A stretch of DNA of 37,977 nt from a virus (lineage: Duplodnaviria > Caudoviricetes). Below, piece after piece: positions 1 to 37,977 of this stretch; positions within the stretch are counted from its first letter, which is position 1, and each line of letters begins with the position of its first letter. The position numbers and the translations under genes were made by a program. The DNA lies in the IMG/VR virus record IMGVR_UViG_3300010206_000037, positions 1 through 37,977 of that record; one strand, given 5' to 3'. Below the pieces are notes generated by a model. That model saw only the letters and a list, made by a program, of their open reading frames with translations. It did no database searches and was not told the DNA's origin.

Positions 1-3000
1 TTATTTTTCGGTCGCGGTGAAAACTCCGTCCCAGGCCACGTTTTCGGCGACAGGCGGATGGACTCGGTACTTTTCGCAGCGGTCTATGTAGACATGAGAA
101 GGAGTGGTTTTACTGCCGGGATCCCGATCAGGGTGATGGGGTTCCCATTGCAGACAAAGCTTGAATAGCGAAATGGCGCCATCCCAGTCCATAGCTTCGT
201 AGCGCTGCCGGGCTTTTTCCCAAATATCGACCAGCGTGAGCAAATCCGGGTGAGCGTCTTCGCGCAGGGACAGCAGTTCGAATGTTTCGACCGGTTCGCT
301 TTTTCCCACGACCCGGACCCGGTCCAGACTACGGTAGACAATGCTGCCTGGCACAAGGCCGCTCAGCGTTTCGCGTGAAATCTGTATGTAGGCTCCATAC
401 TGCTTGGCCGCGCTTTCCAGGCGGGCGGCCAGATTCACGGCGTCGCCCATCATGGTGTAATTCTTGCGCATGGCGCTGCCCATGTTGCCCGTGACGATTT
501 CGCCAGAATTGATGCCCACGCGCATGTGCATGTCGTGAACGATCGCGGGCCATTTATTTCCTTCCGAAGCCCATTTCTTGCGCAAATCCAAAAGCTTACG
601 CTGCATGAGCAGTGCAGTCACGCATGCGCTTTGCCTATGGTTTTCCAGAGGCATGGGCGCTCCGAAGAATGCCACGATGGCATCGCCTTCGTATTTGTCT
701 AGCGTGCCCTTGTTGGCGGTCAGCAGTTCGGTCATCGCGCTCAGGTACTCGTTCAGCAATTCCACCAGACGCGTAGGATCGCCTATGCGCTCCGAAAAAG
801 TCGAAAAGCCGGCGATATCGGTAAAGAACGCCGACAAATCGGTCTTGGAACCACCCAGGACGGGCTTCACTTCGTTCAGTACCATCTGGTCGATCAGTTC
901 CGGGGAAATGTATTGACGGAATGCATCGCTCAGAAAGCGCTTTTCCCTTTCTTCGAAAACGTAGCGGACGACCATCATGCCAAAAAAGCAGAAGACCAGG
1001 GTAAGTACCTGCCTGGCTACGCCAATATAAAGGCCACCCATAAAGTAGTTGTAACTCAGGTAATAGTATCCCGCCACCGAAAAAACCAGGATCAGCAAAG
1101 AGTACATGGGCTTCAGGAAACTCGCCACCAGCACGCAATACATGGCGATGGCCAGTATGATCAGGAATTGTTCATTGTCGCCCAGAATGCTCATAAAACT
1201 GTTGTTCAGAATATTTTCGATCAAGGTCGCATGGATCAAGACCCCGGGAAACTCCGATTCGTGCGGAGCGCTCACCAAGTCGAACAGGGCCGGCGCCGTA
1301 GAGCCCAGAATAAAAATCTTGCCCTGATAAACACCGGGATCGATCCGTCCCGCTAGAATATCGTAATAGGATATCTGCTTGAAACTGCGCTGTGTTGAAG
1401 TAACCGAATAGCGCCCTTTGAAGCGGATCTGCATGCGGTTCTGTTCATCCACGGGGATGCGCACAACGTCACCCAGGCGGAGGGCGGGGTCCTGGGAGCG
1501 TAATTGCTGGAAGTCGGCGGTGTCGGATTCAAGCAAGTCCTCCATGACCGAATTGCTCAGAATGATAAAATTGGACCGCCAGCCGTTGTCGTGCCGCAAA
1601 TACTTGAGATCCATATCGGAAGAGAGGTATTTACTGGTACGCGGTGGCAACGACAGGATATCGGTTCGATAATCACGGATCGCGTCGAATGTATAACGGT
1701 CGATGGTTGCCGAGACTTCGTCATCGCCCTTCGCATATTCGAATAATGGCAATTCTTCGTCCTCGCTCCATTGGACTTGCAAGTATTCGCCTAGCGAGAT
1801 GGCGGAATCTTTAGCCTGCAACAAGCGCGCCCATGTCGACTGGGAGTCCAGAACGGCGTCCACCATGGCAGCATGCAGGGTCTGCGCATTGAATATGTCC
1901 ACGCTCAGGACCCCGGTGGAATCCCTGCGGGCCACCACCCGAGTACTGATATCCGTGACGTTTTCCAGCGTGGAATCCTTTTCGATCTTGCGCAGGATGT
2001 CTTTCTTTGCAAGCAAGGATCGGAGCATTGGCCAGGTCAGGTTTGGATAGGTTGTACGAAGCAGGCCGCTGCTGTCGCGGAAAATCCCCAGGGGTTTTCC
2101 AAGCTCCACAAAGCGGCCCGGCTCCAACCGCAAATCGCTGGACTTCATGCCATAGAGGTGCAGGACCGTTTGGAGGCTTATGATGGGGTAGTAGGCGACT
2201 TTCGCATCGGGATACAGTTCCGGATTGGGAAAACCATGCAACAAAGGAACTTTGCGATGGACCCCGTCATCGTCCGGAGTGACATTCACCAGGCCCAAAC
2301 GACCCGCACGGGCCAATTCCGGATAAATATTGTCGAGCAAATCCAATTTGTCGCAGCTGCCATCGGGAACTTGGGTCGCTGAAACCGTATGCTCGGTCCC
2401 AATTTCCTGCTGCCAGCGAGGTTCGCTCAGTGGGCGCCACTGGGTTTCGTGGACATAGATTTTTCGCGATGCCATCAGGGCGCAAACAATCGCGTTCCCA
2501 TTGTGCCGCACGGAATGCACAAGAACGGAATCGTGATTGAGAGCGCTACGGAATGCGGCCGAATCGCGTTCCCAGGGGATGCCGGGCTTGATTTTGCGCA
2601 CCACATCCAGCAATTCATTGGTCTTGCCTTTGCCGAAATCCGCATTCTTGAATAAAATATCGAACGTAACCGCCGAAGCGCCTCCGGCTCCCAGTTCATC
2701 GAGAATACGGGCATGGTGGGTACGTGGCCAAAGATTGTAGGCACCCAGGCGATCGAGTGAACGTTCGTCGATGTCGACCACCTGTATGCGGTCTTCCAAA
2801 GTCTGGTTTTGTTGAACTTTGGCCGAATCGCTGACCGATATTTCGTCACCTAGAGTATTCAGCTTGAAGGTGAGATCGTAAAAGATACGCTCCAGCTGGG
2901 TCATATAGCCCGGAATCAGTCCATGGCCAAGTGACAACCAGAAGACAAAAACAGCAATGCCTAGCCCGGTCAATAGACCCGTGAGAGTTCTTTTGGTTGT

Positions 3001-3021
3001 TTTGGCAAGTCGTAGGTTCAT
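1..3021 (-). CDS. Host membrane adenylate/guanylate cyclase (CHASE2 sensor + TM helices + class III cyclase domain)
   Basis: N-terminal TM helix; CHASE2 motifs (IQVVDIDERSL, WPRTHHA, FDILF, PDDDGVHR, PGVLIHAT); three TM helices; cyclase motifs FTDIAGFS, DKYEGDA, RVGINSG, YTMMGDAVNLAARLE. The Lys in KYEGDA suggests ATP specificity. Confidence 0.93.
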   Translation of the reverse strand: MNLRLAKTTKRTLTGLLTGLGIAVFVFWLSLGHGLIPGYMTQLERIFYDLTFKLNTLGDEISVSDSAKVQQNQTLEDRIQVVDIDERSLDRLGAYNLWPRTHHARILDELGAGGASAVTFDILFKNADFGKGKTNELLDVVRKIKPGIPWERDSAAFRSALNHDSVLVHSVRHNGNAIVCALMASRKIYVHETQWRPLSEPRWQQEIGTEHTVSATQVPDGSCDKLDLLDNIYPELARAGRLGLVNVTPDDDGVHRKVPLLHGFPNPELYPDAKVAYYPIISLQTVLHLYGMKSSDLRLEPGRFVELGKPLGIFRDSSGLLRTTYPNLTWPMLRSLLAKKDILRKIEKDSTLENVTDISTRVVARRDSTGVLSVDIFNAQTLHAAMVDAVLDSQSTWARLLQAKDSAISLGEYLQVQWSEDEELPLFEYAKGDDEVSATIDRYTFDAIRDYRTDILSLPPRTSKYLSSDMDLKYLRHDNGWRSNFIILSNSVMEDLLESDTADFQQLRSQDPALRLGDVVRIPVDEQNRMQIRFKGRYSVTSTQRSFKQISYYDILAGRIDPGVYQGKIFILGSTAPALFDLVSAPHESEFPGVLIHATLIENILNNSFMSILGDNEQFLIILAIAMYCVLVASFLKPMYSLLILVFSVAGYYYLSYNYFMGGLYIGVARQVLTLVFCFFGMMVVRYVFEEREKRFLSDAFRQYISPELIDQMVLNEVKPVLGGSKTDLSAFFTDIAGFSTFSERIGDPTRLVELLNEYLSAMTELLTANKGTLDKYEGDAIVAFFGAPMPLENHRQSACVTALLMQRKLLDLRKKWASEGNKWPAIVHDMHMRVGINSGEIVTGNMGSAMRKNYTMMGDAVNLAARLESAAKQYGAYIQISRETLSGLVPGSIVYRSLDRVRVVGKSEPVETFELLSLREDAHPDLLTLVDIWEKARQRYEAMDWDGAISLFKLCLQWEPHHPDRDPGSKTTPSHVYIDRCEKYRVHPPVAENVAWDGVFTATEK

Positions 3022-3041
3022 AGCCCATGAAACATAACATT

Positions 3042-3340
3042 TGGCAAAGAGTAAGCCAAAGCGGAAGTAATGAGAGACGAGCGGAAGTATCTAAATCGTT
3101 GTAAGTCTTTGTTTTTTATAATGTTTCGCCTCTCACACACCCGCAGAATCAATGTTTCGCACTTTTGCCGTTTTTGCGCAAATTCTGCGGGTTCTTTCCG
3201 GTTGGTTCTAGGAACGTTCGGTTTAATTGAGAGAAAAACGAAGGTAGTGAAAAGGCTTATTATTAGCGTTCACTAAGGCTTGAAGGCTTTTTGAAGTGGT
3301 ACAGCCTATTTTGGTTTGCGGAAATATTTTGCGGAACAAC
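3042..3340. repeat. Candidate prophage end with transposase-binding repeats
   Basis: GCGGAAGTA at 3061 and 3081; AATGTTTCGC (GCGAAAC on the minus strand) at 3120 and 3151; GCGGAA again at 3318 and 3331. The layout resembles the GCGAAA-ended MuA sites at Mu ends. Confidence 0.6.
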
Positions 3341-3356
3341 TTTGAGGTGATGAGAC

Positions 3357-3399
3357 AAAAAGAGCCTCTCCAGCTTTGACTAGAGAGGCTCTTTTTTTT
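3357..3399. terminator. Bidirectional intrinsic terminator at the end of the leftward operon
   Basis: AAAAAGAGCCTCTC (3357-3370) / GAGAGGCTCTTTTT (3383-3396) perfect inverted repeat with T-tracts on both strands, just past the stop at 3406. Confidence 0.9.
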
Positions 3400-3405
3400 G
3401 TGAGG

Positions 3406-4182
3406 TCAATTAGGCTTTTGCGACTTCTTTGCCATAATGATCTGGAACTCGTCCAAGGTCGGTGCGGTGAGGGTACCTTGTCCATGAGGGTTTCCCCGCA
3501 TTGTGGGGGTGCCTAGCTTGGTCATACGGCTGGTGAGGTAATGTTGCACCATTTGCTTGGCCTCGTAAGAATTGACAGGGCTGAGTAGCCTTTCCCAGCC
3601 ATAGTGGGCAACCACTGTGCCTATAAATGGGTCGTTGAAAGATATCTCGGCCTTGTTCTGGGCCAACTGGGCAGTACGTTGGAGCAGCATGGGCAAGAGC
3701 AAAGCCAGCTTTTGGGCTTCGGCATCGTCAACTTTTGACCCGGAATTTCGTGGTTTCCATCGCCTAAATGCCGCTTTCCAGTCAGCCAAGGCTAGCCCAG
3801 AGGACATTTTCCAACCGGTTTGGGAGTAGTAATTGAAGCAATCTTGCGCAGTTCTATCATCCAAGCCTACGGATTGCGCATACTCAATGGCCTCCTCTTC
3901 ACTTGCTGGTCGGTTACCTGTATTTGCTCGACCCTGACGCTTGCTCAATTTGATACCCATGATACAGAAGCCATCCATCAGTCCATAGGCAGGGCTTTGC
4001 ATGAAATACGTAATGCGGGTTGAGATGGATTGTCCTGTTTCAGCCCCGTCATCGGTCACTTCAAACATGACGAGACGATCTCCCACCTTGTAATCCCGAT
4101 CTGTCTTTCGCACCTCAAACATCTTGTTGCCTAAAACGATTTCGGAAAAGTATCGGCTTCTGACTTTTAGTATGTGTTCCAT
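3406..4182 (-). CDS. ASCH/DUF3850-domain protein fused to phage replication-organiser-like domains
   Basis: N-terminus HILKVRSRYFSEIVLGNKMFEVRKTDRDYKVGD is ASCH/DUF3850-type. The middle has EEAIEY..FNYYSQTGW..DWKAAFRRW and the C-terminus has FNDP..GW. Confidence 0.7.
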   Translation of the reverse strand: MEHILKVRSRYFSEIVLGNKMFEVRKTDRDYKVGDRLVMFEVTDDGAETGQSISTRITYFMQSPAYGLMDGFCIMGIKLSKRQGRANTGNRPASEEEAIEYAQSVGLDDRTAQDCFNYYSQTGWKMSSGLALADWKAAFRRWKPRNSGSKVDDAEAQKLALLLPMLLQRTAQLAQNKAEISFNDPFIGTVVAHYGWERLLSPVNSYEAKQMVQHYLTSRMTKLGTPTMRGNPHGQGTLTAPTLDEFQIIMAKKSQKPN

Positions 4183-4191
4183 AGCATTCCC

Positions 4192-4473
4192 CTATTGTTG
4201 TATTACATTGGCGTCAATAATTGTCAGTACATAGTACCTAGTCCCATTTGCGGCACCCCATTCAGACCTGCCAATCCCTTTGGATATGTGGACATTGATC
4301 AAAGCCATTGGCGAGTTCTTAGCATATCCAGCACGAATCAGAACCATTTTGAATGATCCAAGAAACCTATCGAATCGAGCCGCATAATATGGTGTACAAT
4401 CCCGGTATTCCTCCTTCTTTTCTCCATTCACAATTTTATTGAACCAGTGTCGCTTAATCGGAAGAGTTAACAT
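4192..4473 (-). CDS. ASCH-domain protein
   Basis: LTLPIKRHWFNKIVNGEKKEEYR..GY signature; GGAG RBS upstream. Confidence 0.8.
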   Translation of the reverse strand: MLTLPIKRHWFNKIVNGEKKEEYRDCTPYYAARFDRFLGSFKMVLIRAGYAKNSPMALINVHISKGIGRSEWGAANGTRYYVLTIIDANVIQQ

Positions 4474-4486
4474 GGGGTCTCCACGT

Positions 4487-4508
4487 AAAAGGCCGCTTGC
4501 GCGGCCTT
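4487..4508 (-). terminator. Intrinsic terminator after the LexA-like gene
   Basis: Minus strand reads AAGGCCGC-GCAA-GCGGCCTT then TT: a perfect 8-bp stem, GNRA loop and short U-tract. Confidence 0.7.
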
Positions 4509-4510
4509 GG

Positions 4511-4756
4511 TTAGATTTGGTATTCGAAAGCTTCGGGATTCTGCGTCAGTTTGATACCCCTCGACACCCTCGGCGTGATGGTTATCGCTCCTTTGCGCAC
4601 CAGGGCGCTCAGGTGCGACCGCACTCCATTAGTACTCGATATGCCGAATTCATCCCCGATCTCCCGCACAGTTGGTGGACGACTGTGCTTTTGCATATAG
4701 GACCTTATGAATACAAGCATTTCGGACTCCTTTGGAGTGAGAGCGCAGGTATTCAC
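4511..4756 (-). CDS. LexA-type winged-HTH DNA-binding protein (no peptidase domain)
   Basis: LTPKESEMLVFI..PPTVREIGDEFGISSTNGVRSHLSALVRKG..SRGIKL matches the LexA N-terminal domain. The GTG start overlaps the upstream stop; 81 aa. Confidence 0.85.
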   Translation of the reverse strand: MNTCALTPKESEMLVFIRSYMQKHSRPPTVREIGDEFGISSTNGVRSHLSALVRKGAITITPRVSRGIKLTQNPEAFEYQI

Positions 4757-4977
4757 GATACCTCCAGCTCGGATTCCTGCAACCATTCCTCGTGCCTTTC
4801 CGAATTGAACCACCACAGAACGAGGTACTTGTGATGATTTCCATAGTCGGCCCTAGCAAGCACAAGCCCGTCCCAGCCATCCAAAGGTTTGATCTTTACT
4901 GGCTGGCGCAGATTGAACGTCCACAGGGTGGGAAGCGGCTTGAGCAACTCTACGGGGACTCCGTTTTCTGAGCTCAT
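4753..4977 (-). CDS. Small hypothetical protein (possible SH3/YodC-like fold)
   Basis: ATG 4977 is coupled to the upstream stop and has a GGAGG RBS; FNLRQPVKIK..GLVLAR..YLVLWW..EEWLQESEL. Confidence 0.6.
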   Translation of the reverse strand: MSSENGVPVELLKPLPTLWTFNLRQPVKIKPLDGWDGLVLARADYGNHHKYLVLWWFNSERHEEWLQESELEVS

Positions 4978-5198
4978 CGTATGGCCTCCACGAGCGTCCA
5001 GCGGTTGATGGCCCTGTCGAATACCAGTGCGGCCCAGGTACGCCCACGCTGCAGCACTAAGTTGAATCCGATCACCGAGACTGACTTGCGCTCCGCAACT
5101 TTGTAGCCCTTGGATTCGCAGAGTTTGAGCGCCCCATGTTCGGTGGCCTCCATGGGGAATTGTAACTGGATCTGACCTCGCTTCACTTGGCCCTCCAT
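4974..5198 (-). CDS. Hypothetical protein
   Basis: 74-aa ORF that fills the operon and overlaps both neighbours. Confidence 0.55.
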   Translation of the reverse strand: MEGQVKRGQIQLQFPMEATEHGALKLCESKGYKVAERKSVSVIGFNLVLQRGRTWAALVFDRAINRWTLVEAIR

Positions 5199-5632
5199 TC
5201 AAACGAGATGTAGCGGTCGCGGTTGGCGTTATAGATGAGGCCCTGATCATCTTCCAGATCATTGTAATGGTCACCCCCGAAGGCGCGGACACTGGTATAC
5301 ACCAACCAAGCCTTGATCATGGACATACCACCAGCTATCAGCATATCCAGCAACAGCTTGTCGGCCCGCTCCCTGGAAAGGAATCCGTGGTAGTTGACGT
5401 CATGGATGACCCATGCAAGTGCAATGGCGGGATCGCCGACCTGCGGAATCACAGGATTGATCAGACTGGATCCGCTGCGGAAGTCGGTAATGTAACCAAC
5501 TCTCAATTTGTAAAGCAGTGTGCCAGGCTCGTCATCCGTTTGGATGGAGACAAATGCAGGAACTGCCATTTTCCATAGTCCGTCACCTTTAACGGCCCAG
5601 TAGAATTCATCAGGAGTACGTCTTACAAGCAT
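5183..5632 (-). CDS. DUF1353-family protein
   Basis: GYITDFRS..AWVIHDVNY..SRERADKLLLDML..VYTSVRAFG pattern. Confidence 0.8.
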   Translation of the reverse strand: MLVRRTPDEFYWAVKGDGLWKMAVPAFVSIQTDDEPGTLLYKLRVGYITDFRSGSSLINPVIPQVGDPAIALAWVIHDVNYHGFLSRERADKLLLDMLIAGGMSMIKAWLVYTSVRAFGGDHYNDLEDDQGLIYNANRDRYISFEWRAK

Positions 5633-6168
5633 GGGTTCAACTCCATCCTTGAACGAGGCCGGACATAGCCATCTTCGTCCACTTGCCCTGCCCTATGCAT
5701 GGCCAGCAGGTCAGATGGCTTAAGTCCAAAGGATTTTTGAAAGTGTGGCATGTCCTTGAAGCCGTTCCAGTCGCCACCCCACTCCCAACCGTGGGCTTTG
5801 AAGATCCGTACCACCTCCATCCAGTCAGAGATACCGTCCTTGTCGAAGTCGGTCAAGGTGTCCCAGCTTGCCGATTCGCATGAACCGTTTCCGTCCTTGT
5901 CCACAACCAGTACGATGTCCACTGCGAGGCCGTAGTTGTGCATGCTCAAACCCGCTGGAGCATTGGTCACCTTTTTCCCGGGAGCGGTGCGACCCTGTGC
6001 ATAAAGCTCAGCTTGCGCGTCAAAGGAGCTAAGTACCCGGGTGAACCGGACCATAGCACTGCCACTCAGTGCGCTGACTATTTTTTGGTAAATCAGTTTA
6101 AGGTCATGCCGAACGGCAGGATGAGCAGTCTTGATTCGATCTAAGGTGATTGCGTCTTGTTTGGTCAT
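5623..6168 (-). CDS. Endolysin, M15 family (L-Ala-D-Glu peptidase type)
   Basis: QAELYAQGRTAPGKKVTNA..SMHNYGLAVD..WGGDW..DMPHFQ, the zinc peptidase SxH..D..H motif. Confidence 0.92.
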   Translation of the reverse strand: MTKQDAITLDRIKTAHPAVRHDLKLIYQKIVSALSGSAMVRFTRVLSSFDAQAELYAQGRTAPGKKVTNAPAGLSMHNYGLAVDIVLVVDKDGNGSCESASWDTLTDFDKDGISDWMEVVRIFKAHGWEWGGDWNGFKDMPHFQKSFGLKPSDLLAMHRAGQVDEDGYVRPRSRMELNPCL

Positions 6169-6172
6169 AGGA

Positions 6173-6310
6173 TTACCATGTGACGGTGGTGGTGAGTATT
6201 GCCGCTGCGAACCAGTAGACTACCTTGCGGGCATCGCCGTGCGTGGCGTAGACACCTGCGGCGCAGATGTCGAGCGCAATCAGGACGGTTGGGAAAATAC
6301 GTGGATCCAT
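6173..6310 (-). CDS. 45-aa two-TM membrane protein, holin candidate (not in ORF track)
   Basis: MDPRIFPTVLIALDICAAGVYATHGDARKVVYWFAAAILTTTVTW; AAGGA RBS; ATG overlaps the upstream TAA; ends 4 bp before the endolysin start. Confidence 0.7.
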   Translation of the reverse strand: MDPRIFPTVLIALDICAAGVYATHGDARKVVYWFAAAILTTTVTW

Positions 6311-6516
6311 TAAATTTCCTTGGTTGAAAGGCCGCAACGCTGGCGGAGGTCTTGTTCATAGCATGCTTCGCACTCCTGGGTAGGCCGATGGACTCGGCCT
6401 CGTGCTTGCATCGGTTTCGATTTGCACAGCGCGCCGTTGCATACGAACTGTGCGGAGCATCCCCAAGAGCGGGATATGGCCGGGAAGAGAATGCCTTCGG
6501 CGCGTGTGCTGGTCAT
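6310..6516 (-). CDS. Small Cys-rich hypothetical protein
   Basis: 68 aa, six Cys including CEAC; starts 2 bp after the DUF3164 stop. Confidence 0.55.
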   Translation of the reverse strand: MTSTRAEGILFPAISRSWGCSAQFVCNGALCKSKPMQARGRVHRPTQECEACYEQDLRQRCGLSTKEI

Positions 6517-6518
6517 GG

Positions 6519-7145
6519 CTAGGCCTCTGTCGCCGCGTTGAAGTTAAGGCACACCTTGTGCCAGTTCTCTCCCGCTTCAGTGATTTCCTTGGAGGCGAAG
6601 CTCACATATTGTCGGCTGGACTTTGTCACGATGCTATCCTTCAGGATGGCCATGGCCTTCTGCCATTTCGGGTCCTTGATATCAAGGTGGAGCAACTTCA
6701 TGATCATGGCCGTGTTGACGCGACCCTGCTTGTCCACGTTGAACGCCTGGGACACCACCTTGGCCAGTGCATCGTCCACTCCGTTCAGGCGGTCGCGCAG
6801 CCAGTCGTCGATCTGTGTCTTGACGATCTGCAAGGACTCGCTGAATCCGACCTGGTCATCCATGTTTCGCTGGATTCGGAGCGAGCCGTCGAAGCTGTCC
6901 AAGCTGATGTTGCCCTTCCAGTTCTCCTTGACCTTGTTGGCCTTGGCGAGCTTGGCCAGGTAGGTGTCGAGCTCGCAGAGAGCTTCGACTCGGAATGCCG
7001 CGATGGCTTCTTCGAGCTTGAGCGCCTTCTTGAAGATGCGCTCCACCATCGCGTCGCGATCGCGGTCGAGTTCGGGAACGTATTCTTGGGGCACAGCCTT
7101 GCCGCGAGAGTCGATCCAGTTACCGTCTTTGTCTTTCTTAGCCAT
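6519..7145 (-). CDS. DUF3164-family protein (Mu-like early gene)
   Basis: WIDSRGKAVP..KGNISLDSFDG..AFNVDKQGRVN..W..AM..LKDS..YV.F pattern. Confidence 0.88.
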   Translation of the reverse strand: MAKKDKDGNWIDSRGKAVPQEYVPELDRDRDAMVERIFKKALKLEEAIAAFRVEALCELDTYLAKLAKANKVKENWKGNISLDSFDGSLRIQRNMDDQVGFSESLQIVKTQIDDWLRDRLNGVDDALAKVVSQAFNVDKQGRVNTAMIMKLLHLDIKDPKWQKAMAILKDSIVTKSSRQYVSFASKEITEAGENWHKVCLNFNAATEA

Positions 7146-7608
7146 GAGAGGCCTCCTGTTGGTTGTATGTGCGGTTGTATTGTTCGGGGGACTTCGCCCC
7201 CATGCTTTGGATTGCCTTGATCAGATCCTGTGCCTGGCGCTTACCTATCCAGCGTACCGAACGTACCCCCGTTATACGCAGACACATGGCATCCAGCGCC
7301 TTGCGCTTGTCCTCGGTGGTGGGCTGGGTGCTTATGCCCATCCACATGGCTTCAATGGCCCTGATCTGGGCGGGAGTGGCCTTGTCGCGGTTGCGGTCGC
7401 CGAGGTCGGAGAAGCGCTTGCGGGTACTTTTGCCGTTCAGCTGGGATTGCAGGGAGCGACCAAGCGCCTGTAGCTGCGGGGCGGTCAGTTTCTTGGAGCT
7501 TTCGACACCATAGTTGTCGCGCAAAAGATCGCGGTACCCAGCTTCGTCCATGCCGAGGAGGTGCGTCATGGCGTGGAGCGAGCGGGATGTATAAACGGGG
7601 GCGGTCAC
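7138..7608 (-). CDS. GemA/Mu gp16-like regulatory protein (DUF1018)
   Basis: LGMDEAGYRDLL..GVESSKKLT..QIRAIEAMW..ALDAMC.RITG..LIKAIQSM; GTG start overlaps the MuB stop. Confidence 0.85.
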   Translation of the reverse strand: MTAPVYTSRSLHAMTHLLGMDEAGYRDLLRDNYGVESSKKLTAPQLQALGRSLQSQLNGKSTRKRFSDLGDRNRDKATPAQIRAIEAMWMGISTQPTTEDKRKALDAMCLRITGVRSVRWIGKRQAQDLIKAIQSMGAKSPEQYNRTYNQQEASHG

Positions 7609-8507
7609 CGTGCGACCGCCAGCATATCGGAGGCGCTGTGCACCACGTCGCTGGTGAGCGTTGCGAGGCCGTTCTTGCGCATGATTTCGGTGCACCAGCG
7701 GAGCAGATTGGAAAGCAGGCGCATGTTGCGGTTGCAGGCGCGTTGTACCGAGGTGAAGGCCTGCGTGTCCACGGATTCGAAGCGGCTGTCAAGAACTGCA
7801 TGAATATCAGTGTCCTTGAGCAAGCCCAGCTTGCGGGCGGCGGAGATGCGGCTGTAGATCTGCGCGTAATACATGGACTCACCGCGTAGCTTCTCGATCA
7901 GGCGGGGCATGCCAACCAGGCCGATGCCGACGCCCGCCTTGTCGAAGACGCGACGGATCAATTCGAGCGTACGGTAGTTGAAGTGCTCTGCTTCGTCGAT
8001 CAGCACCAGACGGCCCGTATCCTTGAGTTCCTCGACCACTTGTTCGAGCTTGTCGTGCAGGCTGCCCTGCGGGGTGATCTTGAGGCGGCGGCACAAGTCC
8101 TTGAACAAAGCGTTGGCCGTGTAGCCGTGGTCGGCCTCGATCAGGATCACGCTAGGGTGCTCCTTGGCATAAGCCTTGAGGGCCGTAGTCTTGCCTATCC
8201 CTGCGTCGCCAGTGAGCACGCCCATGATGCGGTGGGCATTCACGACCGAGCAGAACTCCTGCACCGCGTTGTAAATGGTTGTTGGCACCAGTTCAGATTT
8301 GGCCGATCCCCCGACTTCCTGCCGCTGGCGGGCCGAGTCCAGGTAGTCACGCACCTTGGCGGCGACATCGTCGTTGTTGCCCTGGTATTTGCCCTTGAGC
8401 CAGTAGCTGAGCGTTGCGTCGCTGATGCCGCAAGCGGTGGCCACCGCGCTCTGGCTGGTGCCGGTGGACTTCATGTGCTGTTTCAGTTCTTCGATCAGGG
8501 TGTGCAT
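7605..8507 (-). CDS. MuB-like transposition AAA ATPase with N-terminal HTH
   Basis: HTH (SQSAVATACGISDATLSYWLKGKY), Walker A GDAGIGKT, Walker B LVLIDEAE, LVGMP; lies directly downstream of the transposase. Confidence 0.95.
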   Translation of the reverse strand: MHTLIEELKQHMKSTGTSQSAVATACGISDATLSYWLKGKYQGNNDDVAAKVRDYLDSARQRQEVGGSAKSELVPTTIYNAVQEFCSVVNAHRIMGVLTGDAGIGKTTALKAYAKEHPSVILIEADHGYTANALFKDLCRRLKITPQGSLHDKLEQVVEELKDTGRLVLIDEAEHFNYRTLELIRRVFDKAGVGIGLVGMPRLIEKLRGESMYYAQIYSRISAARKLGLLKDTDIHAVLDSRFESVDTQAFTSVQRACNRNMRLLSNLLRWCTEIMRKNGLATLTSDVVHSASDMLAVAR

Positions 8508-8516
8508 GGATGCTCC

Positions 8517-10478
8517 TTATCCGTGGTTCGAGAGGGGTTCGTCGTGATTGTCGTCGTCCCAGAAGCTGAAGCGCTTTGTGGGCTTGGGGTCGGGCAGCGG
8601 CACCAGCACCGAGAGGTCGGCTTTGCCGCGCTTGTGCTCGGCGGTGATTTCCTTGGCGTCGTGATCGTGCTTGGTCAGCTGGGTTGCGCCGTTCGGCCTG
8701 TTGATCTCGGGAGTCGCGACAGCGGTCACCAGCGCCTTCACCGATTCCATCGCGTCGGTGGTCTTGATCTCGGGGAAAAGTTCTTTCAGGATCTTCTCCT
8801 CGCGCTTTTTGCGGGCTACGCCTTCCATCACCTGTTCCTTGCCGATGGCATCGCCGTGGGAAACCATGGCGTTCACCGCCAGAACCAGTTCCGCTTCGCC
8901 CAAAAGCTGGCCATCCTCGGCGTAGCACCAGGCAATGCGCAAATCCTCGGGGTCGTAGCGCAGCACCACGCTCTTGCCCTTGTGCGTGGGCATCCACTCA
9001 GCCCACCAGGTGCATTTCATTTCGGCCAGATGGAAACCCCTCGGGCCAATGCGCCCTGTGGCGATCCGTGTGGTCAGCATGCTGGCCGTCTCGACGCTCA
9101 CGCTACGCATGGGCTCACGCTGTACGATCAGTGTGTTCCAGGCTTCCGCAGGGGACTGACCTCCTAGATGCTTGCCGTCGCTACGGATGCCGGAGAAAAC
9201 CTTTTCTAGATATTCCGTGGCCAAGGTCTTAAAGTCGTCCCATGCGATCACGTCGCCGCGCTTGAGGCGACCCTTCAGGCTCTCGGGCTTCTCTGCAACC
9301 GAGCCACCTTTGAAAGTGGAAAAGAGACGGTCAAAGCCGTTCTTTATGTTCAGGAACTGGCGTTCGATGATCTTGGCGCGGGCATTGCGCACAATGGCAA
9401 AGTGCATCTTGATGTCGAGACGATGGGCCAACGATTCGGCGTATTGCTCGTTGTCAATAATCTTGTGGCCACGGGTCTGGCCCGAGAAGTCCTTGTTGCG
9501 GTACTCGCGACCATTGTCCACATAAAGTTCATTTGGCACGCCGTAGGTCTCGATGCCCTTGCGGATGGCACGCAGGGTGTTGTCGGTGCCTGGGGCGGAG
9601 GTATGCAGATGCCAGCCCATGGGCAGGAATGTGCGCATGTCGATGAATAACGTGATGTAAGCGGTGCTTGGAGTCTCCTGTCCATTCTCCTTGACGAATA
9701 CGTCCCAGGTGCGGGTATCGCCCACCCAGATATATCCTGCGGGGATGCTTGAAAAGTCTCGTTCGATGTGGTATCCCTGCGTGTTATAGAAGGCTTTCTT
9801 CCCTTCGCGGGCATAGAGGATCAGTCCATCGGAGACTTCGCGGCGCAGGCGGCGCTCGAAGGCGCTGGCGGATGGAAAATCTTTGGGGCCCGACACATGC
9901 CCTGCATCCATGGCCTTGCCCAGGGTAATGCGCCAAGCATGCGACACGGGCAGTTTGTTGTCGTTGAGGTAGCATTGCTTGAACCAGTCCCACCACTCGT
10001 CCTTGACCGTGCTCCCAGGGGTACGGCACTCGTTGAGCAGGGACATGCGGCCATGCTCGGCCACCTGCGCCCTGACGCGGTAAATGCTACCGGCGCTGGT
10101 TTTCATTTCGGGGAACTCTTTGTTCCAATGGCTTACCCAAAGGTTAATGGCGGCGGTTCCTACGATGCCTTCGCTGCGGGCAAGGATCTGGCACCACATA
10201 TCGAAGTGTTTCTTGACGCGCTTTGTGGAGCGGTCGTAGGTGCGCATGACCAGCTCGGTATCTTCCGTGTTGACCTTCACTTCGGGAATGTGAGGCATCT
10301 CGGCCAGCATGTAGAGGTCGATGGCCGTCTGCGGCAAGCTCTTGAGCTGGATTTCAAGCGCTCCATTGTTGTAGCGGTAGTTCCACAGTCGCATGGAGTT
10401 GCGCACATGGCGGTCGGTACAGCCGAGCAACTCAGCCACCTGTGCGGAGCCCAGCCAGATGTCGGCAGGAGTATTCAT
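8517..10478 (-). CDS. MuA-like DDE transposase
   Basis: N-terminal HTH; WVGDT, YVDNGREY and AKIIER (DDE triad); C-terminal VLRYDPEDL Mu-transposase motif. Confidence 0.95.
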   Translation of the reverse strand: MNTPADIWLGSAQVAELLGCTDRHVRNSMRLWNYRYNNGALEIQLKSLPQTAIDLYMLAEMPHIPEVKVNTEDTELVMRTYDRSTKRVKKHFDMWCQILARSEGIVGTAAINLWVSHWNKEFPEMKTSAGSIYRVRAQVAEHGRMSLLNECRTPGSTVKDEWWDWFKQCYLNDNKLPVSHAWRITLGKAMDAGHVSGPKDFPSASAFERRLRREVSDGLILYAREGKKAFYNTQGYHIERDFSSIPAGYIWVGDTRTWDVFVKENGQETPSTAYITLFIDMRTFLPMGWHLHTSAPGTDNTLRAIRKGIETYGVPNELYVDNGREYRNKDFSGQTRGHKIIDNEQYAESLAHRLDIKMHFAIVRNARAKIIERQFLNIKNGFDRLFSTFKGGSVAEKPESLKGRLKRGDVIAWDDFKTLATEYLEKVFSGIRSDGKHLGGQSPAEAWNTLIVQREPMRSVSVETASMLTTRIATGRIGPRGFHLAEMKCTWWAEWMPTHKGKSVVLRYDPEDLRIAWCYAEDGQLLGEAELVLAVNAMVSHGDAIGKEQVMEGVARKKREEKILKELFPEIKTTDAMESVKALVTAVATPEINRPNGATQLTKHDHDAKEITAEHKRGKADLSVLVPLPDPKPTKRFSFWDDDNHDEPLSNHG

Positions 10479-10630
10479 TTTGCAACCGCCTTGTCGTTAG
10501 ACATGAATTCGCGATAAGCGCCGATGCTCAAGCAGGGCCCACAGCACCATACGCCGTTGATGCGTACTGATGGCTCGCGGATATCGCAGCAAGTGCAGCT
10601 TGCAGGGACTTCATCACGCACGCGCTTCAT
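10475..10630 (-). CDS. 51-aa zinc-finger-like protein (not in ORF track)
   Basis: MKRVRDEVPASCTCCDIREPSVRINGVWCCGPCLSIGAYREFMSNDKAVAK; ATGA overlaps with both neighbours. Confidence 0.65.
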   Translation of the reverse strand: MKRVRDEVPASCTCCDIREPSVRINGVWCCGPCLSIGAYREFMSNDKAVAK

Positions 10631-10869
10631 GAGTTGCTCTCCATGGGCTCAACCCGGTCATCGTCTCTCAGCGCCATGGGACACAGGATTTCCATCACCA
10701 CGGAGTGGATCTGGCGCAAGTAGGACTGTGCCAGATTGCGGGCTTGTTCGTCTTTTGCAAGCAAGCGGTCAAGGTGAGATTCCATTTCAGTCACGGACAC
10801 GACAAAGAGTGCGTCCGACCGACATATGCGAGTTTTGCCGCTTCCACGGCCACCTCTTGTCAATTGCAT
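10627..10869 (-). CDS. Hypothetical protein
   Basis: AAGGAGG RBS; translationally coupled within the early operon. Confidence 0.55.
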   Translation of the reverse strand: MQLTRGGRGSGKTRICRSDALFVVSVTEMESHLDRLLAKDEQARNLAQSYLRQIHSVVMEILCPMALRDDDRVEPMESNS

Positions 10870-10870
10870 T

Positions 10871-11068
10871 TCAACCCTCCTTGATTGCGGTTTGAATCAT
10901 GTATTTCTTGGGCTCAAGAAGGTTCGGAATGAACCACTCGAATACGGGAATCTCGTGCAGCAAGGGCCAGCGCCCACGGACATAACTCACGATGAACTGC
11001 TCTTCGGTTTCCAGGATTACGTCTTCCACATGGGTGTGGAGGTTGTGGCACACGAGTAGGCGGGTCAT
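10871..11068 (-). CDS. Hypothetical protein
   Basis: GGAGG RBS; ATGA overlap with the Bro-N gene. Confidence 0.6.
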   Translation of the reverse strand: MTRLLVCHNLHTHVEDVILETEEQFIVSYVRGRWPLLHEIPVFEWFIPNLLEPKKYMIQTAIKEG

Positions 11069-11706
11069 ATCGCCTCCAACCCCTTCTCAATGACATAGCC
11101 GATAAAGTCTTCATGGGTTTCGAAGACGGTTCCAGCTTGTGCAAGGCGGGCGCGGGTTTCGCGCAACTTGCAGACCGGCTCTTCTGAAAAGCGGAGCTGA
11201 AGTCTATCTGGGAAGAGCTCCATCTGTTCGGCATGCTTGGCCTTGGCTTCATCAAGGATGGCGCGGCCATCTTCGTTGGGATTGAGTTTGCGGCTGTACT
11301 TGCCGGTGCGGCGTAGGCCGGGCAATACCTCTTCCATGACCCAGCGCTCGAACTCTTGGGCTTCGGGCTTCTTGGAGCGGATGATCAGGCGATAGAGGTC
11401 TGGCTCGCCGATAATCAGGATCCAGCGGCCCTGCGGACCACTCTTGTCGGCGATCTTATGGATGTTCTTGCAGTGTTTCTGGATAGCATCGTCTGGGTCG
11501 GCGTATCCGAGAACCTTCGCCACCTGGCTGGCCTTGAACAATGGCTCTTTGTTGGTCGCGCCCTTCATGATATGAAAGCATTCGCCGTTGAAGAATTCAT
11601 AGGCGATGCGGTTGCTGATTTTAGCCTCGACGGCGGGGACCTGATCCGGCGTTTCGCCGGAACAGGTCTGGTCATTTTTGGCGATTGCGGGGAGGTTCTT
11701 GCTCAT
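11065..11706 (-). CDS. Bro-N domain protein (antirepressor-like)
   Basis: EPLFKASQVAKVLGY..AIQKHCK..IGEPDLYRLIIRSKKPEAQEFERWVMEEVLPGLRRTGKY. Start taken at MSKN (11706) because the upstream part of the track ORF overlaps the Ner-like gene. Confidence 0.9.
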   Translation of the reverse strand: MSKNLPAIAKNDQTCSGETPDQVPAVEAKISNRIAYEFFNGECFHIMKGATNKEPLFKASQVAKVLGYADPDDAIQKHCKNIHKIADKSGPQGRWILIIGEPDLYRLIIRSKKPEAQEFERWVMEEVLPGLRRTGKYSRKLNPNEDGRAILDEAKAKHAEQMELFPDRLQLRFSEEPVCKLRETRARLAQAGTVFETHEDFIGYVIEKGLEAI

Positions 11707-11708
11707 GA

Positions 11709-11897
11709 TTAGGCCGCCTTCAAGGGGAGGACGCCGAGCTTTTCCAGCACGGGCTGAAGCGTCTTGTTGATGCGCCAACCTGTGGCGACTTCCCTTATAT
11801 ATTGGGCGCTGTAGGTCTTTCCAGTCACTTTGGACACCTCGGCAGCGACGGCGATCCATGAAAATTTCGTGGTGACAAATGCGGGGTTTTGAGTCAT
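11709..11897 (-). CDS. Ner/Cro-like small DNA-binding protein
   Basis: 62 aa, first gene of the early operon, divergent from the repressor, GGAG RBS, HTH-like segment WIAVAAEV..YSAQYIREVATG. Confidence 0.65.
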   Translation of the reverse strand: MTQNPAFVTTKFSWIAVAAEVSKVTGKTYSAQYIREVATGWRINKTLQPVLEKLGVLPLKAA

Positions 11898-11932
11898 ATC
11901 GCTCTCCGTTTGTTATGTTGTATGGTGCAGGT

Positions 11933-11997
11933 GTTGTAACAACCACACTTAAACAAAATAAAACAGTGTTTAACTCATGTCAAGAGAAAAGTTAAAC
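11933..11997. promoter_or_regulatory. Early promoter and operators of the lysis/lysogeny switch
   Basis: Minus-strand TTGACA (11983-11978), 17-bp spacer, TATTTT (11960-11955). Inverted TTAAAC/GTTTAA half-sites at 11949, 11968 and 11992. Palindrome GTTGT-A-ACAAC at 11933-11943. Confidence 0.7.
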
Positions 11998-12477
11998 GGC
12001 GTTGAATTTTCTTCGGAATCTTTGCGCCTGTTCGCAAAAGAGCGGTTTGGTAGCTTGAAGGGCCTTTCGGATGCGATGGGAATCAGTCCGCCACATCTAT
12101 CTGCCTATCTCAGTGGAAGTAGAGCTTGGGGAGCCGCCTTTAGGGAGAAGCTTGCCGAAATTGGTTATGGAGCTAGTTCACCTGAGCAAATTAAACCTTG
12201 TTTAACCCCGCAAGCTCCAGTCCCAATTGAATCTTGTCCGCTCTACCTCGATATAGCCGGAGCCGTGGAACTCACCCGCTCACCAGCAAAGCGACTGGCC
12301 CAGCTTATACAGGTAGCCCCTGGCACATTGGAGGCATGGGAGAGCGGCGAAGCATCGCCCACCATAGCACAACTGGGGGCCCTGCTAAATCAGGTAGTGG
12401 CGCTAGGGCTTGCAAGATGCGCGGAACATGACCGTCGCCCTGCGGTCCAGGAGGAGAGACGGGCCGCCGCTGGCTGA
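11977..12477 (+). CDS. Repressor-like protein with two XRE-type HTH domains
   Basis: SLKGLSDAMGISPPHLSAYLSG and AKRLAQLIQVAPGTLEAWESG; divergent from the Ner-like gene. The start codon is uncertain. Confidence 0.75.
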   Translation: MSREKLNGVEFSSESLRLFAKERFGSLKGLSDAMGISPPHLSAYLSGSRAWGAAFREKLAEIGYGASSPEQIKPCLTPQAPVPIESCPLYLDIAGAVELTRSPAKRLAQLIQVAPGTLEAWESGEASPTIAQLGALLNQVVALGLARCAEHDRRPAVQEERRAAAG

Positions 12478-12549
12478 TCCGTGTGGAAGGACGTGTTATT
12501 GAATTGGAGAGAGTATGATCACTGCATATTCAAAAATTGAGGGTACAAC

Positions 12550-13911
12550 GTGCTAGTAACAATCATCATTATGGGCGTTCTATGCGTTGCGCTCTTATAC
12601 CTTTGGCATAAAGCCACTGCCGAAAACAAGTCGCTTAAGTCTCGCTATGGCAGCATCATTAATGAAGAAGAACACCTAGCTACCATTATATCGGAACAGC
12701 GGGCAAGAGAAGCCGAGAGCAGTAAAGAACAGGGTATTATTGACAATTTGAAAGCAGAAAGCACTGCTCTATACAATCAGATCGCCAATCTTGAAGTGGA
12801 CGTTCTATTGAATGAGGTTGGCTTATATAAGCCGAAGTTTGATTTGGATTCATCTGAAGATTACAGGCGCAGATTAGATCTCTGTTACGCAGCAGCCGCA
12901 GATTTGATAAAGAGTAAAAAAGCGGTTTCGTGTCCTGGAAATATGACTCTTGATGGTAGTCTGTCCAAGGGACAAAAGATGATGAACAATATTGTTAAGC
13001 TAATGCTCCGAGCTTTTAACGGTGAGTGCGACGCTTGTATTGCGAAGGTAAAGTGGGATAATGTTCAGCGTATGGAAGACAGAATTAAGAAGGCGTTCGA
13101 AGTAGTCAATAAATCGTCAGAATCCTATAACAGCAGCATCACATGGAAATACATGGAGTCCAGGTTAGATGAGCTTCATCTTGAGTATGAATTAGAAGTG
13201 AAAAAGAATGAAGAAAAAGAAGAGCAGCGCAGGATAAAAGAGGAAATGAGGGAGGAAGAAAAGGCTAGGCGCGAAATAGAGAAAGCCAAAGAAGATGCTG
13301 AAAAAGAAGAAGCCAGGTATCAGTCGGCTTTGGAAAAAGCCAGAATGGAATTATCGAAGGCTACAGACGCGAAGAAAGATGTGCTAGCTGAAAAAGTCGC
13401 CCAGCTTGAGGAGCAGTTGAAGAAAGCTCATGAGATGAAGGTTCGCGCTATTTCTAGAGCGCAAATGACCAAGTCTGGCCATGTGTATATCATTTCGAAT
13501 ATCGGATCTTTTGGCGAAAACATGTTCAAGATAGGCATGACCCGCAGACTTGAACCATTAGACCGCGTTAAAGAACTCGGTGATGCTTCTGTTCCTTTTT
13601 CATTCGATGTGCACGGTATGTTCTTTTCAGAAAACGCACCTGCTTTAGAAAACATGCTGCATAAAGCTTTTGCTGATAAGCGAGTAAATCTTGTCAACTT
13701 GAGAAAAGAGTTTTTCAACCTCTCACTGCATGATATAGAAGGGTGGGCTGGGGAAAATAGTCACAATCTAAAGCTAACGAAGCTTGCTGAAGCAAGAGAG
13801 TGGCGCGAGACTCAGGCAATTAAAGCAAAAGGCATTGCAGCCATTATTGATGCAAGTAATCAAATGGTAACGGCTACTGAGTTGAAATCATCGAATGAAG
13901 AGGACGATTGA
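12550..13911 (+). CDS. DUF4041 / T5orf172 (GIY-YIG-like) protein with N-terminal TM and coiled coil
   Basis: KLMLRAFNGECD; GHVYIISNIGSFGENMFKIGMTRRLEPLDRVKELGDASVPFSFDVH..RVNLVNLRKEFF. Confidence 0.92.
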   Translation: MLVTIIIMGVLCVALLYLWHKATAENKSLKSRYGSIINEEEHLATIISEQRAREAESSKEQGIIDNLKAESTALYNQIANLEVDVLLNEVGLYKPKFDLDSSEDYRRRLDLCYAAAADLIKSKKAVSCPGNMTLDGSLSKGQKMMNNIVKLMLRAFNGECDACIAKVKWDNVQRMEDRIKKAFEVVNKSSESYNSSITWKYMESRLDELHLEYELEVKKNEEKEEQRRIKEEMREEEKARREIEKAKEDAEKEEARYQSALEKARMELSKATDAKKDVLAEKVAQLEEQLKKAHEMKVRAISRAQMTKSGHVYIISNIGSFGENMFKIGMTRRLEPLDRVKELGDASVPFSFDVHGMFFSENAPALENMLHKAFADKRVNLVNLRKEFFNLSLHDIEGWAGENSHNLKLTKLAEAREWRETQAIKAKGIAAIIDASNQMVTATELKSSNEEDD

Positions 13912-13913
13912 CA

Positions 13914-14108
13914 ATGGCAAAAGATGGTAATGGAAGATCAATAGAATCAGGCACGCCTGAGTCTAATGTCGATGATAAGCGACCTAATTGCCCTGGATGT
14001 GCGCACCATGAATTCGAGCTTATGGAAATCAAACCACGAAATTTGCAGACAAATATTACGGTACTCGTTTGCGTGAATTGTGGAGCCCTTTGCGGGGTGT
14101 TGGGGTAA
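13914..14108 (+). CDS. Small Zn-ribbon protein
   Basis: CPGC..CVNCG pairs; ATG 2 bp after the upstream stop. Confidence 0.65.
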   Translation: MAKDGNGRSIESGTPESNVDDKRPNCPGCAHHEFELMEIKPRNLQTNITVLVCVNCGALCGVLG

Positions 14109-14113
14109 GTAGT

Positions 14114-14542
14114 ATGGGGGAATTCAAGATGTTTTTGGATAAATCAAAGAAAGAATCTGCGAATTTGGACTTGAAAATTCGGAGTGTGTACACCAACGTA
14201 AATGGCGACTCCCGAGTTGTAATTGATGTAGTGGCTATGCATGATGTGAATCTTCATTCTTACATAATTCATGATGAAACATTTGATTCAGATGGCTCCA
14301 AATCAAATGTTTTCCAGCATTTCTATAGATTTCCTGCAGGAGCGATTGCCAAACCCGGTTCAATTGTTCGCTTGTTTTCGAGAGTAGGAAGTGATCATCC
14401 AAATGGTCGTAAATTCGATGGCGATGAATCGTTGTACTATGACTTTTTTTGGGGCAGTAATGCCTCGGTTTGGAATGAAAACGATAAAGCGCATCTACTG
14501 AAAGTGTCGCCAATTGACTCAAAGCAAATCCAAGACAAGTAA
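14114..14542 (+). CDS. Lamin-tail-domain (LTD)-like protein
   Basis: VNLHSYIIHD..YRFP..KPGSIVRLFSRVG..FFWG..VWNENDKAHL resembles the LTD consensus; alternative start at 14129. Confidence 0.6.
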   Translation: MGEFKMFLDKSKKESANLDLKIRSVYTNVNGDSRVVIDVVAMHDVNLHSYIIHDETFDSDGSKSNVFQHFYRFPAGAIAKPGSIVRLFSRVGSDHPNGRKFDGDESLYYDFFWGSNASVWNENDKAHLLKVSPIDSKQIQDK

Positions 14543-14568
14543 TTTTATTTCGGTAAAATGGAGTAATC

Positions 14569-15930
14569 ATGGCAATTGTGATTAATGCAAAACTGAAAGA
14601 TCTCGATTTAGATCTTGAAAACCCAAGACTTCATAAGCCCGCAAATCAACGGGATGTAATTGGACAATTATTGTCAACAGGTAAAGAAGCTGAGAAAAAA
14701 CATCTAAACCTTGCAAAAGATATCCTAGAGAATGGGCTGAATCCAACAGATTTAATCATTGTGAGTCCAGCTTCAGAAAAGGGTAGACGGATCGTTTATG
14801 AGGGCAATCGACGCGTATGCGCAATGCTCTGTATTCAGAATCCAGACTTTTTAGAAGGTATTAGCAATCGCCTCAAACGAGCGTTTTCGGATTTGAATAC
14901 GAAACTTTTACCAAAGACAATAACCTGCGTTGAAATGAGCCGCCAAGACGCAACTCTATGGATAGTTAAAAAGCATATGGGTGTTAATGAAGGACGGGGA
15001 ACTTGGACCTGGTCTTCTCTACAAAAAGCTAGATGGGATTATTCAGTTACTGGAGTGATGAATACCCATATTGCCATTCAAATGATTATTCAAGACGATG
15101 AAGATGGGATGATAGCATTCGAAGAGTCGAACACAACAACAGTCGTCCGTATTATCGAATCTGCACTAGTTCAAGAATATGTCGGCTATTATTTTAAAGA
15201 AAAGCAAATTCAGTCTGATTTAGATGAAAATGAACTGCGCTATCGATTTGTCAGCATTATAAAAGCAGTGCCCGAAGTCCGTGACGTATATACCGATAGT
15301 CTTGCGAAGGGCTGGGTTTCCAGAACGTTCCCTCAATTCAAGGTCAAGCCAGTTCCTGTTGCGGTCTTACCTAAAAGTCAAGAAAAATCGCAAATTGAAA
15401 CAGTCGTTGTGTCTGCCACCAGACCGGTCTATTCGCGTAAAACTCGCGCACCAAAATATGGACTTGATAGGAAATATCTGATTAGCAAGGGAAGCCTTCC
15501 TAATATACCATCAGATACGCGTTTGTCTGACATGTATATAGAGCTATCTCAACGATTAGTCGTCAATGAAGTCGCAAATGCATGTGCAGTTCTTTTTCGA
15601 TCATTCATTGAATTGACGCTTAAAGAATTCATGCGGAGTCATAAAATTCATGACACAAAAGAGATGGTTGATAAGCTTCGCAACACTAAAAAAGTTGAAT
15701 TATCGCTAAAGGAAAAGCTTTTTGCATCAATAGATAAACTTATCGTACTGTATCCCGATGAAAAAAAGGCCCTAGCATCAGCTAAACAAGCCATATCTTC
15801 GACTCCGCTATATCAAATTAGTGACATGAACGCATTTGTGCATGATCCAAATTTCCATCCAGATCCATCAGGATTGAAATCCACATGGGATAATTTAAGG
15901 ATCGTGTTCACACTTATCTTTCGAGCATGA
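14569..15930 (+). CDS. ParB/Srx-like N-terminal domain + HEPN-like C-terminal domain; probable defence effector
   Basis: LDLDLENPRL and IVYEGNRRVCA (ParB-like); NACAVLFRSFIELTL..MNAFVHDP..STWDNL (HEPN-like helical bundle). Confidence 0.7.
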   Translation: MAIVINAKLKDLDLDLENPRLHKPANQRDVIGQLLSTGKEAEKKHLNLAKDILENGLNPTDLIIVSPASEKGRRIVYEGNRRVCAMLCIQNPDFLEGISNRLKRAFSDLNTKLLPKTITCVEMSRQDATLWIVKKHMGVNEGRGTWTWSSLQKARWDYSVTGVMNTHIAIQMIIQDDEDGMIAFEESNTTTVVRIIESALVQEYVGYYFKEKQIQSDLDENELRYRFVSIIKAVPEVRDVYTDSLAKGWVSRTFPQFKVKPVPVAVLPKSQEKSQIETVVVSATRPVYSRKTRAPKYGLDRKYLISKGSLPNIPSDTRLSDMYIELSQRLVVNEVANACAVLFRSFIELTLKEFMRSHKIHDTKEMVDKLRNTKKVELSLKEKLFASIDKLIVLYPDEKKALASAKQAISSTPLYQISDMNAFVHDPNFHPDPSGLKSTWDNLRIVFTLIFRA

Positions 15931-15975
15931 AGTAGATCAGGATTGAATCACTTAATAAAAAAGTAACTTTGATAA

Positions 15976-16848
15976 ATGTCTGGTTCTAAATCTATTTATA
16001 CTCCGTTGCGGTATCCTGGTGGAAAAGCGAAACTTGCAAATTTCATTAAACTTATTCTTCACGAAAATGATTTAATAGATGGGCATTATGCTGAGCCTTA
16101 TGCAGGTGGAGCTGGAGTCGCTTTTGAATTGCTCTTGCAAGGTTATACCCAAGAGGTCCACATCAATGACATTGACCCCGGCGTTCATGCCTTTTGGAAC
16201 GCTGTACTCAACCAAACGGATGAACTCTGTCGAAGGATTTCCAGAGTCACGCTGAGCGTGCCAACCTGGAAACGCCAGCGCAATATTCAGCGCGAAATCA
16301 CGGATCCGTTGTCGTTTGAACTGGGTTTCTCTACGTTCTACTTGAATCGGACCAATCGCTCTGGAATTATCAAAGGCGGCGTGATCGGTGGTTTGGACCA
16401 AACCGGTAATTACAAGATTGATGCTCGGTTCAACCGAGAAAAATTGATCAAGCGAATTGAAAAAATTGCCTATTTCTCGGATCGTGTACACCTTTCCAAT
16501 GAAGATGCAATTTTATTTCTCGCCCGAATGGACAGGGAATTGCCTGAAAAATCCCTGACATATCTAGACCCACCTTACTATGTGAAGGGCGGCGACCTCT
16601 ATAAAAACTTCTACAAGCATAGCGATCATGCCCGAGTTGAATCGGCAGTCCGGACATTTTCAAAACACTGGATAGTTAGCTATGACAATGTTCCGCAAAT
16701 ACAAGACCTGTATTCTTGGAGCCGTGGAATAGTTTACGACCTGAACTATAGCGCCCATACGGCTGGCATTGGTTCGGAAGCAATGTTTTTTAGTGCGGAT
16801 TTATCCATTCCAGAAGTTGAGAACCCCTCAAAAGTACATGTAGCTTAG
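15976..16848 (+). CDS. DNA adenine methyltransferase (D12 class), partner of the ParB-HEPN gene
   Basis: TPLRYPGGK, EPYAGGAG, INDID, YLNRTNRSG, YLDPPY. Confidence 0.92.
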   Translation: MSGSKSIYTPLRYPGGKAKLANFIKLILHENDLIDGHYAEPYAGGAGVAFELLLQGYTQEVHINDIDPGVHAFWNAVLNQTDELCRRISRVTLSVPTWKRQRNIQREITDPLSFELGFSTFYLNRTNRSGIIKGGVIGGLDQTGNYKIDARFNREKLIKRIEKIAYFSDRVHLSNEDAILFLARMDRELPEKSLTYLDPPYYVKGGDLYKNFYKHSDHARVESAVRTFSKHWIVSYDNVPQIQDLYSWSRGIVYDLNYSAHTAGIGSEAMFFSADLSIPEVENPSKVHVA

Positions 16849-16901
16849 CATTTTCACTCTGTTCACTTGTTGTGTTGTTTGAGGTTGCCTAACCTTGGCC
16901 C

Positions 16902-17702
16902 ATGCCAAACATCAAACCGACCCTCAAGACTCCAGTCAGCTACTACGGTGGCAAACAAAAACTCTGCAAAACCATCCTGGGGCTAATACCCCCACATAGC
17001 CTCTACTGCGAACCCTTTGTGGGCGGTGGGGCTATTTTCTTTGCCAAGCCCAAGAGCGAAGTAGAAGTGATCAACGACACCAATGGCGAGCTGATCAACT
17101 TCTATCGCGTGGTGCAGCGCGACTTCGTGTCGCTGGAAAAAGAGATCCACATCAGTCTACACAGCCGGGACATGCACCGCAAGGCTTCGGTTGTCTACAA
17201 CAATCCGGACATGTTCAATGAGGTGCGCCGCGCCTGGGCGGTGTGGGTGCTGGCCCACATGAGCTTTAGCAGTATGCTCGATGGCTCCTTTGGTTACGAC
17301 AAGACCAAGGGCACCACCAGCAAGAAGATCGCGAACGCCCGCGAGGCCTTCTCGGAAGAACTGGCGATCCGCATGCAGCAAACCCAGATAGAGTGCACCG
17401 ACGCCCTGCGCATCATTGAGAGCCGCGACACACCCGATGCGTTCCACTATTGCGACCCCCCATATTTCAATAGCGACTGCGGTCACTACGACGGTTATAC
17501 ACAAGCGGACTTTGAAGCCCTGCTGAAGGTGCTTTCAAAGGTGCAGGGCAAGTTCCTGCTGAGCAGCTACCCGTCCCCAATTTTGGCCGAGTACACGACC
17601 CACTATGGTTGGAAACAGGACCGTCATGAAATGGACGTGACCGTTGCGGCCAAGAGCGGCAAGCGAAAAGTTAAAACTGAAGTGTTAACTCGAAACTATT
17701 AG
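16902..17702 (+). CDS. Second DNA adenine methyltransferase (D12 class, phage type)
   Basis: SYYGGK, EPFVGGG, EVIND, YCDPPY, EVLTRNY; base composition like the phage core. Confidence 0.92.
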   Translation: MPNIKPTLKTPVSYYGGKQKLCKTILGLIPPHSLYCEPFVGGGAIFFAKPKSEVEVINDTNGELINFYRVVQRDFVSLEKEIHISLHSRDMHRKASVVYNNPDMFNEVRRAWAVWVLAHMSFSSMLDGSFGYDKTKGTTSKKIANAREAFSEELAIRMQQTQIECTDALRIIESRDTPDAFHYCDPPYFNSDCGHYDGYTQADFEALLKVLSKVQGKFLLSSYPSPILAEYTTHYGWKQDRHEMDVTVAAKSGKRKVKTEVLTRNY

Positions 17703-17747
17703 TGCCCATCGGAGTAACTGTTTGGTGAATTAGTTATTTTTTTAGGA

Positions 17748-18041
17748 ATGTCAGGTGTATGGGACTTTCTAAAAATTGACGATTTGCCAAACAAGGAGCT
17801 GCGCTGGATTGCGCGGAATATTGGCATGGAAGTAGCCATAAAGGTTTGGCGGAACTTCAAAGGTGAGCACATTGCCTGTCCCGCAAAAATCGACCGGGAA
17901 ATCGTCTGCCGATATATGCGGGAACACTTTACCAAAACAGCCCATGAGCTTGCAATAGACGCCGGTGTCAATGCCCGGACGATCTACCGTTACAAAGACT
18001 ACAAGCCATCCCGCAACCCGAATCAGACCAGCCTGTTCTAG
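17748..18041 (+). CDS. Mor/C-family transcription activator
   Basis: IARNIGMEVAIKVWRNFKGEHIACP plus a C-terminal HTH (ELAIDAGVNARTIYR). Confidence 0.8.
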   Translation: MSGVWDFLKIDDLPNKELRWIARNIGMEVAIKVWRNFKGEHIACPAKIDREIVCRYMREHFTKTAHELAIDAGVNARTIYRYKDYKPSRNPNQTSLF

Positions 18042-18550
18042 TCCATCAGGTGGGCTAGGATAATGCGCTTGGCCATCTCGATGTCTTCGTCCTGCACCAC
18101 CAGATAGGGGCGTGCAGGAATTTCCACCGACTTGTTGCGCCCGGCCATTCCACCGAACTGGTGGATGCGTGCATAGGGTCTGTTGTCCGGCCCAATGGAT
18201 ACGCCCTCACTGTCAGCCTCATGATGGATGCTGTCCATGAGTCCCCCGCGCATGCCGCTTCCCACCAGTATTCTCCGAGAGGACACGCGCTTTGCAGCCG
18301 AAGCCGTGAGGCCTCCCTTCTTCTTGAAGTCCTTGTTGCGGAGACTCCCCAATATTGTGGCATCGGCAAGTTCTTTCCATTTCTCCGGTCGTCCCCCCTG
18401 CAAGAAATTCTCGCGCACGCTTTTGACTACCTGGTCGCCAATGACCTTCATTGGAACTTCCATGTCATGGATTCGTTGCCGCATGGATTCGAGCCAGGCG
18501 TTGAAGCCCTTGTCGTCGATCTGGATGTCTATTGGGTATCTTGATGCCAT
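18038..18550 (-). CDS. Virion morphogenesis protein (Mu gpG-like)
   Basis: ENFLQGGRPEKWKEL..YARIHQFGG..IPARPYL. Confidence 0.92.
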   Translation of the reverse strand: MASRYPIDIQIDDKGFNAWLESMRQRIHDMEVPMKVIGDQVVKSVRENFLQGGRPEKWKELADATILGSLRNKDFKKKGGLTASAAKRVSSRRILVGSGMRGGLMDSIHHEADSEGVSIGPDNRPYARIHQFGGMAGRNKSVEIPARPYLVVQDEDIEMAKRIILAHLMD

Positions 18551-18556
18551 GGGCGC

Positions 18557-18585
18557 TTGACCTCGGGGGCGGTTTTGGGTATATT
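18557..18585 (+). promoter_or_regulatory. Sigma70 promoter antisense to the head operon
   Basis: TTGACC (18557-18562), exactly 17 bp, TATATT (18580-18585). Confidence 0.75.
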
Positions 18586-18590
18586 GTTGA

Positions 18591-18705
18591 TGTCAATGGT
18601 TCGCGAGGGCTATCTCCCTTTGACCGAATCGGCGACTCCAGCGCCGGAGATGGACGGTGAAGTGGATATCAAAAGGGCCTCTTGGTTAGCCAGGGGGCCT
18701 TTTTT
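18591..18705 (+). ncRNA. Candidate ~115-nt structured small RNA between gpG and gpF
   Basis: Bounded by the promoter above and a plus-strand terminator; internal stems CTATCTCC/GGAGATGG and GGCG/CGCC; no convincing self-contained ORF with an RBS. Confidence 0.6.
18676..18705 (+). terminator. Plus-strand intrinsic terminator
   Basis: GGCCTCTTGG-TTAG-CCAGGGGGCC followed by T6. Two G-U pairs form only on the plus strand. Confidence 0.8.
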
Positions 18706-19918
18706 ATTTGACCTTGACGCCTTCCAATCTCATTTTGGCGATCTGCTTAAGTTCCTTCCGATAGCCTGTCCACGAGAACAAACACCCCTTCTCGGCCCTG
18801 AAAACGAAGAGGAAAGGCTTGACTGCGCCTTCTTCAATAAACACCTTGAAGAAATTTGCAGTGATAGACATTTTGCCCGTCGGGCTCTTGGAAAAAGTAA
18901 AGCGAACCTCTCCGGGATCCGCGACCGTCTCAATGAAAAAATTGACCAGCATTGTGCGGTCAGGCTTCCACTCGTCCTTGCCAGGTGTCAAGATGTGCTT
19001 GCCGATGGCTTTCGGGCTGATGACGAGCGGGTACTTGGAACCGCCGAGGTCTTTCATGATGGTCACGTGGTCTTTCGCAAACACGGCGTCGGAGTCGTTC
19101 CCAAACCGCTTCTCCAGGGCTCCCATGAAGTTCGCCTCGAATTCGGCCTTGTCTTCCGTCTGCCTCGATCTTTTCGGCGCGGCGGTGGCCGGAAGCTGAT
19201 GGTCTGGCCGTCCAGTGTCCTTCCAGAGCCCGTCCTGTTCTGTGATCGTCCATCCGTTTGGAGGCACACCAGGCTTGCCCCATGCCGCATTTCCCACATT
19301 GTAATCCCAGCCCTTGTCGATACCTTTGGTGTCGTCTGCTGGCGTGGGGGCGGTGGACAGCACCTTGAGCCCAAGCGCCTTCACTTCCAAGGCGCTGACA
19401 GGTTCTTTCCAGCATCGACAGCCCCAACCGTTTGGTGGCGTGTGCTTGTCCCACCAGGGATCGTCCAAAGGCAACACGATGTTATTCCATGCCTTGTGCT
19501 CGGGCCGTTCGCGCCCGTCGTCCATGGAGCGGTAGCGGGCGTAGGGATAGATCTTGCGCATCTTCGGGTCTTGCATCTGCCGTTCGCGCCCCGCCGCGTA
19601 GGCCGTATGCACGTTGGTCTGGTAGATGAGGTCGCTTCGCCACTTGCGTGTGCCGTTATACTGCCAGCCGGTCTTGTCCACGATCTGGTCGAACTGCTTA
19701 CGGAACTCGCCAATGCTCATGCCATCGGTCAAGGCCTTCTCGACGGCCTTGCGGAAATCGCACAGGATGTCCTCGCGCATGGCTCCTGCCACCGTGAAAG
19801 CCTTCGCATGCATTTCTCCTTGCAAATCCTTCCATGTCTTCGTGGGCAGGTTGATCTTGTCCTTGAAGAACTTGACGGCGTCCTTGTATTCGCCGGTCTT
19901 GAATCCCATCGCTGTCAT
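18704..19918 (-). CDS. Mu gpF-like head morphogenesis protein with C-terminal PBECR-like nuclease extension
   Basis: AFTVAG, IYQTNVHTAYAAGR, DGRERPEH, PPNGWGCRC, GWDYNVG. The extra C-terminal domain has H..R..IETVADPGEV..FFKVF..WTGY..R.EG. Confidence 0.88.
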   Translation of the reverse strand: MTAMGFKTGEYKDAVKFFKDKINLPTKTWKDLQGEMHAKAFTVAGAMREDILCDFRKAVEKALTDGMSIGEFRKQFDQIVDKTGWQYNGTRKWRSDLIYQTNVHTAYAAGRERQMQDPKMRKIYPYARYRSMDDGRERPEHKAWNNIVLPLDDPWWDKHTPPNGWGCRCWKEPVSALEVKALGLKVLSTAPTPADDTKGIDKGWDYNVGNAAWGKPGVPPNGWTITEQDGLWKDTGRPDHQLPATAAPKRSRQTEDKAEFEANFMGALEKRFGNDSDAVFAKDHVTIMKDLGGSKYPLVISPKAIGKHILTPGKDEWKPDRTMLVNFFIETVADPGEVRFTFSKSPTGKMSITANFFKVFIEEGAVKPFLFVFRAEKGCLFSWTGYRKELKQIAKMRLEGVKVK

Positions 19919-21381
19919 TTTATCAGCCCAGCCTTGTCGAGTATCTCGTAGCGACCCGCCATGTCTGCGGCCATGAAGGCCTGTTCAAGCTCCACGGCGA
20001 TAGCATCGGTGCCAATCTCGGCAAAGGTTCCCAGCAGAGCATCCCTTACGTCTTCAAGGCTGTCGGCATTCTCCACCAGCTTGCGGATGGGATCCAATAT
20101 GTGCGTGCCTGCCACCTTGTCCGCTAGCGCTTTAGCAAAGGAGTCGCCTGGTGTCACGGCATCCGGCCCTTCCGCGAATTCGCCACCGCTCTTGCCGCCG
20201 GTACCGGAAGAAGTCTGAACGACCGTTGCTATGTGTTTGGGGTTGATGCCGAAGGTGTCCACGAAGTAGTCCGCGTTGAAACGCAGGCCCATGCCATGCA
20301 ACTGTTTGTCGCGGGATATGCGACCCATTTGCAGGTCTTCGGGGAGCTGGATGCTGAACCATGGAATGTTCTTGTCTTCGGGCCAGTTGAGCTCGTAGAT
20401 CCAGCGGATGAGCTGGTTCATGGCGGTCTCGACCATGTCCGCGTCGTCCATGGTGAGTTCTTTGCGCACTTCATTGTGGACTTCGCCAAGCGCCCTTGTG
20501 CCGCCGGTGTCCGCCTGTTCGGTGGTGAGCGTCTCGCCCAGCCAGGCCTTGCTCATTTCCCGGTCGGCCCACTTGACGATCTCGGGGTGCGGCATGGATC
20601 CGCCGGTCTTGGATTCCAGCAGGCTCACATCCCCGTTTTCCGGGATCACGGCCACTGCATCGCGCACGAGCCCGGCCAGCTGCTTCAACAAGTCGCTCTT
20701 TTCCTTTTCGGAGGCCGAGCCAGGCACCTTGCCGATCACCTTCGGGTGGCCGAACTTCTCCGCGAAGATCATCCAGAACTTCAGGCCGCCCTTCTTGAAG
20801 GCGATGGGCCAGAAGCAGCGCGACAGGACGGCCTTGCCGTATGGGTTGCTGGCGGAAGCGCGGTGGCGGGCCACGATGAACTTGCGCTCGGGCAGTTCGC
20901 GGATCGTCGAGGTCTTGTCCATCAGAATCAGTTCGCCGTCCTCGTCGAAGCGGAACCACTCCTGCGGCTTGTCCTTGAGCTCCGTGGGCAGCACCAGGCC
21001 ATCGACTACGTCCCAGATCACCTCGTGCACCTGGTAGCCATAGCCGGGGGCCTCCATCATCATCTCGATGGCGTTGCGCAAGCCAAGGTTCCAGAGGTGT
21101 TCCTCCACGAACTTCGCCCGTGTTTTGTCGGCCTTGCCCGAGTCCAGCACCCAGGGGCGGGATGTCACCGCCCGTGTGCGCTTGTCACGCACTGCGTCCA
21201 GGTGTCCGTCCACGAAATTGCGGTAGGTCTGGATGCCTCCACCCTGGGTGCGCAGGATGGGGTCGGGGTTGGGCAGGTACTCCAGGGACGAGAGCCACTG
21301 CACCACGTCGTGGGTCGCCACCTCGGTCCCGTATTCGGGCCGCTGGACGCTTTTTCCTCTGTTCTTGTTTCGCTTGGCCAT
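19915..21381 (-). CDS. Portal protein (Mu gp29, DUF935)
   Basis: LPNPDPIL, NPYGKAVLSRCFWP..FAEKFG.P, MSKAWLGETLTTE, ALGEVHNEVR; GGAG RBS 8 nt before 21381. Confidence 0.93.
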   Translation of the reverse strand: MAKRNKNRGKSVQRPEYGTEVATHDVVQWLSSLEYLPNPDPILRTQGGGIQTYRNFVDGHLDAVRDKRTRAVTSRPWVLDSGKADKTRAKFVEEHLWNLGLRNAIEMMMEAPGYGYQVHEVIWDVVDGLVLPTELKDKPQEWFRFDEDGELILMDKTSTIRELPERKFIVARHRASASNPYGKAVLSRCFWPIAFKKGGLKFWMIFAEKFGHPKVIGKVPGSASEKEKSDLLKQLAGLVRDAVAVIPENGDVSLLESKTGGSMPHPEIVKWADREMSKAWLGETLTTEQADTGGTRALGEVHNEVRKELTMDDADMVETAMNQLIRWIYELNWPEDKNIPWFSIQLPEDLQMGRISRDKQLHGMGLRFNADYFVDTFGINPKHIATVVQTSSGTGGKSGGEFAEGPDAVTPGDSFAKALADKVAGTHILDPIRKLVENADSLEDVRDALLGTFAEIGTDAIAVELEQAFMAADMAGRYEILDKAGLIK

Positions 21382-21511
21382 CGTCATGTCTCCATTTGCC
21401 AACAAGCCCGTTCAAACTCTTTGAATTTCGATTGAAAAAGTTTTCACGGGGCTTTGTTTGTCTTTGAGTGATCGGCCCTCACAGGGGCCTTAAAACGGGT
21501 TTTCCATCGGA

Positions 21512-22924
21512 TCAATAAGTTCGGAAATCAGGGAGTTCGAAGTGACCGCCTCCTGGCCGCCTTCCGTCCGGTTCCCATGGGCTTGCCGAATACGCGAACG
21601 CGGGGCCAGCATCTCTGTCGCGGGCGGCGCTGATCGCCAGTCCGAGGCCCCAGAAATAGTCGCCGTGACCTTTCTCGCTGGAGACGGCATCGTAGCGTAC
21701 GTTGTTCGCGGCGGTGACCAGCTTGCGGACGGAGTGCAGGCTTTCGCGTTGTTCGGCATCGTCGGGGATAAGAATTGTCCGATCCTCAAATTCGCGCAAC
21801 AGTCCAAGGGCCATGTCTTCCTTGGACGCACCGGAGAACGTGACCGCCTCGACGCGATTTTTTCCGAACCGGTCCTGCGCCCGTTCGGCGAACTGGTTTC
21901 CCAGGCCTGTGGCGTCCAGACAGGCCCTGCGCAGCCGTGGCAGTTCGAGCAGTCCGTAAAGGACGCTCTCCTGCTTGCTCCAGGCGGTCTTCTGCATGGT
22001 CTTCAGATAGCGGGTGTACAACGACGAGCCTTGCTTTTCCAGAACGTAGATCACGGAGAGATGGCGACGGCGGGCCACGTCCATACCAAGATATAGGTCT
22101 CCTGCACAATTTCGCAGAGGGGCGAGAATGTCCTTCGTCTCGCACGACTGGATCAGCTCGTAGGATAACAGGGCTTTGGATTCGTCCTGCGGCTGGCACA
22201 TGTATTCCTGTTGCCAGATCGCATCGCTGAGACATCCCTTGCGTTCGCGGTCCAGCCACGCGTCCCGCTCGGCCTTGGTGAGCTTGCGTCCTGCTATGCG
22301 GTCGGCTACTCCTTCGGCGACGGCCAGCGTGATGGGAACCGAATGCAGGCTGTAGTCGATCTCGCCCTTGCGCACCTTTTCGATGAGCAGGTTGAAAACA
22401 CTGCCTACGCCGTTGTGTGTAGAGAGAATGCGGATGGGATAGCCCCACATGGCGGCGGGCTTGGCGGCGGCCCACATCTTCTGGTCGTTGTCGTGCCAGG
22501 CGGATTCGTCCCACACAATCTTGCCACCCTTGGAGCGGAAGGCCTTGGGGTTGCTGGACAGGGTGATGATCTTGGATCCGTTGTGGAACTCGATGATCTT
22601 GCTTTTTACACCCTTGTCTTCGTCTGCAAACTCGACGTCCTCGATGTTGCCCTGCTCCGTATCCGCGATGAGTCCGGCCATGGCGTTCAGCTTGCGGATC
22701 CAGTCCTCGCAATAGTCTATGTATTCGCTGGCGGCCGTGAGGTCGGCGGAGCTGAAATAAACCTTGAGTCCCGGCTGGTCGATGCAGTCGGTCACATCCT
22801 CGAACGACTGCACCCAGGTGCCACCAATACGGCGGGACTTTTCAAAAATCTTGACTGGTGATTTGTCCTGAAGCCAGCGACGCTGGTAAGGCAGGAACAG
22901 GTCGGCAAGGGCGGCGTTCTTCAT
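21512..22924 (-). CDS. Terminase large subunit (Mu gp28-like)
   Basis: LPYQ..EKSRRIGGTW, WDESAW, ILSTHNG, QEYMC, GMDVAR, DATGLG, HGDYFW. Confidence 0.95.
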   Translation of the reverse strand: MKNAALADLFLPYQRRWLQDKSPVKIFEKSRRIGGTWVQSFEDVTDCIDQPGLKVYFSSADLTAASEYIDYCEDWIRKLNAMAGLIADTEQGNIEDVEFADEDKGVKSKIIEFHNGSKIITLSSNPKAFRSKGGKIVWDESAWHDNDQKMWAAAKPAAMWGYPIRILSTHNGVGSVFNLLIEKVRKGEIDYSLHSVPITLAVAEGVADRIAGRKLTKAERDAWLDRERKGCLSDAIWQQEYMCQPQDESKALLSYELIQSCETKDILAPLRNCAGDLYLGMDVARRRHLSVIYVLEKQGSSLYTRYLKTMQKTAWSKQESVLYGLLELPRLRRACLDATGLGNQFAERAQDRFGKNRVEAVTFSGASKEDMALGLLREFEDRTILIPDDAEQRESLHSVRKLVTAANNVRYDAVSSEKGHGDYFWGLGLAISAARDRDAGPAFAYSASPWEPDGRRPGGGHFELPDFRTY

Positions 22925-23331
22925 TTGATCCCGAACAGTTCACGGATGTTCGTCATGGTGTCGCGGCGTTTCTCTTCGGGCGTGCGATCGTCCTTAGTCT
23001 GCTTGGGCGTTTCCTTTTCGTACTTGCGGCTTTTTTCGGCGGTGTTGATGATGCGGTCAAGCGACGCAAATCGCTCGGGTGCCACATCCCGCCCAGCTTC
23101 CATGTCCAGACGTATTTGTCTAGCCAATACTTCGCCCATAGCGAATAGTTCACCATGGAACGCGCCCTCCGACCCGCTTGCCAGGCTGCGTTCACGTTCC
23201 CAATCACCGTCCTTCTTCCAGTTCTGCAACGTGCGGGTGCTAAGGCCCAGCCGGTCACCGATGTCGGCGAGGCTCATCTGGTGAATCACATACAGGTTGC
23301 GAGCCTGTTCCTTGTGCTCGGTCTTGCTCAT
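22921..23331 (-). CDS. Probable terminase small subunit (HTH, DUF1804-like)
   Basis: ARNLYV..SLADIG.RLGLSTRTLQNWK..DW; directly upstream of terL. Confidence 0.75.
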   Translation of the reverse strand: MSKTEHKEQARNLYVIHQMSLADIGDRLGLSTRTLQNWKKDGDWERERSLASGSEGAFHGELFAMGEVLARQIRLDMEAGRDVAPERFASLDRIINTAEKSRKYEKETPKQTKDDRTPEEKRRDTMTNIRELFGIK

Positions 23332-23558
23332 TTTGGACTCCAGCTACGCTGATCCATGCAGCAGGAACGGATCGTCTCCATACTGTTTTTCTGGTCTTCG
23401 CTGTATTTCAGGAACAACTGCTCCCAGCGTTTGTTGCCGTCGTCCTGATTGCGCTCCCATTTGGCATTTTCACTCTTGTAATACACCATGAGCATTACGG
23501 CGAAAACAATGCCGATGCCAAATTGTCTGAGCGCTTCGCTCCAAAAATTCTTGTCCAT
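23328..23558 (-). CDS. Single-TM membrane protein with coiled-coil tail (holin/antiholin-like)
   Basis: GGAGG RBS before ATG 23558; FGIGIVFAVMLMVYY TM followed by a charged tail; first gene of the leftward late operon. Confidence 0.6.
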   Translation of the reverse strand: MDKNFWSEALRQFGIGIVFAVMLMVYYKSENAKWERNQDDGNKRWEQLFLKYSEDQKNSMETIRSCCMDQRSWSPK

Positions 23559-23585
23559 GTTATACCTCCCCGTAAAGGTATCTGC

Positions 23586-23636
23586 ACGGGGCCTGACAAA
23601 GTGGTTGACAATGTCAAACGCACTGTCGGCCCCCGT
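23586..23636. promoter_or_regulatory. Dyad control element of the divergent late operons (probable activator site)
   Basis: TTGACA-A-TGTCAA core at 23605-23617 inside a ~50-bp imperfect palindrome, with outer TGACA (23594) and TGTCG (23624) half-sites. Confidence 0.7.
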
Positions 23637-23652
23637 TGGGTAAGTTTTAGGC

Positions 23653-24924
23653 ATGAACAAAAGCAAGAAAGCATCCAAGTCGTTTACTCCCGCAGAACCC
23701 TGGGTGGAGGCGTTCAGGCCCGGCAATTTCACGGACTTTTCCGGCAAGGAATGGTCCTTCTCCGAGTCCGACATTCAGGATATCGCCGATGGCGTGCAGT
23801 CCCAGTTGCAAGGCGGCTACAAGCCTCCTTTAGTTGCTGGCCACCCCAAGCACGACAGCCCCCGCGTGGGCTCTGTGGTGGATTCCAAAGTGGAGGATGG
23901 CGTGCTGAAGCTGAAAATCGACGAGGTGGATCCGGACTTTGCCGAACAGGTGCAGAAAGGCGGATTCAAATACCTTTCGTCGGCGCTTCACAAGTCTTTC
24001 AAGAAAGGCATCCGACACCTAGGAGCCTTGGGGGCCATGGCTCCCGCCATCAAGGGCATGTCCGAACTCGCTTTCGGCGAAGGCATGTTCGCCGAGGTGG
24101 ACAAGGACGTGGAAGCCGGGGACATCCTTTGCTTTTCCGCCAGCTACGAGTGGGACACGCTGATCCCCACCAGTGTTTTTTCTCGACTGCTCTGGAAATT
24201 AGAAAGCCTGGGTGGCCTGTTCCGCAAGCAGCGTGAGGCCCTTATCGAATCCAAGGGCATTGAATCAGCCGACAAGCTTTTCCCCGAATATCTGGTCAAA
24301 GACCTTGAAGGTATGCGCACCATCATGGAAGACAGCGGCAATTTTCCCAAGGTCAAGCCCGCTGATGGCATTGTGAAAGGCCCTGCCTTCGCCGAAGGTG
24401 ACAATTCTCAGCAGACCGCTCCCCCTCCGAACGAGCCCCCTCCTAGCGAGTCACAGGGCAATTCCGAAGAGGCGGAGCGGCTGCGCAGTGAAAATGCGGT
24501 GCTGAAGGCGCAGTTGGCAGCCAGCGAAAAGGAGAAGCTGGACACCCAGCGTGAATCCGAAAAGGGCGCTTTTGCCGAGAAGCTGGGCGGTATGGTACGG
24601 GAAGGCCGTCTGCTGCCTGCGCAGCGCGTGCACTTCGAGAAGCTGTTCGGAGCCCTGCAGGGCGTGCCGCTGGATGGCGAAGGCATGTTCGGCGAAGGCG
24701 ACAGCCGTGTGAAGCCTGCTGCCATGCTCGACGAGATGCTCGCCACCATGCCCAAGGTACTGGAATTTGGCGAGTTCGCCAAGGATGGCGGCAATAAGTC
24801 AAGCTCGCCTCGCGAGGCCGCCCTGCGCATCGAGAAATACAAGGCGGAGCAGGAGGCCCTTGGCCGCGAACTGACCTTCGCAGACTGCGCGACTGAACTC
24901 AACACACAAAGGAGCATGGCATGA
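23653..24924 (+). CDS. Prohead protease/scaffold (Mu gpI/Z-like)
   Basis: VEAFRPG, PLVAGHP, GGFKYLSS, RHLGALGAMAPAIKGM; coiled-coil C-terminal half. Confidence 0.88.
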   Translation: MNKSKKASKSFTPAEPWVEAFRPGNFTDFSGKEWSFSESDIQDIADGVQSQLQGGYKPPLVAGHPKHDSPRVGSVVDSKVEDGVLKLKIDEVDPDFAEQVQKGGFKYLSSALHKSFKKGIRHLGALGAMAPAIKGMSELAFGEGMFAEVDKDVEAGDILCFSASYEWDTLIPTSVFSRLLWKLESLGGLFRKQREALIESKGIESADKLFPEYLVKDLEGMRTIMEDSGNFPKVKPADGIVKGPAFAEGDNSQQTAPPPNEPPPSESQGNSEEAERLRSENAVLKAQLAASEKEKLDTQRESEKGAFAEKLGGMVREGRLLPAQRVHFEKLFGALQGVPLDGEGMFGEGDSRVKPAAMLDEMLATMPKVLEFGEFAKDGGNKSSSPREAALRIEKYKAEQEALGRELTFADCATELNTQRSMA

Positions 24925-25292
24925 ACAACGCCATTTTCAATTACCAAGCGGAAACCGCATTCAAGCCCTACCACATTGTCGCGTTCGGCGCGGCCTCGAA
25001 TTCGCGCACTGTCGCTTTGGATGCGACGAAAGCCATTGCGGGCATCGCTACCGACGTCGGTTCCGTGGCGGGTGGGCGCGTGGACGTCGTCGAGGATGGT
25101 TCGCATTTTCTGAAACTGGGCGGTCCTGTCGATGCCGGTGACTTCCTGACTGCGGGCACCGTGACCGACGAGCCCGGTCTGGGAGTCGTTTGCACGGTTG
25201 GCCACTATATCTGCCAGGCCAAAGAATCCGGTGTCAAGGGCGACATCATCAAAGTCAACATCTGCCGCGGCCAGATCGCCGCTTCGACCTGA
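24921..25292 (+). CDS. Capsid cement/decoration protein (DUF2190-like)
   Basis: Gly-rich beta protein (GGPVDAGDFLT..GDIIKV) between the protease and the capsid gene. Confidence 0.75.
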   Translation: MNNAIFNYQAETAFKPYHIVAFGAASNSRTVALDATKAIAGIATDVGSVAGGRVDVVEDGSHFLKLGGPVDAGDFLTAGTVTDEPGLGVVCTVGHYICQAKESGVKGDIIKVNICRGQIAAST

Positions 25293-25303
25293 GGAGGTCC
25301 ATC

Positions 25304-26377
25304 ATGAAGAAGACCATTTTCATCGTTCTCGCCCTCGTGGCTTTCGCCGCCCAGTTCGCTGGCGCGGACACCATCACCGCGCTGGGCCTGCCCCATCAGC
25401 TCGCCGACATCCTGTTCATGGGCGGCGCGTCCATGGCCTTCATCATTCCGGTGCTCCCCGAGCAGACCGGCATGGTCATCGCGTACAAGAACACGGACAA
25501 CATCGCCGATCTTGTGATGCCGGTCAAGAAGAACTTTTCGCAGAAGTTGTCGTTCATGTGGAAGGAACGGAATCTCGCGGATGGTTTTTCAGTACCCGAT
25601 ACCGAGGTTGGCCGTTCCAGCCGTCCGAACTCCATGAATTTCAAGGGTGAATTGAAGCCCGGTCTTGCCGTTGCCTATGGTCTGCTGTCCGAGATTACCC
25701 AGGAAGACATTGACGAGCAGGGAGCCGACAATGTCGGGAATCTGGTCACGGATACGCTACAGGCCCTGATTGACGCTGTGTTGCTGGGCCGTGAATTGCG
25801 TGTCGCTGGAATCGTTCAGAAGGACAGCAACTACCTGGACAAGCAGGTCGTTGCTGTCGATGCGGCCAAGCGTTTCGACGCCGTCGATTCCGACCCCATC
25901 AAGTATATCCGCAACGTGATGAACTCCGCTATTGTGCGTCCCAACGTCATCGGCATGAGCGCGGACGTGTGGGAAGGTCTGGCGACTAATCCTACCGTGG
26001 TGTCCGCTGCTCTGGGCAATGACGGCAAACATGGCGTGGCGACACGCCAGCGTGTCGCCGAACTGCTTGAAGTCAAGCAGATCCTTGTGGGTTCCAGTCT
26101 GGTCAATACTTCCAAGCCTGGTCAGGATCCGAATCTGTCCCGGTGCTGGGGCAATTTCCTGTGGGGACACTACCAGTCTCCGGTTGCCAATGCGACCACC
26201 GGACTGACCTGGGGCATGACCGCCCAGATCGGTGAACGTTATGCGGCTACCTCCGAGGATCCCAATCTGGGTCTCAAGGGCGGTTTCGTCGTGAAGGCTG
26301 GCATGTACCAGGCCGACCTCGTCACCGCGAAGGGTGCCGGATTCCTCCTGAAGAACCCCATCACCCCCGCGACCTGA
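25304..26377 (+). CDS. Major capsid protein with hydrophobic N-terminal leader
   Basis: GAGGAGG RBS; IAYKN..IADLVMP, LLGRELRVA, SDPI..RPN, WGMTAQ, AGFLLKN capsid motifs; gene position. Confidence 0.88.
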   Translation: MKKTIFIVLALVAFAAQFAGADTITALGLPHQLADILFMGGASMAFIIPVLPEQTGMVIAYKNTDNIADLVMPVKKNFSQKLSFMWKERNLADGFSVPDTEVGRSSRPNSMNFKGELKPGLAVAYGLLSEITQEDIDEQGADNVGNLVTDTLQALIDAVLLGRELRVAGIVQKDSNYLDKQVVAVDAAKRFDAVDSDPIKYIRNVMNSAIVRPNVIGMSADVWEGLATNPTVVSAALGNDGKHGVATRQRVAELLEVKQILVGSSLVNTSKPGQDPNLSRCWGNFLWGHYQSPVANATTGLTWGMTAQIGERYAATSEDPNLGLKGGFVVKAGMYQADLVTAKGAGFLLKNPITPAT

Positions 26378-26820
26378 TGAACTACTGCACACTGGAAGAC
26401 ATCAAGGGACATGTTCCGGAACGTCGGCTGGTCGAACTGACCGACGATCTGAATCCGAACGACGAAGGCTCCATCGTGGAAACCGTGGTCGACAAGGCCA
26501 TAGCCGAAGCGGAAACTCTTGTCAACGCCTATGTCGGGAAGCGCTATGCGCTCCCGCTACCCTCGGTGCCTCCAGTGCTGCGCATGGTCGCGGTGGACTT
26601 GTCCATCTACAACCTGTATGAACGCCTCACCGAGATGAATATCACGGAAGGCATGAAGCTGCGCTACAACAACGCAGTGGCCTTGCTCAAGCAGATCGCT
26701 TCTGGCGACCTGCCCTTGGGCCTGCCCGAACCGGAAGCGCCCGTACAGGGCTTTTCCGCCGTCTCGCTGGTCGCGGGTGGACCCGCCCTGTTCACCATGG
26801 ATTCCATGAGGCACATGTGA
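26377..26820 (+). CDS. Head-tail adaptor (Mu gp36, DUF1320)
   Basis: YCTLED..LVELTD..YVGKRYALPL..RYNNAVALLKQIASG. Confidence 0.92.
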   Translation: MNYCTLEDIKGHVPERRLVELTDDLNPNDEGSIVETVVDKAIAEAETLVNAYVGKRYALPLPSVPPVLRMVAVDLSIYNLYERLTEMNITEGMKLRYNNAVALLKQIASGDLPLGLPEPEAPVQGFSAVSLVAGGPALFTMDSMRHM

Positions 26821-27359
26821 TCGACGCATACGAGATCGAGGCCGCACTTGAAGCTTTGTTCCTGGGCGAGACCAGCGACAACAAATTCAAGTCCATAGAT
26901 GTGCAACGTGGCTTGGCCGCACTGACGCGCCCCGGCTTGACATGGGCGGTGCTGGGCGGCAAGTACACCAATGAAAACGGCATGGCCGAAGACATCTACG
27001 AGACCTTCGACATTGTGGGGACGGTCGCGGTCAAGAATGTGGCCTCTGAAAAAGAAAGACGAAAATCAGCCCACGCGGCGATCCGCTACATCACGCTCAA
27101 GCTGTTGGGCAACAAGCTGGATTTGGATATCGAAGAGATCATGCCCACGAAGTGGCGCGAAGCGACGAGCGAAGAACATCTGCAGGCTGGAATTTTGCTG
27201 ATGGAACTCACGTTCAGTACCCGTGCACAGGTCGTGCCCGAAAAGAGCGGCGAGGCCGAGCGGCGCTTGGAAGCCATCTGGACCACTTACACCGACCCTT
27301 CCGATGGTCAGACCGTCGCGGAGTCCAAAGAGAATTTTGACAACGGAGAAACGCCATGA
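26817..27359 (+). CDS. Tail terminator-like protein (Mu gp37 position)
   Basis: Position between gp36 and the sheath gene; size and fold pattern. Confidence 0.65.
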   Translation: MIDAYEIEAALEALFLGETSDNKFKSIDVQRGLAALTRPGLTWAVLGGKYTNENGMAEDIYETFDIVGTVAVKNVASEKERRKSAHAAIRYITLKLLGNKLDLDIEEIMPTKWREATSEEHLQAGILLMELTFSTRAQVVPEKSGEAERRLEAIWTTYTDPSDGQTVAESKENFDNGETP

Positions 27360-28759
27360 AGCTTACCAACAACATTCCCGAGACAATGATCCCGGGTTCC
27401 TATGCGGAGTTCAACTATTACGCGGGTCCCAACGGGCTTCCAGCGAATGTGCAGAAGTTGCTGCTGGTCGGAGCGGGTACCGGTACTCTTGCCGTCGACA
27501 CGCCCGCCGATGTTTACTCCGAAGCGCAGGTTGAATTGCAGGCCGGTCCTGGCTCTGTTTTGCAGGCGATGTATCTTGCAGCGAAGAAGGCGTGGAAGTA
27601 CGCACAGATTACGCTGGTGCGCCATGCGGAACCCGAAGGCGGTTCGGCTGCCGAGTGGGATGTGACCATTGCGACTACCGCAACTAAGAGCGGTCGCCTG
27701 GTGCTTCGCATTGGCTCCGTCCGTGTCGCGGTATCCGTAGCCGTGGGAGCGACTCCCGCAGCACAGGCTACTGCGCTGGCCGCCGCCGTGAATGCCAAGA
27801 CCTCCCTGCCGGTGACCGCATCTGCGACCGATGGCGTGGTGACTCTGACCGCCAAAAATAAAGGGGCGTACATTTCCGCTCTGGGCGGTGTGAGCGTGGA
27901 TGCCGAGGCCGATACCACCGATATGACCATTGCAGTGGTGAAGACCGCTGGCGTGGGTGTGGTGGATATTGAAGACGCATTGAAGGCGGTTTTCCCGGAG
28001 CGCTATCACATCATCGGCGTATCGGTGAATGACACTGCCAATCTTGGTTTGTTGCGCACCCACTTGGAAAGTGCTGCCGCTCCACTTGAAAATCGTGGTC
28101 AGCGTGGCATTGCAGCGTTCTACGGCACACTGGCCGATGTGAAGACTCTGGCGACGGGCAAGAACTACGAGCGCCTGCATATTGGCGCAGTCAAAAATTT
28201 GTCGAATGCGGTCTGGGAAAGTGCTGCGGGCATGTGCGCCGATTTTGCATCCAACAGCCAACCCAACAAGCCCATGAATGGATTGCCCATAGTTGGATTG
28301 GATATACCTGCTGTCGCTGACCGCTGGAGCGGCGAAGAGCAGGATGCGTTGCTGGCATCTGGGGTGATCCCTTTGGTTGTGATCGATGGGCAGTTGTGCA
28401 TTCTGCGGGCTGCCACTACAAAGTCCTCGAAGGATGGCGTGCGCTTCGAGAAGCTTGTGGATACCGGCGTGATCGCTTCGCTGGACTACACCCGCGATGC
28501 GCTGCGGGCCATGCATCTCATCAAGTACAAAAATGCCGTAATTCACAATTTGTTGCCTGATGCCATCAACGAAGACAATATCGCGGTATGCCGCGACCTG
28601 GAATCGGCGAACATCCATCGCAACGTGGATGCCAACCTGGACAAGTTTATCACCCAGGAATCTACCGACGTGCCTGGTCGTGTCTTGTGTCGCGTGCCCG
28701 CAGGCATTGTGCCTGGGCTGAACCAGATTTATACCACCATTGACCTGTACCTGAACTGA
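27356..28759 (+). CDS. Tail sheath protein (Mu gpL-like)
   Basis: PGSYAEFN, GPGSVL..M, QPNKPMN, LLASGVIPL..RAATT, LDYTRD, VPGLNQ. Confidence 0.95.
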   Translation: MKLTNNIPETMIPGSYAEFNYYAGPNGLPANVQKLLLVGAGTGTLAVDTPADVYSEAQVELQAGPGSVLQAMYLAAKKAWKYAQITLVRHAEPEGGSAAEWDVTIATTATKSGRLVLRIGSVRVAVSVAVGATPAAQATALAAAVNAKTSLPVTASATDGVVTLTAKNKGAYISALGGVSVDAEADTTDMTIAVVKTAGVGVVDIEDALKAVFPERYHIIGVSVNDTANLGLLRTHLESAAAPLENRGQRGIAAFYGTLADVKTLATGKNYERLHIGAVKNLSNAVWESAAGMCADFASNSQPNKPMNGLPIVGLDIPAVADRWSGEEQDALLASGVIPLVVIDGQLCILRAATTKSSKDGVRFEKLVDTGVIASLDYTRDALRAMHLIKYKNAVIHNLLPDAINEDNIAVCRDLESANIHRNVDANLDKFITQESTDVPGRVLCRVPAGIVPGLNQIYTTIDLYLN

Positions 28760-28767
28760 GGTAGAAC

Positions 28768-29115
28768 ATGAGCAAGATTATGCGTTGTGAATTGATGCTT
28801 GACGGTGAAAAAATCATCGGCTTCAAGTCGTTCAAAGAAAATGAAATCGAAGAAGCCATTGTCGTCGAGACGATGGATGGGCAGGACGTTGGTGACGTGC
28901 CTGAAAAATATGGCTTCTCGCTCAAGTATCTCCCCGATAGCGGTGCCGACCGTGAATGGCGTGGGACACGCAATGCGACCCTTATTTTCCAGCGCACCGG
29001 CGGGAAGAAAATTGTTTACACCGGTTGCCGCTTGTTGAAGTGGTCGCCAAGTGAAATGGATGGTAAAACTGCGCTCGAATACCAGTTGGATTTTTACGCC
29101 AAAGGCCGGAAATGA
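28768..29115 (+). CDS. Tail tube protein
   Basis: 115-aa beta-rich protein directly after the sheath gene; YTGCRL motif. Confidence 0.8.
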   Translation: MSKIMRCELMLDGEKIIGFKSFKENEIEEAIVVETMDGQDVGDVPEKYGFSLKYLPDSGADREWRGTRNATLIFQRTGGKKIVYTGCRLLKWSPSEMDGKTALEYQLDFYAKGRK

Positions 29116-29648
29116 GCATCCGCGAACAAATCCGCAATGGTAGCGACGACGAAGGCGAGTCCGTGCTGGACAAGCTTCGTGCAGGTACCGACAACCGGCG
29201 CGAGTTCGGATGGCCAGGCAAGCCCGATGTGAAGGTAGCCGTGCGGTTGCTGTCGGCCAAGGAAATCACCTCGGCAAAGTTTGCCAACCAGCGCGAGTTC
29301 AAGCAGTCAGGCATTGACATCGCCATCCATAACCTGCCAGATTATCGCGAGCAGGAGGCCGACCATATCTTGTGGCGTGCTTTGGTGGACTTGGATGGGA
29401 AGAAGTTGTTCTCGTCGGTGGACGATTTCCGAGTGTTTTGCTCGCGGGAAGAAACCGCCGCGTTGAGTCGCGAGTATAACGCGCTCTCCGAGGAGTGCGA
29501 TCCTGGTGTTGATACGATGGACGAAAGCGGACTCAAAGAACTGCTGGAACTCGTAAAAAAAAAGCCGGACCTGATAGCTTCGAAGGTTTCAAGTTTGCCC
29601 ATGGCGCAGAGGCTGCTGCTTACTTTGGTCGGCCAGCCCACGAGCTGA
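29112..29648 (+). CDS. Tail assembly chaperone (G form)
   Basis: Between tube and TMP; ends shortly after a VKKKP slippery site. Confidence 0.85.
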   Translation: MSIREQIRNGSDDEGESVLDKLRAGTDNRREFGWPGKPDVKVAVRLLSAKEITSAKFANQREFKQSGIDIAIHNLPDYREQEADHILWRALVDLDGKKLFSSVDDFRVFCSREETAALSREYNALSEECDPGVDTMDESGLKELLELVKKKPDLIASKVSSLPMAQRLLLTLVGQPTS

Positions 29649-29746
29649 CCGATGGGCAATGGCTGATAGCGCTGTCGCTGTCGGGAAGTCTGAAGAAAGA
29701 AAACAACGACGGATTCGAGGATATTATAGATGGCGACGACTGTTGA
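29112..29746 (+). CDS. Tail assembly chaperone GT form via -1 programmed frameshift
   Basis: In-frame A AAA AAG at 29558-29564. The -1 frame stays open to TGA 29744-29746 and encodes ..AAYFGRPAHELTDGQWLIAL.. Confidence 0.8.
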
Positions 29747-31814
29747 TGGCATTGCAATCCGACTAGGCGCTGATCCGACTGGATTACAGCAGGGCATCCG
29801 CAGGGCTGAAGCTGCCATTGATACCTTTGGCTCCCGTGCCAAGGCGGTTATTGGCCGCATGGGCACGGCCATCAAGGGTACCGCCGACCGTGCGTTGAAT
29901 CCGCTGACTGCCGCACTTACGGGCGGCGGCATTGCCGTGGCAGTGAATCAGATCAACGGTGTCGAACTGGCGATGACTCGCTTGGGAAACCAAGCAGGGT
30001 GGAGCGCAGATAAGATTGCGCAGGTCACCGCGCAGGCTTATGCCTCCGCCAAGAGGACTGGCCAGCCCGTCGAAGAACTCGTCGCCGGTATGGCTCGGTT
30101 CGTAGATGCGACTGGCGATGGAGAGACCGCCATCGCGTTGCTAGGCGATACAGCGACAGCTTCCAGTGCCGTGGGTGCTGGTTTTGAGGATATGGGTGCC
30201 ATTGCTGCACAATTGGGACAAAAGTTTAACATCGCCAAAGAAGACCTGGGAGCATGGTTTGAGATTTTGTCCACTCAGGGAGATAAGGGAGCGTTTACAT
30301 TGGCGGATCTCGCCAACAACGGCGAGCGTCTATTTTCCGCAGCGGCATCAGGCGGAACCACTCAAGCAGGCTTGCGCTCGTTTGGTGCGTTGATTCAAGT
30401 CGCGCGCGGAGCTACGGGATCTGCGGAACAGGCCACCACGGCCATTGAGGCCACGTTCCGTTCCTTCAAACAGAAGGCGGGGGATATTCGGAAATTGACT
30501 GGATTCGATGTGTTCGACGGTCAAGGCAATCTCAAGGATGCTGAAACAATTCTGAAGGCCATTTACGATTACACAGATGGCAGCACAAAGAAACTGACCA
30601 AATTCGGTTTTGATTCCGAAGCTATGCGTTTCATCGAAGAATTCCAGCGGAAGAGAAAAGAAGGCGGTGACTATGGCTTCCTTGAAGACTTGAAGAATGC
30701 TGCGCCAGCCGCCAAGGATATGAACAATATCCAAGAAAAGTTTGGTCGGGTGATGGCGAACAATGCCATGCAGTTGCGAGCAGCCAAGGCAGGAATGCAG
30801 CAACTGCTGGCCGTGCATATGGCTGGCCCCATCGACAAGTTCACCAAGGCCCTGCAATACTTGAACGAACACCAAAAACTGGTTGAATATGGTTTCATGG
30901 CTATCGCTGCTGCTGCCGCTGCACTGGTGGCCGTCAAGGTGGCGTCATGGGGCATGGAGATGGCCAAGTTCGGAAAGGAACTGTTCGACATCGCCAAGGG
31001 GAAAAAAGGCGGTACCGGGGGGGCTCTGGGCGATGTGGTGGACGGCATCGGGGTGCAGAAGGTTTATGTGGTGAACATGCCTGGTGGTGGTCTGCCTGGT
31101 ATGGGTGGCATTCCCGGAGGGTCCGAATTCCCCATGCCGAAGGCTCCTACGGCAGCTCCGAAAGCCGCGGGGTGGTTCACACGGTTGTTTCCGAGTTTCG
31201 CCAAAGGGCTTAACATTGTGAAGTCTAATCTGCTTTCGCTTGGCGGGATTATAGCCTTGTGGGGTGCTAAAATCGGGCTCGCCTTTTCCGCAGTAGGCAC
31301 TGCGATAGGTACCGCATTGGTTGCTACGGCTCCTCTTTGGGTGACTATTGCAGGCTTGACTGTCGCAGCTGGTGCCCTGCTGTTCATGCTAGGCCAATTC
31401 ATTAATTTACAGATTGAGCGCAATGCGGCCGAGAAGCGCATAGTTGACATGCAGAAGGGCAATGCCGCGACCATCTACAGCAAGTACGGCGAAGAGGCGT
31501 CTGGACTATTGTCCCAGAGCCAGGACATTGACCGTGAAATCGCCATGGAGGAATCTACCTGGTTCCCTGATCAAGAGAAGATTGACAATCTGTTGGCACA
31601 CAAAAGCAACCTGGATTCCATGTATCGTGACGCGGTCAAGCAGTCCATCGCCCGTCGCAAAGACTCCGTCGTCGGCCAGGATACCCCGATCAATAACGAG
31701 TTCAAGATATTCGTGGATCCCGCCAAGCAGACTGCCGTGGTCGAACAGGTGAACGGTCCAGTCAATGGCAAGTTCAAGGCGAGTACCAAACCATGGTCTG
31801 GAGGCTTTCAATGA
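29730..31814 (+). CDS. Tape measure protein
   Basis: Ala/Gly-rich helical protein, QGDKGAFTLADLA, VQKVYVVNMPG, hydrophobic segments. Confidence 0.92.
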   Translation: MATTVDGIAIRLGADPTGLQQGIRRAEAAIDTFGSRAKAVIGRMGTAIKGTADRALNPLTAALTGGGIAVAVNQINGVELAMTRLGNQAGWSADKIAQVTAQAYASAKRTGQPVEELVAGMARFVDATGDGETAIALLGDTATASSAVGAGFEDMGAIAAQLGQKFNIAKEDLGAWFEILSTQGDKGAFTLADLANNGERLFSAAASGGTTQAGLRSFGALIQVARGATGSAEQATTAIEATFRSFKQKAGDIRKLTGFDVFDGQGNLKDAETILKAIYDYTDGSTKKLTKFGFDSEAMRFIEEFQRKRKEGGDYGFLEDLKNAAPAAKDMNNIQEKFGRVMANNAMQLRAAKAGMQQLLAVHMAGPIDKFTKALQYLNEHQKLVEYGFMAIAAAAAALVAVKVASWGMEMAKFGKELFDIAKGKKGGTGGALGDVVDGIGVQKVYVVNMPGGGLPGMGGIPGGSEFPMPKAPTAAPKAAGWFTRLFPSFAKGLNIVKSNLLSLGGIIALWGAKIGLAFSAVGTAIGTALVATAPLWVTIAGLTVAAGALLFMLGQFINLQIERNAAEKRIVDMQKGNAATIYSKYGEEASGLLSQSQDIDREIAMEESTWFPDQEKIDNLLAHKSNLDSMYRDAVKQSIARRKDSVVGQDTPINNEFKIFVDPAKQTAVVEQVNGPVNGKFKASTKPWSGGFQ

Positions 31815-33085
31815 GCGCAATCGTAACCCTTGGCAAATGGTCCCTAGTTCTCGTTTCCATGGACGCCGATATCAAGCACGCCCTGTCCGTGACCAGTTAT
31901 CCGTACCGTGACGGTGCGGACGTGGACGACATGGGTGTGGAGCCTACTGTGCACCGTTTCGAGTGCGTCCTGCTCAACGACCAGTTCGACCGCGAGTACG
32001 AAGCATTCCACGACTGGACGCTTGCCCGCTTTATTGATCCCGTTGAAATTTACCACCCCGACCTGGGCACCCTGTACGGTTATCCCGGTACGTTCAGTAT
32101 TCGCCGTTCTGGCCTGCGCCGCGCTGACATCGGTTTTGATTTTACCGTGTCGGGCCTGCGCCCCTCCACTCAGGCGTATCTGGATGTGGAACGCGCCGCC
32201 GATTCCGCTGTGATCGCGCTGAATAAATCGGTCAACGTCTCTATTGCCGGCTCGATGCAGAAAGTAGGCGTCCCTGATGTCGAAGGCTCCGACTGGTCTT
32301 TGCTCGACAAGTGGGGTTCGATGGGCACGGCTGCACGGACGTTTGCGACGTCTGCTCAAACGGCAACCGGCAAGCTGATGGGCACCATTGCTCAGGTGCA
32401 GGCTCCCGTGGACGCAATCAGCGCAACCATTGATTACACATCGACCCTTTCTGGCACTCTCACACAATCCATCCAGCAGTGTGTAGAAGCGTTTGTTTCG
32501 CTTGCCCGCAAACTGTCGTCGCCGTCCGGCACCCGTAGCGACAGCAAGTCCATCGTGGCGACCATGGTGGCCGATGTGCTGGCCATGCGTACCGATCTTG
32601 CCGAGTCACCAGATTCCGTACGGTCCGGTTATGAGACCATAGCCACAGCCGCTGTTGCCCGCGAGGCCTCGCGTTTAGTCGCCAAGGACGAGGCTGCGTT
32701 GTCCGCGAGCATCGCCGCCGAAAAGGTGGTTCTAGAAGATACCGAGGGTAGGCAGATCGACGAACCACAGGCTCCCTATTTGCTGACGCCCGCCGAACTT
32801 GAGGACATGCTGGTCATGGTTCGATCCTTGATCCAGACAGTACTTGCGACATCCACGGATCCGGACACTCTCAAACGCATGGCATCCGACTTGACTGAAA
32901 CCGTGCGCAGAGTGAAGCTCGAATACATGACAACCCGGACCGTGACCCTTAATTCCAGCATGCCGTTGCATGCTCTTTTGTCTGCGCAGGGGCTGGATTA
33001 CAAAGCCGCCGAACGGGTGGCTGCGCTCAACGGCGTCAAGAATCCCACCTTCATGCATGGCGAGGTGCTTGTCTATGCGTCCTGA
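31811..33085 (+). CDS. DNA circularisation protein (Mu gpN-like)
   Basis: YPYRDGADVDDMG, HPDLG, C-terminal LNGVKNPTF. Confidence 0.88.
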   Translation: MSAIVTLGKWSLVLVSMDADIKHALSVTSYPYRDGADVDDMGVEPTVHRFECVLLNDQFDREYEAFHDWTLARFIDPVEIYHPDLGTLYGYPGTFSIRRSGLRRADIGFDFTVSGLRPSTQAYLDVERAADSAVIALNKSVNVSIAGSMQKVGVPDVEGSDWSLLDKWGSMGTAARTFATSAQTATGKLMGTIAQVQAPVDAISATIDYTSTLSGTLTQSIQQCVEAFVSLARKLSSPSGTRSDSKSIVATMVADVLAMRTDLAESPDSVRSGYETIATAAVAREASRLVAKDEAALSASIAAEKVVLEDTEGRQIDEPQAPYLLTPAELEDMLVMVRSLIQTVLATSTDPDTLKRMASDLTETVRRVKLEYMTTRTVTLNSSMPLHALLSAQGLDYKAAERVAALNGVKNPTFMHGEVLVYAS

Positions 33086-34076
33086 TCAGCTGGAACTACG
33101 CGCTGGTGGTGAGCGCCTTGATAAATGGGTGCGTTATACGGTATCCAATGGACTGTACGAGCCCGAGGGTTCGTTCGAGCTGGAAACCTCGGCGCTGGTA
33201 AAAACCAAGAAGGGCGACTCCGCCCAAATATGGATCAACGGCAGGCTTGAGTTTACTGGAATCGTGGACAGGGTGGTGCGCAAGACCAGTCGAAGTGGTA
33301 GCACCCGCATGGTGACTGGACGCTCGTTGTGCGCCGTGCTGGTTGACTCGTCAGTGACGGATTTCAGGACGTCCATGCCGACCAGCCTGCCCGCGTTGGC
33401 CGAGCACCTGATCCGTAAACTGCCATTCATCGGGAAAAAGGATTTCGTCTTTAATTCGGGTAGCGACAAGGCGAAGCTGAAGCGGGACTTCGTGCAGGCC
33501 TCGCCTGGCGATTCCGTGTTCGATGTGCTGAAGCGTGCCGCGAACTCGCAGGGCTATCTGTTCTGGTGCACCGCCGACGGGCGTTTTGTTTTTGATAAGC
33601 CAGCCGTGACTGGTGATGCGAAGTTCCGCATCACGGGCCGTCCCGGAACCACCAACTACATCGACGGCTCGGTGAGCGAGTCCATTGAGGATTGTCATTC
33701 TGAAGTGATCGTCATGGGCGAGAGCCAGTCGGACGACGGAGGCCACAAGTATGTGGCGGCCACGGCCAAGGCCGTGTCGTTCCCGTTTTACCGGCCCTTG
33801 GTCGTGCCGTGGAACGAGGACGAAGGACTGGCCCGGAAGACCGCCGAACTGCGCCTTGCCGCCGAAAAAGCCCAGGGAACCGAGCTGGAATACACTATGC
33901 CCGACCATGCGCAGAACGGACGCAACTGGACGCTCAATGATTTTTGCCGGGTCGAAGACGAGAGCAACGAAGCGGACGGCACCTATCTGGTGGTCAACCG
34001 CACATTCACATTGAGCCGGGACGAAGGTCCGCATACACAGGTGCGCCTGCAGCCCGGCGGGAGTCTAGGGCAATGA
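33075..34076 (+). CDS. Baseplate hub (Mu gpP/gp44-like)
   Basis: FTGIVD..GRSLCAVLVDSS, PGDSVFDVL..A..G; ATG 33075 has a GAGG RBS. Confidence 0.9.
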   Translation: MRPDQLELRAGGERLDKWVRYTVSNGLYEPEGSFELETSALVKTKKGDSAQIWINGRLEFTGIVDRVVRKTSRSGSTRMVTGRSLCAVLVDSSVTDFRTSMPTSLPALAEHLIRKLPFIGKKDFVFNSGSDKAKLKRDFVQASPGDSVFDVLKRAANSQGYLFWCTADGRFVFDKPAVTGDAKFRITGRPGTTNYIDGSVSESIEDCHSEVIVMGESQSDDGGHKYVAATAKAVSFPFYRPLVVPWNEDEGLARKTAELRLAAEKAQGTELEYTMPDHAQNGRNWTLNDFCRVEDESNEADGTYLVVNRTFTLSRDEGPHTQVRLQPGGSLGQ

Positions 34077-34552
34077 TGACGTTTTTTACCAGCACGGTCA
34101 CTAAGTGCAAAGACATCGCGGGCAATCTGCGCCTGGTATCGGCATTGGCAGGCGGTATTCTGATCGAGAACCGCCAGCTTATGCAACAGAGCGGGTTCTG
34201 CTCCGTGCCGCGTCCGGGCGACCGCGTGGCCTTTCTACGCCTGGGTAATCTTATCCTCGGCATCGCCAGCGACAGCGCCGACAAGCCCGCCGTGGCCGAA
34301 GGCGAGGCCGCATTGTACGGATCCGCGCAGTGCTATGTGCTGGTGCGCCCGGACGGCTCCATCGAGATAAAGGCTCCTGGCGATGTGACCGTATCCGGAA
34401 ATCTGAAGTGCACAGGCGACGTGAGCGATGCGGTCGGCCCGCTATCGGTGCTCCGCGACAAATACAATTCCCATAAGCACGTTGGAAACCTTGGGGCGCC
34501 TACAAGCCCAACCATGCCTGACGGGCAGGATCTGGGAGGCGCGAATGCTTGA
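34073..34552 (+). CDS. Baseplate spike (Mu gp45-like)
   Basis: QQSGFCSVP.PG, GEAALY, GDVSD, HKH metal-binding tip motif. Confidence 0.9.
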   Translation: MMTFFTSTVTKCKDIAGNLRLVSALAGGILIENRQLMQQSGFCSVPRPGDRVAFLRLGNLILGIASDSADKPAVAEGEAALYGSAQCYVLVRPDGSIEIKAPGDVTVSGNLKCTGDVSDAVGPLSVLRDKYNSHKHVGNLGAPTSPTMPDGQDLGGANA

Positions 34553-35036
34553 CCTCGTTTCGCTTGATGCTGATTTTTCTCGAATCGTCAATGGTGCGGA
34601 TGGCAAAACGTCGGTGGCCTCCGATCTGGCAAAAGCCTACAACGACTACGCCAAAGGCGCTGTGATTCCGGGGGCCGACTGTTCAGCCGGTGGCGATCTT
34701 TCTTTGCTGGAATCGGCCTTCACGAGCGACAACAGCCCAGCGACCCTGCTCAACATGGCGGTCAAGCTATGCGTTTACTGGCAGGACCTCCCCAAGCCCG
34801 GCTTGCCTGCCCATGGTGGAGTGGCGGTTGTCTCCGTCGTTCCATCCTTCCAGACTCTTAATTCTGCAGTATATGTGGCCATTGCTAGTTGCGTAACTAC
34901 GACCCAGTTTGAAAAGCCTTTCAAACGCCTGTTCGGTGCCATTGAAGGAGTATTGAAAGCTGCGACCATAGTGGTCACCGAAACCATGCCCACAACACCG
35001 CCAACTCCTGCCGCATTTCCGGAGCTTTTACAATGA
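34545..35036 (+). CDS. Hypothetical baseplate-region protein
   Basis: GGAGG RBS; overlaps both neighbours; 163 aa; no family recognised. Confidence 0.7.
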   Translation: MLDLVSLDADFSRIVNGADGKTSVASDLAKAYNDYAKGAVIPGADCSAGGDLSLLESAFTSDNSPATLLNMAVKLCVYWQDLPKPGLPAHGGVAVVSVVPSFQTLNSAVYVAIASCVTTTQFEKPFKRLFGAIEGVLKAATIVVTETMPTTPPTPAAFPELLQ

Positions 35037-35350
35037 CGCCTGCCCAGCTTCAAGATAACGTACGCCTATCGTTGATGGTGCCAAAGGGCTCCCTTTACAA
35101 GCGTCCAGACTTCGGACATCGCCTAAACGAACTGTCGAACGAGGTGGTATCGGAGTCCACTAGGCGCAGGGCCGAGGCCTATGCCAAAGAGGCCTTGCAG
35201 TGGATGAAGGAAGTTGATCGCGCCGCTACGGTGGATGCCACGGCGGTCTACGATGAGAATGACCGTCTCTTTTTGCATGTCGAGGTAACCTCGCGTTCTG
35301 GATCGTCAGTGGTATTTGATCGTTTTGTGGGGGTATCCGATGTCCAGTAA
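35033..35350 (+). CDS. Sheath initiator/baseplate wedge (Mu gp46-like)
   Basis: GSLY..PDFGHRL..AEAYAKEALQWM. Confidence 0.88.
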   Translation: MTPAQLQDNVRLSLMVPKGSLYKRPDFGHRLNELSNEVVSESTRRRAEAYAKEALQWMKEVDRAATVDATAVYDENDRLFLHVEVTSRSGSSVVFDRFVGVSDVQ

Positions 35351-36548
35351 TACTGTCGATTCTATTCTTCAGCGCCTGATCGCGGATGCGAAAAATCTGA
35401 ACCCCGACATCGATGTCGCGCAGGGCTCCGAGACATACATACGCTTCATCGCAACGGCTTCTGCTATCTGGGGGGCTTACAAACATCTTGACTGGACGCT
35501 CGACCAGATCTTCCCGACCACCATGGGACAGGCGAGCCTTGAAACCTATGCGGCCAATAGAGGCCTCTCCATTGGGATCATGACGCCCGCCGAACTCTTG
35601 GCATATATCGTTTCCAGACTGCGCAAGCCACCATCCGGAGGCAAGGCGCGCGATTTTGAACGATGGGCCATGGAGACCGTTTCAACAGGACGCGCCTTTG
35701 CTTTGCAGGCCTCGATGCTGTCGTCATCGACCGCGTCTTTTTCCGGCGTTGACCTGGTTGCTCCTCATGACGACGGCATAGGCCTGCATCTTGACGAGTC
35801 CGATGTGGATACAGTTGTGCTGAGTATTGATCTTGGATCCGCACAAAGCCTTTTCGGCCTCGGACTGGGTACCCACAGCAGTCGCACGGGCGTTCTGGAA
35901 ATTTCGTCTACCGATGATCCAGGCAGCACATGGACCGTGCGCGGATCGGTAACGGCAGGATACTGGTGGCGCATAGCTGATTTTGACGCGGCTGTCGCCC
36001 GGTATTGGCGTCTGCGCCTCCTGTCCCTATCAGACTTGTCCATTTACGCGAAACCTGAGTGGCACAAGCTCACTTTGTATGGGCTAGAATGCTATACGGC
36101 CATCTCATCGACCGAGCAGGCTAGTTCTGCAAAAGCTTTGATGAATTACAACGGTGTTGGAACTCTGCTGACCCTTCTGCAGCCGTCTGGGCTTTCTATG
36201 CGCCTGTGCGAGGCTGTAAGGGTCAGGCAGGAAACGGAAGGCCCTGTGGCTCCCAAAGACTTGTTCGTGTCCGTTCCGTCTGTGTCCAATTTGGCAATCA
36301 GGGTCGTTATCACAGGCAAATTGACGTCGACATCGGCGTTCAAAACTGCTGTTGCTCAGTATGTCGCCGGTCTTGGATCCGGCGCGTTGTTCGTATCGGC
36401 GCAGATTGTTGCCTACGCCATGCAGCATGGTGCGTCCTATGCCGTGCCCTTTATCTCGGTGAACGGTGGCGCTGAACAGGAGTATCCGGCCACGATTCAG
36501 GCCGGATCCACAGAGCTGTTCAACTTGGCCAGTTTGGAGGTCGCATGA
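35340..36548 (+). CDS. Baseplate J-like protein (Mu gp47) with inserted discoidin-like domain
   Basis: QIFPTT..LETYAANRGL, RLRKPPSGG..DFERWA, GVGT; insert carries IDLG, STDD..W and ARYWRL. Confidence 0.85.
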   Translation: MSSNTVDSILQRLIADAKNLNPDIDVAQGSETYIRFIATASAIWGAYKHLDWTLDQIFPTTMGQASLETYAANRGLSIGIMTPAELLAYIVSRLRKPPSGGKARDFERWAMETVSTGRAFALQASMLSSSTASFSGVDLVAPHDDGIGLHLDESDVDTVVLSIDLGSAQSLFGLGLGTHSSRTGVLEISSTDDPGSTWTVRGSVTAGYWWRIADFDAAVARYWRLRLLSLSDLSIYAKPEWHKLTLYGLECYTAISSTEQASSAKALMNYNGVGTLLTLLQPSGLSMRLCEAVRVRQETEGPVAPKDLFVSVPSVSNLAIRVVITGKLTSTSAFKTAVAQYVAGLGSGALFVSAQIVAYAMQHGASYAVPFISVNGGAEQEYPATIQAGSTELFNLASLEVA

Positions 36549-37117
36549 TCCTTGAGAATAGCCCGCACAGCAAGGCGATTGCGCAATTGTACCCCATGGA
36601 GATGGATGCCGAGCAGAACGCCGTATCCCTTGAATTGGACCGCCTTGTTGCTGATATTGATGCTGCTTATCCAGAGCTGTTCCCGCTTACCGCCTCGGTG
36701 ACTTTCGGGCGTTGGGAGGCTCTCTATGAACTCTCCGGGTCAGGGACGCTAGAAGAGCGCCGGGCGGCGCTCTTGGCCGCTTATAATGCTGATGTCGGGA
36801 TTTCCCAGCGACATTATGCGGCACTTGCGTTGGCCATGGGGCATAGCGTAGCCATCAAGCCACCCAAGCGCATGTTCCGTGCAGGCGTAAGCCACATTGG
36901 ACAGCGAGTATACAACCATGACGAACAGTGGACATGGACCGTGCGTACGCCTCTTTCGGAGACGGCGGCCGCCCGTTTGGTGGAAACGTTCGAGGCCGAG
37001 AAAATACCGTTCACACGTATCAGGTGGGTGTATGGTTTTATCCCGCTGCTTACTGTGACCGGTGACAATGTTTTGACCGTAGGCGGTGCCCGCGTGCTTT
37101 TGGAGGTACAGGACTAA
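36545..37117 (+). CDS. Baseplate protein (Mu gp48, DUF2313-like)
   Basis: ELFPLTA..RWEALY..LEERRAAL..GIS..Y..LA..MG..FRAG..KIPFT. Confidence 0.88.
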   Translation: MILENSPHSKAIAQLYPMEMDAEQNAVSLELDRLVADIDAAYPELFPLTASVTFGRWEALYELSGSGTLEERRAALLAAYNADVGISQRHYAALALAMGHSVAIKPPKRMFRAGVSHIGQRVYNHDEQWTWTVRTPLSETAAARLVETFEAEKIPFTRIRWVYGFIPLLTVTGDNVLTVGGARVLLEVQD

Positions 37118-37977
37118 TGACTGAAGAAGAAATGCTGAACGGCGTGAACATGGACAATCTGCCGAAGCGAACCATCGCCGAAATGAAGACTGCCGACGCG
37201 CAGATCCCTGTTTCCGTTTCGAAGCAGGGATCCTACAATGTGCCGCTCCGCGAGATTCTGACCACTGCGGAATTCGCAGCTGATGCCAATACGTCGGCGG
37301 CCATGGCCGCGCACAAGGCAGAGGAAGACCCTCATCCGCAGTATATCCTTGGTAGCGAGATTGGCACCACTATTCCACCGCTGGTCGGCGGTGCGATACC
37401 TCGGCAATATCTACCAGGATCTTACAACGAGGTGCAATACTACGATGATCTTGGTGCGTTGCCTGTTGTTGGCGAGTCGGATGTGATTTACGTGGTCAAG
37501 GACACGCGCCTGACTTATATGTGGGGAGGGGCGTCATACGTGCCGCTCGACCCTTCTTTGGCCTTGGGAGAGACATCGTCAACGGCTTATCGAGGTGACC
37601 TGGGCAAAGTAGCCTACGACCATAGCCAGAGCTCGGGAAACCCCCACGGCACCACCCCATCTGATATTGGCGCAGAGTCTGCAATTACCAGCGGGACTAT
37701 TTCGCAATTCTGGGCGGGCACCAAGACCTGGCGGGATCTTGCCGCCGATGTCCGTGCCGTTGTGCTTACTGGACTATCTACCGCTTCTGCCAGTGTAATT
37801 TCTGCAACAGATACGGTATTGGTCTCGCTTGGTAAGCTTCAGGCGCAAATAACGGCAAATCTTTCGACCCTTGCGACGCATACTAGTAATACCAGCAACC
37901 CGCACAGCACAACCGCCGCGCAGGTTGGCGCAGAGCCTACAATTACCGGTGGGACGATTTCGCAATTCTGGGCGGGT
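37117..37977 (+). CDS. Tail fibre protein, truncated by the window edge (not in ORF track)
   Basis: TAATG coupling to gp48; frame open to the end; HKAEEDPHPQY, LALGETSSTAYRGD and NPH.TT..GAE repeats. Confidence 0.88.
   Translation, partial: MTEEEMLNGVNMDNLPKRTIAEMKTADAQIPVSVSKQGSYNVPLREILTTAEFAADANTSAAMAAHKAEEDPHPQYILGSEIGTTIPPLVGGAIPRQYLPGSYNEVQYYDDLGALPVVGESDVIYVVKDTRLTYMWGGASYVPLDPSLALGETSSTAYRGDLGKVAYDHSQSSGNPHGTTPSDIGAESAITSGTISQFWAGTKTWRDLAADVRAVVLTGLSTASASVISATDTVLVSLGKLQAQITANLSTLATHTSNTSNPHSTTAAQVGAEPTITGGTISQFWAG
37667..37976 (+). repeat. 52-bp imperfect direct repeat within the tail fibre gene
   Basis: 37667-37718 vs 37925-37976, 5 mismatches, 258 bp (86 codons) apart; encodes GAE..IT.GTISQFWAG. 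Confidence 0.9.

Follow-up and report, generated by a model that had tools for sequence, protein, structure and literature searches.

The window, by which we mean the whole 37,977-nt stretch of viral DNA analysed here, was recognised by Pfam profile search as a prophage of the Mu-like kind, encoding a transposase, terminase and portal as well as gpF, gpG and tail proteins. On its minus strand, a Mu-type portal gene (19915–21405, assigned by Pfam) lies upstream of gpF (18704–19918), which encodes a 404-aa MuF head protein with a predicted C-terminal PBECR2 nuclease domain, and gpF is separated by a gap of 153 bp (18551–18703) from the downstream late gene gpG (Phage_tail_S; 18038–18550). Among the other genes of the prophage, we noted anti-phage defence genes on the plus strand at 12550–13911 and 14569–15930 (PD-Lambda-1, E 3e-158; PD-Lambda-5_A, E 3e-76), after which come tandem D12-class adenine methyltransferase genes (15976–16848 and 16902–17702, plus strand), the second being conserved in the related locus L004 beside a Mor/C-like gene.

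The only Pfam matches of gpF were Phage_Mu_F at amino acids 57–169 (19412–19750, minus strand; E 1.5e-18) and PBECR2 at amino acids 297–401 (18716–19030, minus strand), and PADLOC returned no match for this protein. The PBECR2 match (PF18810; E 8e-6, 26.5 bits) falls just below the cut-off of 27.1 bits; the nearest gpF homologues, L004 and L008, clear it with 61 and 43.5 bits, and the Atlas structure neighbours of the gpF tail are likewise PBECR2 (TM 0.76 and 0.71), all of which bears out the earlier note's reading of the tail as a PBECR-type domain. PBECR domains are described in PMC5512222 as carrying a His-plus-Thr/Ser site, with the His in a helix and the Thr on the last strand, and PBECR2 as being fused to MuF. 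The gpF match carries conserved His308, Arg321 and Thr384, with His308 inside helix 302–309 and Thr384 inside strand 379–387, as that description of the site has it; across 81 aligned rows the His was invariant and the Arg and Thr were conserved in at least 90%.

A structure model built for the tail domain only (pLDDT 87) gave its best fold matches, with weak scores (Z 4.0–4.3), to CdiA-CT NC101, colicin D and CdiA-CT Kp342, and 14 of the best 20 rows of this search were CDI toxins, colicin D or toxins of toxin-antitoxin systems (best Z 4.3, rmsd 4.5, 84 residues aligned). Foldseek with the PBECR2 domain model found no match, and fold searches with full-length gpF gave nothing informative. The three best-matching toxins are acceptor-stem and anticodon tRNases (PMC9086364), and PBECRs have been assigned to a colicin-like group in which most characterised members have tRNA as their target (bioRxiv 10.64898/2026.08.28.747851). 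Judged from the model, the PBECR2 domain of gpF is probably an active colicin-D-like RNase, and probably a tRNase.

The gap between gpF and gpG holds a complete plus-strand unit, in which the promoter, the body and the terminator were all found where the earlier note had placed them, though the ends of the RNA are predicted. A sigma-70-type promoter (TTGACC-17-TATATT; 18557–18585, plus strand), which recurs in relatives, adjoins the gpG start region and is followed by a predicted small RNA of ~115 nt (18592–18706, plus strand), and an intrinsic terminator (18676–18709, plus strand), with a 10-bp stem (18676–85/18690–99) containing two G-U pairs, lays its U tract over the gpF stop codon. Antisense to the late operon in which it lies, the RNA extends over the gpF stop, and the late mRNA would read through the gap. 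In keeping with the proposal that the terminator is strand-specific, its fold energy was −21.3 kcal/mol on the plus strand (z −4.4) vs −11.5 on the minus strand; a simple terminator scanner did not list the 18676–18709 stem. The same region contains a 464-codon open frame (18557–19951, plus strand), antisense to gpF and beginning at the −35 box, which is probably a shadow of gpF.

Two hairpins were predicted in the RNA, both on the plus strand: hairpin 1 (18597–18631), present in the window fold and the family fold, with a basal stem, a 3' bulge, a GGG/CCC apical stem and a loop at 18610–18615, and hairpin 2 (18637–18666), present in the window fold, with a loop at 18647–18654. The two loops can form a kissing helix (18610–18615 with 18648–18653; spanning 18610–18653, plus strand) of 6 bp including one G-U, extendable to 7, which covaries in the family; the minimum-energy fold of the window already holds both of its strands in hairpin loops. 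The pseudoknot suggested earlier for the body stands in part: both of the named pairings exist and cross each other, but GGAGATGG is best placed in the loop of the hairpin at 18637–18666, which gives a kissing-loop fold like that of the relatives, and the GGCG/CGCC helix of the earlier suggestion had to be rejected, since it conflicts with both family hairpins.

Taken in the window, the unit is not exceptional. TTGACC-17-TATATT is the sole promoter-like site in 3 kb, and shuffled sequence yields 1.0 such site on average, so the promoter is not significant by itself and takes its weight from its recurrence in relatives; a fold energy of −48.9 (z −3.2) was obtained for the 115-nt unit, and once the terminator is left off, the stability of the body is nothing unusual (z −0.9). 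With a promoter at chance level and a body of ordinary stability, the case for the RNA rests on comparison. The substitutions carried by near-identical relatives, at 18590, 18620 and 18633, avoid the core helices and leave both promoter hexamers untouched. A metatranscriptome run (X20) contained a 184-nt contig spanning 18508–18691 at a depth of ~5, which shows no discrete RNA, since its start lies upstream of the promoter and pieces of gpF occur in the run too.

We found no conserved immunity ORF within the gap, which is non-coding in relatives too, and it is the RNA that occupies the immunity slot behind gpF, as had been supposed. Rfam 15 gave no match at gathering score in the window or in 20 + 20 related loci, and tRNA models recognised no cloverleaf in the window. 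The idea that the RNA might guide the nuclease found no support: its variable loops are taken up in pairing with one another, and no target was found in the window, where the longest perfect complement of the RNA elsewhere was 11 nt.

We therefore turn to the comparison. Scans with MuF and PBECR2 alignments, of 401 genomes of one phylum and of GenBank phages yielded 198 distinct PBECR2-like ORFs, and the promoter-RNA-terminator unit of the window, predicted to recur convergently behind MuF-PBECR2 genes, was indeed found behind them in many unrelated phages. The nearest phages found, L004 and L008 (gpF 46–49% identical), share the convergent promoter and likewise have a terminator where gpF ends, with body sequences that differ. 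With promoter weights based on the E. coli consensus, a convergent promoter scoring at least 6 was called behind 126/156 intact domains, 3/23 broken ones and 2/19 short MuF genes, vs 23/156 for the sense-strand control; in the relatives it typically lies 76–110 nt past the stop of the PBECR2 gene. The expectation that the RNA would be absent behind short MuF genes held as well, 11 of the 12 with a located gpG abutting it, and the exception (L020) having a simple repeat in the gap. The pair of nuclease and RNA is carried by the cultured phages Thermus Riverbug, Rhodobacter RcWaterboi and Rhizobium RR1-B, and stand-alone PBECR2 genes (L266 and L267), which have neither MuF nor gpG and lie beside housekeeping genes, also have the RNA downstream.

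Direct searches were less productive. A word-index protein search with the gpF tail returned a single match, a 99% identical copy, and a full HMMER search returned 5 real relatives plus P0008, a chance hit; tblastn gave no match for the window tail against phages, nor for a His-clade tail against plasmids. As a metagenome scan and a repeat viral scan gave only loci of the L004/L008 type, the window's own subfamily amounts to three distinct RNAs. A search of 5 genomes for orphan RNAs with model R1, run without a positive control, found none. Several arrangements of the gene and the RNA were noted along the way. At L102:2874–3173 (minus strand) there are two tandem RNA units, each with its own promoter and with different kissing pairs and loops, possibly an orphan immunity cassette, and L119 may be similar. 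An apparent split or shortening in the N-terminal part of the MuF-PBECR2 gene was seen in L099–L101, L104, L113, L139, L149, L175 and L265, where the domain and the RNA look intact; L274, L285 and L286 encode portal-MuF-PBECR2 fusions of >600 aa with an RNA whose bulge matches the window's.

The RNAs linked to PBECR2 consist of two hairpins whose loops are complementary inside each locus. In a blind test of loop pairing on 110 non-redundant RNAs (from 158 promoter-called loci, 153 of them with two hairpins), loop complementarity was 5.07 within loci vs 3.58 ± 0.08 when permuted, with a permuted maximum of 3.93 in 10,000, and the loops of these RNAs displayed 59 different pairing strings. A covariance model built from 30 seeds with nested pairs only, which leaves the kissing helix unmodelled, matched 41 places in 93 sources. 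On the resulting alignment, with the helix columns placed by eye from a single row, the kissing helix was paired in 94.4% and showed compensatory changes at 6/6 pairs, vs 23–62% paired when the columns were slid; hairpin 1 was paired in 86–96% and hairpin 2, which aligns less well, in 69%. The covariation anticipated among homologues is thus present, and the kissing loop-loop helix is conserved as a covarying pair in this RNA family. The family model misses other clades and scores the window RNA weakly (6.4 bits, E 1.9), yet as the top hit in 3 kb; with such a score, the family membership of the window RNA rests on its position, topology and local motif. In a further set of loci (L266, L267, L268, L270–L273, L275, L278, L279 and L283), an extra closing stem makes a three-way junction around the kissing hairpins.

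We then compared the state of the nuclease with the gap to gpG, scoring the residues that are invariant in RNA-bearing seeds, namely His and Arg in one clade and two Lys in the other. After 15 of the 198 ORFs were dropped (motif not anchored), along with 40 whose locus lacks gpG and 1 with an intermediate gap, 142 loci were classified by an intact/broken rule, which was written with the alignments already in view and makes one special provision, for L262: 121 were intact with a gap, 21 were broken with no gap, and neither an intact domain with no gap nor a broken one with a gap occurred. Hence no intact PBECR2 without room for the RNA was found in the 142 classified loci, many of which are near-copies that inflate the counts, the independent events numbering ~4–6. 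A quick tree of 78 rows, covering the Lys clade only, forced at least 3 changes, including one within the sister pair L238/L256, and the His-clade losses L168, L171 and L080 come in addition to these. Mu's own MuF tail, a PBECR version, has been termed inactive (PMC5512222), and in phage Mu this dead tail has no gap behind it, overlapping G by 4 nt. Later checks agreed, JBD25 having a dead motif and a 1-nt gap, and Riverbug an intact motif and the RNA; the Ralstonia phage YO108_2 has a variant motif, yet kept the RNA. Most of the intact loci missed by the automated calls show the RNA by eye, an insert displacing it in some (L029, L061 and L119); the RNA of L012 has another fold, and L124, L169 and L284 were left uncalled.

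This pattern bears on two explanations that place the RNA outside the nuclease. According to one, the RNA would be a prohead RNA like the phi29 pRNA, with loop-loop pairing between copies building a ring at the portal that aids packaging. Its location in the head operon beside the portal and MuF genes, and complementary loops that could pair between molecules, are as this explanation would have them, but close relatives with the same head genes lack the RNA, which also follows stand-alone PBECR2 genes outside head modules; as it tracks the nuclease residues and not the packaging genes, we regard a prohead role as very improbable. The other, raised in the earlier note, is that the RNA silences gpG and the downstream late genes by antisense pairing or transcription interference. 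The promoter does overlap the gpG start region in many loci; against this, the RNA starts ~40 nt from the gpG start codon and points away, it is present where gpG does not follow (L039, L041, L070, L266 and Riverbug, for example), so the relatives' RNA does not need gpG, and gpG has no such RNA in front of it where the nuclease is dead or missing. We give silencing of gpG almost no credence.

We consider instead, with a probability of roughly 60% and judging by sequence comparison, that the RNA would be an antitoxin that binds and neutralises a likely tRNA-cutting virion toxin, the PBECR2 domain of gpF, probably as a substrate-like decoy. In this scheme the RNA would confer immunity against a toxin that forms the tip of gpF and is predicted to ride in the phage head. 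gpF would be made late and packaged, and the RNA, transcribed from the opposite strand by its own housekeeping-type promoter, would be present in the lysogen as well as in the lytic cycle, so that the producer cell and kin lysogens would be protected. Until the RNA is made from the incoming DNA, a naive cell would be exposed to the injected nuclease. As a decoy the RNA would probably resemble tRNA, and the kissing helix would be a scaffold able to change in sequence. In contigs of related phages the gpG start and the promoter are shared, and the sequences then diverge straight after the −10 box, with breakpoints inside gpF, as expected for the exchange of a toxin-immunity cassette.

The loss of the RNA together with the conserved nuclease residues fits an antitoxin, and a required cofactor would predict it just as well, so co-loss by itself does not separate the two. 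Were the RNA a required subunit, gpF would travel as a protein-RNA complex, in packaging and delivery alike, and the domain would decay after loss of the RNA; the symmetry of the co-loss, a conserved fold with free loop sequence and the basic nature of the lost residues, which could bind RNA, all suit such a complex. Relatives of the PBECR2 fold, however, act without an RNA subunit, as reported in PMC9086364 and bioRxiv 10.64898/2026.08.28.747851, and no guide-like free segment or target was found; a housekeeping promoter set apart from the late operon better suits protection, and the tRNA-like partner RNAs described below resemble substrates. We hold a required subunit to be unlikely.

A type I-like antisense action, in which the RNA or its read-through would pair with the late mRNA at the end of gpF and lower leaky toxin synthesis, is in our estimate still less probable. 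Co-loss fits it as well, the RNA lies on the opposite strand in every locus and is fully complementary to the late mRNA, and tail-to-tail type I pairs exist in Bacillus prophages. In addition, a U-rich tail ends only 63/133 of the RNAs and is absent in 70/133, so antisense read-through is possible. On the other side, an internal covarying helix, for which antisense pairing has no need, ties up both loops, the bulge motif is conserved and tRNA-like sister RNAs exist, the window RNA ends at the gpF stop codon, and an antisense RNA could not act on a protein delivered by the virion.

The likeness to tRNA came from two sources. CCA occurs in the hairpin-1 bulge of 22/28 Lys-clade RNAs vs 3.0 expected, an enrichment that is missing in the window's His clade (16/74 vs 10.7 expected). 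A likeness of the His-clade bulge to an anticodon loop was set aside, as nearly any short bulge resembles some anticodon. The second source was a set of sister MuF tails, tied to Mu's MuF-C by alignment and weak Pfam hits only. Where such tails bear the His and have enough downstream sequence, a convergent structured RNA was seen by eye in 17/18; L353 has kept the His and has no RNA within 1 kb. The His-less sister tails lack the RNA: gpG follows with no gap in JBD67, L349, L359 and Mu, and no more than a remnant is present in L303.

Four of the sister-group RNAs (L318, L344, L345 and L374), lying downstream of MuF, are tRNA-like cloverleaves with a T-arm and no CCA. That of L345 aligned to the Rfam tRNA model along its full length (positions 1–71) with 18.8 bits, the cut-off being 29 bits, and that of L318 aligned weakly to tRNA-Sec; ARAGORN called a tRNA in 0/28 related loci, and the tails adjoining the tRNA-like RNAs have no Pfam match of their own. 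Rfam assigned no family in another 16 loci, its one match being an unrelated sRNA-Xcc1 after gpG (L344:1934–2036, plus strand; 61.9 bits). By eye, more RNA folds were seen behind long MuF tails in L024, L054, L083, L086, L357 and L378, in L015, L036 and L081, and likewise in L049, L317, L320, L324, L338 and L369, these further folds being overall apparent H-type pseudoknots and multi-arm junctions. More tentatively, and at somewhat less than even odds, all virion nucleases of the PBECR type may use RNA immunity, each lineage with its own decoy that mimics tRNA, be it a true cloverleaf complete with T-arm, a kissing-loop scaffold that displays an internal CCA or, in the window's group, a kissing-loop with another bulge.

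Several known systems resemble parts of this arrangement. Like the type III toxin-antitoxin systems ToxIN, CptIN and TenpIN (PMC3401426), it would pair a protein toxin with a small pseudoknotted RNA, although the shared inhibition of a protein by RNA is only the best reading of our data. In those systems, as described there, the RNA consists of repeats arranged in tandem, upstream of the toxin; here it occurs just once, downstream, on the opposite strand and under its own promoter, its pseudoknot is a kissing-loop pair, and the toxin is a PBECR2 domain fused to a head protein, outside the three known type III toxin families. Literal type III membership is not supported, two defining features of the type III families being absent; on balance we favour the view that the PBECR2 RNA would work like a type III antitoxin and yet be no member of these families.

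The window also matches the setting of the MuF polymorphic toxins (PMC5576092), in which MuF with a variable C-terminal domain occurs in temperate phages with a partner directly downstream: its head module, with transposase, terminase, portal and MuF, includes a MuF protein with a C-terminal toxin-like domain. A small downstream ORF was reported for 89.4% of 191 known MuF toxins; the slot taken there by an ORF is occupied here by a convergent non-coding RNA, and the main text of PMC5576092, in the parts available to us, makes no mention of ncRNA. Nor do the accessible portions of PMC5512222 and bioRxiv 10.64898/2026.08.28.747851 name an RNA partner or immunity factor for PBECR2. Colicin D and the CdiA-CT tRNases of NC101, Kp342 and EC3006 (PDB 5znm, 5i4q, 6cp9 and 6cp8), the best fold matches albeit with weak scores, are blocked by immunity proteins, whereas we propose an RNA.

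Other RNAs offer looser parallels. AbiF is a HEPN-fold nuclease with a downstream RNA, and the phi29 pRNA is needed for packaging and pairs loop-loop. AbiF shares with our module an RNA beside a nuclease gene and differs from PBECR2 in fold and layout; the pRNA shares loop-loop pairing and a phage head context, but the PBECR2 RNA is lost in close relatives. Type I systems share an antisense RNA that overlaps the toxin mRNA, and here the internal kissing helix argues against pairing with the mRNA. Our literature searches found no report of a PBECR2-linked RNA, though unnamed motif lists in supplements could contain such RNAs.

To summarize, the module of RNA and nuclease is real, widespread and apparently undescribed. 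To our knowledge, the MuF tails of Mu-like phages have had no known function and no known immunity partner, and the RNA provides a specific candidate partner for them, as well as a genomic marker of active vs dead domains. It also adds a widespread class of structured RNA that is missing from Rfam and is sometimes annotated as a tiny hypothetical protein, as with Riverbug_28, a 31-aa 'hypothetical protein' that overlies the Riverbug RNA (L290:1545–1640) and has probably been annotated in error. Inhibition of the nuclease by the RNA, if real, would bring RNA antitoxins to a nuclease fold and a gene layout that are both new, and to toxins delivered by virions, the likely means being tRNA mimicry. 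Should PBECR nucleases indeed share RNA immunity, they would form a new toxin-antitoxin class and the first polymorphic toxin with non-coding immunity, and toxin-RNA cassettes would be swapped between Mu-like phages across many bacterial groups.
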